Origin: a virus
Direction: 5' to 3' (one strand)
Virus record (IMG/VR): IMGVR_UViG_3300036766_001014
Location: 16,841-80,840 of that record
DNA length: 64,000 nucleotides
Positions within the stretch are counted from its first letter, which is position 1. Every line of letters starts with the position of its first letter. The position numbers and the translations under genes are program-made. The notes below the pieces were generated by a model. The model saw only the letters and a program-made list of their open reading frames with translations, was not told where the DNA came from and searched no databases. This document shows, piece after piece, positions 1 to 64,000 of the stretch.

Positions 1-2
1 AA

Positions 3-107
3 CCGGCCAGCATGTTCGGTTTGCGCAAGATGGCGGACGGCCTGATTCGCAATCAGGCCCAGTGCAAGCCGTGCCGCAATCGGCTCGTGAAGGCGACCGG
101 TGGCTGA
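3..107 (+). CDS. partial hypothetical protein (3' end, CxxC)
   Basis: Frame open from the window edge to TGA at 107; overlaps the next start. Confidence 0.4.
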   Translation, partial: PASMFGLRKMADGLIRNQAQCKPCRNRLVKATGG

Positions 108-456
108 CCGCCGGATTGACTGGCGAGCATTCCTTGATCGACTGAAGTTCTGCTACGGATGCGGACGATTCGGGCTGCCCACCGGCAACCGTGTGCCCGC
201 AAACTGGAAGGTGCTTTATCAGCCGCATCAGGATGCGCCGCCAGCTCTCCTCGTCTGCTCGTCGGCATGTTCCGAGGAGGTTCGGGGCGCAATCGCAAAG
301 GGACCGGTACGACAGCCGCTGCGCGTCGCGACCGACGTCATGATGCCAGCCGAGCTACGCGAGACCATGATCTCGGAGGCAATGCAGCATGCTATCGACT
401 CCGGGCGAGCCGATGACTTGTTTCTGGCCGCGCTGGATGATGACGACGAGGGGTAA
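100..456 (+). CDS. hypothetical protein with Zn-binding motifs
   Basis: CYGC and VCSSAC motifs; acidic C-terminus. Confidence 0.65.
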   Translation: MADRRIDWRAFLDRLKFCYGCGRFGLPTGNRVPANWKVLYQPHQDAPPALLVCSSACSEEVRGAIAKGPVRQPLRVATDVMMPAELRETMISEAMQHAIDSGRADDLFLAALDDDDEG

Positions 457-488
457 GCGGTGGCACTATGCCGCCAGGGAGACCAGGA

Positions 489-1184
489 ATGTCCGAGGCC
501 GAAATTCATCAACTGACGAGCACGGGGTCGCCGCCAATCGCAACGATCCCCACGCGAGAGCGCCTGGGCGTATTGATGGCCAGGTATCGCACGGCCGCGG
601 GCATGACCTCGGCCGATCTGGCCGAGCGCCTGGGCGTGTCCGAGGCCATCGTGCTCGACGTCGAACGGCATCAGCTCACCATGTCGGCCGGGATGCTCCA
701 GTCGGCGGCGGCGGCAATGGGCGTCCGGTACGAGCCGCTGCTCGACGCCGCGCGAGACTGGCATCGGGCCGTGTGGGCAGAGAACGGACGGGCGCAAGGG
801 GTGCAGCTGGAGTCTATGACGACCTCGACGCGGCCCCTCGGCGCCCGCGAGCGCGAGCTGGAGAACGCGCTGGAGCTGGAGCTGATTCAGTGCTCGGACG
901 AGTTGGTGTTCTTGGGCAATGTGCTGCGCGAGGCATCCATCAAGGCCGAGGCCGCAGCCGTGCGCTCGCGCGAACTACTGGCCGCCCGTGGCGTCGAAGT
1001 GCCGGGCGTCGAACCGCTGGACGGTCCCACCGAGGTCGTGTGTGATGGGCCTCGGCACGGCGTGACCGCGCGCCACATGGTGCGAGGCCGTGACTTGGTG
1101 ATCGTCTACCAGAGCGACGGCGGCGGCGACCGGAACTATTTCTGCTCTCATCGGTGCGGCCAGGAATGGGCGAACAGCCGATGA
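489..1184 (+). CDS. XRE-family HTH protein with C-terminal TRASH/YHS-like motif
   Basis: RTAAGMTSADLAERLGVS...VE helix-turn-helix; coiled coil; YFCSHRC. Confidence 0.75.
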   Translation: MSEAEIHQLTSTGSPPIATIPTRERLGVLMARYRTAAGMTSADLAERLGVSEAIVLDVERHQLTMSAGMLQSAAAAMGVRYEPLLDAARDWHRAVWAENGRAQGVQLESMTTSTRPLGARERELENALELELIQCSDELVFLGNVLREASIKAEAAAVRSRELLAARGVEVPGVEPLDGPTEVVCDGPRHGVTARHMVRGRDLVIVYQSDGGGDRNYFCSHRCGQEWANSR

Positions 1185-1537
1185 CGCAGCCGCAGTCGTG
1201 GTCGTTTCGAGCCCGGTACGGAAGCTCTGAGTCCAAGGGCACGCTGTACGTGTCCGGCACGGATCACGGTGGCTACCGCACGCGGTTCGTCGCCGACGGC
1301 AAAGCGGCCCTGGACGCCGAGTACGAGGTGGCGACGTTCGCGGATAAAGATGGCGCTGAGGTCGGCCTGCCAGATCCGGACAGCGCCGTCTCTCGCCAGC
1401 TCGGCCCGGTGACTCGGCTCGTCTTGCAGGCCGCCGCCGGGTCCGACTCATTCGAGCTGTTGCGTCGCCTGCCGTGCACGGGTGATATGATTCGTTCAGT
1501 GGTGGTTTCGGTTGCGGTCGGTCCAAGGATGGCGTGA
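1181..1537 (+). CDS. hypothetical protein
   Basis: ATGA overlap with the upstream stop; operon-like packing. Confidence 0.65.
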   Translation: MTQPQSWSFRARYGSSESKGTLYVSGTDHGGYRTRFVADGKAALDAEYEVATFADKDGAEVGLPDPDSAVSRQLGPVTRLVLQAAAGSDSFELLRRLPCTGDMIRSVVVSVAVGPRMA

Positions 1538-1971
1538 CGATGACTCTTGCAGCCAGACTCAGCGAGGCCGCCGCGGTGACCAAGTACGTGGGGCTCATGC
1601 TGAACGTAGACAGCGTCAAGCGCTTGCGTGACTGGTGGGTCCAGGCGACTTCCCAGCCGCTGCTGCCAGTCGAGCGGCCCGACTTGCACGTGACGCTGCT
1701 GTACGATCCGACGCCGGACCAGATTGCCGGGTTCGAGATCAACGAGCGAATTTCCGTTCGAGTCATCGGGTGGGCGTCAAGCGACCGCATTCAGGCTGTT
1801 GTGGTGTCTGGGGTCGATGTCCCCGCCGGTCGCGTGGCACATGTCACGCTCGCCACGGCGCCGGGTGTCAAGGCGCAGCACGCGAGCGAGCTGATCAAGG
1901 CCGGTTACACGCGCGTCAGCGGCCCGACGCTGAATGGCACCGTAAATGTCATGCGTGCGCGGCCTCGCTGA
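1534..1971 (+). CDS. 2H phosphoesterase (cyclic phosphodiesterase; Acb1/Trl1-CPD-like)
   Basis: Two HxT motifs, DLHVTLLY and AHVTLATAPGVK. Confidence 0.8.
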   Translation: MTMTLAARLSEAAAVTKYVGLMLNVDSVKRLRDWWVQATSQPLLPVERPDLHVTLLYDPTPDQIAGFEINERISVRVIGWASSDRIQAVVVSGVDVPAGRVAHVTLATAPGVKAQHASELIKAGYTRVSGPTLNGTVNVMRARPR

Positions 1972-2386
1972 TGCTATCGTGCCATCTGTGATAGCCGAGG
2001 ATCTCCAGCTCGCGATTGACCCATTCGAGCTACCGCGCCAGGTGCTCGAATGGTTGGCCCTCGTTGAGCGCGAGGGCGGCGCCGACAAGGGCACGCTGAG
2101 CAAGCTCCTGTTCAGCCTGGAGGCGTTCATCGAGCGCGTCGGGCCGGAGCTGCGGAAAGAGGCGGAGAAGGGCGACCCTGGCTGGTGGCCCGCCGTGCAC
2201 GAGGCCGAGAGGCTCATCCCGATTGGCCGCAGGCTCGGGCTGACCGACGTGAAGACGGAGCCCCCCGTCTACCGGGGCCGCTTCCTCCCAAAGCTGTTCA
2301 CCGAGCTGCTTTCTCGAATCAAGTCGATGACTGACAGCGCGTCGCTCCGCACGGCCGCGGCCGACGCCATGGAGCTATCTCCGTGA
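1946..2386 (+). CDS. hypothetical protein
   Basis: ORF tiles between neighbours; GC-rich third codon positions. Confidence 0.6.
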   Translation: MSCVRGLADAIVPSVIAEDLQLAIDPFELPRQVLEWLALVEREGGADKGTLSKLLFSLEAFIERVGPELRKEAEKGDPGWWPAVHEAERLIPIGRRLGLTDVKTEPPVYRGRFLPKLFTELLSRIKSMTDSASLRTAAADAMELSP

Positions 2387-2775
2387 CCGCATACATCTAC
2401 GCGGGGACCGTTGCGAGGGTCATCGACGGGGACACCGTGGTCATGAACTTGGTTCGGGAGGTCGAGGTCAACGCCGACCTCGGCTTCAAGCTCTACCTCG
2501 ACAAGCTTCCGCTGCGCACGCAACAGACGCTGCGCATCATCGGGATCAACGCGCCTGAGACCCGTGGCGTTCCAGACCTCGAACCTGGCAAGGCCGCGAA
2601 GGCTGCGCTCGAACAGGTCCTGGGCATGGGCCCGATCACTGTCGAAACGATCAAGCCCGACAAGTACGGTTCGCGCTACGACGCTCGCATCACAGTGCAG
2701 GCGCCAGACGGGCCACTGGATGTCGGGGCGTGGCTTATCGAGCACGGATACGCGCGGCCCTACCTCGTCGGGTAA
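2383..2775 (+). CDS. thermonuclease (SNase-like) family nuclease
   Basis: VIDGDT, LRIIGINAPE, DKYG.RY, LIEHGYA motifs. Confidence 0.9.
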   Translation: MTAYIYAGTVARVIDGDTVVMNLVREVEVNADLGFKLYLDKLPLRTQQTLRIIGINAPETRGVPDLEPGKAAKAALEQVLGMGPITVETIKPDKYGSRYDARITVQAPDGPLDVGAWLIEHGYARPYLVG

Positions 2776-2807
2776 GGCGCCGGGCAGTTCGCCTGCCGGA
2801 GGTTGTC

Positions 2808-3107
2808 ATGCCCAGGTATCCGAAGCCGTCGGTCAGACGCATGGTGGACGCAATTCGCGAGCTGACCGCCCTCGGTTCGGATGAGCTGTCAGAGGTGATC
2901 GGCACGGTCACTTTTGACGCCGAGAGCATCCTCCGGCGCATCGTCACCCGCGCCGTCGAGCGCGGCGTCGAGCTTCAGCGGTCCGCCTGGCTGCTCGACA
3001 ACGACGACGCGAACACGCCGCTGCGCCCGCCGCCGATGTCTGACGCCCCGAGCCAGGGCTCGACGGAACCCATTACCCGTAAAACACGGATGCCTCCGAA
3101 GCCATGA
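2808..3107 (+). CDS. hypothetical protein
   Basis: GGAGG RBS upstream of ATG 2808. Confidence 0.6.
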   Translation: MPRYPKPSVRRMVDAIRELTALGSDELSEVIGTVTFDAESILRRIVTRAVERGVELQRSAWLLDNDDANTPLRPPPMSDAPSQGSTEPITRKTRMPPKP

Positions 3108-3150
3108 CGAAGAATTTGCCTGCGCGCGCCGTTCGCGTGACACTGCGGCC

Positions 3151-4095
3151 ATGCGCACGCGGACCCAAGCCACCAGCGGCCAGATGACCAGGGCTACACT
3201 CGTCGAGGCCGCCAGAGAGGCGGGCGCCGATCCGTTTCGGGTCTCTCGGGCCCTGACAGAGGCGAAAGGCAACCCGATCGAGGTGCTGAAGGCTGCTGTA
3301 ACGGCGGCCAGTTCGTTCATGACAGTCGGTCACGAGCTGAAGAAGGCCGGACTGAAATACACCTTCGGCACAGAGCCTGTACCGGCATACATGGTCACCA
3401 TCGGCGGCAAGCGCTACGGCATCGTGAATCGCAAGTATGCCGATGAGTACGACGCCCTGGTCGGCGACATTGCGCTTGGCAAGCTGACGGAGGCGAGCGG
3501 CGAGCGCGCCGAGTCGGCCTTGAGCGGCATGACTCGCGCCCGAGCCGAGACGTTCTTGCGGAAGCTGCTCTCCGAGGGGACCTCCGGAATCAAGCGGGAC
3601 AACGGATGGAGCGCCATCAACGCCATCTTCGATCGCCTGCATCGCGCTGGCATCTCGATCGAAAATCTAAAGGCCGAGTATTACAAGGTCCCGAACTCAT
3701 CAAACTTGAATGACGGCAAGCGGTGGCGCTTCGAGATCCCGTTCGCCAAGGGTGGTTGGCACGTTACCATCACGGCGTCGTTCGCGGGCTCCGCGAAGGA
3801 TCCGTCAGATGCCTACGACATCACCGTCAATCTCGACTACTCAGCGTCGATTCGCAGTGCGCAGGAGGCGAGCGGCGAGGGTGTCGAGGACGGTATCGTC
3901 GAGGACGCTAGCCACCTCCTGCACGCGCTCAGCAATGCCTCGGCTGGGTGGCACAACGTCGCCCAGCTCAGCGCCAGCTACCGTGGCCGCATGACCAGCT
4001 ATGACTGGGACGCCGCCGCCAAGACGCTTGAGCGACAGGGCAAGGCCCAGCTCCGCAAGAAAGACGGCGTCACGCAGCTGCGGATGGCCGACTAG
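3151..4095 (+). CDS. multidomain hypothetical protein, possible internal head protein
   Basis: Several small domains separated by LVE/LTE/LSE/IVE sites. Confidence 0.6.
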   Translation: MRTRTQATSGQMTRATLVEAAREAGADPFRVSRALTEAKGNPIEVLKAAVTAASSFMTVGHELKKAGLKYTFGTEPVPAYMVTIGGKRYGIVNRKYADEYDALVGDIALGKLTEASGERAESALSGMTRARAETFLRKLLSEGTSGIKRDNGWSAINAIFDRLHRAGISIENLKAEYYKVPNSSNLNDGKRWRFEIPFAKGGWHVTITASFAGSAKDPSDAYDITVNLDYSASIRSAQEASGEGVEDGIVEDASHLLHALSNASAGWHNVAQLSASYRGRMTSYDWDAAAKTLERQGKAQLRKKDGVTQLRMAD

Positions 4096-4733
4096 CCCCG
4101 CTCGCCGCGAGCGATCTTCCCGATCTTCTTGAGCGCCATCCGCTTCTCCAGCCGACTCACGCGGTCGAGCATGATCATGCCATCGAGGTGGTCAATCTCG
4201 TGCTGGACGATCCGGGCTGGCCAGCCGTCCAGCGGTCGCGCCTGCGCGTGACCTTTCAGGTCCTCGAAGACCACTGTGATGCGCTCGGACCGGGTCAGCG
4301 CCACCTTGGCCCCCGGCATGGACAAGCATGCCTCGGTCATCCGGATGAATCCGGACTCAGCTTCCACGCGAGGGTTCACCAGCACTTCGGCGGCCCCGCG
4401 CTTCTCGCCCCAGTCAGCCACGATCAACCGGCGCATGTCGCCGACCTGTGGAGCGGCCAGCCCAACGCCGCCGCACAAATACATCGTGAACAACATGTTC
4501 GTTGCCAGTGATTCCAGCTCGGAGTCGAACTCGGTGACGGCGACGCACTTCTGCTTGAGCCGAGCATCCGGGTGGAAGACAAGCGAGATCGCATGGCCGC
4601 TCCGGTAGCGCTCAGGAATGCGCTCTCGCGCCAGCTCGGCGACTCGATCGCGAGATGCCTGGAGCTGTTTGTCGGCCTCGACGACTCGTCGCCTCTCCTC
4701 CAGCTTCATCGCCTGGATGGGATCGATAGGCAT
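4092..4733 (-). CDS. def: peptide deformylase
   Basis: GVGLAAPQVG, EACLS, QHEIDHLDG motifs. Confidence 0.95.
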   Translation of the reverse strand: MPIDPIQAMKLEERRRVVEADKQLQASRDRVAELARERIPERYRSGHAISLVFHPDARLKQKCVAVTEFDSELESLATNMLFTMYLCGGVGLAAPQVGDMRRLIVADWGEKRGAAEVLVNPRVEAESGFIRMTEACLSMPGAKVALTRSERITVVFEDLKGHAQARPLDGWPARIVQHEIDHLDGMIMLDRVSRLEKRMALKKIGKIARGERG

Positions 4734-5068
4734 CAGTGCATCCTCGTGATGACCGAGTCGTTGCCGACCATTTCGGTGAGAGCATGCATCTGCTCCTCGG
4801 TCGCGCGGCGCAAGCGCATGAAGCGAATGCTCTGCGGTATGATGATCGCTTTCTGAATCCCGGCGTCTTCCAGCAGGCGTGACAAGCCTTGAAGGATGTT
4901 GCCCTGTTGGGCCGACGTCACGCCTTCGAGGTCAACCTGGACCACGGTGATCTCTCCGACCGTGCCCCTGACCCAGACCTCTGGGTCGGTCCCAGGGAGC
5001 AGCTCTCCGCCGCTCTCGCGCAGAGAAACAATCTCGTACCATTCGTCTGTCAGGTTCTTGTTGTCCAT
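4733..5068 (-). CDS. hypothetical protein
   Basis: Stop/start overlap with def. Confidence 0.6.
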   Translation of the reverse strand: MDNKNLTDEWYEIVSLRESGGELLPGTDPEVWVRGTVGEITVVQVDLEGVTSAQQGNILQGLSRLLEDAGIQKAIIIPQSIRFMRLRRATEEQMHALTEMVGNDSVITRMH

Positions 5069-5082
5069 GGCCGCCAACTGTA

Positions 5083-5562
5083 TCAGAGGGTCCGCAAGTC
5101 GCCGATAGATGGCGGGGTTGGTTCGAGTGATCGACGCAGGCTTTTGTTCAGCCGATTGCGTGTGCGACTAGAGCCGATGACCAGTAGGCCGTCCTCCGTC
5201 GGCGGCGCGGCATCCGGCCCCTCCCATGGGCCAGAGTGCGAGTAAGCGAGACAAAATTGCTTGGCCTCCTCGGCCGTGTAAACCAGGTTGTTGCGGTAGT
5301 CGATTCTGCCAAGTGCGTAGAAGACGACTCGCGTGCCACGGAAGCCGGACGACGGATCGAACACGTCGTTGCCGCGCTCCAGCCAGGCATGGCCGTACTC
5401 GATGCGCGGATGGCAGCGCAGTGTCGGTCGGCCGTGCACAACATTCCAGAGCGCGCGCTCTTTGGCCGGGATGGGCGACGACGGCAGAATCAGAGCGCTG
5501 ATCACGTCGTGGTAGCAGGTCCCGGTCAGGAGCGCGTCGGCGGGGATGGTTTTGGTGGCCAC
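5083..5562 (-). CDS. hypothetical protein, possible transglutaminase/papain-like Cys-His fold
   Basis: GTG at 5562 lies 6 nt after a promoter -10 (leaderless); TCYH...VVHG...GHAWLE pattern. Confidence 0.6.
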   Translation of the reverse strand: MATKTIPADALLTGTCYHDVISALILPSSPIPAKERALWNVVHGRPTLRCHPRIEYGHAWLERGNDVFDPSSGFRGTRVVFYALGRIDYRNNLVYTAEEAKQFCLAYSHSGPWEGPDAAPPTEDGLLVIGSSRTRNRLNKSLRRSLEPTPPSIGDLRTL

Positions 5563-5568
5563 GTCCCG

Positions 5569-5597
5569 AACATGAGGAGGTTGACAGAGTTTGTCAA
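5569..5597 (-). promoter_or_regulatory. sigma70-like promoter TTGACA-N17-CATGTT
   Basis: Minus strand CTTGACAAAC...CATGTT, then GTG 6 nt later; divergent from the 5625 promoter. Confidence 0.7.
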
Positions 5598-5624
5598 GAG
5601 CCGTTACGCCCAAAAACACCCCGC

Positions 5625-5653
5625 TTGACAAACCGTCCCAATAACACCATATT
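5625..5653 (+). promoter_or_regulatory. sigma70-like promoter TTGACA-N17-CATATT
   Basis: CTTGACAAAC motif; GGAAGGA RBS before ATG 5674. Confidence 0.75.
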
Positions 5654-5673
5654 GGTGTCGGAAGGAATCCCCA

Positions 5674-5862
5674 ATGAGCTACGACTGGAGAAAGGACCCC
5701 GCTGCCTACCACGAATGGGAGCGCCGCAATCGCGGCTTGATCATCGTCCCGGCCGTGCCGATTGAAACCGACTACGAAAAGGCGCACCGATACGAGCCCG
5801 CCCTGTGGGACATCGACGCCAACATCGGTCCCGCGACGAACGGCCCCGCGAGGAGCAACTGA
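5674..5862 (+). CDS. small hypothetical early protein
   Basis: Promoter and RBS upstream. Confidence 0.65.
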   Translation: MSYDWRKDPAAYHEWERRNRGLIIVPAVPIETDYEKAHRYEPALWDIDANIGPATNGPARSN

Positions 5863-5864
5863 CC

Positions 5865-6083
5865 ATGGATTACCCGGCATACATCGAGTGGGACGGCCGT
5901 CGGCGGCCGTGCACGACGGTGATGGACTTCGCGGGGCATAGGACCGGCGATGTCCTGGAGGCCGATGGCTGGGAGCCACGGTGGTACTTCGCTGGCAAGA
6001 CGGTGTTTCACCTGTCCAGGTTGGACGGTCTATTTTATCCGGCAACGCACTACGAGCGAGCGCCGGGATGGAGGAAGTCATGA
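5865..6083 (+). CDS. small hypothetical protein
   Basis: GAGGAG upstream; tight packing. Confidence 0.6.
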   Translation: MDYPAYIEWDGRRRPCTTVMDFAGHRTGDVLEADGWEPRWYFAGKTVFHLSRLDGLFYPATHYERAPGWRKS

Positions 6084-6370
6084 GTGGGTACACATATTGT
6101 GCGTGCAGGGACTGTATGGAAATCGCCATCGGCGAATCTGGCAAGGCGATGTGCCACGCCTGCGAGGACGCGGGTTGCGAGACCAACGAAGGCGAGTGCC
6201 TCGCTGACGGCGCCTACGGCGGCGACGAGTCCGAGGATGAGCCCGAGGAGGAGGATCATCCCGCCTGTCCTCTCGACGGCGGAGAGGGCATGCCGCTTGG
6301 GGGACTCGGCAATCTGATGCACTACCGCTGCCGAGCTTGCGGCATGAACTTCTCTCGCGAAAAGGAGTAG
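6080..6370 (+). CDS. small Cys-rich acidic protein
   Basis: Multiple CxxC motifs; GGAGG RBS; ATGA overlap. Confidence 0.65.
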   Translation: MSGYTYCACRDCMEIAIGESGKAMCHACEDAGCETNEGECLADGAYGGDESEDEPEEEDHPACPLDGGEGMPLGGLGNLMHYRCRACGMNFSREKE

Positions 6371-6404
6371 CGGCAGCCAGGTTGCCGGAGCGGTCGCTGG
6401 CTGC

Positions 6405-6433
6405 TTGACAAACGATTACGGCGCTATTATCTT
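6405..6433 (+). promoter_or_regulatory. sigma70-like promoter TTGACA-N17-TATCTT
   Basis: CTTGACAAAC motif; GGAAGGAG RBS follows. Confidence 0.75.
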
Positions 6434-6455
6434 GGTTCTTGGAAGGAGAGAAGCC

Positions 6456-7181
6456 ATGACCTCGGTTCGCACAGAGTCTGACGCGGTTGCCTGCCTGTCG
6501 GCCCTTGGGGTCGCGCTGGGCGCGTTGAACGTGGAGACCGCGGCCGATGGCGGCTCGGTGGTTGTCGAGTCGTTTTCATGCGGCCGCTGCGGCGGCGCCG
6601 GGCACCTTGGGCGCGGGCTTTACGATGTCCCCTGGGGCATCTGCTATCGGTGCGGCAACGGCCCCAAGTGCCGTGGCATCAGCCGCACGCCCCTGATCGA
6701 GTACGCTCGCAAGGCCAAGGCAACCGCCGCTCGGCGCGCGAGCGTGGCAGCCAAGCGGGAAGCCAAGGCCAATGCCCGCGTCGAACGTCGCCTCGAAGGC
6801 GAGCGAACCTGGTGTGAGGCCAACGGGTACGGTCGGGTGACCTTTGCTGAGCGCGACGCCAAGCGGGCCGCTGAGCGAGCTGCCGCGGACGCCAACAGGG
6901 GCCACGTGGGCGTGGTGGGCGAACGCTCGATGTTCACGGCCACTATCAAGGCCATCCCGAGCTGGGACGGCGCCTATGGCAGGACCTACCTGGTCATCAT
7001 GGAGGATGCCGCCGGTAACTCCCTGGTCTGGAAGACGTCCAGCCCTGGCGAGGCCGAAGTCGGCGCGACGCTGACATTCAAAGCGACCGTCAAGGAACAC
7101 GGCGACTACAAGGGCGTCGCCAGGACCATGGTTACTCGGGTCAAGCCCGAGGCCGCCGTCACGGAAAGGATTGCTGCCTAA
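6456..7181 (+). CDS. Zn-finger plus OB-fold-like protein
   Basis: CGRCGGAG...CYRCG; C-terminal beta-rich GHVG...FKATVKEH...T.VTRV. Confidence 0.7.
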   Translation: MTSVRTESDAVACLSALGVALGALNVETAADGGSVVVESFSCGRCGGAGHLGRGLYDVPWGICYRCGNGPKCRGISRTPLIEYARKAKATAARRASVAAKREAKANARVERRLEGERTWCEANGYGRVTFAERDAKRAAERAAADANRGHVGVVGERSMFTATIKAIPSWDGAYGRTYLVIMEDAAGNSLVWKTSSPGEAEVGATLTFKATVKEHGDYKGVARTMVTRVKPEAAVTERIAA

Positions 7182-7411
7182 TGGAAGCGGAGATCATTGT
7201 TGAGGTCGAGCGCGTGTGCTGCGGGGCACACAACTCCAGGCTCGGGACCGCGCGCATCACAAGTGGCGAGCCCTACGTGCTCAGGCACTTCGAGGGAACC
7301 GACCTGTCGAGCCTGACCACGGCGCTGGCCGAGACCGGCCATGCGTTTCGAGTCGTAACCGTCAATCGCTTCGTCTCGTTTTTGGAGTGGTACGAAAGCG
7401 GGGTGGACTGA
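7181..7411 (+). CDS. hypothetical protein
   Basis: TAATG overlap. Confidence 0.55.
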   Translation: MEAEIIVEVERVCCGAHNSRLGTARITSGEPYVLRHFEGTDLSSLTTALAETGHAFRVVTVNRFVSFLEWYESGVD

Positions 7412-7914
7412 TGTTCGTTTCCTCTGGTCGTGGTGGGTACACCAGGTCTGGTGAGCAGCGCGCAAGCGGGCGCTTCCTGATGCTGTTCTGCGTCAAGCCA
7501 GGCGGCGAGCTGCGTGTGCTCGTGCGGCACGTCCGGATGCGCCAGTGCGGCCACTGGATGATGGCCAACGTCACGGTCAAGTCCGCGGGCGCGCGCGAGG
7601 CGGCCGAGCCTGAGCCCGCGTACAAGTCGAGCTACTGGCGACGTCGAGTGTTCGACGGCCGGTTCGAGATCGGCCTGTCCGGAACCTATGGCTGCGACGG
7701 CTTGCCGATCAGCGCCGACGACTACCCAGGTCTCTGGGATCAGCTGCATCCCGTACCGGCCGAGCTGACCGAGGCGTGCTGGAAGGGCGGCGGACACAAC
7801 AGCGCGGGCTCCGAGGGCCCGGCCATGTTCGAGTGGGCGAAGCTGAACGCCCGCACGCTCAGCAAACTTGTTTCTGTCAGAGCTGCGGATGTCGCAGCGT
7901 CTACGGAGAGATGA
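7411..7914 (+). CDS. hypothetical protein
   Basis: TGATG overlap. Confidence 0.65.
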   Translation: MFVSSGRGGYTRSGEQRASGRFLMLFCVKPGGELRVLVRHVRMRQCGHWMMANVTVKSAGAREAAEPEPAYKSSYWRRRVFDGRFEIGLSGTYGCDGLPISADDYPGLWDQLHPVPAELTEACWKGGGHNSAGSEGPAMFEWAKLNARTLSKLVSVRAADVAASTER

Positions 7915-7942
7915 TCATGAAACACGCACTGGAGAAGAAGTC

Positions 7943-9280
7943 ATGAAGCACGTCCTACCGATTTCAACGAGTTACGTGTCGTCCTGGGGGATCTGGGAAG
8001 CCGTCCGAGAGCTGATTCAGAATGCAGCCGACGAGGCTCAGGAGCGGCCCGAGCATGTGATGACCGTCGAGCACGTGGACGGCTGGCTCCACATCGCGAA
8101 CAAGGGCGCTGACCTCGGCATCCAGGCGCTGCTGATCGGCGGCTCCGACAAGGCTGGCAAGCGCGGCCTGCGCGGCCAGCACGGTGAGGGCCTGGATCTG
8201 GCGCTGCTGTGTGCCGCGCGCGCCGGTGTCGAGGTCCGAGTCTCGACCAAGACCGATGTCTGGACGCCGTGCGCTGAGTACGCCGAGCAGTACGGCGCGC
8301 GATGCCTGGTGGTCAACACGCGCAAGCACGTCAAACCGCGCGATGGCGTCAAAATCTCGATACACATCGACAAGGACTCATGGGAGTCGATGCGGTCGAA
8401 GTTCTTGTTCCTCGACCCGCCCAAGGAGCAGATCGAGTCGGACAGCGGAACGCTGATCCTCGACGCCAACCGCAAGGGCATGATCTACGTCAAGGGCATC
8501 TACGTGATGACCGGACACAACACCTCCTTCGGCTTCGACCTGCGCGACGTCACGCTGGACCGCGACAGGCGCGTGATCGGCAGCTTCGACCTCCAGTGGG
8601 CATGCTCGCGGATCATCCAGAACGCGCTCTCGCGCAACCCGGACACTTACACCGAGCCGGTGATGAATCTGCTCGAACAGGGCTCGGACGACGTTCGGTT
8701 CCTGCATAGCCACCTGGAGACGGGCGGCGAAGCGCGCAAGAGCCTCGCCAAGGCGTTCCGAGCCAGGCATGGCGAGGACGCGATGGCCGTGCAGTCGCTT
8801 GCCGAGAGCCAGCAGCTGGCGCACTTCGGCGTGAAGGGCGTCGTGGTCAACGAGGCAACGGCCAACGTGCTGGCCTCGGAGTTGGGGAGCTACAGCGATG
8901 CCGCGGCCAGGTTGCGGCAGCGTCCGACCGCGCTCTACGGATGGGACGATTTGACCGACGCCGAGAAGGCCGTCTACGAGGACGGCGTGAGGCGCATGGC
9001 GCCGGTGGCTGGCGAACACATGGCCGAGGCGTGCAAGCTCAAGGTTTGCGACTTCGCCGACAAGTCGATCGAGGGCACGTGCGACCTGGCTACCAGCGAG
9101 ATCCATGTATCTCGTCGCTGCATGGGCAACGTATTCGACCTGGTCGAGGTCATGGTGCACGAGCTGGCTCATGCCGTGAGCAGCGCTAACGACGGGACCG
9201 TGGGTCACATCCGGGCCATCGAGCGCATCTGGCGCAAGCTCTACGAGCACGCTTCCGCGCCAAAGACTGAGCCGGGGTGA
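7943..9280 (+). CDS. GHKL (HATPase_c) ATPase fused to a C-terminal zincin-like metallopeptidase
   Basis: EAVRELIQNAAD, GQHGEGL; C-terminal HELAH (HExxH). Confidence 0.8.
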   Translation: MKHVLPISTSYVSSWGIWEAVRELIQNAADEAQERPEHVMTVEHVDGWLHIANKGADLGIQALLIGGSDKAGKRGLRGQHGEGLDLALLCAARAGVEVRVSTKTDVWTPCAEYAEQYGARCLVVNTRKHVKPRDGVKISIHIDKDSWESMRSKFLFLDPPKEQIESDSGTLILDANRKGMIYVKGIYVMTGHNTSFGFDLRDVTLDRDRRVIGSFDLQWACSRIIQNALSRNPDTYTEPVMNLLEQGSDDVRFLHSHLETGGEARKSLAKAFRARHGEDAMAVQSLAESQQLAHFGVKGVVVNEATANVLASELGSYSDAAARLRQRPTALYGWDDLTDAEKAVYEDGVRRMAPVAGEHMAEACKLKVCDFADKSIEGTCDLATSEIHVSRRCMGNVFDLVEVMVHELAHAVSSANDGTVGHIRAIERIWRKLYEHASAPKTEPG

Positions 9281-9297
9281 GGCGCGTTGACGGTCTC

Positions 9298-9326
9298 TTG
9301 ACAAACCGAAAACAACACACCATATT
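9298..9326 (+). promoter_or_regulatory. sigma70-like promoter TTGACA-N17-CATATT (leaderless)
   Basis: ATG 9 nt after the -10; no RBS. Confidence 0.75.
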
Positions 9327-9335
9327 GCGTGTCGT

Positions 9336-17421: not shown

Positions 17422-18732
17422 GTGGCGGAACTCGATCTACGTCAAAATGACGCGGCACGCAACGTAGCGTCACGCAACGTCACAAGCGATGCCGTGCGCC
17501 GCGCGCGCCAGCGCACCGGCCGCGCCGCCCTCGACGGAATCGCCAACCCAAAGCGCCGTCCGCGGCTGCCCCTAGATCAAGAAGTAAAGAACAACACAAC
17601 AGACCGGGATGATTCAAGAATCCAGTGGTCCATTTTCGGACCAGTTCCCTTCGGAGGTTCATGGCTCTACCGAAGACGTCTATGGGAACGGTTGAGAGAT
17701 GAGGCCGCCGAATTGCCCAAGCCGATGAGGTCAGCGATGTACAAGAGAGCCGAGACAATGCGTACCTGCGGATCGACAGTGGATGTTCGCCAGTGCGGAG
17801 ACTGCGATATGGCCAGAAGCGGATCGGGCCGCTTTACCAAGACCTGCAAGAGCCGGTCATGTCCCGTGTGTTCGCAGACCAGGTCCTCGAACATCGCGGA
17901 CTTCCTTGAGCATGCCTACGACGAGGTCCCCGCCAGGGACGGCTACCGGTGGCAGTTCGTGGTGCTCACCACCAAGTACGATCCATCGGACACCGTTGAC
18001 GTCGAGCCCGCCGCCCTCCGATCGCGTGCCCTGCTTGCCGCCAAGCTCGCCCGCGTGGCCTGGAAAGCGCTCGGCGTACCCGGCGCCGCGATGCTTCGGA
18101 CGACCGAGGTCAGCGCCAGGGGAATGGTCCATGCCAACCTCGTGTACTACGGGCCGCTGATCGATGACCCGGCCGCCCGCGTCACCAAGTTCGAGCTGGA
18201 CGCCGAGCTGGCGGCAGTCGATTGCCGGGCAGGCCGGTGCAACGTCCAGATCCTCGACTCCGATCCGGTCATGGGACAGCCGGGTAAGCGCGTGAAGTCG
18301 GACGATCCACGTGGCTCGAAGTCGGCTGTGAAGCGCGCCGCGAGGTACGCCGCCAAGGGCGTTGCCGCCAAGCGTGCTGGCAAGACGACGTACGGTCCGA
18401 CCGCGCCCGGCGAAGGCTGGCTCGGAGAGCAGGAAATGGCCGTCGTCATCGATCCGCGCCTGGCCGCCCGTTGGGAGATCGCGGCCTACCGCCTCCAGCT
18501 CACGCAGCGGTACGGCGCACTACGCAAGCTCGACCTCGTCGAAGACGCGCAGCCGCTGCCCGAGGATGATGCGGAGACGCCGTGCGGCGGTTGCGGCGTC
18601 GTTGGCCATTGGAAGTGGGCGCGCTGCGATACGGAGGCGTGGGTCAGGACGAACCACGAGCGCGGACACGCGGCCCTACAGGGATCGACCTGGGCGCCGC
18701 GAGCGCGATCGTGCCTAGAAGGAGACGGATGA
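17422..18732 (+). CDS. HUH-superfamily Rep protein (Rep_1/IS91-like Zn finger); start uncertain
   Basis: CKSRSCPVC; motif I FVVLTT; motif II E...GMVHANLV; motif III RYAAK; C-terminal CGGC. Confidence 0.75.
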   Translation: MAELDLRQNDAARNVASRNVTSDAVRRARQRTGRAALDGIANPKRRPRLPLDQEVKNNTTDRDDSRIQWSIFGPVPFGGSWLYRRRLWERLRDEAAELPKPMRSAMYKRAETMRTCGSTVDVRQCGDCDMARSGSGRFTKTCKSRSCPVCSQTRSSNIADFLEHAYDEVPARDGYRWQFVVLTTKYDPSDTVDVEPAALRSRALLAAKLARVAWKALGVPGAAMLRTTEVSARGMVHANLVYYGPLIDDPAARVTKFELDAELAAVDCRAGRCNVQILDSDPVMGQPGKRVKSDDPRGSKSAVKRAARYAAKGVAAKRAGKTTYGPTAPGEGWLGEQEMAVVIDPRLAARWEIAAYRLQLTQRYGALRKLDLVEDAQPLPEDDAETPCGGCGVVGHWKWARCDTEAWVRTNHERGHAALQGSTWAPRARSCLEGDG

Positions 18733-18746
18733 TGTAGGCTTGGTGA

Positions 18747-19601
18747 ATGTCGAAGCGGATCAGCAAGTTTGTCATCAAGGGAACCGAAAAGGTCCGCGAG
18801 GGCACGTACAAATTCGACGTCGATTTGGGCAAGACCTCGATCAGAGTCATCGTCTACCCAAACAAAAGAATGCAGGTGCTTGGCAACGATTCTGTGCAGT
18901 GGCTTCAGTCGGATCTGACGGATGCCCAGCAACAGAAGCTGCTCGCCTTGGTGGCGAAAGCGGAGCGCGTGGTGAAAGAAGAATCGTTGGTTGTGGAAGA
19001 AAGCCTGCCGGAGGACCCCTGGAGGTACTTCGTCAAGACGCCGGGCGCGCTCCTCGTGCCGATCTGCATCGGCAATCAAGATCGCCCGCTGTGCCTGCAC
19101 AATATCCGTGCTCGCCCCAAGGGGATCATGAACGCGGCCAAGTACATGCGCCTCGCGTACGAGGGCAAGAACAAGAAGCGAAAACCGATCAGTCTACGCC
19201 TAAGCCGCGACGGCGAGTTCTCGATCGTCGATGGCAACAGCACGTTTGCGATCGCTGTCGCCAACGGCTGGAAGCATATCCCGGCCGAGGTGGATAGTTC
19301 CGCGCTCATAGGGCTGGCGAAGGAGAACCGCGAGAGCATGGCCGCGACGCTGGAGCACGCGGCGTTCAACGCATGCCCAGCCTGCGGCACCAGGCTCACG
19401 GAGATGTCCGCCCGTGAACTTAGGCAGAAGCTGCGCAAGGAGGGCTGCATCGAGCTGCGACAAAAGGGCAGCCACCTGCAAGTGCAGTGCGGAAAGTGCC
19501 AGTCCACGATTCCGATGCACAAGGGTCGCGACATCAAGCGCGGGACACTGGGCGCGATCGAGCGGTCGTTGGAAGTCTGCCTCGGCGACGACTTCCTCTA
19601 A
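18747..19601 (+). CDS. polyprotein: unknown domain, ParB/Srx-like domain, Zn ribbon, HicA-like toxin
   Basis: KPISL...SIVDGNST...IPAEV; CPACG; ELRQKGSH...IPMHKGRDIKRGTLGAI. Confidence 0.8.
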   Translation: MSKRISKFVIKGTEKVREGTYKFDVDLGKTSIRVIVYPNKRMQVLGNDSVQWLQSDLTDAQQQKLLALVAKAERVVKEESLVVEESLPEDPWRYFVKTPGALLVPICIGNQDRPLCLHNIRARPKGIMNAAKYMRLAYEGKNKKRKPISLRLSRDGEFSIVDGNSTFAIAVANGWKHIPAEVDSSALIGLAKENRESMAATLEHAAFNACPACGTRLTEMSARELRQKLRKEGCIELRQKGSHLQVQCGKCQSTIPMHKGRDIKRGTLGAIERSLEVCLGDDFL

Positions 19602-19975
19602 CCGGCAGTCGTCTGCCGGTCACCGGTATCGAGCAGGCCCAAGTCCTTGGCCAGACTCTGAGCATGCCTGGCCGAGGCGATCTGGACGTCGGCGAACATC
19701 GTGGTCACTTCGGCGTTGGCGCGAGAGGTCGTTTTGCGAATCAGCTTGCGCTTGGCCTTGATCGAGGCGTCGATTTCGACCTTCTGTTGCTTGATGAGTG
19801 CGGCGTAGTCGCTCAGCTCGGCGTCCAGCTTGAGCTTCGACGCCTCCAGCTCCACGACGTCCGCGTCGAGCTTGGACACGGTGCCGATGATTCCTCGGCC
19901 CCAGTCGCCGCCTCCGTTGGGCAGGCGCTCGATCCATGCGATGTCAGTGTTCGGGTTCGTATTCGTGTTCGACAT
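19598..19975 (-). CDS. coiled-coil hypothetical protein
   Basis: GAAGGAG RBS; heptad pattern. Confidence 0.65.
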   Translation of the reverse strand: MSNTNTNPNTDIAWIERLPNGGGDWGRGIIGTVSKLDADVVELEASKLKLDAELSDYAALIKQQKVEIDASIKAKRKLIRKTTSRANAEVTTMFADVQIASARHAQSLAKDLGLLDTGDRQTTAG

Positions 19976-20052
19976 TCTGCTTCTCCTTCATGGGCGCTTT
20001 CCGCCTTGGGGTTGACCAGCGTACACTGTGCCGACGATAGGCTGATAGGACT

Positions 20053-20367
20053 ATGCGAACCGTGCCAGTCGAAAAAACTCAACCCAACGTGCCAGTGCAG
20101 GAACTGGAGTCGATGCTGTACGCGATCGCTCGCGGAATAGTCGATCACCCCGACGAGGTCGTGATCTTCCCGGCGTCCGGCCACGGCTTCGTGCACTTTG
20201 AGCTGCGCTGCGACAATAGCGACGTCGGAACGCTGGTTGGCAGGCGCGGGATGCATGCCGACGCCATCCGCACGCTCATGATGGCGGCCGGTGCCGTGAG
20301 AAAAATGAGAGTGACGTTGCAGATCCTGAGCCGCGACGGGGACGACCACTTTGCCACGGGTGGCTGA
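20053..20367 (+). CDS. khpA: KH-domain RNA-binding protein (KhpA-like)
   Basis: IVDHPDEV...DVGTLVGRRG..ADAIRTL. Confidence 0.85.
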   Translation: MRTVPVEKTQPNVPVQELESMLYAIARGIVDHPDEVVIFPASGHGFVHFELRCDNSDVGTLVGRRGMHADAIRTLMMAAGAVRKMRVTLQILSRDGDDHFATGG

Positions 20368-21086
20368 TGTCCCGAAGACACCACTTCTCGCATGGGCTGC
20401 CAGGCATACTGGGCGTCATTCGCTCGAACCCGGAGGTCATCGCCGTGTTCCCTGAACTGAGCGCAACCATCATTCCACACGCCCAGGAAATTCGGATACG
20501 ACGAGGAGACTCGGCCGATATCGGCGTGCAGTTCCAGAACGACGCCGACCCTCCGGACGCCTTCCAGATTCCCGGCGGTAGCGTTTTGCGCTGGGCGGCC
20601 AAGATTGGGTTCGGCCAGACCGAGCGCGAGGGCGTGGTCGTCGGCAACGACGGCGCGCTCCTGGTCAAGCGGAGCTACTCCGCCGACGAGATCGAGATGC
20701 CAACCTCCTCCAGGGCCGTGATTCACATTGGTCGAGAGGAGGCGCTTTCCCTGCCGCTGACGTTCGCTGTATGGGACCTCGAAGCGACCATGCCCACGAC
20801 CCCGCTGGCAATCCCGCCGGGGGCCACGGCCATGTTGCTGGCTGGCAGCGACGTGGTAATTGCTGGCCCGATCACCAACTGGGAGGCGCTCGGGGCACGT
20901 GCCGGGTGCCTGATCACGATTCAGGGTCGGACGGTGCTCGTGTTGGAGCGGCTGAGCCAGGTGCACCTGCGCGTGGATTTCTCGGGCTGGATCACGGCGG
21001 CGGCTGCGATCTTCAGCCTGAGTCGATCGGTGACCAGGACGCTGGCCTCGGGGCCGTTCGTGGTCGAGGGCGACGTCGTGCTGTGA
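20367..21086 (+). CDS. beta-rich putative virion protein (BppU-N/Ig-like)
   Basis: IRRGDS...WDLEAT...RTLASGPFVV pattern. Confidence 0.5.
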   Translation: MSRRHHFSHGLPGILGVIRSNPEVIAVFPELSATIIPHAQEIRIRRGDSADIGVQFQNDADPPDAFQIPGGSVLRWAAKIGFGQTEREGVVVGNDGALLVKRSYSADEIEMPTSSRAVIHIGREEALSLPLTFAVWDLEATMPTTPLAIPPGATAMLLAGSDVVIAGPITNWEALGARAGCLITIQGRTVLVLERLSQVHLRVDFSGWITAAAAIFSLSRSVTRTLASGPFVVEGDVVL

Positions 21087-21099
21087 TCTTGTGTAAAAG

Positions 21100-21128
21100 T
21101 TGACAAACTTACGTATCGCCATCACAGT
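21100..21128 (+). promoter_or_regulatory. TTGACAAAC-type promoter, weak -10 (CACAGT)
   Basis: ATG 8 nt downstream. Confidence 0.55.
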
Positions 21129-21136
21129 TGATAAGC

Positions 21137-21370
21137 ATGGCAGACCTAACTAAGTGCCGAGGGTGCGGAAAGCCCCTGTTCGACACAAATGAGCGCAACA
21201 ACCGAGCCGTGAGTATCCAGTTCGGTACTCTCGAAGGAGACAAGGAATCTCCGCAGTGGAGCAGCCCAGCCCCCATGAAGAACACATGGGGACGGATGCA
21301 CGAGCGGTGTTTCCTGTTGGTCATCGGTGACCGCCGTGGTGTCGAGCTGGCGGCCCGTCACGCAGGCTAG
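21137..21370 (+). CDS. small Zn-binding protein
   Basis: CRGC...HERC. Confidence 0.6.
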   Translation: MADLTKCRGCGKPLFDTNERNNRAVSIQFGTLEGDKESPQWSSPAPMKNTWGRMHERCFLLVIGDRRGVELAARHAG

Positions 21371-21382
21371 TAACAACGGGTA

Positions 21383-21411
21383 TTGACAAACTCTTGTGAC
21401 CCACTCATATT
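21383..21411 (+). promoter_or_regulatory. promoter TTGACA-N17-CATATT flanked by an 8-bp inverted repeat
   Basis: TGACCCAC-TCATATT-GTGGGTCA; ATG 7 nt downstream. Confidence 0.75.
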
Positions 21412-21418
21412 GTGGGTC

Positions 21419-21928
21419 ATGGGAACCCGATTTGTAGACGTACCGGCTGACGCGATTCTGGGCGAGCTGCGAGCAATCGCGAGCGCTGTGCAGGGCAAGC
21501 GAGGCTACTCCAGCGAGGGCGTCGCGGGGCGCGAGATAGTGTTCGACATTGGGCCGCCGGGCGGCGTCGCAGTGGTGCGCGTGTATACGTCGCTCGCGCT
21601 CGGCGAGGACGCGGTGCGCGACTGCGGGGAAGACGCCGTGCGGCTGGTGTTGGGCGCGGTGATGCCCAGCGACACCGGGCTTCGCTTCAAGCCCCTGGGC
21701 GAGTCCAGGCGCATCTACCGGACGGCTCCCAAGGGCACGGCCGACGAGCGGGTTGCGGTCTTCATGAAGCGCCTGCGCGATGCCATCCGCGAGTTCTACG
21801 CGATGGCCCTGCGCGTGCCGTCATGCCCGAGCTGTGGGGGCCCGCTGGTCCGGCGCGAGAGCAGGGACGGGCGGGCCTTTCTGGGGTGCGCCAGGTACCC
21901 GGTATGTCGCGGAACGAGGCCCGCGTGA
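21419..21928 (+). CDS. protein with C-terminal topoisomerase-I-type C4 Zn ribbon
   Basis: CPSCGGPLVRR...FLGCARYPVC. Confidence 0.75.
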   Translation: MGTRFVDVPADAILGELRAIASAVQGKRGYSSEGVAGREIVFDIGPPGGVAVVRVYTSLALGEDAVRDCGEDAVRLVLGAVMPSDTGLRFKPLGESRRIYRTAPKGTADERVAVFMKRLRDAIREFYAMALRVPSCPSCGGPLVRRESRDGRAFLGCARYPVCRGTRPA

Positions 21929-21957
21929 GCCGGGTCATCGGGCGCTCAGTCAGCCTC

Positions 21958-21986
21958 TTGACAAACTGCCCTGATGGCATCATATT
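21958..21986 (+). promoter_or_regulatory. promoter TTGACA-N17-CATATT
   Basis: CTTGACAAAC; GTG 6 nt downstream. Confidence 0.75.
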
Positions 21987-21992
21987 GATGGC

Positions 21993-22301
21993 GTGGCAAA
22001 GGAACACATCAAGATGAAGATCACCGTGAGCTACTCCTCTATCGACCGGTGCTACAAGACTCGGTCATTCGCGACCCTCGCGGGCGCGCGCAAGTTCGCG
22101 CACCGGTGCGTGGGCGCGCACCCAGAAATGGGCGGCTACTACGCCGTGTCCGGAGACGGCATCGGCAAGATCACCGTGAGAGGGGACGCGAGCCTCAAGG
22201 ACTTGTTCCCGGAGCCCGCTGAGGACGACGGCCCGGCCTTGGGCAGCGACGAATCGAAGTACGACGATCGAGGCTGGCCCAAGTCGAACTCCTACCTGTG
22301 A
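21993..22301 (+). CDS. hypothetical early protein
   Basis: Directly downstream of a promoter. Confidence 0.65.
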   Translation: MAKEHIKMKITVSYSSIDRCYKTRSFATLAGARKFAHRCVGAHPEMGGYYAVSGDGIGKITVRGDASLKDLFPEPAEDDGPALGSDESKYDDRGWPKSNSYL

Positions 22302-22334
22302 CGATGATGCTCAACCCGAAAGGAATCCAGAGCG

Positions 22335-22526
22335 ATGAAGATCAAGATTGAAATCGGCACCGGCAACGAGGCTTTCTCGGACGAGAATCTGTGTCCAGAG
22401 GTAGCACGCATCTTGCGCAAGCTCGCGGACAGCATCGAGCGCGACGGCAAGCTGGAGCCCGGCGATAGCAGTCGGCTCATGGATTTGAACGGCAACGCCG
22501 TTGGCTTTTCCAAGGTAACCCGGTAG
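22335..22526 (+). CDS. small phage protein
   Basis: N.AF...EVARILRKLA...DLNGN.VG; AAGGA RBS. Confidence 0.7.
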   Translation: MKIKIEIGTGNEAFSDENLCPEVARILRKLADSIERDGKLEPGDSSRLMDLNGNAVGFSKVTR

Positions 22527-22558
22527 CTCGCTGACCCGCCCAGAGAAGGAACAGAGCA

Positions 22559-23173
22559 ATGATTTACGGAAACAAGTATGACCGCTCCATCGACATCGTC
22601 GAGATTGCCAAGCGCGTGCGCGCCGACGTCAAGACCGCAGTGGCCGAGGGCAGGCTGCCTGCTCCGTTCGCGGTCGGCGTGCGCGTCCAAAAGTATTCGG
22701 GCGGCCGAAGCTTGCACGTGACCATCAAGGACATGCCCGGCGACATCTTCAGTTTGGACTTCATCGCCTGGTATGTCGCCAATCCGCACGAACCCTTCCA
22801 CGACGCTCCGGCCAGGTACACGCCCGAGGCCAGGGCTGCGCTCGACTGCATCGAGGAGATTGTGGGCGCGTACAACCACGACGGTAGCGACATCTCGACC
22901 GACTACTTCAACGTCAACTTCTATGAGCACATTTCGTTTGACGAGGCGCTCGAACAATCCAGTCGAGGGCGCATCCTCGCCCGGATGGCCGAGGCCGCGT
23001 CGGCCGGTCCCGAGCCGACGGTCGAGCCCGAAAAGGTGGCCGTGGGCGCCGAGCGCCCTGGCATGAACTTCACCGTCGGCGACATCGAGATCACCACGAC
23101 GCTGCGCGATATCTACCCGAGCAACGTCATCCCGTTTCCGGTGGGCGGCCGACGTGGCATGGCCCGTCGCTAG
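22559..23173 (+). CDS. LPD29-like domain protein
   Basis: EIAKRVRADVK...VR..YSGGRS...YNHDGSD..TDYF.VNFY. Confidence 0.65.
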   Translation: MIYGNKYDRSIDIVEIAKRVRADVKTAVAEGRLPAPFAVGVRVQKYSGGRSLHVTIKDMPGDIFSLDFIAWYVANPHEPFHDAPARYTPEARAALDCIEEIVGAYNHDGSDISTDYFNVNFYEHISFDEALEQSSRGRILARMAEAASAGPEPTVEPEKVAVGAERPGMNFTVGDIEITTTLRDIYPSNVIPFPVGGRRGMARR

Positions 23174-23177
23174 CCTC

Positions 23178-23206
23178 TTGACTAACGCAAGTCTCCCGCT
23201 TAGATT
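23178..23206 (+). promoter_or_regulatory. promoter TTGACT-N17-TAGATT
   Basis: CTTGACTAAC variant; GGAAGGA RBS. Confidence 0.7.
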
Positions 23207-23228
23207 GTGCTCGGAAGGACAAGGCATC

Positions 23229-25265
23229 ATGACCGATTTTCACCACAAGTTGCTCTCTGGGTTGAATCCCGAGCAACGCGAAGTCGTGCTCCACGACAAG
23301 GGGCCGTTATTGGTGGTCGCCGTCGCCGGGGCAGGCAAGACTCACGCCCTGGTCAACCGGTGCGGCTACCTAGTGCGCGTGCGCGGGGCTGACCCGTCGC
23401 GCATCTTGGCGGTCACATTCTCCAAGGCGGGGGCCTCGGAGATGCAAGAGCGACTCGAATCGCTAATCGGCTCGTCCGGCGCGCGCATCGGCACGTTCCA
23501 TTCGCTCGGACTGGAGATCGTCTTCTCTGAGCGGCCCGAGATGAAAAGCTGGAAGATCGACGACTCCGACCGTTACCGGCTCTGCCTCAAGGACGCTGTC
23601 GGCTACAAGGAGATGGACTGGAAGGACCACGACATCACCATGCTCAGCTCGTTCGTCGGCCTGTGCAAGGCGAACCTGGCGCGGCCCGAGAGCGACGTGG
23701 CCAAGGCCATCGCCGAGGACATCTACAGGCGCGTGCGAAAGCCTTGCGCGCATCCAGGCATGAGCCTGCGGGCGTACGCGCGCGCGGAGGAGCTGCGTCG
23801 GGAACGGCTGCTGCTGACCTTCGACGACATGCTCGTCGAGTCGGTCGAGCTGCTGCGTGATAACGACGCCGTGCGCTCGCGCTGGGCCAGCCGGTACGAC
23901 TACGTGCTCCAAGACGAGGCGCAAGATCAAAACCTGGCGCAGCTCCTGATGGGCGAGCTGCTGGCCCAAGACCACAAGAACTACATGCTGGTCGGCGATC
24001 CAGCGCAATGCATTTACACCTGGCGCGGGGCCAAGCCGGAAAAGCTGCTGAACTTCGAGTCCGCCTGGGGCGCCAAGGTGGTGCGGATGGGTCGCAACTA
24101 TCGCTGCGGACAATCGATCATCGACGTGGCGAACGCCTCACTCGACTCGATGGACCCGACCACCAAGCTCGATATCAGGATGATTGCGGAGCGTCGCGAG
24201 GCGGGTAGCGATGACGTGGTCGAAGGCGAGGTGACCTGTCGTCAGTACACGACCATCGACGACGAGGGCTTCGGGATTGTCGATCAAATCCAAGCGCTGG
24301 TCGAAGACGGCCGCAAGCCCAAGGACTTCGTGGTGCTCTATCGCGTGAACGCGCAATCGAGGTCGCCCGAGGAGGCGCTGATCACGGCGCGCATTCCATA
24401 CCGTGTCATCGGCGGCGTGAGCTTCTACGAACGTAAGGAGGTCAAGAACCTCCTGGCTTACCTGCGACTGGCCAACGGCGGTGGCACTCTCGACGACGTC
24501 GGACGCTGCATCAACACGCCCTTCCGATATCTCGGCAAGGCATTCGTGGACAAGGTTCGCGAGGAGGCCGAGAAGCGCGCCGCGATGACCGGCCCAATCA
24601 ACTGGTCCGATGTCGTTCGCGTTGTCGCGGATCGCGCAGGCATGCAAAGTCGGCAACGGCAAAGCGCGCTCGGTTGGGCCGACATCCTCGATCGCATGCA
24701 CGCGCGGATCGCAAAGGGTGTGACCGCGACGCCTGGAACGCCCGCCTATGAGGAGTCGCTGCCCGCGGCCATCCTTGAACGAATCGTTCTCGAAACTAGG
24801 TACTCCGAGGCGCTGCTCAAAGAGGAGGGCGAGGAGAGCACCGAGAACAGCCGTGTGAGCAACGTGCGCGAGATGATTCGAGCGGCTGGCCGATTCAACT
24901 CGGCCGCCGACCTGCTCGACTACGTGGATGTCACCATCAAGGCCAGCAAGGCCAACTCGAAGGACAAGGACCCAAACCAAGTCACGCTGTGCACGCTGCA
25001 CCGCGCCAAGGGCCTGGAGTGGCCCGTCGTGTTCCTGGCTGGCGTCTCGGACCTCATCTTGCCGCACGGCAAGGCTGAGGAGCCCGAGGAGGAGCGTCGG
25101 CTCTACTACGTCGGCGTGACGCGCGCGCGCGACATCCTGCACGTGAGCTGCGTGAGAACCATCGCCTTCGGGAGCAAGCTCCGCGAAGTGGCCCCGAGCC
25201 CGTTCTTGGCCGAGTCCGGGTTGACCCCGGTTCCGGTGGGCGGAAAGGCCGCGATGGCAAGCTAG
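23229..25265 (+). CDS. uvrD: UvrD/PcrA-like SF1 DNA helicase
   Basis: AVAGAGKT, DEAQD, VGDPAQCIY.WRGA, NYR, TLHRAKGLEW, EERRLYYVGVTRA. Confidence 0.95.
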   Translation: MTDFHHKLLSGLNPEQREVVLHDKGPLLVVAVAGAGKTHALVNRCGYLVRVRGADPSRILAVTFSKAGASEMQERLESLIGSSGARIGTFHSLGLEIVFSERPEMKSWKIDDSDRYRLCLKDAVGYKEMDWKDHDITMLSSFVGLCKANLARPESDVAKAIAEDIYRRVRKPCAHPGMSLRAYARAEELRRERLLLTFDDMLVESVELLRDNDAVRSRWASRYDYVLQDEAQDQNLAQLLMGELLAQDHKNYMLVGDPAQCIYTWRGAKPEKLLNFESAWGAKVVRMGRNYRCGQSIIDVANASLDSMDPTTKLDIRMIAERREAGSDDVVEGEVTCRQYTTIDDEGFGIVDQIQALVEDGRKPKDFVVLYRVNAQSRSPEEALITARIPYRVIGGVSFYERKEVKNLLAYLRLANGGGTLDDVGRCINTPFRYLGKAFVDKVREEAEKRAAMTGPINWSDVVRVVADRAGMQSRQRQSALGWADILDRMHARIAKGVTATPGTPAYEESLPAAILERIVLETRYSEALLKEEGEESTENSRVSNVREMIRAAGRFNSAADLLDYVDVTIKASKANSKDKDPNQVTLCTLHRAKGLEWPVVFLAGVSDLILPHGKAEEPEEERRLYYVGVTRARDILHVSCVRTIAFGSKLREVAPSPFLAESGLTPVPVGGKAAMAS

Positions 25266-25441
25266 TAAGCGTGGCTTGTCCGCCCCCCCCCTGGACAAGC
25301 CGTGCTTCTGCCCGCTTCCCCGCCCATGTACGCCTGCCTTTCCTTCCAGTTTCGGTCAAGGCGTCATGCGGGGGAGCGGGGTCTTTTTACGTTGTCGTCC
25401 AGGCCCAGGCGATTAGGCTGCTCGGGCACAAGGAGAAGTCG

Positions 25442-25732
25442 ATGCAGATCAGACCGCTCGGAGATCGCGTGCTCGTGTCCAGGATCGAAGCTGAGTCGGT
25501 GACGACTGGCGGCCTCCTGGTGCCAGACAACGCCAAGGAGAAGAAGGATCGGGCGACTGTGATCGCCGTCGGCGACGGCCGCGTGATGGACGACGGCGCG
25601 GTGATACCGCTCGACGTCAGAGCCGGAGACCTGGTGCTATTCGGCAGGTACTGCGGCACCGAGGTAGAGGTGGACGGCAAGAAGCTGCTGATGATTGGCG
25701 AGGACGACGTGCTCGCGATTATCGAGCCCTGA
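25442..25732 (+). CDS. groES: co-chaperonin GroES
   Basis: IRPLGDRVLV, T.GGLLVPD.AKEK, VIAVGDG; AAGGAG RBS. Confidence 0.95.
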   Translation: MQIRPLGDRVLVSRIEAESVTTGGLLVPDNAKEKKDRATVIAVGDGRVMDDGAVIPLDVRAGDLVLFGRYCGTEVEVDGKKLLMIGEDDVLAIIEP

Positions 25733-25799
25733 CCGGACGAAAAGTAGACACGGGCCGAGTCTGGGCCCTATGCTGACCACCAGCGGAGGGTCTTCCCCC

Positions 25800-26324
25800 A
25801 TGTCGGTCTCACCAATCACGACTTTCGGTGTCTTCAAGAGCTTGCTCACGCAGGCCGTGAACAACGACAGCACGCTGTCGAGCACGGTCAAGTCTTCGAT
25901 GCTGGCGAGGCTCAACGAGCTGCCGCGCGAGGTCGGCATCGCGCTCGACTTCTCGACGGTGGAGAGCGTGGCTGGCTTCGTGTCGGTGAGCCAGATCACG
26001 CGCTCGGTCGAGGTCGCCATCGGCGCGTCCGGCTCGAACCGGGCGACCTGGGGACTACTGAGCTTCGGGGTGCCGCTGACCATCGGCGGCATGAAGACGG
26101 CTGCCGGGTTCTTCGCTGGCAACACTGGCGCGAGCGCCAACTCGCCGGTGGCCATCGCCGACGTGGCCCTGGAGTACCGTCTGTCAGCGACCGACTCCTG
26201 GAAGTCGTTCGACCGCAACACCGTGCTGTATGGCGTGACCGCGATTCAGTTCGCGGCGACCATTGCCGATCAGGTGGCGGCAGTCGCGTTGCCGGGGCTG
26301 CACCTGGGTGCCGTTCAGGAGTAG
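25800..26324 (+). CDS. hypothetical protein (possibly structural)
   Basis: GGAGG RBS; Ala/Ser/Val-rich beta pattern. Confidence 0.6.
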   Translation: MSVSPITTFGVFKSLLTQAVNNDSTLSSTVKSSMLARLNELPREVGIALDFSTVESVAGFVSVSQITRSVEVAIGASGSNRATWGLLSFGVPLTIGGMKTAAGFFAGNTGASANSPVAIADVALEYRLSATDSWKSFDRNTVLYGVTAIQFAATIADQVAAVALPGLHLGAVQE

Positions 26325-26347
26325 ACCGCGAGACATCGGGGACTGAT

Positions 26348-27349
26348 TTGGGGCGCTGGCTGAGGCGATGGTGGTGGTTGCTGTGGCTGGTCGTATGTGC
26401 CAGCTGCATGCGCCGCGAGGCCATGGCTCCACATGCCGACCACGGCGTTGCCGACGCCGATCGTGTGGAGCATCCAGCGAAAGCGGGACCCGTGGACGAT
26501 CGCCTTGACCTGGACAGGGCAGTCGTTGAGAGAGAGATGTCAGGGGCGGAGTCTTCGGCGATCGAGGGCACCGGAAACCTCGGCTCCGGCCACGGGCGTA
26601 TGGGTGGCGGATCCGAGGGCTCCGGTTTCGGCGCAGGCCACGGGCGCCTCGGTGGCTCCGAGGGTCTCGGCCTCGGTCACCGGCCCACGCCGCCAACCAC
26701 GGGGCTCGGTGCGCCCGCCGACCACGCCGCTGAAGACCCGGTCGAGAACCCATCGGCCACGCCGACGACCGCGGACCCGCTGGCAACGGTTCAGTCTGTC
26801 GTGGACAAGTTCGGCTCGGCGAACATTGCGTTCAATCCGCCGAAGTCGATGATCATGGGGGACAAGAAGCTGGTCGAGCTGCTGCTATCACCGGCGGAAA
26901 CCCAGGCTGCGCTACGGTCCGGGCTGCCAGCCGAGGACCAGGGCTCGGCCGAAACGGCTGCGGTCCAGGTTGCTCCACGCATGGAGGCGAGACTTACCGG
27001 TCTCGGCTTTGCGGTCGAGAGCCTGTCTCCGCCCGAGCAGGCTGTGGGCAAGTCGCAGCGCGCGCGTTGGTCGTGGCTCGTGGCGCCGACGGCGGAAGGA
27101 ATCCAGTTCCTGCACCTGTCGCTGTCCGCTCGGATTAGCGTCGAGGGGCACGATACCCCGTTCGTGGTCAGGACATTCGACCGGGAAATCGCGGTGAAGG
27201 TGACGACGATGCAGCGGCTACAGACGCTGATCTCGGAGCACGGTGGCTGGGCTTGGGGCGCAATCGGCGTCCCGGTGTTTGGCTATCTATTGGAGCGGTA
27301 CAGAAAGCGCCGCAAGCAACAAGGAAAGGTAGAGAGTGATCATGGGTAA
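26348..27349 (+). CDS. membrane/lipoprotein with GHGRxGG glycine repeats and a C-terminal TM anchor
   Basis: Signal-like LLWLVVCASC; GSGHGRMGG, GAGHGRLGG; WAWGAIGVPVFGYLL-RYRKRRK. Confidence 0.65.
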   Translation: MGRWLRRWWWLLWLVVCASCMRREAMAPHADHGVADADRVEHPAKAGPVDDRLDLDRAVVEREMSGAESSAIEGTGNLGSGHGRMGGGSEGSGFGAGHGRLGGSEGLGLGHRPTPPTTGLGAPADHAAEDPVENPSATPTTADPLATVQSVVDKFGSANIAFNPPKSMIMGDKKLVELLLSPAETQAALRSGLPAEDQGSAETAAVQVAPRMEARLTGLGFAVESLSPPEQAVGKSQRARWSWLVAPTAEGIQFLHLSLSARISVEGHDTPFVVRTFDREIAVKVTTMQRLQTLISEHGGWAWGAIGVPVFGYLLERYRKRRKQQGKVESDHG

Positions 27350-27752
27350 GAGGCTGTTCGTAGGAAACCTGGCATGGGGAACAACCGATCAAGACTTGGT
27401 TGATTTCTTCGGCGCCGGGACGGTGAGCGCGAAGGTCATCATGGACCGCGAGTCCGGTCGCTCGCGCGGATTCGCCTTCGTCGAGGCGGAGTCTGATGCG
27501 GACGCCGAGCGCATCATGCACACGTTCGCCGGAGCCGATCTCCAGGGGCGCGAGCTGCGCATCAACGAGGCCGAGGAGCGGACGAGGTCGGATAGTCGGC
27601 CACGCTCAAGCGCCGGTGGCGGCGGCGGTTACAGCGGCGGCGGCCATGGCGGCGGCGGGCGTTATGCGCCTTCAGCAGCTCCGCCAGAGGTGCGACACGG
27701 CAAAGGCTCGCGGCGCCGCGGCCGAGGCGATCACGACGGCGACAGTTGGTAG
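27342..27752 (+). CDS. RRM (RNP-1) RNA-binding protein with Gly-rich tail
   Basis: LFVGNL, RSRGFAFVE, GRELRINEA. Confidence 0.95.
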   Translation: MGKRLFVGNLAWGTTDQDLVDFFGAGTVSAKVIMDRESGRSRGFAFVEAESDADAERIMHTFAGADLQGRELRINEAEERTRSDSRPRSSAGGGGGYSGGGHGGGGRYAPSAAPPEVRHGKGSRRRGRGDHDGDSW

Positions 27753-27816
27753 GTCGCTTGCCAAACCGATGCAGTCGTATTACTACAGCATGCGCATCGG
27801 AGTTTCGGGAGGCTGA

Positions 27817-28428
27817 ATGGCGTACACGGACAAGCAGGTCGAGTTCCTCCCAACGTCGGCGTGGGCCGTGCTGCGTTTCCTCGAAGAAGTAAATCTGCCA
27901 GGTGGTCGCTGGCTGGAGCCGTGCGTGGGCGGCGGCTCGATCATCAAGGCGGTCAACAGTGTTCGCGACGACATCGAATGGGTGACGGTGGACATCAAGA
28001 GTCGCCCTGAGTTTCCGGCGCAGCATGTTGGCGACTACACGAAGCTCTACCGGGAGCTTGGGGCTTTCGACGTGGCGATCTTCAATCCGCCATTCAGCAG
28101 GGCGCTGGAGTTCGTGCAGTGCGCTGTTCGGCAGGCTCGACACGTGTGCATGTTCCAGCGCCTCAACTGGATCGCCAATGGCACTCGCGCCCAGTGGCTC
28201 AGGCCGAGGATGCCGGGGCTACACATACTGCCCAATCGCCCAGGTCACTTTGCCGAAAAGGGCAGCACGGACATGCAGGAGTACGCCTGGTTTTTGTGGC
28301 CTCGCCAGTACGACGAGGTTCGGATCCTGTCAAACACCAGCAGCGCCACGCGCAAGCAAGATCGACTGCTTGCGACGGCAGGGCAGGACTTGGCCGATCG
28401 ACAGATGGCGCTGTTCCCCGATCTGTGA
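27817..28428 (+). CDS. DNA amino-methyltransferase (N6-adenine type)
   Basis: EPCVGGG, NPPF, EYAWFLW; GGAGG RBS. Confidence 0.85.
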   Translation: MAYTDKQVEFLPTSAWAVLRFLEEVNLPGGRWLEPCVGGGSIIKAVNSVRDDIEWVTVDIKSRPEFPAQHVGDYTKLYRELGAFDVAIFNPPFSRALEFVQCAVRQARHVCMFQRLNWIANGTRAQWLRPRMPGLHILPNRPGHFAEKGSTDMQEYAWFLWPRQYDEVRILSNTSSATRKQDRLLATAGQDLADRQMALFPDL

Positions 28429-28751
28429 TGAACCCCGGAATCACAAAGACAGTTGCGCTGCTGAACGCGCACGGGTTCGACACCTGTGACTCGGGCGATG
28501 GGGAGACGCACGATTACTCATGCGATCGCGAGCGCGGGTACGTGGTCGTGCGCCTGCGCTCGGACCAGCCGCTGGAGGCGTCTGCGGATAGCGTTGCGGC
28601 GCTACTGAAGGCGCACGGAGCGCCAGTCGGCGAGCCAGTCAGCGACTCTGGCGGTGTCATCATCCAGGCCAACTACTGCCCGCACGACGGGATTCGCCTC
28701 ATAGACGTGGAAGGAATACACGATCGGATGCTCACGACGCCGCCTGCTTGA
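28428..28751 (+). CDS. hypothetical protein
   Basis: TGATG overlap; LNAHGFDTCDSGDG. Confidence 0.6.
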   Translation: MNPGITKTVALLNAHGFDTCDSGDGETHDYSCDRERGYVVVRLRSDQPLEASADSVAALLKAHGAPVGEPVSDSGGVIIQANYCPHDGIRLIDVEGIHDRMLTTPPA

Positions 28752-28777
28752 CAAACCGTATCTACGTCATGGATAAT
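28748..28777 (+). promoter_or_regulatory. promoter TTGACA-N18-GATAAT (leaderless)
   Basis: CTTGACAAAC; ATG 8 nt downstream. Confidence 0.7.
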
Positions 28778-28785
28778 GTCGGTAG

Positions 28786-29340
28786 ATGGACAACTCAAAC
28801 GCAAAAATCCTAGATGCAGCAGGCTTTGCGGCCGAGAAGCATGAGGGTCAATTCCGAAAGAATGCCGCCGGTAAGAAGGTTCCGTACATTGTTCACCCGC
28901 TGCGTGTAGCGGCCAGCCTCGCGCGCGCGGGCGCTCACGAGGATGTGATCGTTGCGGCCATCCTGCACGACACGTTGGAGGACACGGACACGACGCGCGC
29001 GGAGCTGATCGACCGGTTCGGGCGGTGGGTTGCGGACACGGTTTTAGAGGTGACTGACGACAAGATGTTGTCCAAGGACGAGAACAGAAATCGCCAAGTC
29101 GCCAAGGCTCCATACATGTCTGATGGAGCCAAGCTGATCAAGGTCGCGGACAAGGCCGACAACGTGATGAGCATAGTCGAGTCGCCTCCGAGATGGAGCG
29201 ACGAGAAAAAACTCCTGTATGTCGAGAGCGCGACTCGCGTAGTAATCGCGCTCGGGCTCGGGTTCGAGCACGCGGAGCTTGTGGGGAGATTCTGGTCTGC
29301 CGTAAGCGTGACCAGGGCGTCGATCGCCGCGGCCGCGTAA
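28786..29340 (+). CDS. Mesh1/SpoT-like HD hydrolase (small alarmone hydrolase)
   Basis: H.GQ.RK, PYIVHP, AAILHDTLED, KVADKADN. Confidence 0.9.
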   Translation: MDNSNAKILDAAGFAAEKHEGQFRKNAAGKKVPYIVHPLRVAASLARAGAHEDVIVAAILHDTLEDTDTTRAELIDRFGRWVADTVLEVTDDKMLSKDENRNRQVAKAPYMSDGAKLIKVADKADNVMSIVESPPRWSDEKKLLYVESATRVVIALGLGFEHAELVGRFWSAVSVTRASIAAAA

Positions 29341-29378
29341 CTCCAAAGATGCCTGCTTCTACGGACAGCGGCAGGACA

Positions 29379-29900
29379 ATGGCAAGGTCGGCAGTCGCCG
29401 CGCTCTGCTTTGTCTCCTGGGTCTCTCTCGCGCTGGCGCAGTCTCCTGTCGCCGACGACTCGCGCAGCGAGTTGCTTCGAGTCCTGGTGGCCGAGTCTCG
29501 CTGGAACACGCCGCGCTCACATGCCGCGATGCTTCACGTTCTGCGTAGGTTCGCGGTCAGGCGTGGCGTGACAGCGGCGCAGGCCGCAGACAGGCTCGTG
29601 TGGGCATACAGTAACGCTCAATCGGATCACCCCTGGATCCGCTACCTCAATGGATCATGTGAACGACCTGACTACTACAAAGGCACATGGCCGAAGGACA
29701 AGTGCTTGAGAGTGGTTGATTTCATTGACTCATTCGAGTCTGGGAGGGTTGCAGATCCTTGCGCGGGCCAAGCAAGCGGGTGGCGTTCGCCAAGAAGCCA
29801 GGCTCTGCGCTACGCTTTGCGCCACGGGTTTCTGCGCGTGAAGTGCCGAGGGGGCACCTCGCTCGCCTTTGTGAAGGAGAAAAAGCATGGACGACAGTGA
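29379..29900 (+). CDS. secreted protein, possible SleB/Hydrolase_2-like cell-wall hydrolase
   Basis: Signal peptide (ALA-Q); LRVLVAES, AMLHVL, DPCAGQ resemble SleB motifs. Confidence 0.45.
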   Translation: MARSAVAALCFVSWVSLALAQSPVADDSRSELLRVLVAESRWNTPRSHAAMLHVLRRFAVRRGVTAAQAADRLVWAYSNAQSDHPWIRYLNGSCERPDYYKGTWPKDKCLRVVDFIDSFESGRVADPCAGQASGWRSPRSQALRYALRHGFLRVKCRGGTSLAFVKEKKHGRQ

Positions 29901-30345
29901 GCGCGCGAAACGCAGAGAGGCAATCAAAGCGTTGGGCAGAAACCCTCCGAGCAGCGCTGAAATCCGGGACAAACTTCGGCTAACACGCAAAGACTATGCG
30001 TTCCCGAAGATCAGATCCTGTTGGGGCCACGATTGTCGCACTGTTGTTTTCGGCGGCGGCCTCTGCACGTTCTGCTCTTTCACGCAGGCGGAGATTGAGA
30101 TCGCGGCCGCCCATGCGTGGGTAGAAAGGGCTCAGATCACACCCGAGGCAGAGGTCGATGTTGCGCACGCGACTCGGGCGAGAGATGCGCAAGAGGTGAA
30201 TGATCTGCCGAACAATCGCGGGCCGCGCGTGAGCCCGGTCGGACTCGCGGTCGTGTGCCTGATGATCGTGTTCTCGCTGGTCGCGGCATACGCGCAGAAG
30301 CACGAGGAATCGCGGGTATCTGCGCAGCAGATCGCCGGGGACTGA
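29887..30345 (+). CDS. hypothetical membrane protein
   Basis: C-terminal TM; GAAGGAG RBS. Confidence 0.55.
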   Translation: MDDSERAKRREAIKALGRNPPSSAEIRDKLRLTRKDYAFPKIRSCWGHDCRTVVFGGGLCTFCSFTQAEIEIAAAHAWVERAQITPEAEVDVAHATRARDAQEVNDLPNNRGPRVSPVGLAVVCLMIVFSLVAAYAQKHEESRVSAQQIAGD

Positions 30346-30369
30346 CGGTGGTAAGCGGGACAAAAGCCT

Positions 30370-30789
30370 ATGTTATTCGTTGAGCCAGACGAGATCGAAA
30401 TCATCCCCGCCGGTCGCACGAAGTGCCAGGCGTGCGAGGGGCGCTACGCCTCGTGGCGCATGGGCACGACCGAGGCGCCAATGATCAAGCGTGACCTGTG
30501 CGGATGGTGCGCGCTCTACGACCAGAAGACGGCCTGGGCGCACGACAACCGCGAGGAGCTGGCTCACGTGGGCGAGATGGTGCTCGGATACGCGCGCAGG
30601 TCGGTCAACAAGAAGGCCGTCATTCCCGAGCTGGACGATCAACATCGTCTCGATCCGGACGCTGCCGATCGATTCTTCATGGGCGTGGTGTTCACCAGTC
30701 GGATGCTTGGTAGCGGGCCGCTCGGCCGAATGACCAAGGTCGGCGCAGCTGCGAGGGAGTTGCTTGATGACGACGAGCCCGCTGTCTAG
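30370..30789 (+). CDS. hypothetical Zn-binding protein
   Basis: CQAC...CGWC. Confidence 0.65.
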   Translation: MLFVEPDEIEIIPAGRTKCQACEGRYASWRMGTTEAPMIKRDLCGWCALYDQKTAWAHDNREELAHVGEMVLGYARRSVNKKAVIPELDDQHRLDPDAADRFFMGVVFTSRMLGSGPLGRMTKVGAAARELLDDDEPAV

Positions 30790-31054
30790 CTCGTGGCCGC
30801 GCGTGCGCGTGGGCCAAAGGGTTCGGCTACTGAAGAATGGCGCTGATGGCGAGGTCGTTGGGGTTCGCCTAGCGCGAGACGTGCTGCGCACGATGACCGA
30901 GATGGACGCGATATTGCTTGGGCCCAAGTGCCAGGCGCTATACGGCGTAGGCTGGATCGACATCTACTACGAGGCGGACGTGAGGCTTGGAGAGGGCGCG
31001 CTCGTGACCGTGGGGCCGAATGGTATCGAGCGAGTGCTTCCCGATCGGCGTTGA
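30764..31054 (+). CDS. hypothetical protein (SH3-like)
   Basis: VGQRVRL...GEVVG. Confidence 0.55.
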   Translation: MMTTSPLSSSWPRVRVGQRVRLLKNGADGEVVGVRLARDVLRTMTEMDAILLGPKCQALYGVGWIDIYYEADVRLGEGALVTVGPNGIERVLPDRR

Positions 31055-31078
31055 CAATCTAGGCTGATACGATAGGAT
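31051..31078 (+). promoter_or_regulatory. promoter TTGACA-N16-TAGGAT (leaderless)
   Basis: ATG 6 nt downstream; heads the replication cluster. Confidence 0.65.
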
Positions 31079-31084
31079 GTTTTG

Positions 31085-31516
31085 ATGCAGTCCGATCGCG
31101 ACAAGACACTTCGGGAGGCGATGGATGCAACCTCGGAGCGATCGAGGTCCGCAAGAGCTGGTAGACGATCCAAGATCCAGGTCACCAAGCCATGGCGTGT
31201 CCTGGAGGAGTCGTGGCACGAACAGATGCGGCTGACGTTCGGTAAGAAGTACCAGTCGTCGCCGTGGGGCGTGGCCGAGACGAGCCTCGCCAAGGCGCTG
31301 CTAAAGGAGGTCGATTTGGAGACGGCCACCAAGATGGTCCAGGCGTTCATCCCGGCCTGGAAGAAGGATGGGACGCCAGGGTTCGGCTACTTCTGGAAAG
31401 CGCGGGATTCGTACCGAGCCATCGCGCTCGGCCAGGTGAAATCGAAACGCGAGCGCATCAACCAAGACGAGTTCAACGAGGCCAGGGACGGCCATTTACC
31501 CGATATAGGATGGTGA
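31085..31516 (+). CDS. hypothetical protein, possible replication initiator/loader partner
   Basis: Directly precedes the DnaC-like gene. Confidence 0.6.
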   Translation: MQSDRDKTLREAMDATSERSRSARAGRRSKIQVTKPWRVLEESWHEQMRLTFGKKYQSSPWGVAETSLAKALLKEVDLETATKMVQAFIPAWKKDGTPGFGYFWKARDSYRAIALGQVKSKRERINQDEFNEARDGHLPDIGW

Positions 31517-31534
31517 GTTTGCACACGACGTGAC

Positions 31535-32212
31535 ATGGCGTTACACTACAGGCGTGGCAGGCAATACATGCGAGTCGAGGGATACAGAAACCGGCTAACT
31601 GCCGATCACTTCGAGCTGATGCGAATTCCGCGTCGCTTCTGGGGCGCCTCTGTCTCCGAAATCGAGCCGCTGACCAGGAAAGTCATCGTCAGCTACCTCC
31701 GCCAGCTCGACGACATGCTCGACCGCGGTGCCGGTATCTTGCTCTGGGGCAGGAACGGTCGCGGCAAGACGAGCGCGGCGGTGTGCGTGGCCAAAGAGGC
31801 TCGCCGTCGCGGCGCATCCGTGTTGATGGTCACCGCAGCCGCCCTCATCGAGGCGGCCAGGGAACGGTCCACCGAGGATCGGCAACTTGTGGAGCGCGTG
31901 CGCGGCGTGGACTTTCTTTTGCTCGACGATCTCGACAAGGAGTACCCCGGCGACAGCGGGTACTCGGAGCGATTCCTGGAGAACCTGTTTCGCGAGCGCG
32001 GAGCGAACCGGCTCACGACCTGGATCACCTCGAACGCTGGGCGTGACGGTCTGATCGAGCGTTACAAGATTTCCATGATGGAAGTGCTCAAGGAGATGGT
32101 CGTGCCAGTGCGCATGAGGACGGGCATCGGCGAGAACGGTGACGAAGGCGAGAATCACCGCGACGACGAGCAGAAAAAACTGAGCGATCAGCTTCTGGCT
32201 AAGGTAGGTTAG
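31535..32212 (+). CDS. DnaC/IstB-like AAA+ ATPase (helicase loader)
   Basis: IPRRF, GRNGRGKT, LLLDDLDKE, TWITSN. Confidence 0.9.
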   Translation: MALHYRRGRQYMRVEGYRNRLTADHFELMRIPRRFWGASVSEIEPLTRKVIVSYLRQLDDMLDRGAGILLWGRNGRGKTSAAVCVAKEARRRGASVLMVTAAALIEAARERSTEDRQLVERVRGVDFLLLDDLDKEYPGDSGYSERFLENLFRERGANRLTTWITSNAGRDGLIERYKISMMEVLKEMVVPVRMRTGIGENGDEGENHRDDEQKKLSDQLLAKVG

Positions 32213-32300
32213 GCAGTCCTGGGCCTGACGTGGCCGATGTGAATTCGGCTGGCAGCCACGTCGCTGTTGGTCCTGACTTGTCAGCAATAGGGGTGCGGAC

Positions 32301-34916
32301 GTGGACATTGATGCGGCAATCCTTTGGTGCGCGACGCGAGACGACAGCGCGTTGAAGATGGCCAAGTCGCTCGGCGTAACCGATCGGCTGCTGAACGGTA
32401 ACGCCAAGGCGGCTTGGAAGTTCATCGGCGAGTACCAGGAAAAGTACGGCACGATCCCAAGCGTCGGACTCATCGTCGAGAACAGCGGCTGCGTCGTGAA
32501 GCCGCCGGACAGCGAGGAGGATCGCGTCGAGCTGCGATACGTTGTCGATCAGCTCTATGATCGCTTTCAGTTCAAGTCGCTCAACTACGGCCTCGGCAAG
32601 TCGAGCGAGGCGCTTGAGAACGGTAACCAGCAAGAAGCTGTAGACGAGGTCCTCAAGCTATCCGATCACCTACGCTCCGAGCGAAGGGATCAGCTTCAGA
32701 TCCACTCGCTCGGCGACGTGGCGCCGGACGTGCTCGCGATGTACGAGCGCGTAAAGCGCGGCGAGACTGGCGTGCCGTTCCCGTGGCAGACCATGACCGA
32801 CATGACTCTCGGCATGTGGCCAGGGACGCTGACGTTCTTCGTAGCTCGTCCTGGTGTCGGTAAATGCGTCCACGAAGACACCGAGATCATCGATCCGGTC
32901 ACCGGCGTGCCGACCTCGATTCGGCAGGTATACGACAGTCGCGGCTTTGCTCGCGTGGCGAGCTGGTCGAAGGAGCGTGGCGTCCACGCCGTGCCGATCT
33001 CGGCCAAGGTGGACACCGGGAGAAAGGAATGCCTGCGGGTCACGTTTCGCACAGGGCGAACGATCACGGTCACGCCAGAGCATCCATTCCTGTCGCCAGA
33101 AGGTTGGCTACGAGCCGACGCGATCAAAGTCGGAATGACCATGGCCTTGCCCGCCAGGATGCCAACGCCGGAGCAGCCCGTGTCGCTGAGTCCGCTCGAA
33201 GTGGATCTGCTCGCCGTGCTTCTCTCGGAAGGCAGCTATACCGGACACCACACCGGGTTCACCACGTCCGACGCGAGCATCCTTGAGATCGCGCGCGCGG
33301 CGGGCGAGTGGGCGGGTGCGCCGGTGAAGCATCGCAGTCGCTACGACTACGACTTTGTGCGTCCAGCTCAGTCTGCCGAACCGAACGCGGTCAGAGAGAT
33401 TCTGCGCCGTCACGGGATCGCCGGAACGCTTGCCAAGCACAAGGTTTTGCCGGAGGCGATCTGGCGATTGCCGCTTGAACAGCTGTCTCGTTTCTTGTCT
33501 GTGTTCTGGATGTGCGACGGGTACGTGGACGCGGCTCCAGGGGTCACGCTTGCATCTGAGAGGCTCGTTCGGCAGATCCAGTCGCTGCTGCTGCGTCTCG
33601 GTGTCCAGTCATCTGTCGGAGAAAGGACAGCAAAAATCGGAGAGGCTTCGTATCCGGCGTGGAGGCTGCGTGTTCACGCGGAGTGCTTCGAGGCGTTCGC
33701 GGCCGGGACGTCGCTCTGGGGAGACAAGAAGGACAGGCTCGACGCGCTTCTGACCATGGAGCGTAACCCAAACATCGGCTTTCCGAGGGTTAGCGACGAG
33801 ACGATTGAGGCGTTGCGGCGAGTCTCCGACTCAGGGACTGGCCGATGGCAGGGCGGCAAGCATGAGATGGTGGCCGCGGCGCTTGACAGGGTTCAGTTTC
33901 AGTTCCGAGACATGTTCGGAGCCAGCAACAGCATCAAGAAGACGGCTTTCGTTGGCTTCGCAGAGGTGTACGGGATCGCCGATCAGTATGCATGGTGGTG
34001 GAACTCCGACATCTTCTGGGACGAAGTGGTGACGATCGACTCGGTGGGCGAGCAGAAGATTTACGATCTCACGATCGCCGACACACACTGCTTCGTGGCC
34101 AACGATGTCATCGTTCACAACACTTGGACAGCGGTCATCATGGCCATGCACGTCTGGCAGGTGGCCAAGCTCAAGGTGCTAATCGTGTCGCCTGAGCTTG
34201 GCCGAGTTGAACTTGGCGAGCGGTGCGTGGCCAAGTACGGAGGGTTTTCGTACAAGGACATGGTCAGCGCCGAGTTGGGCGTGTTCGCCGAGCCCAAGTT
34301 CTACCAAGTGATCGAGGAGTTGAAGACCAACGGCGATGGCCTCTACATCCTCGACGATGAGGATCGGTTGCAGCCCGACTACATCGAGCAAGCGGTGGAG
34401 GCGGTTCGGCCGGACCTCGTGATCATCGACAGCCTCTACATGCTGCGCGTCGAGCGCGGCAAGGTGAAGTCGGGCGCTGGCAGCAAAGGCGACCGCATGG
34501 AGCGCGTGGTCGAGACCATCAACTGGATGCGCGGATTGTCACGCAAGAAGCGCTCGTTCGCCCCGGAGGGATTGCCGGTGGTTGGCATCCACCAGCTCTC
34601 GCGAGACGGCAAGGTGCGCTCCGACGCCGCGAAGTCCATCAAGTCCGGGCGTGGCACCGGCGGCCTGGAGGACACCGTAGCCCTGTCGGACGCCCTGTTC
34701 TGGAACGCGCACAACCTGTTCGCGATGTACCAGGACCAGTACATGATGCAAGATCATCAGCTCATGTACGTTCCGCTCAAAGCGCGCCGTCAGACGAAGG
34801 TGTCGAGCCTCGTGATCAACTGGGACTTGGTCACAATGGACTTCAAGGAGTTGGGCACGAAGGTTGGCGATCAGACCGCGGCGTATCAGGATGAGGAGAT
34901 GGAGGTTCCGTACTGA
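32301..34916 (+). CDS. dnaB: DnaB-like replicative helicase with intein
   Basis: ARPGVGK[intein]T Walker A; VIIDSLY; HQLSR. Confidence 0.9.
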   Translation: MDIDAAILWCATRDDSALKMAKSLGVTDRLLNGNAKAAWKFIGEYQEKYGTIPSVGLIVENSGCVVKPPDSEEDRVELRYVVDQLYDRFQFKSLNYGLGKSSEALENGNQQEAVDEVLKLSDHLRSERRDQLQIHSLGDVAPDVLAMYERVKRGETGVPFPWQTMTDMTLGMWPGTLTFFVARPGVGKCVHEDTEIIDPVTGVPTSIRQVYDSRGFARVASWSKERGVHAVPISAKVDTGRKECLRVTFRTGRTITVTPEHPFLSPEGWLRADAIKVGMTMALPARMPTPEQPVSLSPLEVDLLAVLLSEGSYTGHHTGFTTSDASILEIARAAGEWAGAPVKHRSRYDYDFVRPAQSAEPNAVREILRRHGIAGTLAKHKVLPEAIWRLPLEQLSRFLSVFWMCDGYVDAAPGVTLASERLVRQIQSLLLRLGVQSSVGERTAKIGEASYPAWRLRVHAECFEAFAAGTSLWGDKKDRLDALLTMERNPNIGFPRVSDETIEALRRVSDSGTGRWQGGKHEMVAAALDRVQFQFRDMFGASNSIKKTAFVGFAEVYGIADQYAWWWNSDIFWDEVVTIDSVGEQKIYDLTIADTHCFVANDVIVHNTWTAVIMAMHVWQVAKLKVLIVSPELGRVELGERCVAKYGGFSYKDMVSAELGVFAEPKFYQVIEELKTNGDGLYILDDEDRLQPDYIEQAVEAVRPDLVIIDSLYMLRVERGKVKSGAGSKGDRMERVVETINWMRGLSRKKRSFAPEGLPVVGIHQLSRDGKVRSDAAKSIKSGRGTGGLEDTVALSDALFWNAHNLFAMYQDQYMMQDHQLMYVPLKARRQTKVSSLVINWDLVTMDFKELGTKVGDQTAAYQDEEMEVPY
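32865..34121 (+). mobile_element. intein (419 aa) with LAGLIDADG homing endonuclease
   Basis: C1 CVHEDT, TPEHPF, LLAVLLSEG and FWMCDG, YDLTI..HCFVAN.VIVHN/T. Confidence 0.93.
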
Positions 34917-35329
34917 TGAATATAGAAACCATCATCGGCCTCGTCGGAGTGACGCTGGCGATTACCGTTGGCGGCGTGATCGACGAGCTGAGAGGATGGC
35001 TCGTTGGCTTCGCCGTGCCGTACAACCCGCTAAGAGTGCTCGGCAACATGCTGTCATCGACGATGATCGTTGGGTTCTTTTGCGGAGCCTTGTGGGCAGC
35101 GTTTGCCAGACACGACCCGGCGCTGTCGGGCGGCGTGGTGGCTATGGCCTCAGCTGTTGCCGATGAAGGACTCGCGCTGCTGCACGGCCTCGTCCGCAGG
35201 GTGATGCCGTATAGACCGCCGCAGCCGATGCCAATGCCTATTGAGATCCCGGCCAAGACAAGGGCGCCAAAAAACGAGGACGAGGCTCATGACGAAATGG
35301 ACCGCAGGGACGCGGAGCGAGAAGGGTGA
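34916..35329 (+). CDS. multi-TM membrane protein
   Basis: Three hydrophobic segments. Confidence 0.6.
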   Translation: MNIETIIGLVGVTLAITVGGVIDELRGWLVGFAVPYNPLRVLGNMLSSTMIVGFFCGALWAAFARHDPALSGGVVAMASAVADEGLALLHGLVRRVMPYRPPQPMPMPIEIPAKTRAPKNEDEAHDEMDRRDAEREG

Positions 35330-35485
35330 GCGGGCCATCGCGTGGCGCGGTGATCCTTTCTGCACTGCGGTGGCTTGTGCGGCGCGAGATGAGTCGCTTC
35401 CCGGCTCAGGACGAGGGCGGCAGCGAGGTACTCCACGTCATCGACGCGGAGCTGGAGTTGGAGAAACAGGAGCGAGGAGAAGCAG

Positions 35486-35932
35486 ATGACAGCAAGGAGA
35501 GCTAAAGGATTCCCGATCAGCCCCAGAGCGGATTTTGTGTTCGTGGCTGACTACGGCCAGCCGGACATGACGGAAGGCGGGCTCATGATCGGCGACAGTG
35601 GCACGGACTACTGGCGCTACAGAGCCAACGATTGGCGATTCGGGGAGGTGATCGCCATCGGCCCCGGTTCTTGGTCGGAGGACGGCAGTCGCCGACTGCC
35701 AATGCCTCGGATCGAAATCGGTGACGTGATCATGTTCAGCCGTAAGCACGGCACACGTCTGCCGGGAGACATGCGCTACAAGCATCCGCTGTACTCCAAG
35801 GGTCCCGCCGCCGACGGCTTGCTCATTCGCGTGCTCGATCCCATGAAGTGCCAGGCAGTCTGCGCCGACTTCAAGCCATGGTGGAACATCCACCTGAGCC
35901 AGCTCGAACCGTCCAACACGATGACGGGCTGA
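35486..35932 (+). CDS. divergent GroES/gp31-like co-chaperonin
   Basis: PRADFVFV, TEGGLMI, GEVIAIGPG, IGDVIMF, with insertions. Confidence 0.75.
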   Translation: MTARRAKGFPISPRADFVFVADYGQPDMTEGGLMIGDSGTDYWRYRANDWRFGEVIAIGPGSWSEDGSRRLPMPRIEIGDVIMFSRKHGTRLPGDMRYKHPLYSKGPAADGLLIRVLDPMKCQAVCADFKPWWNIHLSQLEPSNTMTG

Positions 35933-35933
35933 T

Positions 35934-37133
35934 ATGCAGGCCGACGAGCTGGCATCGCTGCTCCAGGGCGCGGGCGCAGAGCGCGTGCGCGTAATCTCTC
36001 ACTCCAAGGTTTCGTGCGCGTGCCCGCTCGCGCGATGGACGCACCCCAAGGGAGCGGACAATCACCCATCGTTTGTGGCCTTCACCGAGGGCAAGCACGG
36101 AGATCCGATCTACGCCTGCCAGGCGTGCCACGACGAAGGGTCGGTGCGCGACCTGTTGCTATTCCTCTGGAGCAAGGGCGTAGAGGTGTTCCACTGGATC
36201 GAGGTGCTCGACGCTGGCAAGGCGGTTACCAAGCAGGAGGTTGCTGAGGCAACGAAACGATCCGAGCGGCTGCTGGCGAGCGCTGCCAGGTCCGATGTCC
36301 AGGGGTTCCGTGTGATGGCGCCAGTACCGGCGCCGCTCACCCCGATCGTCGAGCGGCTTGCCACGGATAGGCCGTGGTACGACTACAAGTGCCTGGCCGA
36401 GGCCGATGCTGTGCCGGAGATTCCATGGGCCGAGTACGAGCCCTACGTCGGCAACGTGCCGCAGTACGCGCTGGATCGCGGATTGACCGAGGAGACGTGT
36501 CGCGTGTGGGAACTTGGACACGACGTCCAGGGCAAGCGCCTGCTCTTTCCGATTCGTGATCGCCGAGGGCGACTGATCACGATCTCGGGGCGGCTCTACA
36601 CCGAGCGCTGCCCGCGATGCGATGGCGGCTTTCGCACGGGCTGTGGACGGTGCGGGAAGCCGGAGGCCGATCATGCCGAGGGCGGCGACTGCGAGTTCAA
36701 ATCCACCAGGCCGGTGTGCGAGAAGTGCGGACTCGGTGAGCCGCCGAAATACCTGCACCGCAAAGGTTTCCAGCGGAACTTCACGCTCTACGGTGAGCAC
36801 CGCGACGACGACACTGATGGGCGCGTCTACGTGGTCGAGGGTCACCTGGACATGCTCAGGCTGTGGCAGGCCGGATACAGGCCGGTTGTGGCCGTGCTCG
36901 GAACCGGGGTTGGTGAAGCACAGATCGAGAAGATCGTAGCCAGGTGGTCGAAGGTCATTGTCGTGCCCGATGGCGACAAGGCTGGTCGAGACATGGGCGC
37001 TCGGATCAAGCACATGGTGGCCGACAGGATCGGCGTCACGGTCAAGGTCTTGCCAGAGGGCGCGGACCCTGGCGGGATGACCGATTTCGATCTGCAAGAG
37101 CTGCTCGGAAGGCCGCCAGCTCAGATAGCTTGA
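35934..37133 (+). CDS. DNA primase (Zn finger plus TOPRIM)
   Basis: CPLA..H...CQAC; RLLFPIRD; VVEGHLD; DGDKAG; DPG. Confidence 0.9.
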   Translation: MQADELASLLQGAGAERVRVISHSKVSCACPLARWTHPKGADNHPSFVAFTEGKHGDPIYACQACHDEGSVRDLLLFLWSKGVEVFHWIEVLDAGKAVTKQEVAEATKRSERLLASAARSDVQGFRVMAPVPAPLTPIVERLATDRPWYDYKCLAEADAVPEIPWAEYEPYVGNVPQYALDRGLTEETCRVWELGHDVQGKRLLFPIRDRRGRLITISGRLYTERCPRCDGGFRTGCGRCGKPEADHAEGGDCEFKSTRPVCEKCGLGEPPKYLHRKGFQRNFTLYGEHRDDDTDGRVYVVEGHLDMLRLWQAGYRPVVAVLGTGVGEAQIEKIVARWSKVIVVPDGDKAGRDMGARIKHMVADRIGVTVKVLPEGADPGGMTDFDLQELLGRPPAQIA

Positions 37134-37226
37134 CAAAGGCTTGTGCATGAGTAACAAGTCACGAACATTGGTTCGCTAAAGCAAACCTTCAAGTTGTTCC
37201 AAGGAACACGACACAGGAGATTCAGC

Positions 37227-37988
37227 ATGAGTTGGATGGGCACCGGATACAGTGGTCTCGACAAGGTTTACGAGGAGATGGGCGGCAAGGGCGGACCTCG
37301 CCGCGTGTGGATCCCGCCGGGGAAGACGAGCAGGTTCATGTTCCTGGATGACGATCCGTCGAAGTTCTTCGATCATCAGTTCTTCTACAACGGGAACTGG
37401 CGCAACTGGGAGCCGTGCATCGTGCGCAACAAGATCGGCCCGAGCTGCCCGATCTGCGATGCATCCGACAAGAACTACGCCGCCTACGTCGGCCTGCACA
37501 CCGTCATCAACATGACGCCGTGGTTCACGAAGAAGGACGTGGAGGTTTGCTTCAGTCGCGAAATCTTCGCGGCTCGGCTCGGCAGCGATGAGAAGCCGGG
37601 CGTGCTCAAGAAGCTGAAGAAGCTCTCCGAGAAGTACGGCCGACTGCGCGGCCTCGTGTTCGACGTTGAGCGCCCAGGCAAGAAGACCGAGGTCTGCGGT
37701 AGCGAGTTCGAGTTGGTCGAACAAGTCGATCCGAAGGGCATCCGCGAGTACGCGACGGCGCAGCTCAAGGACTACATCGATCGCGTGAACAAGAAGGCGC
37801 CGCCAGACAAGCAGCTCACGATGGAGCAGCAGTGGAAGCGCAACCCGTGGGAGCCGTACACTTTCGAGGAGGTTATCAAACCTCGATCGTACGAGGAGCT
37901 GAAGGGAATGTTCGCCCGCGGCGCTGGAGGCGGACGCGGTGATGGCGATGGCGATACCGGCACCGGTGACGACGAGATCCCGTATTGA
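37227..37988 (+). CDS. single-stranded DNA-binding protein (gp32-like)
   Basis: R.MFLDDDP, CPIC, acidic DDEIPY tail; position in the replication cluster. Confidence 0.75.
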   Translation: MSWMGTGYSGLDKVYEEMGGKGGPRRVWIPPGKTSRFMFLDDDPSKFFDHQFFYNGNWRNWEPCIVRNKIGPSCPICDASDKNYAAYVGLHTVINMTPWFTKKDVEVCFSREIFAARLGSDEKPGVLKKLKKLSEKYGRLRGLVFDVERPGKKTEVCGSEFELVEQVDPKGIREYATAQLKDYIDRVNKKAPPDKQLTMEQQWKRNPWEPYTFEEVIKPRSYEELKGMFARGAGGGRGDGDGDTGTGDDEIPY

Positions 37989-37998
37989 GCAGGCGGGA

Positions 37999-38196
37999 AT
38001 GATCTACCGGGCAAGCGCAAGATTCTTGGCGTGGTGGCAGAAGTTCGCTCACGACCGGCTCGGCTGGCCGGTCGTCACGCCAGGTCAGGCGGTCGGGTTC
38101 GACGGGTGTTCGCACATGACGAGATGCGAGGAGTGCGGCGCCCGCGTGCTGCAAGATAGCAACGGAGATTGGTTTCACGTGGCGGAGCAATGCTAG
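37999..38196 (+). CDS. small hypothetical protein
   Basis: CEECG..VLQDSNGDWF. Confidence 0.55.
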   Translation: MIYRASARFLAWWQKFAHDRLGWPVVTPGQAVGFDGCSHMTRCEECGARVLQDSNGDWFHVAEQC

Positions 38197-38299
38197 TCTC
38201 CGCTGGCGCACCTACGCGGCCGAAGCGGCGGCGGTTTACCCCCCTAGATCGCCTCAACATGCGGCCCGTAGGTGCGTCTTTCAATTTGGTCGATCGATC

Positions 38300-41128
38300 A
38301 TGAGGGTTCGCGTGTCCGGACTGGTCTGGGTGCCGAAGGCAGAGCTGGGAAACAGCCTGGCCCAGCTCAAGAAGGCGCTGACCATCGTGCCGAGAAAGTC
38401 GGCGTACGCGGATAGCGAGCCGCCGACGCCGGTACCGTGCTGGGCGGAGACGCTCGATGAGTTCGGGTTGCCGAGGGACTACTTTTTTGGGAGCGCCAAA
38501 CAGCAGCACGACATCGTTTGGGAGCTGTCCGAGGGCAGCCCAATATCGATCCAAAGCAACCTGCGACAGACGGGCGACTACGCCGAGCAGGCGCTCGCGC
38601 TGGATACGCTGGAGGCATGGTTTCGCGGCTTCGATACCGCGGCCGATCCTATTTCCGCCGGTCTGCATCTTGGGGCCATCCTCCAGGCTGATCCTGGATT
38701 CGGAAAGACCGCGTCCGCCCTGGAGCTGGCGCGCAGGCTCGGGCGCACGACCCTGATCATCGTCCACAAGGAGTTCTTGCTGACGCAGTGGCAGCGACGC
38801 ATCGAAGCGTTCTTTCCGGACGCCAAGATCGGAATCGTGCGAGAGGACGTGTGCGACTTCGAGGGCAAGGACATCGTGCTGGCGATGGTGCAGTCGCTGG
38901 CGCTCGAAGGGGCAGATGGCAAGCAGCGGTATCCGCTGGCGTTATACAGGCACTTCGGGCTGATCGTGATCGATGAGTGCTTCGTTGCCGGAACCATGGT
39001 CGAGACGCCCGGTGGGCCACGGCCGATAGAGGGCATTCGGCCAGGAGACGCTGTCCTAAACGCCGTGGGGCTAGGTAGCGTTGACCGGGTTACGACCAAG
39101 CGCGTCGCCGTGGACCGGCTTGTCGTGGTTCGCATTGACGACGGCAGCGAGTTCGTTTGCACGGATGAGCATCCGTGGCTGACCCCGCACGGGTGGACGA
39201 AGGCCGCAGAGCTTACTCCTGGGGACGCGCTCGTTGCATTCTCCGAGAGCACTGATACCATGTCAAGACATGGATATAGCATGCGAGGTGTGCGGGACCC
39301 CTTGCAAACCGAGGCTCGACCGGCGTCCAAGGTTCTGCTCGCAGCGATGCTGCGGGTTGGCCAAGGCGAAGCGGCAGAGGCCATGCGAGGCGTGCGGTCA
39401 AGAGGTTGCGAGGAAGGGGAATCGGTTCTGTTCCGTTGTCTGTCAGAGGAGCTGTCACCAGCGGTTCATGGGAACGCCGGAGATGCGAGCGCGGATGTCA
39501 GAGAACGCGAGGCGCCAGCACGCGAAAGACCCAGGTCTTGCAAGGAGATCGTCGGAGCGCATGGTCACGCAGAACCCAATGGCAGATCAGGCGACCAGGA
39601 GGCTTGTGTCGAGCAAGCTCAAGGCAATGAAGTATCGCCCGGTGAGCCGAGGCGGGAACGGACGCGGTCTTACGGTTCCTCAGCAAGCTCTGTTGGAGGC
39701 GCTGGGCCACGGCTGGGCGCCGGAACTGGCGGTTCCAACCAAGATGTCGCGGGGGAGCGGCTATCCGACGTCCTACAAGCTGGATTTGGGGAACACGGCG
39801 CTGAAACTCGGGATCGAGGTGGACGGGCCCTCGCACGACAGCCCGAGAGCGAGAGCGAAGGATGGGAAAAAGAGCGCACTGCTGGCCACGCTCGGGTGGC
39901 GAGTGTTGCGCGTGCGGAACGAAGCGATCTTGAGCGACGCGGCATCCGCGTTGGCGACGATTCGCGTGTGGATGTCTTCAACCTGAGCGTCTCTGGCCAT
40001 CCGTCGTATGTGTTGGCGAATGGCTTGGTGGTGCACAACTGTCACCGCATCGGGGCTCTCACGTGGAGCCAGGTGCCGAAGATGTTCTCGGCGAAGTGGT
40101 TGCTCGGACTGACCGCGACGCCGAGGCGCAGAGATGGAGCGGACAAGGTGTTCTGGTGGAACATCGGCCAGATCCGGTACGCGGCCAAGACCAAGCGGCC
40201 GGTCCTCAGCGTGCGCATGGTGATGGCGAACGTATCGGGCCCGGACATCCTGCGCAGGGACGTCTCGCCGAGCATCATCGTCAACGTCCTGGCCAAGCTG
40301 TCTGGGCGCAACCGGATCATTGTGCAGGAGATCATCGGAGCGCTGAAGTCGCCGTCCGGGCGCAAGATCATGGTGCTGAGCGAGCGGCTCGAACATCTCC
40401 GTGAGCTTGACTCATTGCTGCGACAGGAAGCGGACAGGGCTGGGATCGAGGTCTCAACCGGGTTCTACACGGGCGAGTGGTTCACCGGCGATCGCAGCGA
40501 GAAGCTCGCGCAAGGCCACTGGGACATGAACAACGGCGGTCGCAAGAAGGCGGAGGACGCAATCTACACGTCTCTCTCCAGGCGGAAGCTGGAGTCAGAC
40601 GAGGCCAGGGCCGTGGACAAGGATCAGGACGGGACGAAAGTGATCGTCTTCAACGGCGGCGAACGGGTGCCGCTGAGCGACTTGCCCGAGCAGGCGCTGT
40701 ATTCCCTCGCGCGCAGCTATGACATCAAGCAGAAGGTGACCGAGAAGAAGCGTCGCAGGACCGAGGAGGAGCTGGCCGAGGCTGAGCGAGCCCGCGTGAT
40801 CTGGGCTACGTATCAGATGACTTCTGAAGGTATCGACATCCCGGCGGTGGACACGATCGGATTCGCGACGCCAATCAGCGACGTCGAGCAGTCATACGGC
40901 CGCGGTCGGCGCGTCTGCGTGCCCGTGGCGCACGGCGGCGACAAGACTCCGGAGGCATGTACGCGACTGTGTTCTTGGCGGGCGGCGACCTGCACCGGTA
41001 AGCCGGTTGGAATGGCATTTGACGTGGTAGACGTACAAGTCCCGCTCGCGACCAGGCGCAGCAAGTACCGGCGGGAGTTTTACGAGAGCGTAGGGGCTCG
41101 CGTCGTAGATATTGACACTCGCAAATAA
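38300..41128 (+). CDS. SF2 DExH helicase (UvsW/Rad25-like) with intein
   Basis: PGFGKT; IVIDE[intein]CH; GLTATPRR.DG; EGIDIP; QSYGRGRR. Confidence 0.9.
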   Translation: MRVRVSGLVWVPKAELGNSLAQLKKALTIVPRKSAYADSEPPTPVPCWAETLDEFGLPRDYFFGSAKQQHDIVWELSEGSPISIQSNLRQTGDYAEQALALDTLEAWFRGFDTAADPISAGLHLGAILQADPGFGKTASALELARRLGRTTLIIVHKEFLLTQWQRRIEAFFPDAKIGIVREDVCDFEGKDIVLAMVQSLALEGADGKQRYPLALYRHFGLIVIDECFVAGTMVETPGGPRPIEGIRPGDAVLNAVGLGSVDRVTTKRVAVDRLVVVRIDDGSEFVCTDEHPWLTPHGWTKAAELTPGDALVAFSESTDTMSRHGYSMRGVRDPLQTEARPASKVLLAAMLRVGQGEAAEAMRGVRSRGCEEGESVLFRCLSEELSPAVHGNAGDASADVREREAPARERPRSCKEIVGAHGHAEPNGRSGDQEACVEQAQGNEVSPGEPRRERTRSYGSSASSVGGAGPRLGAGTGGSNQDVAGERLSDVLQAGFGEHGAETRDRGGRALARQPESESEGWEKERTAGHARVASVARAERSDLERRGIRVGDDSRVDVFNLSVSGHPSYVLANGLVVHNCHRIGALTWSQVPKMFSAKWLLGLTATPRRRDGADKVFWWNIGQIRYAAKTKRPVLSVRMVMANVSGPDILRRDVSPSIIVNVLAKLSGRNRIIVQEIIGALKSPSGRKIMVLSERLEHLRELDSLLRQEADRAGIEVSTGFYTGEWFTGDRSEKLAQGHWDMNNGGRKKAEDAIYTSLSRRKLESDEARAVDKDQDGTKVIVFNGGERVPLSDLPEQALYSLARSYDIKQKVTEKKRRRTEEELAEAERARVIWATYQMTSEGIDIPAVDTIGFATPISDVEQSYGRGRRVCVPVAHGGDKTPEACTRLCSWRAATCTGKPVGMAFDVVDVQVPLATRRSKYRREFYESVGARVVDIDTRK
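39234..39261 (+). promoter_or_regulatory. putative internal promoter TTGCAT-N16-TACCAT (TGn extended)
   Basis: ATG 39270 is 8 nt downstream, the same leaderless geometry as other promoters here. Confidence 0.5.
39270..39986 (+). CDS. overprinted Zn-finger plus DUF559/Vsr-like endonuclease (+1 frame inside the intein)
   Basis: CEVCG..RFCSQRC, CEACG..RFCSVVC; YKLDLG...IEVDGPSH...GWRVLRVRN; GC-rich third positions in this frame. Confidence 0.85.
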   Translation: MDIACEVCGTPCKPRLDRRPRFCSQRCCGLAKAKRQRPCEACGQEVARKGNRFCSVVCQRSCHQRFMGTPEMRARMSENARRQHAKDPGLARRSSERMVTQNPMADQATRRLVSSKLKAMKYRPVSRGGNGRGLTVPQQALLEALGHGWAPELAVPTKMSRGSGYPTSYKLDLGNTALKLGIEVDGPSHDSPRARAKDGKKSALLATLGWRVLRVRNEAILSDAASALATIRVWMSST

Positions 41129-41139
41129 TGATGTAAGTT
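41112..41139 (+). promoter_or_regulatory. promoter TTGACA-N16-TAAGTT
   Basis: TG before the -10; GGAGG RBS downstream. Confidence 0.6.
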
Positions 41140-41171
41140 GGTGGGTAACAGCCAGATTCGGAGGTCGAGCG

Positions 41172-41717
41172 ATGCCGAACAAACCCGGCTATTTTGAAAA
41201 GTATTACGAGGAGAACAAGGGCAAGATCAGCTCCAATCGGAAGCGGAAGTACGAATCCGATCCGGAGTACAGATCGCGCGTGATGGCGGCCTCGCGCGAC
41301 TATCGCGAGACACATAGGTCAGAAGACCGCATCCGCATGCCGCGCTATCAGAAGCCGATCATCGAGAAGGCTGGCGACGAAAGCGACGTTGTGCTGTTCA
41401 GCGTTGGCGCGATGGCGGTATACCTGGACCGCAGCGTTCAGGCGATCAACCACTGGGAGCGCGCTGGAATTCTGCCTCCGACACCGTACCGCGACGAGCG
41501 CGGCTTTAGGTTCTATACGACCGACATGATGGCGGCCGTGCGCGATGCCGTGGGCAACAAGCGCCGTCTGTTCCCGGTCGATCCGCAGATGAGGGAGAAT
41601 GTGCTTAGGGCGTGGAAAGAGTGCGGCGTTCCGGTCAAGGCCCAGAGCATGAAGGCGGCCCTGGCGAACACGGTCGCTGTCCCGCAGCGTCGGCCCTCGC
41701 GCGCGACCGCGAAGTGA
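41172..41717 (+). CDS. MerR-like HTH DNA-binding protein
   Basis: FSVGAMA..LDRS.QAINHWE..GILP..RDERGFRFYT. Confidence 0.75.
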   Translation: MPNKPGYFEKYYEENKGKISSNRKRKYESDPEYRSRVMAASRDYRETHRSEDRIRMPRYQKPIIEKAGDESDVVLFSVGAMAVYLDRSVQAINHWERAGILPPTPYRDERGFRFYTTDMMAAVRDAVGNKRRLFPVDPQMRENVLRAWKECGVPVKAQSMKAALANTVAVPQRRPSRATAK

Positions 41718-41722
41718 ATGGC

Positions 41723-42067
41723 ATGGCAGAAGAAACAAAGAGCACGATCGCTGCGCCGATCGTTGTGACCGTTGATCATCGGTTTGTGCGAGCCAATGGC
41801 AGCACGCTCTGCGTGACCAAGAGCGAGGATCTGTCGGAGACAAAGGAGTTCGCGACGAGGCCAGCGGTTGTGCGCCGCGCGTTCGGAGTGACCCTGAACC
41901 AGGGCAACTACGAATCGTCTCGCATAGACGTCAGCGTGGAAGTTCCTTGCTACTTAGAGGATTTGGAGCGCGCCGATGAGTTCGCGCGTGACTTCTGTGA
42001 ACAGCGTCTGCGCGCCGAGGTCATGCTCATCAAGCCAGAGAAGAAGTCCGCAGCAGGGCCGTTCTAG
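41723..42067 (+). CDS. hypothetical phage protein
   Basis: G.TLNQGNYES.RIDV. Confidence 0.7.
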   Translation: MAEETKSTIAAPIVVTVDHRFVRANGSTLCVTKSEDLSETKEFATRPAVVRRAFGVTLNQGNYESSRIDVSVEVPCYLEDLERADEFARDFCEQRLRAEVMLIKPEKKSAAGPF

Positions 42068-42076
42068 GAAAACTCG

Positions 42077-43348
42077 ATGACGGCAACAAAGCTCACGCAG
42101 GTAGCCAAGACGCTACAGGCCAAGTATGGCAGCGGCGCCATTGGCCGTGGCGACACGACTCCATCCGAGGATCGCAGAATGACCACCGGGTCATTGCGGC
42201 TTGACGCAGTGCTGGGCGGAGGCATCCGGGTCGGATGGGTGACGTCGTTCTATGGGGAGAAGTCCGGCGGCAAGAGCACGACCGCCATCCGCTGCATGGG
42301 GATCGCGCAGAACCATTGCCGCAACTGTCTGCGGCCGGTCAAGGACGTGCAGGCGGCTCCGCCAGAAGGGGTCGCGTCGGAGGACGTCAAGACATCTCGG
42401 TGGGGCGCAACCGGAACGTGTACCTGCTATGCCGAGGGGCTCTATCAGCCAGATCCTCCGCCAAAGGAAACCGGCGAGTCGCCCAAGGTCTACCGCGAGC
42501 GGGTCGAAGCCTGGATAGAGAAGCTCAAGGACAACTCCTACGAGGAGATGGTCTGTGCCTGGATCGACATGGAGCACTCGTTCGACAAGGGTTGGGCGGT
42601 CAGGCTCGGCCTCGACACGCGCCGCTTGCTCTACGTGAGGCCGGAGTCGGCCGAGGAGTCGCTCGACATCATTGCTGCCCTGATTGGCACGATCGAAGTG
42701 GACATGCTGTGCATCGACTCGATCGCGAACCTCACTCCGACCAAGGAGCTGACGGACTCGATGGAGCAATGGCAGCAAGGTCTCCAGGCGAGGCTGGTCA
42801 ACAAGGGCATTCGCAAGCTCATCACCGGATCGTCATCGGTAGCCAACGCGCATCGGACAATCACGCAAATCTGGATCAACCAGGTGCGTGACAAGATCAC
42901 GATGTTCGGCGATCCGACCGTGAAGCCGGGCGGCAAGGGCCAGGAGTTTGCGGTTCATGCAGAGGTGAAGTTCAGCAAGTCCAAGATCGAAATGGACACC
43001 GAGCAGTACGGCGCGAAGGACGAGGTTATCAAGATCCCGCGCATGGAGACGTTTTCGTTCAAGTGCACCAAGAACAGGACGGCCGGTACGAAGGACTCGG
43101 AGGGATTCTACATACAGCGCGTGCGAGACACCGAGGCCGGGAAAGCTGGCGAGATCGTAGATGGCGAGGAGGTCTACGCGCTTGCGATGCACTACCTCGT
43201 TGATTCGAGCAAGAAGGGCGCCTATCGGCTCGCCGATCGTGAGTACACGAGTCAGAAGGCCATTGCCGTCGATCTTCGAGATGACGCCGGTCTCTATTCG
43301 GCCGTACGCGCCGCACTGCTAGCCAAGCTGATCAAGGGCGCGCGGTGA
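42077..43348 (+). CDS. recA: RecA/UvsX recombinase with Cys-rich insertion
   Basis: TGSL.LD..LGGG, GEKSGGKST, IDMEHS.D, IDSIANL, QARL, INQVR, PGG. Confidence 0.92.
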   Translation: MTATKLTQVAKTLQAKYGSGAIGRGDTTPSEDRRMTTGSLRLDAVLGGGIRVGWVTSFYGEKSGGKSTTAIRCMGIAQNHCRNCLRPVKDVQAAPPEGVASEDVKTSRWGATGTCTCYAEGLYQPDPPPKETGESPKVYRERVEAWIEKLKDNSYEEMVCAWIDMEHSFDKGWAVRLGLDTRRLLYVRPESAEESLDIIAALIGTIEVDMLCIDSIANLTPTKELTDSMEQWQQGLQARLVNKGIRKLITGSSSVANAHRTITQIWINQVRDKITMFGDPTVKPGGKGQEFAVHAEVKFSKSKIEMDTEQYGAKDEVIKIPRMETFSFKCTKNRTAGTKDSEGFYIQRVRDTEAGKAGEIVDGEEVYALAMHYLVDSSKKGAYRLADREYTSQKAIAVDLRDDAGLYSAVRAALLAKLIKGAR

Positions 43349-43351
43349 CAC

Positions 43352-43798
43352 GTGGTAGATCGATCAAAACCACGGCACGTGCCGCCGCTGCTCCAGGATC
43401 CGGCTGCGGTCAGCAAGCGCGACTCGAACATCCGTAAGCCGAGCCGACAAGAGAAGTCCGTGGCCGTGGCCGTAGGCGGCAGACGTCAGCCTGGGTCCGG
43501 CGCCTTCTCTGGATTGAAGGGCGACGTTCGGCGCTCAGGCCGGTTTCCAATGCTTGTCGAGTGCAAGCGGGTATCCGGCCAGGAAAGCATCCGCGTCGAG
43601 CTGAAGCATCTGGCCAAGATCACCGCCGAGGCCCTCGACAAGGGAGCCAACCCGGCGCTGTCCATTCAGTTTGATGAGGATGTTACCAGGGCGCTCTCGC
43701 TAAGGCTTGGTTTTGCGCCAGCGAGCGCTGACTGGATCGCGGTGCCGCTGTCCGTGTTCAGAGCAATGCTCGAAACGCTTGGCGAGGAGGCGCTGTGA
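43352..43798 (+). CDS. PD-(D/E)XK nuclease, Hjc-like resolvase
   Basis: QE..VA..GG.RQPGSGA...KGDV...VECK. Confidence 0.75.
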   Translation: MVDRSKPRHVPPLLQDPAAVSKRDSNIRKPSRQEKSVAVAVGGRRQPGSGAFSGLKGDVRRSGRFPMLVECKRVSGQESIRVELKHLAKITAEALDKGANPALSIQFDEDVTRALSLRLGFAPASADWIAVPLSVFRAMLETLGEEAL

Positions 43799-44169
43799 GC
43801 ACGCTGGTAGAAGACATGCTTGGCAAGGCCGTGAAGCGGGTAGGGCGCATCAAGAAGCCGGACTGGTTGGCCTACCATCTCCATGGCGACCACTGGGAAC
43901 AGGTGTCGGCCGCAATGATGGTCGTGCTCGACGAGGCAAAGGGACATGGGGCGAAAAAACCGCTCGCCCTTCTGCAAGAGCTGGCGTTTTCCAAGTCTCT
44001 TGAGCCGTCCGAGCGGGGGAGCGTGGCGCTGCAAACAGTTGCGCTGTGGCTCACGAGCACGCGCATCCACGCCGAGTCGTACGCGAAAGACAAGAACGAA
44101 ACCGATCGTCGAGTGCTTGAACAGCGCGGGCTGATCAAAAGGAGCGAGGATGCTGAAGGACGTCCTTGA
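43795..44169 (+). CDS. hypothetical protein
   Basis: GAGGAGG RBS; GTGA overlap. Confidence 0.6.
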   Translation: MSTLVEDMLGKAVKRVGRIKKPDWLAYHLHGDHWEQVSAAMMVVLDEAKGHGAKKPLALLQELAFSKSLEPSERGSVALQTVALWLTSTRIHAESYAKDKNETDRRVLEQRGLIKRSEDAEGRP

Positions 44170-45022
44170 CGAGATCGCGGCTCACCGCGAGAACCATCGC
44201 TGGCTACTGCCGCCGCTGCTGGAATCGATCGCGCATAGCCGCGAGGTCCCGCCGCCTAAGCACGACTCCTGGTTCAGCGCATCACGAGTGCCGACTATGT
44301 GCCCGAAGGCATTGGTCCTGGCTGCCAGGATGGGCTTGCCGATGGCAGACAACACCGATGCTAAGGCCAGGTGGTTCATGGACCGCGGCTCGGCGTTGCA
44401 CGCAATGTTCCAGAGCTACTGGCTTGGGCCGACCGGTTGGCTGCTCGGTGGGTGGGCATGTAGGGCATGTGCGAAGCTGCATGGCGGCTCCGGCGATGAT
44501 CGTTGGTCAATCGTTCTGGAAAACGCTGTCGCCTTGCCCGAAAAGTGTGACAGGTGCGGAGCTGTGCCGCGTAGGCAAGAACCGTGGCAGTTCGTCGAGC
44601 CGTACGCGGCCGACAACGATCTGCGCGTGCGCGGCCGCACGGACGGGTTCCTGCGGATGCCAGGGCGCGGCTTCGAGGTCATGGACCTCAAGTTCATATC
44701 CCGGCTCGATCTGATTCGGGTCGCACCAAAGGCCGATCACGTAGCTCAGCTCCATTGGTATCTCGATGCCTCGTCGCTGAAGACGGGTCGAATCGTCTAC
44801 GTTGACCCTGGAGCAAAGAGCGTCGAGGAGGCTATGGTGGAGCATCTGGTGGCGTTCGACGCGGCATTGATGCAACGGGAGAAGGAGAAAGTCCGTGCCA
44901 CGCGCCAAGCGCTCAGCGACGAAAGAAGACCTGTCCCAGCTTGTCCGTATGGTGGAAAAGGCGCGTATGGGGAGTGCCCATGCGTCGAAGTGGCGGTGCT
45001 CTGGGCCCGTTCTCGGCGTTGA
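44150..45022 (+). CDS. Cas4-like/PD-(D/E)XK exonuclease
   Basis: SAS..MCP, G.ALH, GRTDG, MDLK, Q..WY, C-terminal Cys cluster. Confidence 0.8.
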   Translation: MLKDVLDEIAAHRENHRWLLPPLLESIAHSREVPPPKHDSWFSASRVPTMCPKALVLAARMGLPMADNTDAKARWFMDRGSALHAMFQSYWLGPTGWLLGGWACRACAKLHGGSGDDRWSIVLENAVALPEKCDRCGAVPRRQEPWQFVEPYAADNDLRVRGRTDGFLRMPGRGFEVMDLKFISRLDLIRVAPKADHVAQLHWYLDASSLKTGRIVYVDPGAKSVEEAMVEHLVAFDAALMQREKEKVRATRQALSDERRPVPACPYGGKGAYGECPCVEVAVLWARSRR

Positions 45023-45515
45023 CCTGGCGCTGGATTACACGGGCCTGTCGATCTACACGGCAGACGGGCACCACCAGCGGTGTCTGACAATCCAGGAGAA
45101 GCTGGCTCGGCGCACCAAGAACGATCCGCCAGTGGCGGAGGTCGAGCGCATCATGCGGATGCTCCGCGTGGCCAACGAAATTGTCCACGTAGTAGAGATG
45201 TTCAAGATCCGGCACGTCGGCATCGAGGGACCGGCGCACAACGCCAGGTACCAGTCTCATCAGCTCGGCGAGGTGGCAGGCATCGTAAAATCTCAGCTCT
45301 GGCTGAAGTTCAAGATCGTGCCGCGGATCGTCCCGCCGTCTAGCGCGCGCAAGCACGTGTTGGGTTATGGTGGCTCCATCCCGAAGGACCGGGTGACTGC
45401 CGCGGTTCGTGAGGGATTGGGAATCGCGGCTGCAAACGATCACGAAGCCGATGCCACCGTTGTCGCGCGCTATACGTTCGATTCGGTAGTGGCAGAGGAG
45501 AAGGAGCTGGAGTGA
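44949..45515 (+). CDS. ruvC: RuvC-like Holliday junction resolvase
   Basis: VLGVDLA...TG, GIEG, GE..GIVK, PS..RK, HEADA. Confidence 0.85.
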   Translation: MVEKARMGSAHASKWRCSGPVLGVDLALDYTGLSIYTADGHHQRCLTIQEKLARRTKNDPPVAEVERIMRMLRVANEIVHVVEMFKIRHVGIEGPAHNARYQSHQLGEVAGIVKSQLWLKFKIVPRIVPPSSARKHVLGYGGSIPKDRVTAAVREGLGIAAANDHEADATVVARYTFDSVVAEEKELE

Positions 45516-46504
45516 TGGCAATGACCGATGGCGATGGGGACGACTTTTCTGGACTGGCTGTTGTGAGTGGCGGGGCGGCCGTGGTGGACATAGGCAGCGC
45601 GGCGCTGCGCAGGGGCGATTTGGACAAGCTGAGATCGCGCGTGCTCGTGCTGCGCGACGAGATGGGCGAGGCGTACTTCGAGCTTGGTCGCCTGCTGCAC
45701 CGGATCAACAAGGACGGGCTCTACGTTCATTGGCTTGGGCCAGACAGCAAGCCGTACGAGAGCTTTCACGACTACGTCGAGCACGAGGTCGATTTCGAGT
45801 TCCGCAAAGCGAAGTACCTCATGTCGATCTGGTGGTGGTTCGCCGAGGAGCTTGGCGACAAAGAGGTCATGGAAAAGGTAAAGCAGATTGGCTGGACGAA
45901 GGCCGCGATGCTCGTGGGCGTGGTGGACAGCAAGAATGCTGACGTGTGGATTGGCAAGGCCAAGGCGCTGAAGGTCAGGGATCTGCGTGAGCAAACGCGC
46001 TTTGCGATCGAAGCGGCTCAGCGCGGCCGCAGGCCGGACAGGCTTCGCGACGCAGGGCAGACCAATGGCGATCGGGAGCCTCTGCCGCTTCCGCAGCCTC
46101 TTGTCGCAGCTCCAGATCAGGCGAAGGACGAGCGCAGGGGCATCGATCCGCTGACGCCGGAGGAGGAGAAGGAACACACGTCGTTGTGGGCCGTGAAGGT
46201 CACCGGCGATCAGCGTGTGAACATCGAGTTGGCAATCGACGCCGCCCATCACATCGCGGAGAGCGATCCGGATACCAAGGGGTACCTGCTCGACCTCGTG
46301 GCTACGTCGTTTTTGGCAACGCGCGGCGGAGCGGTAGGGAACAACAACAGGGAGGACAAGATCAACTTCCGCAACGACGTGCTGCGCGCTATCGAGCGGA
46401 CGTTCGCAGTGGATCTGATCGCCGTGGAGCGCGGGACCGACAGGCCGCTGTTCGGCAAAGCCGTGATTGATCGACTGGCAGGCGGAGGCGACGATGCAAG
46501 TTAG
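45512..46504 (+). CDS. hypothetical DNA-binding protein
   Basis: ELGRLL, YESFHDY, IGWTK; AAGGAG RBS. Confidence 0.7.
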   Translation: MMAMTDGDGDDFSGLAVVSGGAAVVDIGSAALRRGDLDKLRSRVLVLRDEMGEAYFELGRLLHRINKDGLYVHWLGPDSKPYESFHDYVEHEVDFEFRKAKYLMSIWWWFAEELGDKEVMEKVKQIGWTKAAMLVGVVDSKNADVWIGKAKALKVRDLREQTRFAIEAAQRGRRPDRLRDAGQTNGDREPLPLPQPLVAAPDQAKDERRGIDPLTPEEEKEHTSLWAVKVTGDQRVNIELAIDAAHHIAESDPDTKGYLLDLVATSFLATRGGAVGNNNREDKINFRNDVLRAIERTFAVDLIAVERGTDRPLFGKAVIDRLAGGGDDAS

Positions 46505-46736
46505 CCGGGAGTACGCGCTCAGGGAGCTTGAATCAATAGCAGCCACGCTCGCTGAGTGGGGCAGAGAGCTGCATTGTCCAGCCGAGCTGACGGCCGACGC
46601 CGTGGAGCGATCTGTCTACCCGGACGGAGTCCCCGCTGGGCTGAGCGTGGACGATGTCGAAGGCTTTCCGGGGACACAGTTTCGAGCAGAGCTGATGGCA
46701 ATCGCGGGAAGACTCGAAGCGCTGGCCTCGTTCTGA
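46494..46736 (+). CDS. small hypothetical protein
   Basis: GGAGG RBS. Confidence 0.5.
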   Translation: MQVSREYALRELESIAATLAEWGRELHCPAELTADAVERSVYPDGVPAGLSVDDVEGFPGTQFRAELMAIAGRLEALASF

Positions 46737-46811
46737 GCCTTCGGTGGCTCGCTTGTAGGCGGTCCTTGCTATACCACTGTGTTTTGTCAACAATGGTGGT
46801 CAGGGAAGTAT

Positions 46812-47537
46812 ATGGCAAATGAGAAAGGTCCGCCCGCGTCCAGGGCTTCGGTGGCCAGGCTGATTGAAAGCCTGGACTGCCTCGATACCGTGGACACGAT
46901 GCTGCTGGAGGGTACGCCCGCAATCGACGTGGCCAGGTTCATACAGCAGGATCAGGGCGAGCTGGCTCAGATCAACGAGAAGACCCTCGCAAACGCTCTG
47001 ATTGCTAGGCGGCACCAGAAGCAAGAGGTGATCGGAATGGCCGGTCGCCATGACGTGACCGGGTCCGGGGCTGGAACGGCGGCGCCTCGGCAGGCGTCCA
47101 AGACACCGGGAACATTGATTCACAGCCTTTACAATCGAACCAAGGGCGGCATCCAGGAGATGCTGGAGATGGAGGCGCTGTTCCTGGCCCAGCGCGATCG
47201 TGTCGATCGAGCGATGGAGACCGAGAACGAGCTGGGCGCTCTCAGCGAGGACACCGGCAAGGAGATCGAGCGCGCGGCCAGCATACTCATGGATCGCTTC
47301 AATATCACCCACAAGCTCGGGCTGACCGAGAACGGCGACAACTTCAGACTCAACCTCGATATTCGAGGCTATAGCGAACGAACGGCAGAGATCCTGAACA
47401 ACCCGGAGTCCAGGCATCGCGTCATCTCAATCGTGGAGCGCATCGCGGCTCATGCGAAGCGAGCCATGCCAACGGAGCCTGAGATTGCGCTTCCGTTGCC
47501 GAGGTCGCTGAAGACCGGCGACGGCAACAAGGAGTAG
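46812..47537 (+). CDS. terminase small subunit candidate
   Basis: Helical/coiled-coil protein directly upstream of TerL. Confidence 0.55.
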   Translation: MANEKGPPASRASVARLIESLDCLDTVDTMLLEGTPAIDVARFIQQDQGELAQINEKTLANALIARRHQKQEVIGMAGRHDVTGSGAGTAAPRQASKTPGTLIHSLYNRTKGGIQEMLEMEALFLAQRDRVDRAMETENELGALSEDTGKEIERAASILMDRFNITHKLGLTENGDNFRLNLDIRGYSERTAEILNNPESRHRVISIVERIAAHAKRAMPTEPEIALPLPRSLKTGDGNKE

Positions 47538-47538
47538 C

Positions 47539-49647
47539 GTGCCAATCATCGATCGCAATGGCCGCCCGAGGTCTGTCAGGACCGACGACGAGGACCGTAG
47601 CGTTCTGCTGAAGGACATCGCGCGCCTGCCGCCGATGGAGCAGATCGCCGTGATGGAAATGTACGAGGAGCTGCGCCTTGGGCAGATCGACTCGTTCGAG
47701 TCGGTTGCCAAGATTGAATACACGTCTTCTCCGGTGGACATACGGACCTTCTTGACCAACCCGTACTTTCTTGGCGAGACAGGTAGCTCCCTCTGGCCAC
47801 AGCTCGTGGAGGACATGGTCGAACTGTTCGAGGGCCACTATCACGAGGTTGCGCTGACAGGCAGCCTTGGTTGGGGCAAGAGCTTCTTTGCGACCACGGC
47901 GTTGGCATACGTGCTCTATCAGATGAGCTGCCTACGCGATCCGCAGAAGGCGTACGACCTCGACGGCGGATCGCACATCTACCTTGCGATGCTCAGCGTG
48001 ACCGAGAAAGTCGCCAGGCGCGTAGCCATCAACGAGTTCGTTGGAAAGGTTTCGCACAGCCGGTACTTCAAGGAGAAGTTCCCGCCGCAGGCGGCCCCGA
48101 GCGCGTTGGAGATTCGCTTTCCGCGTCAGATCCAAGTCGTGGCCGGTTCCACCGGCAGTTCGGCGATTATTGGCCTGAATGCGTTCGCCGGGTTCATCGA
48201 CGAGTCAAGTTTCATGGGCGCCGTCAAGGAAATCGATCGCGGCGGCCGCGTCATCAGCGTGGACAAGGGCGAGGCTATCTACAAGTCGATCATTCGCCGC
48301 ATGAAGTCTCGGTTTCAGAAGGCTGGACGCTTGCCTGGTCTCATGATCATCGCATCGTCGAAGGAGCGCCCGAGCGCGTTTGTTGAGCAGCGAATCCAGC
48401 AGGCTCGCGAGCAGAACGACTCGGAGTTCTTCGTGCGCGAGTACAGCACGTGGGACGTCAAGCCGTCGTCAGCGTTTACCGGTCGGTTTTTCAAGGTTGC
48501 CGTTGGTGACGAGAAGCTCCACTCGCGCATCCTCTCCGGCGATCCGGATGAGGAGATCAGACTGCTCGACAGCGGCATGCGCGTCATGGACGTGCCAGAG
48601 GAATACCGCCAGGACTTCGAGCGTGATCTCGAAGGCAGTCTTCGAGACATCGCGGGGGTGGCGACGGTTTCAGTCAGCCCGTATATCCAGCGCTCGGAGC
48701 AGATTTACGGAGCGGTTGACGACTCGTTGCCATCGCCCGTCGGCGGCGAGGATAGTGGGGACATGACGCAGGAATGGACGGCCGGGACGCCATTGACGAT
48801 CCACTGGGGCCGCATCGCGACCCCCAGGGAGATGCGCCTTCCGGGCGGCTACACCGAGATCAAGTGGAGACCAAAACGCAATCCGACGACCACGCGCTAC
48901 GCACATATCGACCCGTCGCTAACCGGCGACAGTACGGGGCTCGCAATCGGCCACATCTCCGGGTGGACAGAGGTCGTGCGCAGAGACCCGGCTGGCGAGG
49001 AATACAACGAGCTGGCGCCGGTCATTGAGACGGACCTGCTGCTGCGAATCTCTCCCCCTCCTGGCGACGAGATCCTGCTGAGCGATGTGCGCTCGATCCT
49101 TTACCAGTTCCACGATCATGGCTTCGCCCTGGGTTACGTCACGATGGATCAGTACCAGTCGGCGGATGCGATTCAGCAGTTCCGCAAGCGTGGAATCGAG
49201 TCCGAGGTCGTGTCGGTGGATCGAACCACCGAGGCGTACGACGTGCTCAAGACGGCGCTGTACGAGGGCCGCCTCCGGCTGCACAGGAACGATCATTGTT
49301 TGCGAGAACTGAGTCAGTTACAACGAGTTCCCAAGCCAGGTGGCCGCGGCATCAAGATCGACCACCCGAGGATAGGGGCAGACGGAATGCCGGGCTCCAA
49401 GGATCTCGCCGATGCCCTGGCAGCTCTCGTGTTCAACTTGACCCAGCGGACTCCCGGAATGCCTGTCGCGCCTCAGCTCGGCGTGAGCACGGACGGGCGC
49501 GGAGAAGTCCGTGACGACTCGTGGGTCAACAATGGCCGACTGATTGCCATGCAAGAAACTAGCCCGCGTCGCCCAGGCAGAGGTATCGTTGACGGTGGGA
49601 CGCCGAGTGCGGGTACTATGCCGCCGATGCCCTTCATCAAAGGCTGA
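47539..49647 (+). CDS. terL: terminase large subunit
   Basis: GSLGWGKS, FIDES, HIDPS..D.TG, DQYQS, IDHP...SKDLADA. Confidence 0.9.
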   Translation: MPIIDRNGRPRSVRTDDEDRSVLLKDIARLPPMEQIAVMEMYEELRLGQIDSFESVAKIEYTSSPVDIRTFLTNPYFLGETGSSLWPQLVEDMVELFEGHYHEVALTGSLGWGKSFFATTALAYVLYQMSCLRDPQKAYDLDGGSHIYLAMLSVTEKVARRVAINEFVGKVSHSRYFKEKFPPQAAPSALEIRFPRQIQVVAGSTGSSAIIGLNAFAGFIDESSFMGAVKEIDRGGRVISVDKGEAIYKSIIRRMKSRFQKAGRLPGLMIIASSKERPSAFVEQRIQQAREQNDSEFFVREYSTWDVKPSSAFTGRFFKVAVGDEKLHSRILSGDPDEEIRLLDSGMRVMDVPEEYRQDFERDLEGSLRDIAGVATVSVSPYIQRSEQIYGAVDDSLPSPVGGEDSGDMTQEWTAGTPLTIHWGRIATPREMRLPGGYTEIKWRPKRNPTTTRYAHIDPSLTGDSTGLAIGHISGWTEVVRRDPAGEEYNELAPVIETDLLLRISPPPGDEILLSDVRSILYQFHDHGFALGYVTMDQYQSADAIQQFRKRGIESEVVSVDRTTEAYDVLKTALYEGRLRLHRNDHCLRELSQLQRVPKPGGRGIKIDHPRIGADGMPGSKDLADALAALVFNLTQRTPGMPVAPQLGVSTDGRGEVRDDSWVNNGRLIAMQETSPRRPGRGIVDGGTPSAGTMPPMPFIKG

Positions 49648-49655
49648 ATTGATTC

Positions 49656-52577
49656 GTGGCTAAACGACGACCGATCGCAGAAGGCTTCGTCTCCGGGGTC
49701 AGCAATTCGATCCGGCAGTTCTTTGCCCGATCTGAGATCGCGCAGGCGTCGGAAATTCAGCGCGGCGGTTCGCCGAGCGTCGAGCGGGCGGGGTTGCCGT
49801 TCAACCTGGTCAACCAGTTCGGATATGACTCGCTCGCTGAGCACCTGCGCATCGACCAAGACCTCCAAGCTCGGTACACCGACTACGAGGAAATGGACGA
49901 ATATCCCGAGATTTCCTGTATTTCCGGACACTTACGGCTACCGAACCTGACTGTATCCGGAAACATAGAGGAGATGGTGAAGGGGAAGACCGTCGCCGTC
50001 AAGGACTTGTGCGAAGCCGTGGAGTCGGGGCGCGTGCAGAGGTTCTTCGTCTACGCGATCGACCACGCCGCTGGCCGCGTGGTGGCGGCTGAGGCTAAGG
50101 GCATCAGGCGCACGGGCGAGAAGGTCCCGGTTGTACGGGTTGTCTACGAGGACTACCGCCGCAGTGGGCAGTGGGAGCTGGTGGTGACCGCCAGTCATCT
50201 CTGCATGCTGCGCGACGGCTCCTACCGGGCCGCAGGCGATCTCAGGCCCGGCGATCGGATGATGCCCTGCACATTCCGGCTGGAAAAGCCTGGGTACTTG
50301 TCGATCTACGAGCCGTTGAGGAAGACGTCCGGCGGGAAGGCGGTCTACCAAACTGCGCATGCGCTCGTGATGCGTGCCATGGTCGGCAGTCCGCTGTCCG
50401 CGGACGAAGTCGCGCACCACAAGGACGAGGACAAGGCCAACCCGCATCCCATGAACCTCGAACTGAGGGGCAAGGGCGAGCATGCGGCCGGGCATGTCGC
50501 TGGTCCCGGCGACGCCAAGCGTCGCAAGGCCATCCGGCAGACGGTTGCCGGGAAATGGAAGGACCCGAGCTTCAAGCTCCAAGTGGCCAAGGCGCACCAG
50601 GGCTCGCCGAAGTGGCTACAGCGCGAAGCTGACGGGGAGCACAAGCATCGCGAAGCCACCGGCACTATGTCCGACGCCCACCGGCAAGCGATCTCCGATG
50701 GACGCACGATCGATCTGTCGCCGTCCGTGGTCGAGGCCGCCGTCAGATCGTCGGCGTCGTTCAACGATGCAGCGCGCAAGGTCGGCGTGTCGTGGAACAC
50801 GCTCATGCGCCGCATGGATCAGTTTGGTTTCGACCGAGGCATGCTCGGATCATTGCTTGGCGGTCCCGTAGAGGGGCAAGCCAGCTACGCCAACCATCGC
50901 GTCGTGTCAGTGGAACCGGCAGGCGTAGAGGATGTCTACGACATCGAGGTTCCGGGGTACCACAACTTCGCGGTGGGCGACGAGAACGGCGAAGGCATGG
51001 TCTTCGTCCACAACTCGGCTTACGACATTTACGCCGACGACTCTGCGATGCCCAATGAGAAGGGCCAGTCGATCTGGATCAGCTCCGACAACCGTGCCAT
51101 CGAGTCCGACCTGATGGAGATGTTGCACAAGCGCATCCGCATCGAGGACGACATCTGGGGCTTGGAGCGCACGATCGGCAAGTACGGCAACGCCTTCGGC
51201 GAGCTGCTTGTCGGCAAGGAGGGGCTGGTCGGGATCAACTTTCTGCCGCCGCCCACGGTCCGCCGTGTCGAAGGCCCACAGGGGCAGCTGATCGGCTTCA
51301 TCCAGGACATCCGAGGCGAGTTCAACGTCGGCCTGGAGGATTTCTACAAGCTTGCGGCCGAGCGCGGAGCGGACGGAGAGCGCCGTCGCCCGCCTGGCGA
51401 GCTGACGGTGTTCGAGGACTGGGAGGTCGTGCACTGGCGCCTCCGAGGCAAGCATCTGCGCTCGGTGTACGGCCATGGCGTGGCGGATGGCGCGCGTTGG
51501 ATCTGGAAGCGCTTGTCGCTGCTCGAAGACGCGCTGCTGATCTACAAGCTCTCGCGCGCGCCCGCGCGCTACGCCTTCTACGTAGACATCGGCGAGTACG
51601 ATCACGAGCGCGGCCTGGCCTACGTGAACAGGGTCAAGAACCAGTTCGTGAAGCAAAAATTCGTCAACCCGAACACGGGCAAGATGGACATGCGGCACAG
51701 TCCTTTAAGTCATGACGAAGATTTCTTCATCCCATCGCGTGGTGGCAAGGACTCAACACGCATCGAGATGCTCCAGGGTCCGGATTACGCCGAGACCGAC
51801 ACGGTCGAGTACCATCGCGACAAGCTGGTGAGCGCAATCAAGGTGCCGAAGGCGTACCTCGGCTATGGCGGCGAGGCATCCAAGTCGTCGCTGTCGTCCG
51901 AAGATATTCGGTTCGCGAGAACGGTGATGCGCGTTCAGCGCGAGACCCGCACCGGCGTTCGCAAGGCGTGCCGCGTTCACCTCGTGGCCAAGGGGGCCGA
52001 TGTGGATCGCTACGAGTACGACGCGGTCATGTCCGTGCCGTCGGCCATCCTGGAGCTGGCCCGACTGGAGGTCTTGTCAGCCACGGCTGATCTTGCTCAG
52101 CGGACCGGCGAGATTCTGTCCACGAAGTGGGTGCTCACGACCTTGTTCAAGTATTCCGAGGAGGAAGCCGAGAGGTTGATCCTCGAAAAGGACGGCGACG
52201 CCCTGCGCAAGGCCAAGGTTGAGGCCGAGTCTCAGCGGTTGTTGGCTCTTGCCCAGCAAGCGGCCCAGCCACCAGAAGAAGGTGGCGGCGAGGCCCCCGA
52301 GGCGGGCGCCGAGCCGGAGCCGGAAGCCGCCCCAGAGTCGATCGGCCGACGCGGTCTCCGGCGCGCTGACCAGATCATGCTGGAGCGCAGACTCGGCGAC
52401 ATGATCAAGCGACAGGGCGACGACACCCGCAGGTCGCTGGAGCGGAAAATGGATTCTCGTTGGCGGGCCGAGGACAAGATCGCCGAGGCCGTGAGGGATC
52501 CCAAGATAGCCAACCGTCTGCGGCGCATCGAAGGTCTGCTTGGCGACGTGCGCGCTGCGATGCGTCCTGTCGAATAG
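49656..52577 (+). CDS. portal protein (T4 gp20-like) with intein
   Basis: YEEMDEYPEIS[intein]SAYDIYADD; LLEDALLIY.LSRAP.R..FYVDIG; EDFFIP.RGG; EDIRFAR. Confidence 0.93.
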   Translation: MAKRRPIAEGFVSGVSNSIRQFFARSEIAQASEIQRGGSPSVERAGLPFNLVNQFGYDSLAEHLRIDQDLQARYTDYEEMDEYPEISCISGHLRLPNLTVSGNIEEMVKGKTVAVKDLCEAVESGRVQRFFVYAIDHAAGRVVAAEAKGIRRTGEKVPVVRVVYEDYRRSGQWELVVTASHLCMLRDGSYRAAGDLRPGDRMMPCTFRLEKPGYLSIYEPLRKTSGGKAVYQTAHALVMRAMVGSPLSADEVAHHKDEDKANPHPMNLELRGKGEHAAGHVAGPGDAKRRKAIRQTVAGKWKDPSFKLQVAKAHQGSPKWLQREADGEHKHREATGTMSDAHRQAISDGRTIDLSPSVVEAAVRSSASFNDAARKVGVSWNTLMRRMDQFGFDRGMLGSLLGGPVEGQASYANHRVVSVEPAGVEDVYDIEVPGYHNFAVGDENGEGMVFVHNSAYDIYADDSAMPNEKGQSIWISSDNRAIESDLMEMLHKRIRIEDDIWGLERTIGKYGNAFGELLVGKEGLVGINFLPPPTVRRVEGPQGQLIGFIQDIRGEFNVGLEDFYKLAAERGADGERRRPPGELTVFEDWEVVHWRLRGKHLRSVYGHGVADGARWIWKRLSLLEDALLIYKLSRAPARYAFYVDIGEYDHERGLAYVNRVKNQFVKQKFVNPNTGKMDMRHSPLSHDEDFFIPSRGGKDSTRIEMLQGPDYAETDTVEYHRDKLVSAIKVPKAYLGYGGEASKSSLSSEDIRFARTVMRVQRETRTGVRKACRVHLVAKGADVDRYEYDAVMSVPSAILELARLEVLSATADLAQRTGEILSTKWVLTTLFKYSEEEAERLILEKDGDALRKAKVEAESQRLLALAQQAAQPPEEGGGEAPEAGAEPEPEAAPESIGRRGLRRADQIMLERRLGDMIKRQGDDTRRSLERKMDSRWRAEDKIAEAVRDPKIANRLRRIEGLLGDVRAAMRPVE
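49917..51014 (+). mobile_element. intein (366 aa) with in-frame HNH endonuclease and HTH
   Basis: C1 CISG; TASH..LRDG; HHKDEDKAN...NL; AARKVGVSWNTL; VYDIEV..HNFAV...VHN/S. Confidence 0.92.
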
Positions 52578-52588
52578 CAGTCGTTTTC

Positions 52589-52618
52589 TTGACACCAAGT
52601 TTCAGCAGCGAATACCGT
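52589..52618 (+). promoter_or_regulatory. putative promoter TTGACA-N18-TACCGT
   Basis: GTG 9 nt downstream. Confidence 0.45.
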
Positions 52619-52627
52619 GGCTACTCA

Positions 52628-53572
52628 GTGAACGTGTCTACCGAAAAGCTTGTTGACGGCGACTTCCTTGCCAAGCTGATGGCTGGGTCGATGGAATCAG
52701 CCGTTGGCTCCGTTGAGGAAGCTGTGGCCGCTAACGCCGCGCTGTTCGGCGCGGAGTCGTGCGAGCTGAGTACGGTTGCCACGTACCCCGACCATTTCAT
52801 CGTGGTCAACGAGCACGGCGAGTTCTATCGGGGACGCTGGAAGATGGGCAGCGACGGCGTTGAAATTTCCGAAGTCGAGGAGATCGACGTCCCGGTGTTC
52901 GAGGCGGCAGCCATGGGTGCACAGGTCCGCCAAGAGGCCCGCGAGGCCGTCAAGGCTCTGCTCACGGACGATGTCGAGACGGCCGAGGACAAGATCCGGT
53001 CGCTGTACCGTCTGGTTCGGGCTGGCGTACGCCTGACCGCGGAAGGCGTTGAGGACCTGTACTCGAAGCGTGACTACGCCGACGACGACTGGTTCCAGGC
53101 CGTCCAGGAAGAAGGAATCAAGATCCGGGCGTTTCTTGGATCGGAGGCAGACCGTGTGCCGGTGTTCAAGCACCGGTTCTTCTCGGCTGCTGACGAGGCA
53201 GTAACCGAGGCCCAGGCGGAGAGTCAGCGCGACGGCCTGAAGCAGGGGCTCGCTGAACTGCACCGCGGTTTCGTGGGGATGCGCAATCAGATCGCGTTGG
53301 CGCGTCAGATCGACGGCACGCGCAAACTTCGTGACGAGTCCGCCGAAATGGCGCCCTCGGACTTCGTCGAATTCGTGAGCGGCCTCAGCGCCGCCCTCGA
53401 CGAAGTGATCGGCATCCTGGGCGACGCTCAGGCGGTGGCCGAAGACGGTTCTATCAAGTGCTTGGCACGGGTCCATGACGGGATCGCGGGTCAGGCGAAT
53501 GAATGGGCTCTGGCGTCAGCGTTCTGCGAAAAGCTCGCAAGGCGCTTCGTGGCCGCACAATCGGAGGGTTGA
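52628..53572 (+). CDS. head morphogenesis-region hypothetical protein
   Basis: Lies between portal and protease. Confidence 0.7.
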   Translation: MNVSTEKLVDGDFLAKLMAGSMESAVGSVEEAVAANAALFGAESCELSTVATYPDHFIVVNEHGEFYRGRWKMGSDGVEISEVEEIDVPVFEAAAMGAQVRQEAREAVKALLTDDVETAEDKIRSLYRLVRAGVRLTAEGVEDLYSKRDYADDDWFQAVQEEGIKIRAFLGSEADRVPVFKHRFFSAADEAVTEAQAESQRDGLKQGLAELHRGFVGMRNQIALARQIDGTRKLRDESAEMAPSDFVEFVSGLSAALDEVIGILGDAQAVAEDGSIKCLARVHDGIAGQANEWALASAFCEKLARRFVAAQSEG

Positions 53573-53575
53573 GAC

Positions 53576-54517
53576 ATGCTGAATCGGAACACGAAGGTTC
53601 GTTCGCTGGCTGAGGAGCTGACCGAGATTGGCTTGGACGCCGATAAGACGATCGGCCAAATCACTCGCACCACGAAACTGGTCGAGTCTCGCATGGGTGG
53701 CAACAGCGGCGGAGGCGCCCCGACGTATCTGCGCCGGGTCAAGCCGACCGAGCCAGGGGGCGCTCCGAAGGATGAGCTGCAAGAATCCGCTGACGACGAG
53801 GGCGGCGTCGAGCTGTCGGAGGCGCTCAAGATCATCAAGGTGAAGCGCCTTTCATCCTCGCAGAAGGCCAAGGGGCGGCGGCTGCGCCGAAAGACGCGCA
53901 GCAAGCGCAAGGCGGCAGGCAAGATGTACCGCAAGCGCTCCAAGCGCCGCATCAAGCGCGTGGCAGCCATGAAGGCCAAGCGTTTCGGCACGTCCGGCCT
54001 GAAGAAGCTTCACAAGGGTCGTCGCAAGGTGATGATGCAGGGCGACAGCCCGCTGTCGAACCTCCGTGAGGAACTGAACAGTGTCGAGGAGGGCGTCCGG
54101 TCCGATTCGTCGAATGCCTTCGAGGATGCGGCGCTCAACGCCAGCTGGCTCGCCATGTATCTCGGCGAGATGTTCGAGGCGGCCGGAGACCTCCAGTCCG
54201 CGGACACGATGTACGACGCGAGCGATGCGTCGGCCGACTTGGCCGAGCAGCTCTCGGGCGACCTCACCGAGGAGGATCTCTCCGAGGAGCAGTCGCAGAT
54301 GCTGGAGCGCGTGCTCGCAACGCTTGTGAAGGCGCTGCGCATGTACGAGGCCATGGGTTCCCCCTCGCTTTCGGAAGCGTTCGACCTCGCCGAGGAAGAA
54401 GACGACGAGGGAGACGACGAGGAAGAAGACGATGACGAGGACGCTGAGGACGACGAGGAAGACGACGAGGAAGACGACGACGAGGACGATGGCGACAAAG
54501 CCAACAAGAACAAGTGA
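53576..54517 (+). CDS. prohead core protein-like (basic segment plus poly-D/E tail)
   Basis: K/R-rich tract after LSE; roughly 35-residue D/E run; position like T4 gp67/68. Confidence 0.65.
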   Translation: MLNRNTKVRSLAEELTEIGLDADKTIGQITRTTKLVESRMGGNSGGGAPTYLRRVKPTEPGGAPKDELQESADDEGGVELSEALKIIKVKRLSSSQKAKGRRLRRKTRSKRKAAGKMYRKRSKRRIKRVAAMKAKRFGTSGLKKLHKGRRKVMMQGDSPLSNLREELNSVEEGVRSDSSNAFEDAALNASWLAMYLGEMFEAAGDLQSADTMYDASDASADLAEQLSGDLTEEDLSEEQSQMLERVLATLVKALRMYEAMGSPSLSEAFDLAEEEDDEGDDEEEDDDEDAEDDEEDDEEDDDEDDGDKANKNK

Positions 54518-54726
54518 GCGATGGGCGGATACTGATCCGTCTCTCGGATCTGATCGAAGGCAAGAAACGGAGGTCAGCGTATAGGAGCGCGAGACGGGAA
54601 CTTATCGGATTCGAGCTGCCCAGCTCTGGGATCAGCAAGAAAAAGAGAAAGTCCCCCAAGGACAAACCAGGGCGCTTGATTGCAAGAACGCCCTTCGCAT
54701 CCAAACAACGCTGGCGAAAGTGGTGA
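54514..54726 (+). CDS. small basic head protein
   Basis: GTGA overlap; LIE followed by a K/R-rich region. Confidence 0.55.
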   Translation: MSDGRILIRLSDLIEGKKRRSAYRSARRELIGFELPSSGISKKKRKSPKDKPGRLIARTPFASKQRWRKW

Positions 54727-54727
54727 C

Positions 54728-56374
54728 ATGACCGAACTCCTGATCGATTCGATGCCGATGCTCAATGTCCATCTCCAAGAGGATGCTGGACATCCGGGCA
54801 AGATCATCATTCGTGGCCAGTTCGCCCGGTCGGACAAGGCGACGGAAAACAAGCGCCTGTATCGCGAGCGGCTTTGGCGGCGGGAGTTCGGCCGACTGTC
54901 GGAGTCGATCGCGCACCGGCGCATGTTCGGCGAGTTGGATCATCCGTCGGATGGCCGCACCAAACTTGCGCGCGTGAGCCACATCATCACGAAGCTCGAC
55001 ATCAACGGCAACGAAGTCATTGGGGAGGCCGAAGTTCTCGACACCCCTAACGGCCGCATCATGAAGGCGCTCGCCGCGGCGAATGCTCAGGTCGGTGTCA
55101 GCAGCCGTGGCTTTGGGTCTACCAAGTCGTTGCCGGATGGCACCCTGGAGGTCCAGGAAGACTTCCGGCTCGACACGTTCGACTTCGTGGCCGATCCAGC
55201 CACCAAAACCGCTTACCCCAAGGTATTCGCCGAGGAGCGCGAGCGGATGTTCGCGGGAGACGACATGACGCTGGAAGACCTCAAGCGCAACTATCCCGGT
55301 CTCGTCGAGGAGCTGTCCAAGCAACTCGTCGAGCAGACCTCTGGCACAAACATCTCTCGCGTCATCCAGGAGACCGAGGAGCGGACCACGCAGCGGCTGA
55401 CCGAGGACTTCGGCATCAAGCTGCGTCGGGCGACCGAGGTGCTTGAGGACGAGATCACCTCTCATGTCAGGAGCGACCTGCTCAGTGACCCGATGGTGGC
55501 TGGCGCCAAGCAGGTCGTCGAGCAGATCGTGGGCCTGGTGAAGTCGTACGGACTGGATCCGCAGGCGCGCGAGGACCTGGACAAGCAGACCGAGGAGATT
55601 GCCTCGCTGAAGACACGCCTGGCCGACCGTGAGCTGGAAGTGCAGAAGCTCCAGGCAGAGTCCAACGAGCTTCGCTCGCTGGCAAAGGAAGCCGCCTACC
55701 GGCTGCACCTGGAGCGTCTGGTCGGTGGCGATCCGTCGCGCGAGGCCATCGAAGCCCTCATCGGCGACGTGACGAAATTTGATACGAAGGAGGAGATTAC
55801 CTCCAAGGTCGAGACCGTGAAGGCGGAGCTGGACAAGCGCGGCGGAGCAGTGAAGCCGTCGGTGGACAAGGCTGCCGAAGAAGCGGCCGAGAGCATCGCC
55901 GCGAAGGACGATGAGATTGCGTCGCTGAGGTCGCGTCTCTCAGTGGTCGAAGCAGACAAGGCGAAAGCGTTGGATCGTGCCATGAAGGCCGATGGCACAG
56001 CTCGCAAGGCCGTGCGCGTCGCCGAGGACCTTGAGATTCAGCTCCACGTGGAAAGGCGCGTGAACGATCAGCCGTCAGAGGAGCATCGCCTTGCTCTGAG
56101 AGAGCTGTGCGAGGACGCGGCTTCGACGACAGAGGTTGATCGCATCGTGAGCCGTTTCAAACCGGCCCGGAGCATCGACGAAGATGAAGCGAGTCGGATT
56201 CGAGCCAGGGTTTCCCGTGGCAAGGGTCGCGACTTGGTGGAAGACACCAGCGGTGCCAAGGGCACCAAAGGTGTGAGCGGATCGAATGGGCGAGGGAGCG
56301 GCCCCCTCACCGAGGTCGGTCTGGACAGGGATACGTTTGAGCGACTCGCCGGTACCGGAAAAGGCCGGGCCTGA
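54728..56374 (+). CDS. prohead protease (gp21-like) fused to a scaffold domain
   Basis: N.RLY, GELDHP, TPNG, VGVSSRGFGS, FDFVADP; long coiled-coil C-terminus. Confidence 0.92.
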   Translation: MTELLIDSMPMLNVHLQEDAGHPGKIIIRGQFARSDKATENKRLYRERLWRREFGRLSESIAHRRMFGELDHPSDGRTKLARVSHIITKLDINGNEVIGEAEVLDTPNGRIMKALAAANAQVGVSSRGFGSTKSLPDGTLEVQEDFRLDTFDFVADPATKTAYPKVFAEERERMFAGDDMTLEDLKRNYPGLVEELSKQLVEQTSGTNISRVIQETEERTTQRLTEDFGIKLRRATEVLEDEITSHVRSDLLSDPMVAGAKQVVEQIVGLVKSYGLDPQAREDLDKQTEEIASLKTRLADRELEVQKLQAESNELRSLAKEAAYRLHLERLVGGDPSREAIEALIGDVTKFDTKEEITSKVETVKAELDKRGGAVKPSVDKAAEEAAESIAAKDDEIASLRSRLSVVEADKAKALDRAMKADGTARKAVRVAEDLEIQLHVERRVNDQPSEEHRLALRELCEDAASTTEVDRIVSRFKPARSIDEDEASRIRARVSRGKGRDLVEDTSGAKGTKGVSGSNGRGSGPLTEVGLDRDTFERLAGTGKGRA

Positions 56375-56444
56375 GTACGAAAAGTTGAAAGACTGAAACG
56401 GGTACTGTAGGCCCAAAATAGGCCGGTTCATCGGAGGACAGCAG

Positions 56445-57935
56445 ATGGAAGCGCGAAATATGACTGAAGCCAAGTCCGTGCGAGATGACTCGTACGGTGC
56501 GTTACTTGAAGACAAGTGGGGCAACTTTCTCGAAGGCGTCAACGAGCCGTACACGCGGCGCGTCATGTCGTTGCTGTACGAGAACCAGTTCGAGGACATG
56601 CGGCACCAGCTCCAGGAAGACACCCTCGCGTCCAACGCGGGGACGTACACCAAGTACATCTTCCCGGTCCTGCGGCGCGTGTTCCCGAACCTGATCGCCA
56701 ACGAGATCGTCTCGGTGCAACCGATGACGGCACCGGTCGGCGCGGTGTTCTTCTTTGAGTACAAGCACGGCAAGAGCAAGGGCAGGACGGCGGCTGGCAC
56801 CAACCTGATCCAGAACTTCGACCGCGACTTCTCATCGGAAAAGGTGAGCGGCGAGCAGCTGGCGGTTCCGGATGGCGTCAAGTTCGGCGGCGCAGGCGCT
56901 GCGCTCTCGGTGATCCTCCAGTACAGCCCGGTTCGACCGCTCGACGCGGCCAACGGGATCGCACTGGTGATCGAAGACCTCGACGCGGACGGCACTGTCG
57001 TGCAGTCGGCGACCGACGACGGCGCGGGCGGGTTCACCGGCGATGTGGCAAGCGGCTCGGTCAACTACGCGACCGGCCAGGTGACCAACTTCAAGTTCAC
57101 GGCCGCTCCGACCGCGGGCGCAGGTCGTTCCATCAGGACCACCTACGTCTACGACTCTGAAGCCAACAAGCAGGTGCCCGACATCTTCTTGGACATCGAC
57201 TTCCAAGAAATTCGCGCCACAACGCGCAAGCTCAAGGCTCGTTGGTCGGCAGAAGCGTCGGATGACCTTCGCGCGTTCCATGGTGTCGATGCAGAGACCG
57301 AGTTGGTGGCTGGTATCAGCCAGGAGATCGGCCTTGAGTTGGACCGCGACATCCTGAACCAGCTGTTCCAGGCGTCGGCTTCAACCATTTCGACCTTCGA
57401 TTTCACCGTGCCAGCTGGCTTGGCCGAGGTTGACCATATTCGCGCCTGCTTGACGCGGATGTCGGCGGTCAGCTTCCTCATCCACAAGAAGACCTTGCGC
57501 GCTCCTGCCAACTGGTACGTGACCTCGCCCGAGGTTTCGGCCAAGCTCGTGCAGCTCCAGAGCCACGGTGACTACCGTGCGAACTGGACCTCGGGCAGCG
57601 AGAATCCGTATGGACCGTTCGATGGCGTCCAGACGCCGCCGAGCTACGGACCGATCAGCAGCCACCAGGGCATCCTCAAGATGGGTATGCTGAGCAACAA
57701 GTGGTGGGGCTACCAGGATCCGTTCTTCGCGTTCAACCAGATCATGCTCGGCCTTCGCGGTCAGAGCTACCTCGACGCTGGCTTCGTCTTTGCGCCATAC
57801 GTGCCGCTCCAGATGACGCCGACGTTCCTCGACCCAGAGGACCAGACCTATCGTAAGGGCATGCGCACGCGCTATGCGACCAAGCGTCTTCGTGACGAGT
57901 GGTACGGCCGCGTGACGATCACCGGCGGCCTCTGA
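56445..57935 (+). CDS. major capsid protein (T4 gp23-like)
   Basis: PVLRRVFPNLIA..VSVQPM..P.G.VF; TRKLKARWS.E..DL.A.HG.DAE.EL; DAG..APYVPL; TRYA. Confidence 0.97.
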   Translation: MEARNMTEAKSVRDDSYGALLEDKWGNFLEGVNEPYTRRVMSLLYENQFEDMRHQLQEDTLASNAGTYTKYIFPVLRRVFPNLIANEIVSVQPMTAPVGAVFFFEYKHGKSKGRTAAGTNLIQNFDRDFSSEKVSGEQLAVPDGVKFGGAGAALSVILQYSPVRPLDAANGIALVIEDLDADGTVVQSATDDGAGGFTGDVASGSVNYATGQVTNFKFTAAPTAGAGRSIRTTYVYDSEANKQVPDIFLDIDFQEIRATTRKLKARWSAEASDDLRAFHGVDAETELVAGISQEIGLELDRDILNQLFQASASTISTFDFTVPAGLAEVDHIRACLTRMSAVSFLIHKKTLRAPANWYVTSPEVSAKLVQLQSHGDYRANWTSGSENPYGPFDGVQTPPSYGPISSHQGILKMGMLSNKWWGYQDPFFAFNQIMLGLRGQSYLDAGFVFAPYVPLQMTPTFLDPEDQTYRKGMRTRYATKRLRDEWYGRVTITGGL

Positions 57936-57973
57936 TCAAGAGGCGGTCCCTGACGGGGCCATGAGCCTGGAAG

Positions 57974-58008
57974 CGGGAGGGCGTCGGACAACCGGCCCCT
58001 CCCGTTTT
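57974..58008 (+). terminator. intrinsic terminator after the major capsid gene
   Basis: CGGGAGGG-C-GTCGG-ACAA-CCGGC-CCCTCCCG-TTTT. Confidence 0.8.
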
Positions 58009-58036
58009 CATGTCCTGAAGATGCGAGGAGAGTGAC

Positions 58037-58393
58037 ATGGGCAAGCAAATTGATGAGAAGTCCGGTTTTGATCCCAGCTTCATGATGAAGCTTCACGACA
58101 TGCGCAAGCAGTCGGAGAAGGCTGACAAGGAGAAGGAAGCCAAGGGGAAGAAGAAGCCTCCGGCGTCGGCGAAGAAAGAGGAGCTGCTGCGCGAGCTGGA
58201 GCGCCTCGAATCGACACCGTCGCCCTTCCCCGAGGCGCGCGAGCGTCGCATGGAGCAGCTGCGCACCATCCTGGAGCGTGGCGGCGGCATGGATCCCAGC
58301 TTCATGATGAAGCTGAGCGATCTGCGCAAGAAGAAGGAAGCTGAGGACGAGAAGGAGGCCGCCAAGGCCAAGGGCGGCAAAAAGAAGAAGTGA
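58037..58393 (+). CDS. small basic protein with a duplicated DPSFMMKL module
   Basis: GAGGAG RBS; 23-nt repeat at 58070-58092 and 58292-58314. Confidence 0.7.
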   Translation: MGKQIDEKSGFDPSFMMKLHDMRKQSEKADKEKEAKGKKKPPASAKKEELLRELERLESTPSPFPEARERRMEQLRTILERGGGMDPSFMMKLSDLRKKKEAEDEKEAAKAKGGKKKK

Positions 58394-58992
58394 TGGGCCA
58401 GACTCGGGAACAGATGTTGGCCGAGGCCCTCGCGCGCGTGAATGCGCCGGGGGAACTCGTTCCGTTCGTCGCCGAGGCCCTGGGGGTGCCAGAGAGCGTT
58501 GCCGAGTACGCGATCGATGAGGCGCTGTGCGAGCCAGGGGAATCTGCGGGCCTTCAGGAAAATTTGATGGCCATGGCGGTCATACACCAGCTCGCCAAAT
58601 CGGCAGCGAAGCGTCCGGCAGACAGCGCCTTGTCCGACCGGTCGTGGAAATCGCGTACCAAGTACAACGACCTCGAACGAAAGCATAAAAATGCGCGCAA
58701 GGCCGCGTCTGGGCGGAGCCTTTCCTTCGTGGGCAAAGGCAGCGAGGGCGAGGCCAAGAAGGTCTTGAGCCGATACGACCGGTTCAAGCGGCACATGGGC
58801 GTCAAGCATGTGGCCGGAAAAGCGCGCGAGCTGGCTGGCAAGATCAGCTCCGCCGCCAAGCGCGGCATGAAAATGGTCTTCGGGAAGTGGCAGAAAGTGG
58901 AAGCCGCTGAGATGCGCCGAGAGCTTAGACGCCTCGAATCGACACCGTCGCCCTTCCCCGAGGCGCGCGAGCGTCGCGTGGAGCAGCTGCGC
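58202..58992 (+). repeat. 63-bp direct repeat shared by two adjacent genes (58202-58264 and 58930-58992)
   Basis: Identical except one base; encodes RLESTPSPFPEARERRxEQLR. Confidence 0.9.
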
Positions 58993-59319
58993 GAGGACCT
59001 GAAGGAGTGGGATCCCGGCGCTTACAAAAACAGCGCTCCGCCAGCAGGCAGCATCATCATCGACAAGGGATCGTATACGGGATGGGTCTCAAAGACCGGG
59101 TTCTATCTTGAATACGACGACCTCGACCACGTGCTTGAAGCCAAATCCAAGCAAGACGCCGCAAAGCTCTATGCGATCGTGTCGAAGGACAAGAAGGCGT
59201 TCGCGGACATCTGGAAACACGAGCAGCACTCCACCGATCCTTCTAAGCGGAAGCCTGGGATGAGGGAGTGGCTGGAAAGCAAGGGCATCGACTACTATTT
59301 CAACAAGGGTTACCACTGA
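58390..59319 (+). CDS. multidomain putative internal head protein
   Basis: Segments delimited by LQE/KVE/LKE; contains the repeat module. Confidence 0.65.
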   Translation: MMGQTREQMLAEALARVNAPGELVPFVAEALGVPESVAEYAIDEALCEPGESAGLQENLMAMAVIHQLAKSAAKRPADSALSDRSWKSRTKYNDLERKHKNARKAASGRSLSFVGKGSEGEAKKVLSRYDRFKRHMGVKHVAGKARELAGKISSAAKRGMKMVFGKWQKVEAAEMRRELRRLESTPSPFPEARERRVEQLREDLKEWDPGAYKNSAPPAGSIIIDKGSYTGWVSKTGFYLEYDDLDHVLEAKSKQDAAKLYAIVSKDKKAFADIWKHEQHSTDPSKRKPGMREWLESKGIDYYFNKGYH

Positions 59320-59336
59320 AGGGCAAGGCCGGAGAT

Positions 59337-60239
59337 ATGCTGATCGAACGAAAAACATACGGCGCTGGTTACGGAATCGCGTCGATGGAGCGCGATCTGT
59401 TCGAGGAGGCTCAGGCTGCCCGTGAGCTGCGCGAGGGCATGGCCAAGCCGCGCACCGGCGACACCGTCTGGTACGGCGGCGAAAAGGCCAAAATCACGGA
59501 CGCTCGCCCGGATCCGCAGTACGGCGGCTGGAAGGTTGAGCTGGACGTCGGCGGGCAGACGGTCACCGTCAACCCTGGCCTCAGTTTGGAGTTCGGCTCA
59601 AAGAACGACCAGCAGACCAAGAGGAAGCGCCAGACGCTCTTGCAGGCGCTCCGCGGCGCCGTGAGCAAGGGTGGCCAGGGCATGCCGGACAGCGCGTTTT
59701 CGGTCAACCCAGTGGGCGAGGCGAAGCCCTCGACGGCCGATCAGCACCAGCTCAGGATCCTCAAGGACACGGTGAAGAATCCGCTGAAGGGCAAGTTCTT
59801 GGGCGGGCCGAGCGCTGACGAGGCCGAGAAGACCCTTCGGTCGAAGTTCGGGTTCACGGACGCGCAGATCAGCAAGCTGAAGGAATCGACGGGAGCTGGA
59901 CTGGCCTCGAAGATCCGTCGGTTGATGGACGAAGGCACGCCCGGCGTAGCTGGCGAGCATCCCGGCAAGCAGCCGCAGCCGAGCCCGACCGACTACAAGG
60001 AGAAGTCGATCGGCGAGATCGCCTCGGTCATCCGCAAGCAGTGGCAGTCGGTCAACTTCGCGGCCAAGCCGTACCTCGATGCGATGATGGGCATGGAGAA
60101 GATCGATGACACGTATGGCGACGACCAGGGGCGCAGCATTGTGTCCTACTTCCTCGGCAACGCCAGTCAGTTCAAGGGACCCGAGGCCAAGGTCATCAAG
60201 GCGGAGTTGAGCCGCCGCGTGAAGTCTCGGCCGCGATAA
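59337..60239 (+). CDS. multidomain putative internal head protein
   Basis: GGAGA RBS; LRE/VGE/LKE/MDE sites; C-terminal EIA..IR..W..AKPYLDAM...YFLGNA domain. Confidence 0.7.
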   Translation: MLIERKTYGAGYGIASMERDLFEEAQAARELREGMAKPRTGDTVWYGGEKAKITDARPDPQYGGWKVELDVGGQTVTVNPGLSLEFGSKNDQQTKRKRQTLLQALRGAVSKGGQGMPDSAFSVNPVGEAKPSTADQHQLRILKDTVKNPLKGKFLGGPSADEAEKTLRSKFGFTDAQISKLKESTGAGLASKIRRLMDEGTPGVAGEHPGKQPQPSPTDYKEKSIGEIASVIRKQWQSVNFAAKPYLDAMMGMEKIDDTYGDDQGRSIVSYFLGNASQFKGPEAKVIKAELSRRVKSRPR

Positions 60240-60251
60240 ATAGGAGCGAGC

Positions 60252-60683
60252 ATGCCGACATACAAGAAAGCACCAGCCTTCCGAGGCAAGGACGTTGTCC
60301 TGAGCATCGGAAGAACACAGATTCGGGTCGAGGATGACAGGGAGTACACCGATCAGCGATTCGGCAAGTTCGTTCGCTACGGCTTCGTGGTCGAGGTTCA
60401 GTCCGCTCCGTTGGTCGAGCCAGCGGTGGCAGAAGATCCTCCGTCACCGGCGCCGAGCGCCGACACGGTTGAACCGAACCAGAGCGCCGACACGGTTGAG
60501 CCGAATCAGGGCGACGACGCGATTGACTCGAACCAGGGCGCTGAGTCGGATGAACTCGATGGCGAAGACGATGACATCGCAAGCGACGACAGCGCAGGCG
60601 CTGACGAGGATCAGTCTGCGCAAGATGGCGCATCAAGTGCGGTTGAGAAGCCGCGCAAGAGGCAAAAGAAGCCAAAGAAGTAG
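60252..60683 (+). CDS. hypothetical protein with acidic low-complexity region
   Basis: AGGAG RBS. Confidence 0.65.
   Translation: MPTYKKAPAFRGKDVVLSIGRTQIRVEDDREYTDQRFGKFVRYGFVVEVQSAPLVEPAVAEDPPSPAPSADTVEPNQSADTVEPNQGDDAIDSNQGAESDELDGEDDDIASDDSAGADEDQSAQDGASSAVEKPRKRQKKPKK
60456..60509 (+). repeat. 27-bp tandem repeat x2 (SADTVEPNQ)
   Basis: AGCGCCGACACGGTTGARCCGAAYCAG twice. Confidence 0.8.
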
Positions 60684-60698
60684 TAGGCTGGTCGAGCG

Positions 60699-61487
60699 AT
60701 GACGCCGTCCTTCGATCCACTGAACAGGGCCGATGCGATTAGCTGGCTCAAGAGGAGCCTTGGCGGCGGCATTGTGGTCATCGAGCTGTGCCAGGATCAC
60801 TTCGAGGATTCCTTCGCGGACGCCATCCGCTGGTACACTGGTCGCAACGGCATCAAGCGACGAGCGGCTCAGAATATCGTCGGCGGCATCCAGGAATACC
60901 AGATGCCGGACGACTGCGATGAGTTGCTGGAGGTCTGGTTTCCTGGTGTCCAGATCGACCTCATCGCCGCGATCAACCCATACGCTTTCATCGACGTCGA
61001 TCAGCTGCCGATCGCCTCGCAGTCGCTGACCGGAGTCCCAGGTGGGTCGTTTTACGGCACGCTGGAGCTGATGCTGGCGCACGCCTCGACGGCGCGGCGC
61101 GTTACTGGCAGCGAACCGGCGTGGGAGTATTTCAAGGACACCAACACGTTGCACATTGCCCCTCGCAATCAGCGCGGAGGGCTGGCGATCGCCAAGTACA
61201 TCAGCACAACGCTTGTGTGCGACGATCCGATCCCTCCGGCATTGATTCCGAAAAACGACTTCAGGCGCCTGCGATACAGGCACCGTGAGCTGATCCTGCG
61301 CTACGCGCTTGCCAAGGTGAAAGAGCGCCTGGGCAGGGTGCGCGGCAAGTACAGTGATCTGCCGTCCTCTGGCGGAGCCAGGACGCTCGACGGGGAGACT
61401 TTGCTGGCCGAGTCGAAGGAGGAAGTGACCACGCTCAACGAGGAGATCATGGAGCTGAACGAAGGCGTTCCGTTCCTGATCGGCTGA
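60699..61487 (+). CDS. neck/head-tail adaptor (T4 gp13-like)
   Basis: LKRSLGG.IV.IEL; YALA..KE.LGRVRGKY; LDGE.L..E; PFLIG. Confidence 0.85.
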   Translation: MTPSFDPLNRADAISWLKRSLGGGIVVIELCQDHFEDSFADAIRWYTGRNGIKRRAAQNIVGGIQEYQMPDDCDELLEVWFPGVQIDLIAAINPYAFIDVDQLPIASQSLTGVPGGSFYGTLELMLAHASTARRVTGSEPAWEYFKDTNTLHIAPRNQRGGLAIAKYISTTLVCDDPIPPALIPKNDFRRLRYRHRELILRYALAKVKERLGRVRGKYSDLPSSGGARTLDGETLLAESKEEVTTLNEEIMELNEGVPFLIG

Positions 61488-61490
61488 GCC

Positions 61491-62150
61491 ATGAATCCAA
61501 TCTCGATCGCAGACCTGATCGACGAGGCTGATAAGGCAGCTTCGCCAGAGTACAGAGCTGGCTACGATCGAATCTTCGGCAAGAAGAAGCGACCAAAGAA
61601 AGCCGTCGCGCCACCGGACACAAAGAAGGCCGCTAAGCCGAAGACGCCGGAAGCCGAGAGAGCGAAGGCTCTCAAGCAGCAGCAGTCTCGACAGAAGGTT
61701 GCCAAGACGCGCGATAAAAAGGTGCGCGCGAAGGAGAAGTCCGGAGCCGAGCAAGCGAGCGCAGCTCGACTCGCAAAGCAAGCCGAGATCAAGCAGTCCG
61801 CCGCGAAGAAGTCTGGGGTGGAGAAAAAGCAGGGCCTCAACACGATCCCAGCTCAGATCGCGCACTGCATGATGGCGCTGCACGTGAAGCGCAAGAAGTC
61901 GAAGGAGGCCGCGTGGAACATCTGCCGATGGGCCATGACCAAGTACGGCTATCTCAGCGGCCCATACAGGGTCAACACCAAGATGCCAAAGGCCGTGAAG
62001 CAGACCGGCAAAGGCAGCAGGCGATCGTTCCAGCACGGCATGGAAAAGAAGCCACTGAATGGCGGCGTCCCTGGGAATGGCGGGACCAAGTTCGCGAGGT
62101 TTGTTACGATGTTCAAGACCCTCGAACCCAAGATTCTTCTGAAGAAGTAG
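61491..62150 (+). CDS. basic Lys/Ala-rich hypothetical protein
   Basis: IDE followed by a K-rich region; AWNIC motif. Confidence 0.65.
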   Translation: MNPISIADLIDEADKAASPEYRAGYDRIFGKKKRPKKAVAPPDTKKAAKPKTPEAERAKALKQQQSRQKVAKTRDKKVRAKEKSGAEQASAARLAKQAEIKQSAAKKSGVEKKQGLNTIPAQIAHCMMALHVKRKKSKEAAWNICRWAMTKYGYLSGPYRVNTKMPKAVKQTGKGSRRSFQHGMEKKPLNGGVPGNGGTKFARFVTMFKTLEPKILLKK

Positions 62151-62540
62151 ATGCCCAAGACATACCACTCCACGAACGGCCGATTCTGTCCGCCGGATTC
62201 CGCGAAGACGGTCATCAAGGATGGCGAGCGCTTCAAGGTCGTGCGTCAGCACCGGCGAATGAAGCCGAAGAAGGAGGCGCTGGAGCGACCATCCGGGTCT
62301 GACCGGTGGATTCCGCTGCCGGAAGTGATCGCGGCCTTTGGCGTGGTGGAGCGCAGCGATCGGCCGATGATCTCTCGCCCCCAGAAGTGTAAATACTGCG
62401 ATTCGCCAGCAAACAAGGCGATGATCTGGGCCGATGGCAGGGCGTACGTTCCAGTCTGTGGCGATGAACATCTTGCCAAGGCTCGCAAGCAAGTCGGCGA
62501 TCACGGTGTCACCACTCGGCCGATCCCGGTGGACCAATGA
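62151..62540 (+). CDS. hypothetical Zn-binding protein
   Basis: CKYC...VC..H. Confidence 0.6.
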   Translation: MPKTYHSTNGRFCPPDSAKTVIKDGERFKVVRQHRRMKPKKEALERPSGSDRWIPLPEVIAAFGVVERSDRPMISRPQKCKYCDSPANKAMIWADGRAYVPVCGDEHLAKARKQVGDHGVTTRPIPVDQ

Positions 62541-63160
62541 GCTGCAAGGACACATCGCTCCAGATCGCGTGCCAGGACACGACCCTCGGCGGGACCGGTG
62601 CAGGCGGCGCCGCCAACGTGCCAAACATCTTTCCCGGCGGCGGGGGCGGCGTTCCAGCCGAGCTGCCGCTGTGGGACTCGGTTGCCACGGAGCCCGCGAA
62701 GCTATCCGGCGCATCGTTCCGAATTTACTCGGTGCGCAGGGCCAAGAACCGACACCCGCTGTACGCAGAATCGTCGGCCAACGGGAACTGGGAGTACCAC
62801 GGCCCATGGGAGATGATGGGCGCGTTCATGTTCGATCAGACCGGCGACACGCAGGCCGCCGCCGAGGACTCTGGTCTTCAGCGTAGCGCAACCGCGACGC
62901 TCTCTGTGTCGCGCAAAGAGTTCGAGCTGGCCGATGCTCCGGAGCCGAAGATTGGCGACGTCATTCACCTTTGGAACAACAGGCCGTTCAGTTCCGATTA
63001 TCAGTTCTGGGACGTAGTGAAATCGGATCGCGACGGCGGCATTTTCACGAGCGAAGCGTTCGTGCAGTGGACGCTTGCGCTTGCGCGCAGGACGACGTTC
63101 GATCCTGGTCGCAAGATTCTTGGCCTGGACGTCGTTACGCCGACACACGAGGACCGATGA
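62537..63160 (+). CDS. head closure/neck protein (gp14-like)
   Basis: HPLYAE, PKIGDVI; position after the gp13-like gene. Confidence 0.7.
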   Translation: MSCKDTSLQIACQDTTLGGTGAGGAANVPNIFPGGGGGVPAELPLWDSVATEPAKLSGASFRIYSVRRAKNRHPLYAESSANGNWEYHGPWEMMGAFMFDQTGDTQAAAEDSGLQRSATATLSVSRKEFELADAPEPKIGDVIHLWNNRPFSSDYQFWDVVKSDRDGGIFTSEAFVQWTLALARRTTFDPGRKILGLDVVTPTHEDR

Positions 63161-63468
63161 GCTGGGCGTGTCAGCTCGACGCTGCGATGGCAGAAGGCTT
63201 TCATCTGCCGTACGCGGCTGGTCAAGAAGTCGAGATCCGCACGCGCGCAGGCGCGTTGGTAGCTCGGGGCGTTGTGCTCGGCGTCTCGGATGAGACCAGG
63301 TCGGTGATGATCATGGACAGGGCGTCTGGCACCGATCTCCAGATCGAGCTGGATCCGAAAATGTACGACATCCGCAAGATGACACGGGGAGGCTCGGCGG
63401 ACGTTCCGTCGCTGGGAATTCAGCCGAGCCTATCGTCCGCCCCGAGTCGGCCCGGCCGAGACGCTTGA
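63157..63468 (+). CDS. small SH3-like hypothetical protein
   Basis: ATGA overlap. Confidence 0.55.
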   Translation: MSWACQLDAAMAEGFHLPYAAGQEVEIRTRAGALVARGVVLGVSDETRSVMIMDRASGTDLQIELDPKMYDIRKMTRGGSADVPSLGIQPSLSSAPSRPGRDA

Positions 63469-63496
63469 GGCGGCACCGGAATGAGCTGAGCAAAGG

Positions 63497-63847
63497 ATGA
63501 GCGACAACGCGAAGAAATTCATGGCGCAGGGGTACGCCTTCCCATGCGCGTGCTGCGCGAAGCTCTGGCGGGCCATGGCGCGCGGCATGGAAACGTGCGA
63601 GGCCGTCTTCGGCAACCAGGACTGCGGCGGCCCAGTCTCCGGGATGTCCTATCCGCTGTATGAAGGCCCGCTTAGCGAGTCAGCGTTGGCAACCTATTGC
63701 TGCTTCTGCGGAGAGCGTGCGGCCGAGGCCGTGACGTCGGTCTGCCAGCCGACGCGGTTCGTTGGCATTTGTTCGCGCCATGCCCCGACCATCGATCGGT
63801 TGGTGGTGGCGACCGAGCTGTCGCGCAGAAGGGTGTCCAATGGCTAA
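63497..63847 (+). CDS. Cys-rich hypothetical protein
   Basis: CACC, CGGP, CCFCG, IC..H. Confidence 0.65.
   Translation: MSDNAKKFMAQGYAFPCACCAKLWRAMARGMETCEAVFGNQDCGGPVSGMSYPLYEGPLSESALATYCCFCGERAAEAVTSVCQPTRFVGICSRHAPTIDRLVVATELSRRRVSNG

Positions 63848-64000: not shown

Follow-up and report, generated by a model that had tools for sequence, protein, structure and literature searches.

The original prediction for this locus started from the rule that inteins normally carry their homing endonuclease in frame; the rule is correct, yet exceptions have been published. Gosselin, Arsenault and Gogarten (bioRxiv 10.1101/2025.01.02.630785) describe non-canonical inteins of actinobacteriophages whose endonuclease lies outside the intein frame. 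According to the text of that preprint, annotation pipelines miss such ORFs, and a free-standing endonuclease gene is proposed to have invaded a mini-intein. Of the ORFs described there, LAGLIDADG and VSR-like ones are antisense and endonuclease VII-like ones lie on the same strand in frame 3; the genes that host them are those of DNA polymerase, minor capsid protein, terminase and thymidylate synthase. A cyanobacterial dnaX intein with an out-of-frame LAGLIDADG endonuclease is described by Phillips, DeSimone and Gogarten (bioRxiv 10.64898/2026.09.14.751524), who report frame-specific purifying selection and a putative Shine-Dalgarno site. A different layout is found in the fractured genes of Dassa et al. 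2009 (PMC2677866), in which a free-standing Vsr-like endonuclease gene lies between the halves of a split intein; Vsr-like domains are stated there as not known in inteins. The prototype of the EDxHD homing endonuclease family is I-Bth0305I (PDB 3r3p; Taylor et al. 2011, PMC3239194). Finally, the ShiLan insertion, found in a phage methylase, conceals an HNH endonuclease that is out of frame (Arsenault et al. 2025, PMC11855218), and this is probably the report behind the alternate-frame endonucleases in phage insertions that the original prediction mentioned.

Here we describe a related arrangement in a 64,000-nucleotide stretch of viral DNA (the window; positions 16,841 to 80,840 of IMG/VR record IMGVR_UViG_3300036766_001014). 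All features described below are on the plus strand unless stated otherwise. A 942-aa ORF at 38300-41128 encodes an intein-interrupted SF2 (ResIII/DEAD-like) helicase precursor, which matches Pfam ResIII (E 5.3e-18) and PHROG phrog_16, DNA helicase (E 6.2e-29), in profile searches. The intein is a 1,062-bp insert at 38978-40039, between the DE and CH of helicase motif II. As read from the translation and the junctions, the N-extein (38300-38977) ends in the VIDE of this motif, which is resumed by the CHRIG that opens the C-extein (40040-41128). The C-extein gave a weak Pfam Helicase_C match (19.2 bits), under the cut-off. At the insertion site, a syntenic intein-less helicase orthologue (L075) has DEVH. 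At blastn sensitivity, the helicase gene had no DNA match in the phage collection, so that protein-level searches were needed to find its relatives. A search with the C-extein yielded, besides the two close relatives, only one orthologue that lacks the intein, at 43% identity, and hence no close empty allele. Among the contigs of four DNA runs there was none in which DE is directly followed by CH, which is not evidence of absence.

The insert encodes a class-1 intein of 354 aa. Its translation runs from CFVAGT to VVHN, followed by CHR, without a single helicase-frame stop, and all class-1 splicing motifs are present: C1, the block B TxxH (T62-x-x-H65), H353-N354 and the Cys at +1. In an alignment of 38 homologues, C1, H65 and N354 were invariant and H353 nearly so. 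Pfam Hint_2 matched with 31.9 bits (cut-off 28.4), Pfam Intein_splicing stayed below its cut-off, and the Pfam search found no domain match in the middle of the intein frame. In the AlphaFold model, an N-terminal Hint subdomain (residues 1 to ~93, 38978-39256; block means of pLDDT 88-98 for residues 1-90) and a C-terminal Hint subdomain ending in VVHN (residues ~301-354, 39878-40039; pLDDT 89-97), which is also a conserved alignment block, are separated by a linker (residues ~94-300, ~205 codons, 39257-39877) that is stop-free, predicted to be disordered (block means 36-54) and not conserved as a protein. Comparison of this model with solved structures by Foldseek gave 31 matches with E<=0.001, of which gp41-1 was the best (E 2.4e-6), and the matches listed were all inteins or Hint domains. 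This agrees with the predicted intein with intact splicing blocks and an open, featureless middle. From the intact motifs and the need for a working helicase we infer that the intein is splicing-competent.

A second ORF of 238 aa was found in the +1 frame at 39270-39986, and both this ORF and the helicase ORF are at the positions originally given. By ORF, Pfam and AlphaFold analysis it is a putative homing endonuclease gene of the Vsr/DUF559 (EDxHD-like) type, with an alternative in-frame TTG start at 39234. In the protein, a Vsr/DUF559 nuclease domain is combined with two zinc fingers and a helical region; CxxC...FCSxxC occurs twice, and IEVDGPSH and GWRVLRVRN are also present. The two CxxC...CSxxC zinc-finger modules (residues 5-58, 39282-39443) presumably form the DNA-binding part; residues 3-72 match PHROG phrog_1271 (HNH endonuclease family, E 1.9e-6), and C39, C42, C54 and C58 are conserved, while some relatives are without the first finger. 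Within the Vsr-like domain (residues 130-238, 39657-39983), identified by structure and profile matches, residues 168-232 match Pfam DUF559 (PF04480) with E 2.2e-9 and 37.6 bits (gathering cut-off 20.6). The underlying alignment of 36 sequences has 15 invariant and 15 nearly invariant columns, and the AlphaFold model built on it has a mean pLDDT of 89.7. By VIA-align, this model is closest to 3hrl (Z 12.7), I-Bth0305I (3r3p, Z 12.3, rmsd 2.6 over 90 aligned residues) and Vsr (1cw0, Z 10.8; 1vsr, Z 10.2), and profile searches against the PDB also found 3hrl (E 3.4e-12) and 3r3p (E 5.7e-4); Foldseek E-values for Vsr-like structures were only 1.8e-3 to 9e-2. As modelled, the nuclease has a Vsr-like fold. 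D172, E183, H189 and D198 are invariant and D185 is nearly invariant among the 36 sequences, but the 3r3p alignment gives no one-to-one mapping of these residues to the published EDxHD motif (PMC3239194). The DUF559 and Hint_2 matches answer the HMM check proposed at the outset, and the motifs and the confident fold bear out the predicted coherent zinc-finger and DUF559/Vsr-like protein. Given its family and position, the +1 protein is most likely the homing endonuclease of the intein element. With the confident C-terminal Hint subdomain beginning near residue 301 (nt 39878), ~36 of its codons are shared with the nuclease ORF; the predicted overlap is therefore real, while its size by the intein model is larger than the ~30 codons first estimated.

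The intein is not of the canonical bifunctional type, as the nuclease is not part of the intein polypeptide but a +1-frame product that has its own ATG and TGA. Neither is it split or fractured in the sense of Dassa et al. 2009, as one 942-aa ORF runs through it. Every feature by which Gosselin et al. 2025 define a non-canonical intein with an out-of-frame endonuclease ORF was found: like the inteins in that text, it is contiguous, with a stop-free structureless middle and a separate, overlapping and well-folding endonuclease ORF. It differs from them in its same-strand +1 Vsr-like gene with zinc fingers, in its DExH helicase host and in belonging to a family that extends far beyond actinophages. 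With the dnaX intein as described it shares the overlapping ORF in a disordered middle and the idea of a secondary invasion, but the dnaX nuclease is of the LAGLIDADG type, lies in the '+2ORF' frame and interrupts a cellular gene instead of a phage gene. The nuclease superfamily, the phage NTPase and DNA-metabolism targets and the overlap of the endonuclease 3' end with the downstream intein part are common to the window and the reported fractured genes, and gp41-1, the best structural match of the window Hint domain, is one of the inteins of Dassa et al. Unlike those genes, the window intein is contiguous and the helicase frame crosses the nuclease gene without a stop, so that splicing would occur in cis. 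Like the window nuclease, I-Bth0305I as published is bipartite, with a DNA-binding part at the N-terminus and a Vsr-like catalytic domain at the C-terminus, and has acidic and His residues that are conserved; it has NUMOD motifs and resides in a group I intron of recA, whereas the window nuclease has CxxC zinc fingers and resides in an intein. In the ShiLan report, too, the host frame continues through the insertion without a stop although the protein really made from it is an endonuclease read in another frame, but that insertion encodes an HNH nuclease without a splicing domain, while the window ORF is flanked by an intact Hint domain. Since bioRxiv 10.1101/2025.01.02.630785 and 10.64898/2026.09.14.751524 already cover intein endonucleases that are out of frame or antisense, the novelty of the locus was initially rated too high. 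The general layout is already in these 2025-2026 preprints from the Gogarten laboratory; the same-strand Vsr-like helicase type is not among the types described in their main texts.

The double coding is confirmed as real, with both frames under selection. When the nuclease ORF was resampled synonymously, a mean of 6.0 helicase-frame stops was expected against the 0 observed, and a stop-free helicase frame arose in only 6 of 5000 resamplings (P 0.0012); the third frame of the overlap contains 5 real stops. In all five divergent loci resampled, the helicase frame had 0 stops versus 6.0-18.7 expected (6, 4, 0, 0 and 0 stop-free resamplings of 5000), and the third frame had 5-22 stops. At 52 overprinted loci, C/T-ending two-fold codons at would-be helicase-frame stops had C 394 times and T never; elsewhere in these comparisons, C/T two-fold codons took T in 869 of 1619 cases. 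Two free-standing relatives had T at 39 of 43 sites of would-be helicase-frame stops.

At the protein level, only the +1 frame of the overlap is conserved. Over 630 pairs, the +1 frame had an identity of 0.396, whereas the helicase frame (0.207) equalled the non-coding third frame (0.210), and the +1 value was the higher one for 629 pairs, in alignments that are defined on the +1 protein and among related loci that are not independent. For the overlap with the C-terminal Hint subdomain the identities were 0.364 (+1), 0.242 (helicase) and 0.258 (third), and no extra helicase-frame constraint was visible; this comparison says little, because the alignment was built on the +1 protein and the Hint blocks lie at variable offsets. 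The overlap has a GC3 of 0.757 when read in +1 and of 0.561 when read in the helicase frame, compared with 0.81-0.82 in the exteins, in agreement with the predicted genome-like GC3 bias of the +1 frame. The deep 630-pair identities favour the +1 frame, but for a frame-specific substitution count, as proposed at the outset, the close relatives have too few changes, and these do not separate the frames. The overlap of the 93%-identical relative differs by 27 substitutions; read in the +1 frame, 10 of them are synonymous and 17 non-synonymous, read in the helicase frame 13 and 14, and 12 of the 27 fall on second positions of +1 codons. As these substitutions show no +1 preference, recent constraint on the window's own nuclease copy is not demonstrated.

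The layout recurs throughout the family. Frame 0 was open all along the nuclease match at 66 of 70 viral loci, which become 57 of 60 distinct loci once duplicates are removed. Of these 57 overprinted loci, 55 have an intact nuclease ORF; L010 and L048, both distinct viral loci, have a premature TAA inside the zinc finger. Among the bacterial-genome loci with a long match, frame 0 was open across the nuclease in 29 of 34, and in 4 of 4 GenBank records of cultured phages the nuclease match was +1 to the annotated helicase CDS. The family ranges over phages of Vibrio, Pseudomonas and Corynebacterium (among the cultured ones Vibrio phage CP-T1, Pseudomonas phage MR14 and Corynebacterium phage phi673) and MAGs labelled with many phyla. 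Relatives with an in-frame nuclease (L033, probably L131), a fractured split-intein member of the same nuclease family (L054) and free-standing relatives, one of them directly upstream of a helicase gene and outside that gene, are rare compared with the overprinted form. The nuclease and the Hint domain were found in at least five NTPase gene families, always at the Walker-B DE site. No wider target motif was detected in the flanking DNA of 41 insertion sites, where only the codons GAYGAR before and TGYCAY after the junction are conserved. Tentatively, the overprint may be the stable and dominant design of the whole Vsr-like intein lineage. A single Hint-nuclease unit would then have moved from one Walker-B DE site to another, among SF2, SNF2 and XPD-like helicases, clamp loaders and terminases, in the phages of many bacterial phyla, the in-frame, split and free-standing forms would be rare derivatives, and the window nuclease would in addition have gained its own leaderless promoter.

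Comparison with close relatives bears on the mobility of the element. Between the window and one relative (L073) there are 4 differences in 1500 nt (38250-39749), compared with 10-29 per 250 nt in both flanks, and such a near-identical tract of ~2 kb around the intein, in a relative that is otherwise 4-8% diverged, points to recent transfer. In a second relative (L074), a trough in divergence coincides with the intein (46 differences in 1062 nt, versus 224 in 1764 nt of the exteins; P 2e-14). Part of this low intein divergence could come from dual-coding constraint instead of transfer. The conversion tract and an intein that looks younger than the exteins around it are indirect signs of nuclease-driven homing. 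An independent metagenome contig from another sample covers the complete gene; it differs by 59 substitutions and has no gaps.

How the nuclease is expressed may differ between lineages. In the window, a promoter-like TTGCAT-N16-TACCAT (39234-39261) is located 8 nt upstream of the nuclease ATG as a candidate leaderless promoter. By our count it agrees with the sigma-70 consensus at only 7 of 12 positions, and it is not listed by the sigma-70 consensus scan, whose sole entry is a minus-strand site (39266-39238), no more than chance would give (0.7 expected). The geometry TTGnnn-N16-18-TAnnnT-N6-9-start is common to five other ORF starts in the window; a search of the window with this geometry gave 8 plus-strand matches, 6 of which are at ORF starts, and 1 on the minus strand, compared with 0.19 in simulations. 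The -10 region of the nuclease motif resembles those at 46899 and 52628, and the motif is kept in two relatives. The leaderless promoter proposed originally is plausible, since similar promoter-to-ATG units recur at other ORF starts on the coding strand, and we regard transcription of the window nuclease from an internal promoter as a leaderless mRNA as almost as likely as not. No SD-like site was found upstream of the nuclease start in the window lineage. Across the family, SD-like sites precede the nuclease in 18 of 54 loci (background 8.8%), with starts defined on the +1 protein and related loci not independent, and in many loci a stop occurs 0-5 codons upstream of the inferred nuclease start. 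For many relatives an internal Shine-Dalgarno site appears more likely than a leaderless start.

We consider it highly probable that the element is a mobile class-1 intein in helicase motif II that works as two overlapping genes, a Hint domain with a stop-free linker and a separate homing nuclease in the +1 frame. The helicase frame would produce two Hint halves joined by a floppy linker of ~205 residues whose sole requirement is the absence of a stop codon; the precursor would be translated through, and the intein would splice out to restore the helicase. The +1 frame would give a free-standing 238-aa nuclease, from its own ATG to its own TGA, that cuts intein-less helicase alleles at the site coding for DE/xH during co-infection, after which repair would copy in the intein together with the nuclease gene. 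Since the nuclease is a separate +1 ORF, splicing and homing are decoupled at the protein level, as had been proposed, and this decoupling is strongly supported for the window and ~90 related loci.

The +1 ORF could instead be a decaying relic, silent or inactive, of an endonuclease that invaded a mini-intein, in which case only the open helicase frame would matter. Decay of homing endonucleases after fixation is established (cf. PMC13619312), and two relatives have premature nuclease stops while their helicase frame is open; the missing SD-like site in the window lineage and the lack of an excess of +1-synonymous change at close range would also fit. However, the ORF is intact in the window and in both close relatives, where +1-frame stops had been named as a warning sign, as it is in nearly all overprinted viral loci. 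Every conserved Cys, Asp, Glu and His column is kept in a confidently modelled protein with genome-like GC3, and a recent conversion tract surrounds the intein, all of which makes a relic unlikely. Slightly less probable still is a nuclease that is made for a role other than homing, such as cutting the DNA of competing phages or of the host, or marker exclusion. Its function is deduced from family and position only, DUF559/Vsr-like domains also occur in ordinary cellular proteins (~45 short DUF559-only matches in Alphaproteobacteria and other genomes), and one free-standing relative lies just upstream of a helicase gene and not inside it. Against this, the nuclease gene moves with Hint between NTPase families and always into the same site, the transfer signature is centred on the intein, and the nearest solved relative by name is a proven homing endonuclease as described in PMC3239194.

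Two further readings concern the frame offset itself. A programmed +1 ribosomal frameshift would produce a fusion of N-extein, N-terminal Hint and nuclease without a start codon of its own, for which the absence of an SD-like site in the window lineage and the 29 stop-free codons that precede the ATG in the +1 frame (stop-to-stop from 39183) could be cited. In many relatives (e.g. L002, L043, L059, L062, L066 and L069), a shift site would not fit between the +1 stop and the inferred start 0-5 codons after it, the sequence ahead of the nuclease is enriched in SD-like sites, and split and free-standing relatives begin at the homologous Met; we therefore reject the frameshift fusion as very improbable. 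For a metagenome-assembled viral contig with known in-frame relatives, one might suspect that an error of assembly or sequencing has shifted the frame of an ordinary intein with its endonuclease in frame. This is refuted, with hardly any probability left to it, by the same offset, with own start and stop, in GenBank genomes of cultured phages and in dozens of independent assemblies, and by the indel-free contig from another sample; nor can an artefact explain why every helicase-frame stop is absent.

The strong sequence statistics of the window show that the link between an intein and its homing endonuclease can exist at the DNA level only, the splicing protein needing a stop-free linker and the nuclease being separate. 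If the nuclease does have its own leaderless promoter, its timing and dose are freed from those of the helicase. The combination of zinc fingers and a Vsr-like nuclease represents an uncharacterised homing endonuclease architecture, with a defined and highly conserved site as its predicted target. Since overprinted, in-frame, split and free-standing forms occur in one nuclease clade, both the 'splicing domain first, endonuclease invades later' scenario and the origin of split inteins become testable by phylogeny; should the overprint be the dominant design, this one clade would hold every step of the proposed gain of the endonuclease domain and of the origin of split inteins. The overprint is the usual state of the family among the loci examined, and the nuclease ORF is unannotated in all four GenBank phage records inspected, so that intein surveys in which these elements count as mini-inteins or as decaying inteins would arrive at too few active endonucleases. 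The expectation that gene callers would miss the ORF was accurate for these four records but not throughout, as one MAG annotation calls an overprinted homologue.

An SF2 helicase ORF of 942 aa occupies 38300-41128 on the plus strand of the window (Pfam ResIII, E 5.3e-18; PHROG DNA helicase, E 6.2e-29; the IMG/VR source record has 80,840 bases), and its motif II is split between DE and CH by an intein of 354 codons at 38978-40039. The insert begins with CFVAGT, ends with VVHN followed by Cys, and contains zero stops in the helicase frame. A syntenic orthologue (43% identity) that lacks the intein and has DEVH at the site shows it to be an insertion. Within it, in the +1 frame of the same strand, lies an ORF for a 238-aa putative nuclease with its own ATG and its own TGA (39270-39986). 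The last ~36 codons of this ORF overlap the confidently modelled C-terminal part of Hint, the splicing domain encoded at the two ends of the intein. An independent metagenome contig spans the entire helicase gene with 59 substitutions and zero indels. The original prediction had placed an endonuclease out of frame in this intein, and its coordinates and motifs all proved correct in ORF, translation and Pfam checks. Specifically, the nuclease carries two CxxC...CSxxC modules, and the HMM search proposed for the +1 frame returned a nuclease family, with DUF559 matching above the curated Pfam cut-off (E 2.2e-9; 37.6 vs 20.6 bits). The core reading, an intein with a separate +1-frame nuclease, is supported by stop avoidance, by the fold and conservation of the +1 product, and by recurrence.

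To obtain a null expectation for the open helicase frame, we replaced the codons of the nuclease ORF by synonymous ones, sampled from the extein usage of each locus (the exteins being the helicase parts that flank the intein) in 5000 trials. For the window this gave a mean of 6.0 helicase-frame stops, with no stop at all in 6 of the 5000 trials; four divergent relatives from cultured phages gave means of 6.0, 18.6, 15.1 and 18.7 stops and 4, 0, 0 and 0 stop-free trials, respectively. The third, non-coding frame of these five loci contains 5-22 real stops. Codon choice was then scored at C/T-ending two-fold codons where T would make a helicase-frame stop. At such sites in 52 overprinted loci C was used 394 times and T never, compared with T at 869 of 1619 of all other C/T-ending two-fold codons of the same ORFs and at 39 of 43 equivalent sites in two free-standing relatives. 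GC3 in the overlap was 0.757 when read in +1 and 0.561 when read as helicase (exteins 0.81-0.82). The frame-specific substitution comparison proposed with the original prediction did not favour the +1 frame at close range, as the 27 substitutions in the overlap between the window and a close relative showed no bias toward it.

The model of the +1 product had a mean pLDDT of 89.7 (36-sequence alignment). Residues 130-238 superimposed on the DUF559 structure 3hrl (Z 12.7, rmsd 1.4, 86 aligned), on the homing endonuclease I-Bth0305I (3r3p; Z 12.3, rmsd 2.6, 90 aligned) and on Vsr (1cw0, Z 10.8; 1vsr, Z 10.2). Foldseek placed the same entries on top, though its E-values were weak (1.8e-3 at best), and a profile search against solved structures recovered 3hrl at E 3.4e-12 and 3r3p at E 5.7e-4. 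The helicase-frame model of the intein (38 homologues) was confident at its ends only, with pLDDT of 88-98 for residues 1-90 and 89-97 for residues 301-354, and block means of 36-54 for residues 91-300. These ends matched solved inteins 31 times at E<=0.001, the best being gp41-1 (E 2.4e-6), and C1, H65 and N354 were invariant among the 38 homologues. Protein identity over 630 sequence pairs, with the caveat of an alignment built from the +1 proteins, was 0.396 for +1, 0.207 for the helicase frame and 0.210 for the third frame; in 629 of the pairs +1 scored highest. The linker between the Hint parts has a single invariant helicase-frame column, Gln267, next to a nearly invariant Leu266; it is the shadow of the conserved Tyr-Lys of the nuclease (Y169 nearly invariant).

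A tblastn search of phage genomes with the nuclease returned 40 records, and among the matches listed 30 of 30 lay under an annotated helicase-type CDS. Four GenBank records were inspected; in each, the match was offset by +1 from that CDS and no nuclease ORF was annotated. We assembled a viral set of 70 loci (65 IMG/VR loci from a profile scan, four GenBank loci and the window). In 66 of them a long stop-free ORF spans the nuclease match, the nuclease lying in its +1 frame; these host-frame ORFs measure 569-2199 codons from stop to stop. After deduplication 57 of 60 distinct loci were overprinted, and the nuclease was intact in 55 of the 57. The two exceptions are independent loci with a premature TAA between CxxC and CSxxC of the nuclease zinc finger, L010 (also L080 and L081) at 3528 and L048 at 3555, in which the helicase frame is still open; these nucleases may be decaying or may use a downstream start. 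A further candidate for a broken nuclease, L069, was rejected since its stops fall upstream of its ATG. In contigs from one genome per species we collected 78 loci, 34 with a match of at least 120 aa, and 29 of these 34 showed the overprint with an open helicase frame. The others were a free-standing gene (L097), three ordinary short DUF559 ORFs, and L131, on a contig labelled Nitrosotalea, where the match lies in the same frame within a 712-codon ORF.

Host genes were tested at nine loci and proved to include helicases of the ResIII/DEAD, SNF2 and XPD-like kinds, an AAA+ clamp loader and the large subunit of a terminase. Across loci, junctions almost always read DE|C...HN|C or HN|S. The nuclease stop of 17 among 43 distinct inteins (e.g. 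L001, L013, L020, L025 and L026) ends 8 nt short of the last base of the intein and is made from the two codons for the conserved hydrophobic residues that precede His-Asn; in these the entire C-terminal Hint part is therefore double-coded.

The three non-overprinted viral loci comprise one with the nuclease in frame and two in which it is free-standing or split. The in-frame case is the intein of a UvrD-like helicase (L033, 2592-5690; DE|CLPY...VHN|CQD) with a fused Vsr/DUF559 domain that is without zinc fingers (Pfam DUF559, E 1.5e-10). The split case (L054, 2504-4912; same in L056) is a true fractured gene of three ORFs, encoding N-extein plus N-intein, the nuclease, and C-intein plus C-extein, with mutual overlaps of 104 and 121 nt. 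In L050 (3453-5584) a free-standing relative with a strong AGGAGG site lies immediately upstream of a helicase gene that has no intein and consists of two overlapping ORFs (4060-4431 and 4394-5584), broken exactly at the DE/HH motif; this break may reflect a frameshift, faulty assembly or a scar left at the target site.

Endonucleases out of frame in inteins are already described in general. A preprint on actinophage inteins (Gosselin, Arsenault and Gogarten, bioRxiv 10.1101/2025.01.02.630785) reports LAGLIDADG and VSR-like ORFs on the antisense strand and endonuclease VII-like ORFs in frame 3, in genes for DNA polymerase, minor capsid, terminase and thymidylate synthase, and proposes a free-standing gene invading a mini-intein as their origin; the nuclease gene of the window differs from those as a same-strand, +1-frame, Vsr-like ORF hosted by a helicase. 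A cyanobacterial dnaX intein has an out-of-frame LAGLIDADG ORF (Phillips et al., bioRxiv 10.64898/2026.09.14.751524), split inteins occur with free-standing Vsr-like genes and Vsr-like domains are stated as not known in inteins (Dassa et al. 2009, PMC2677866), I-Bth0305I has been characterised (Taylor et al. 2011, PMC3239194), and an out-of-frame HNH insertion has no splicing domain (Arsenault et al. 2025, PMC11855218). In a full-text literature search that covered few subscription journals we found no published helicase intein with a Vsr-like ORF on the same strand. On the literature check called for in the original prediction, the general layout is already known from the two preprints, while the nuclease type, the frame, the host gene and the overprint as a family rule appear new.

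Comparison of the window with its two close relatives, L074 and L073, bears on mobility. Against L074 the intein differed at 46 of 1062 nt and the exteins at 224 of 1764 (P 2e-14); for the single-coded N-Hint alone the count was 12 of 292, vs 79 of 678 for the N-extein (P 1e-4). Against L073, a genome pair otherwise 4-10% different, a background of 10-29 differences per 250 nt, seen on either side, gave way to just 4 differences in 1500 nt at 38250-39749 and was regained between ~39750 and 40250. The resulting near-identity tract of ~2 kb (38250-40250) takes in the helicase N-extein together with the intein, ends on the right at the intein 3' end, and is a recent product of recombination or conversion. 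Such a tract is what homing with co-conversion would produce; ordinary phage recombination could also have made it. No close intein-less allele was found in a C-extein search or in the contigs of four DNA runs.

None of the 15 sequencing runs listed for the stretch was an RNA run. In many loci the inferred nuclease start is preceded, at a distance of 0-5 codons, by a stop in the +1 frame, which argues for independent initiation and against a frameshift fusion. SD-like sites (at least 5 nt, 3-20 nt upstream of the start) were present at 18 of 54 loci vs 8.8% at controls (binomial P 4e-7, with starts inferred by rule and loci that are not independent), and were absent in the lineage of the window. 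There, TTGCAT-N16-TACCAT lies 8 nt ahead of the nuclease ATG. As written, this motif has 1 match in the window (0.21 expected; at least 1 in 19 of 100 shuffles) and was not among the sites called in a sigma-70 scan. A looser scan of the window (TTGnnn-N15-18-TAnnnT-N5-10-ATG/GTG) gave 8 matches on the coding strand, 6 of them starting ORFs of at least 80 codons with GC3 of at least 0.70 (12833, 14371, 31085, 39270, 46899 and 52628, plus strand), and 1 match with 0 ORFs on the other strand; first-order Markov sequences gave a mean of 0.19 such starts and a maximum of 1. Exact TTGACA occurs in 4 of the 6 units, and two share the TACC(A/G)T of the nuclease. This suggests that the window phage uses sigma-70-like promoters yielding leaderless mRNAs. 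Placing the nuclease itself behind a candidate leaderless promoter is a tentative reading, to which we give slightly less credence than to its opposite. Both close relatives retain the TTGCAT-N16-TACCAT unit, altered at two spacer positions only. Five other ORFs of the window start 6-9 nt past a TTGACA/TTGAAA-N16-18-TAnnnT unit. On the minus strand, a promoter-like TTGACA-17-GAGAAT (39266-39238) lies over the nuclease start region, as expected by chance (1 match vs 0.7 expected).
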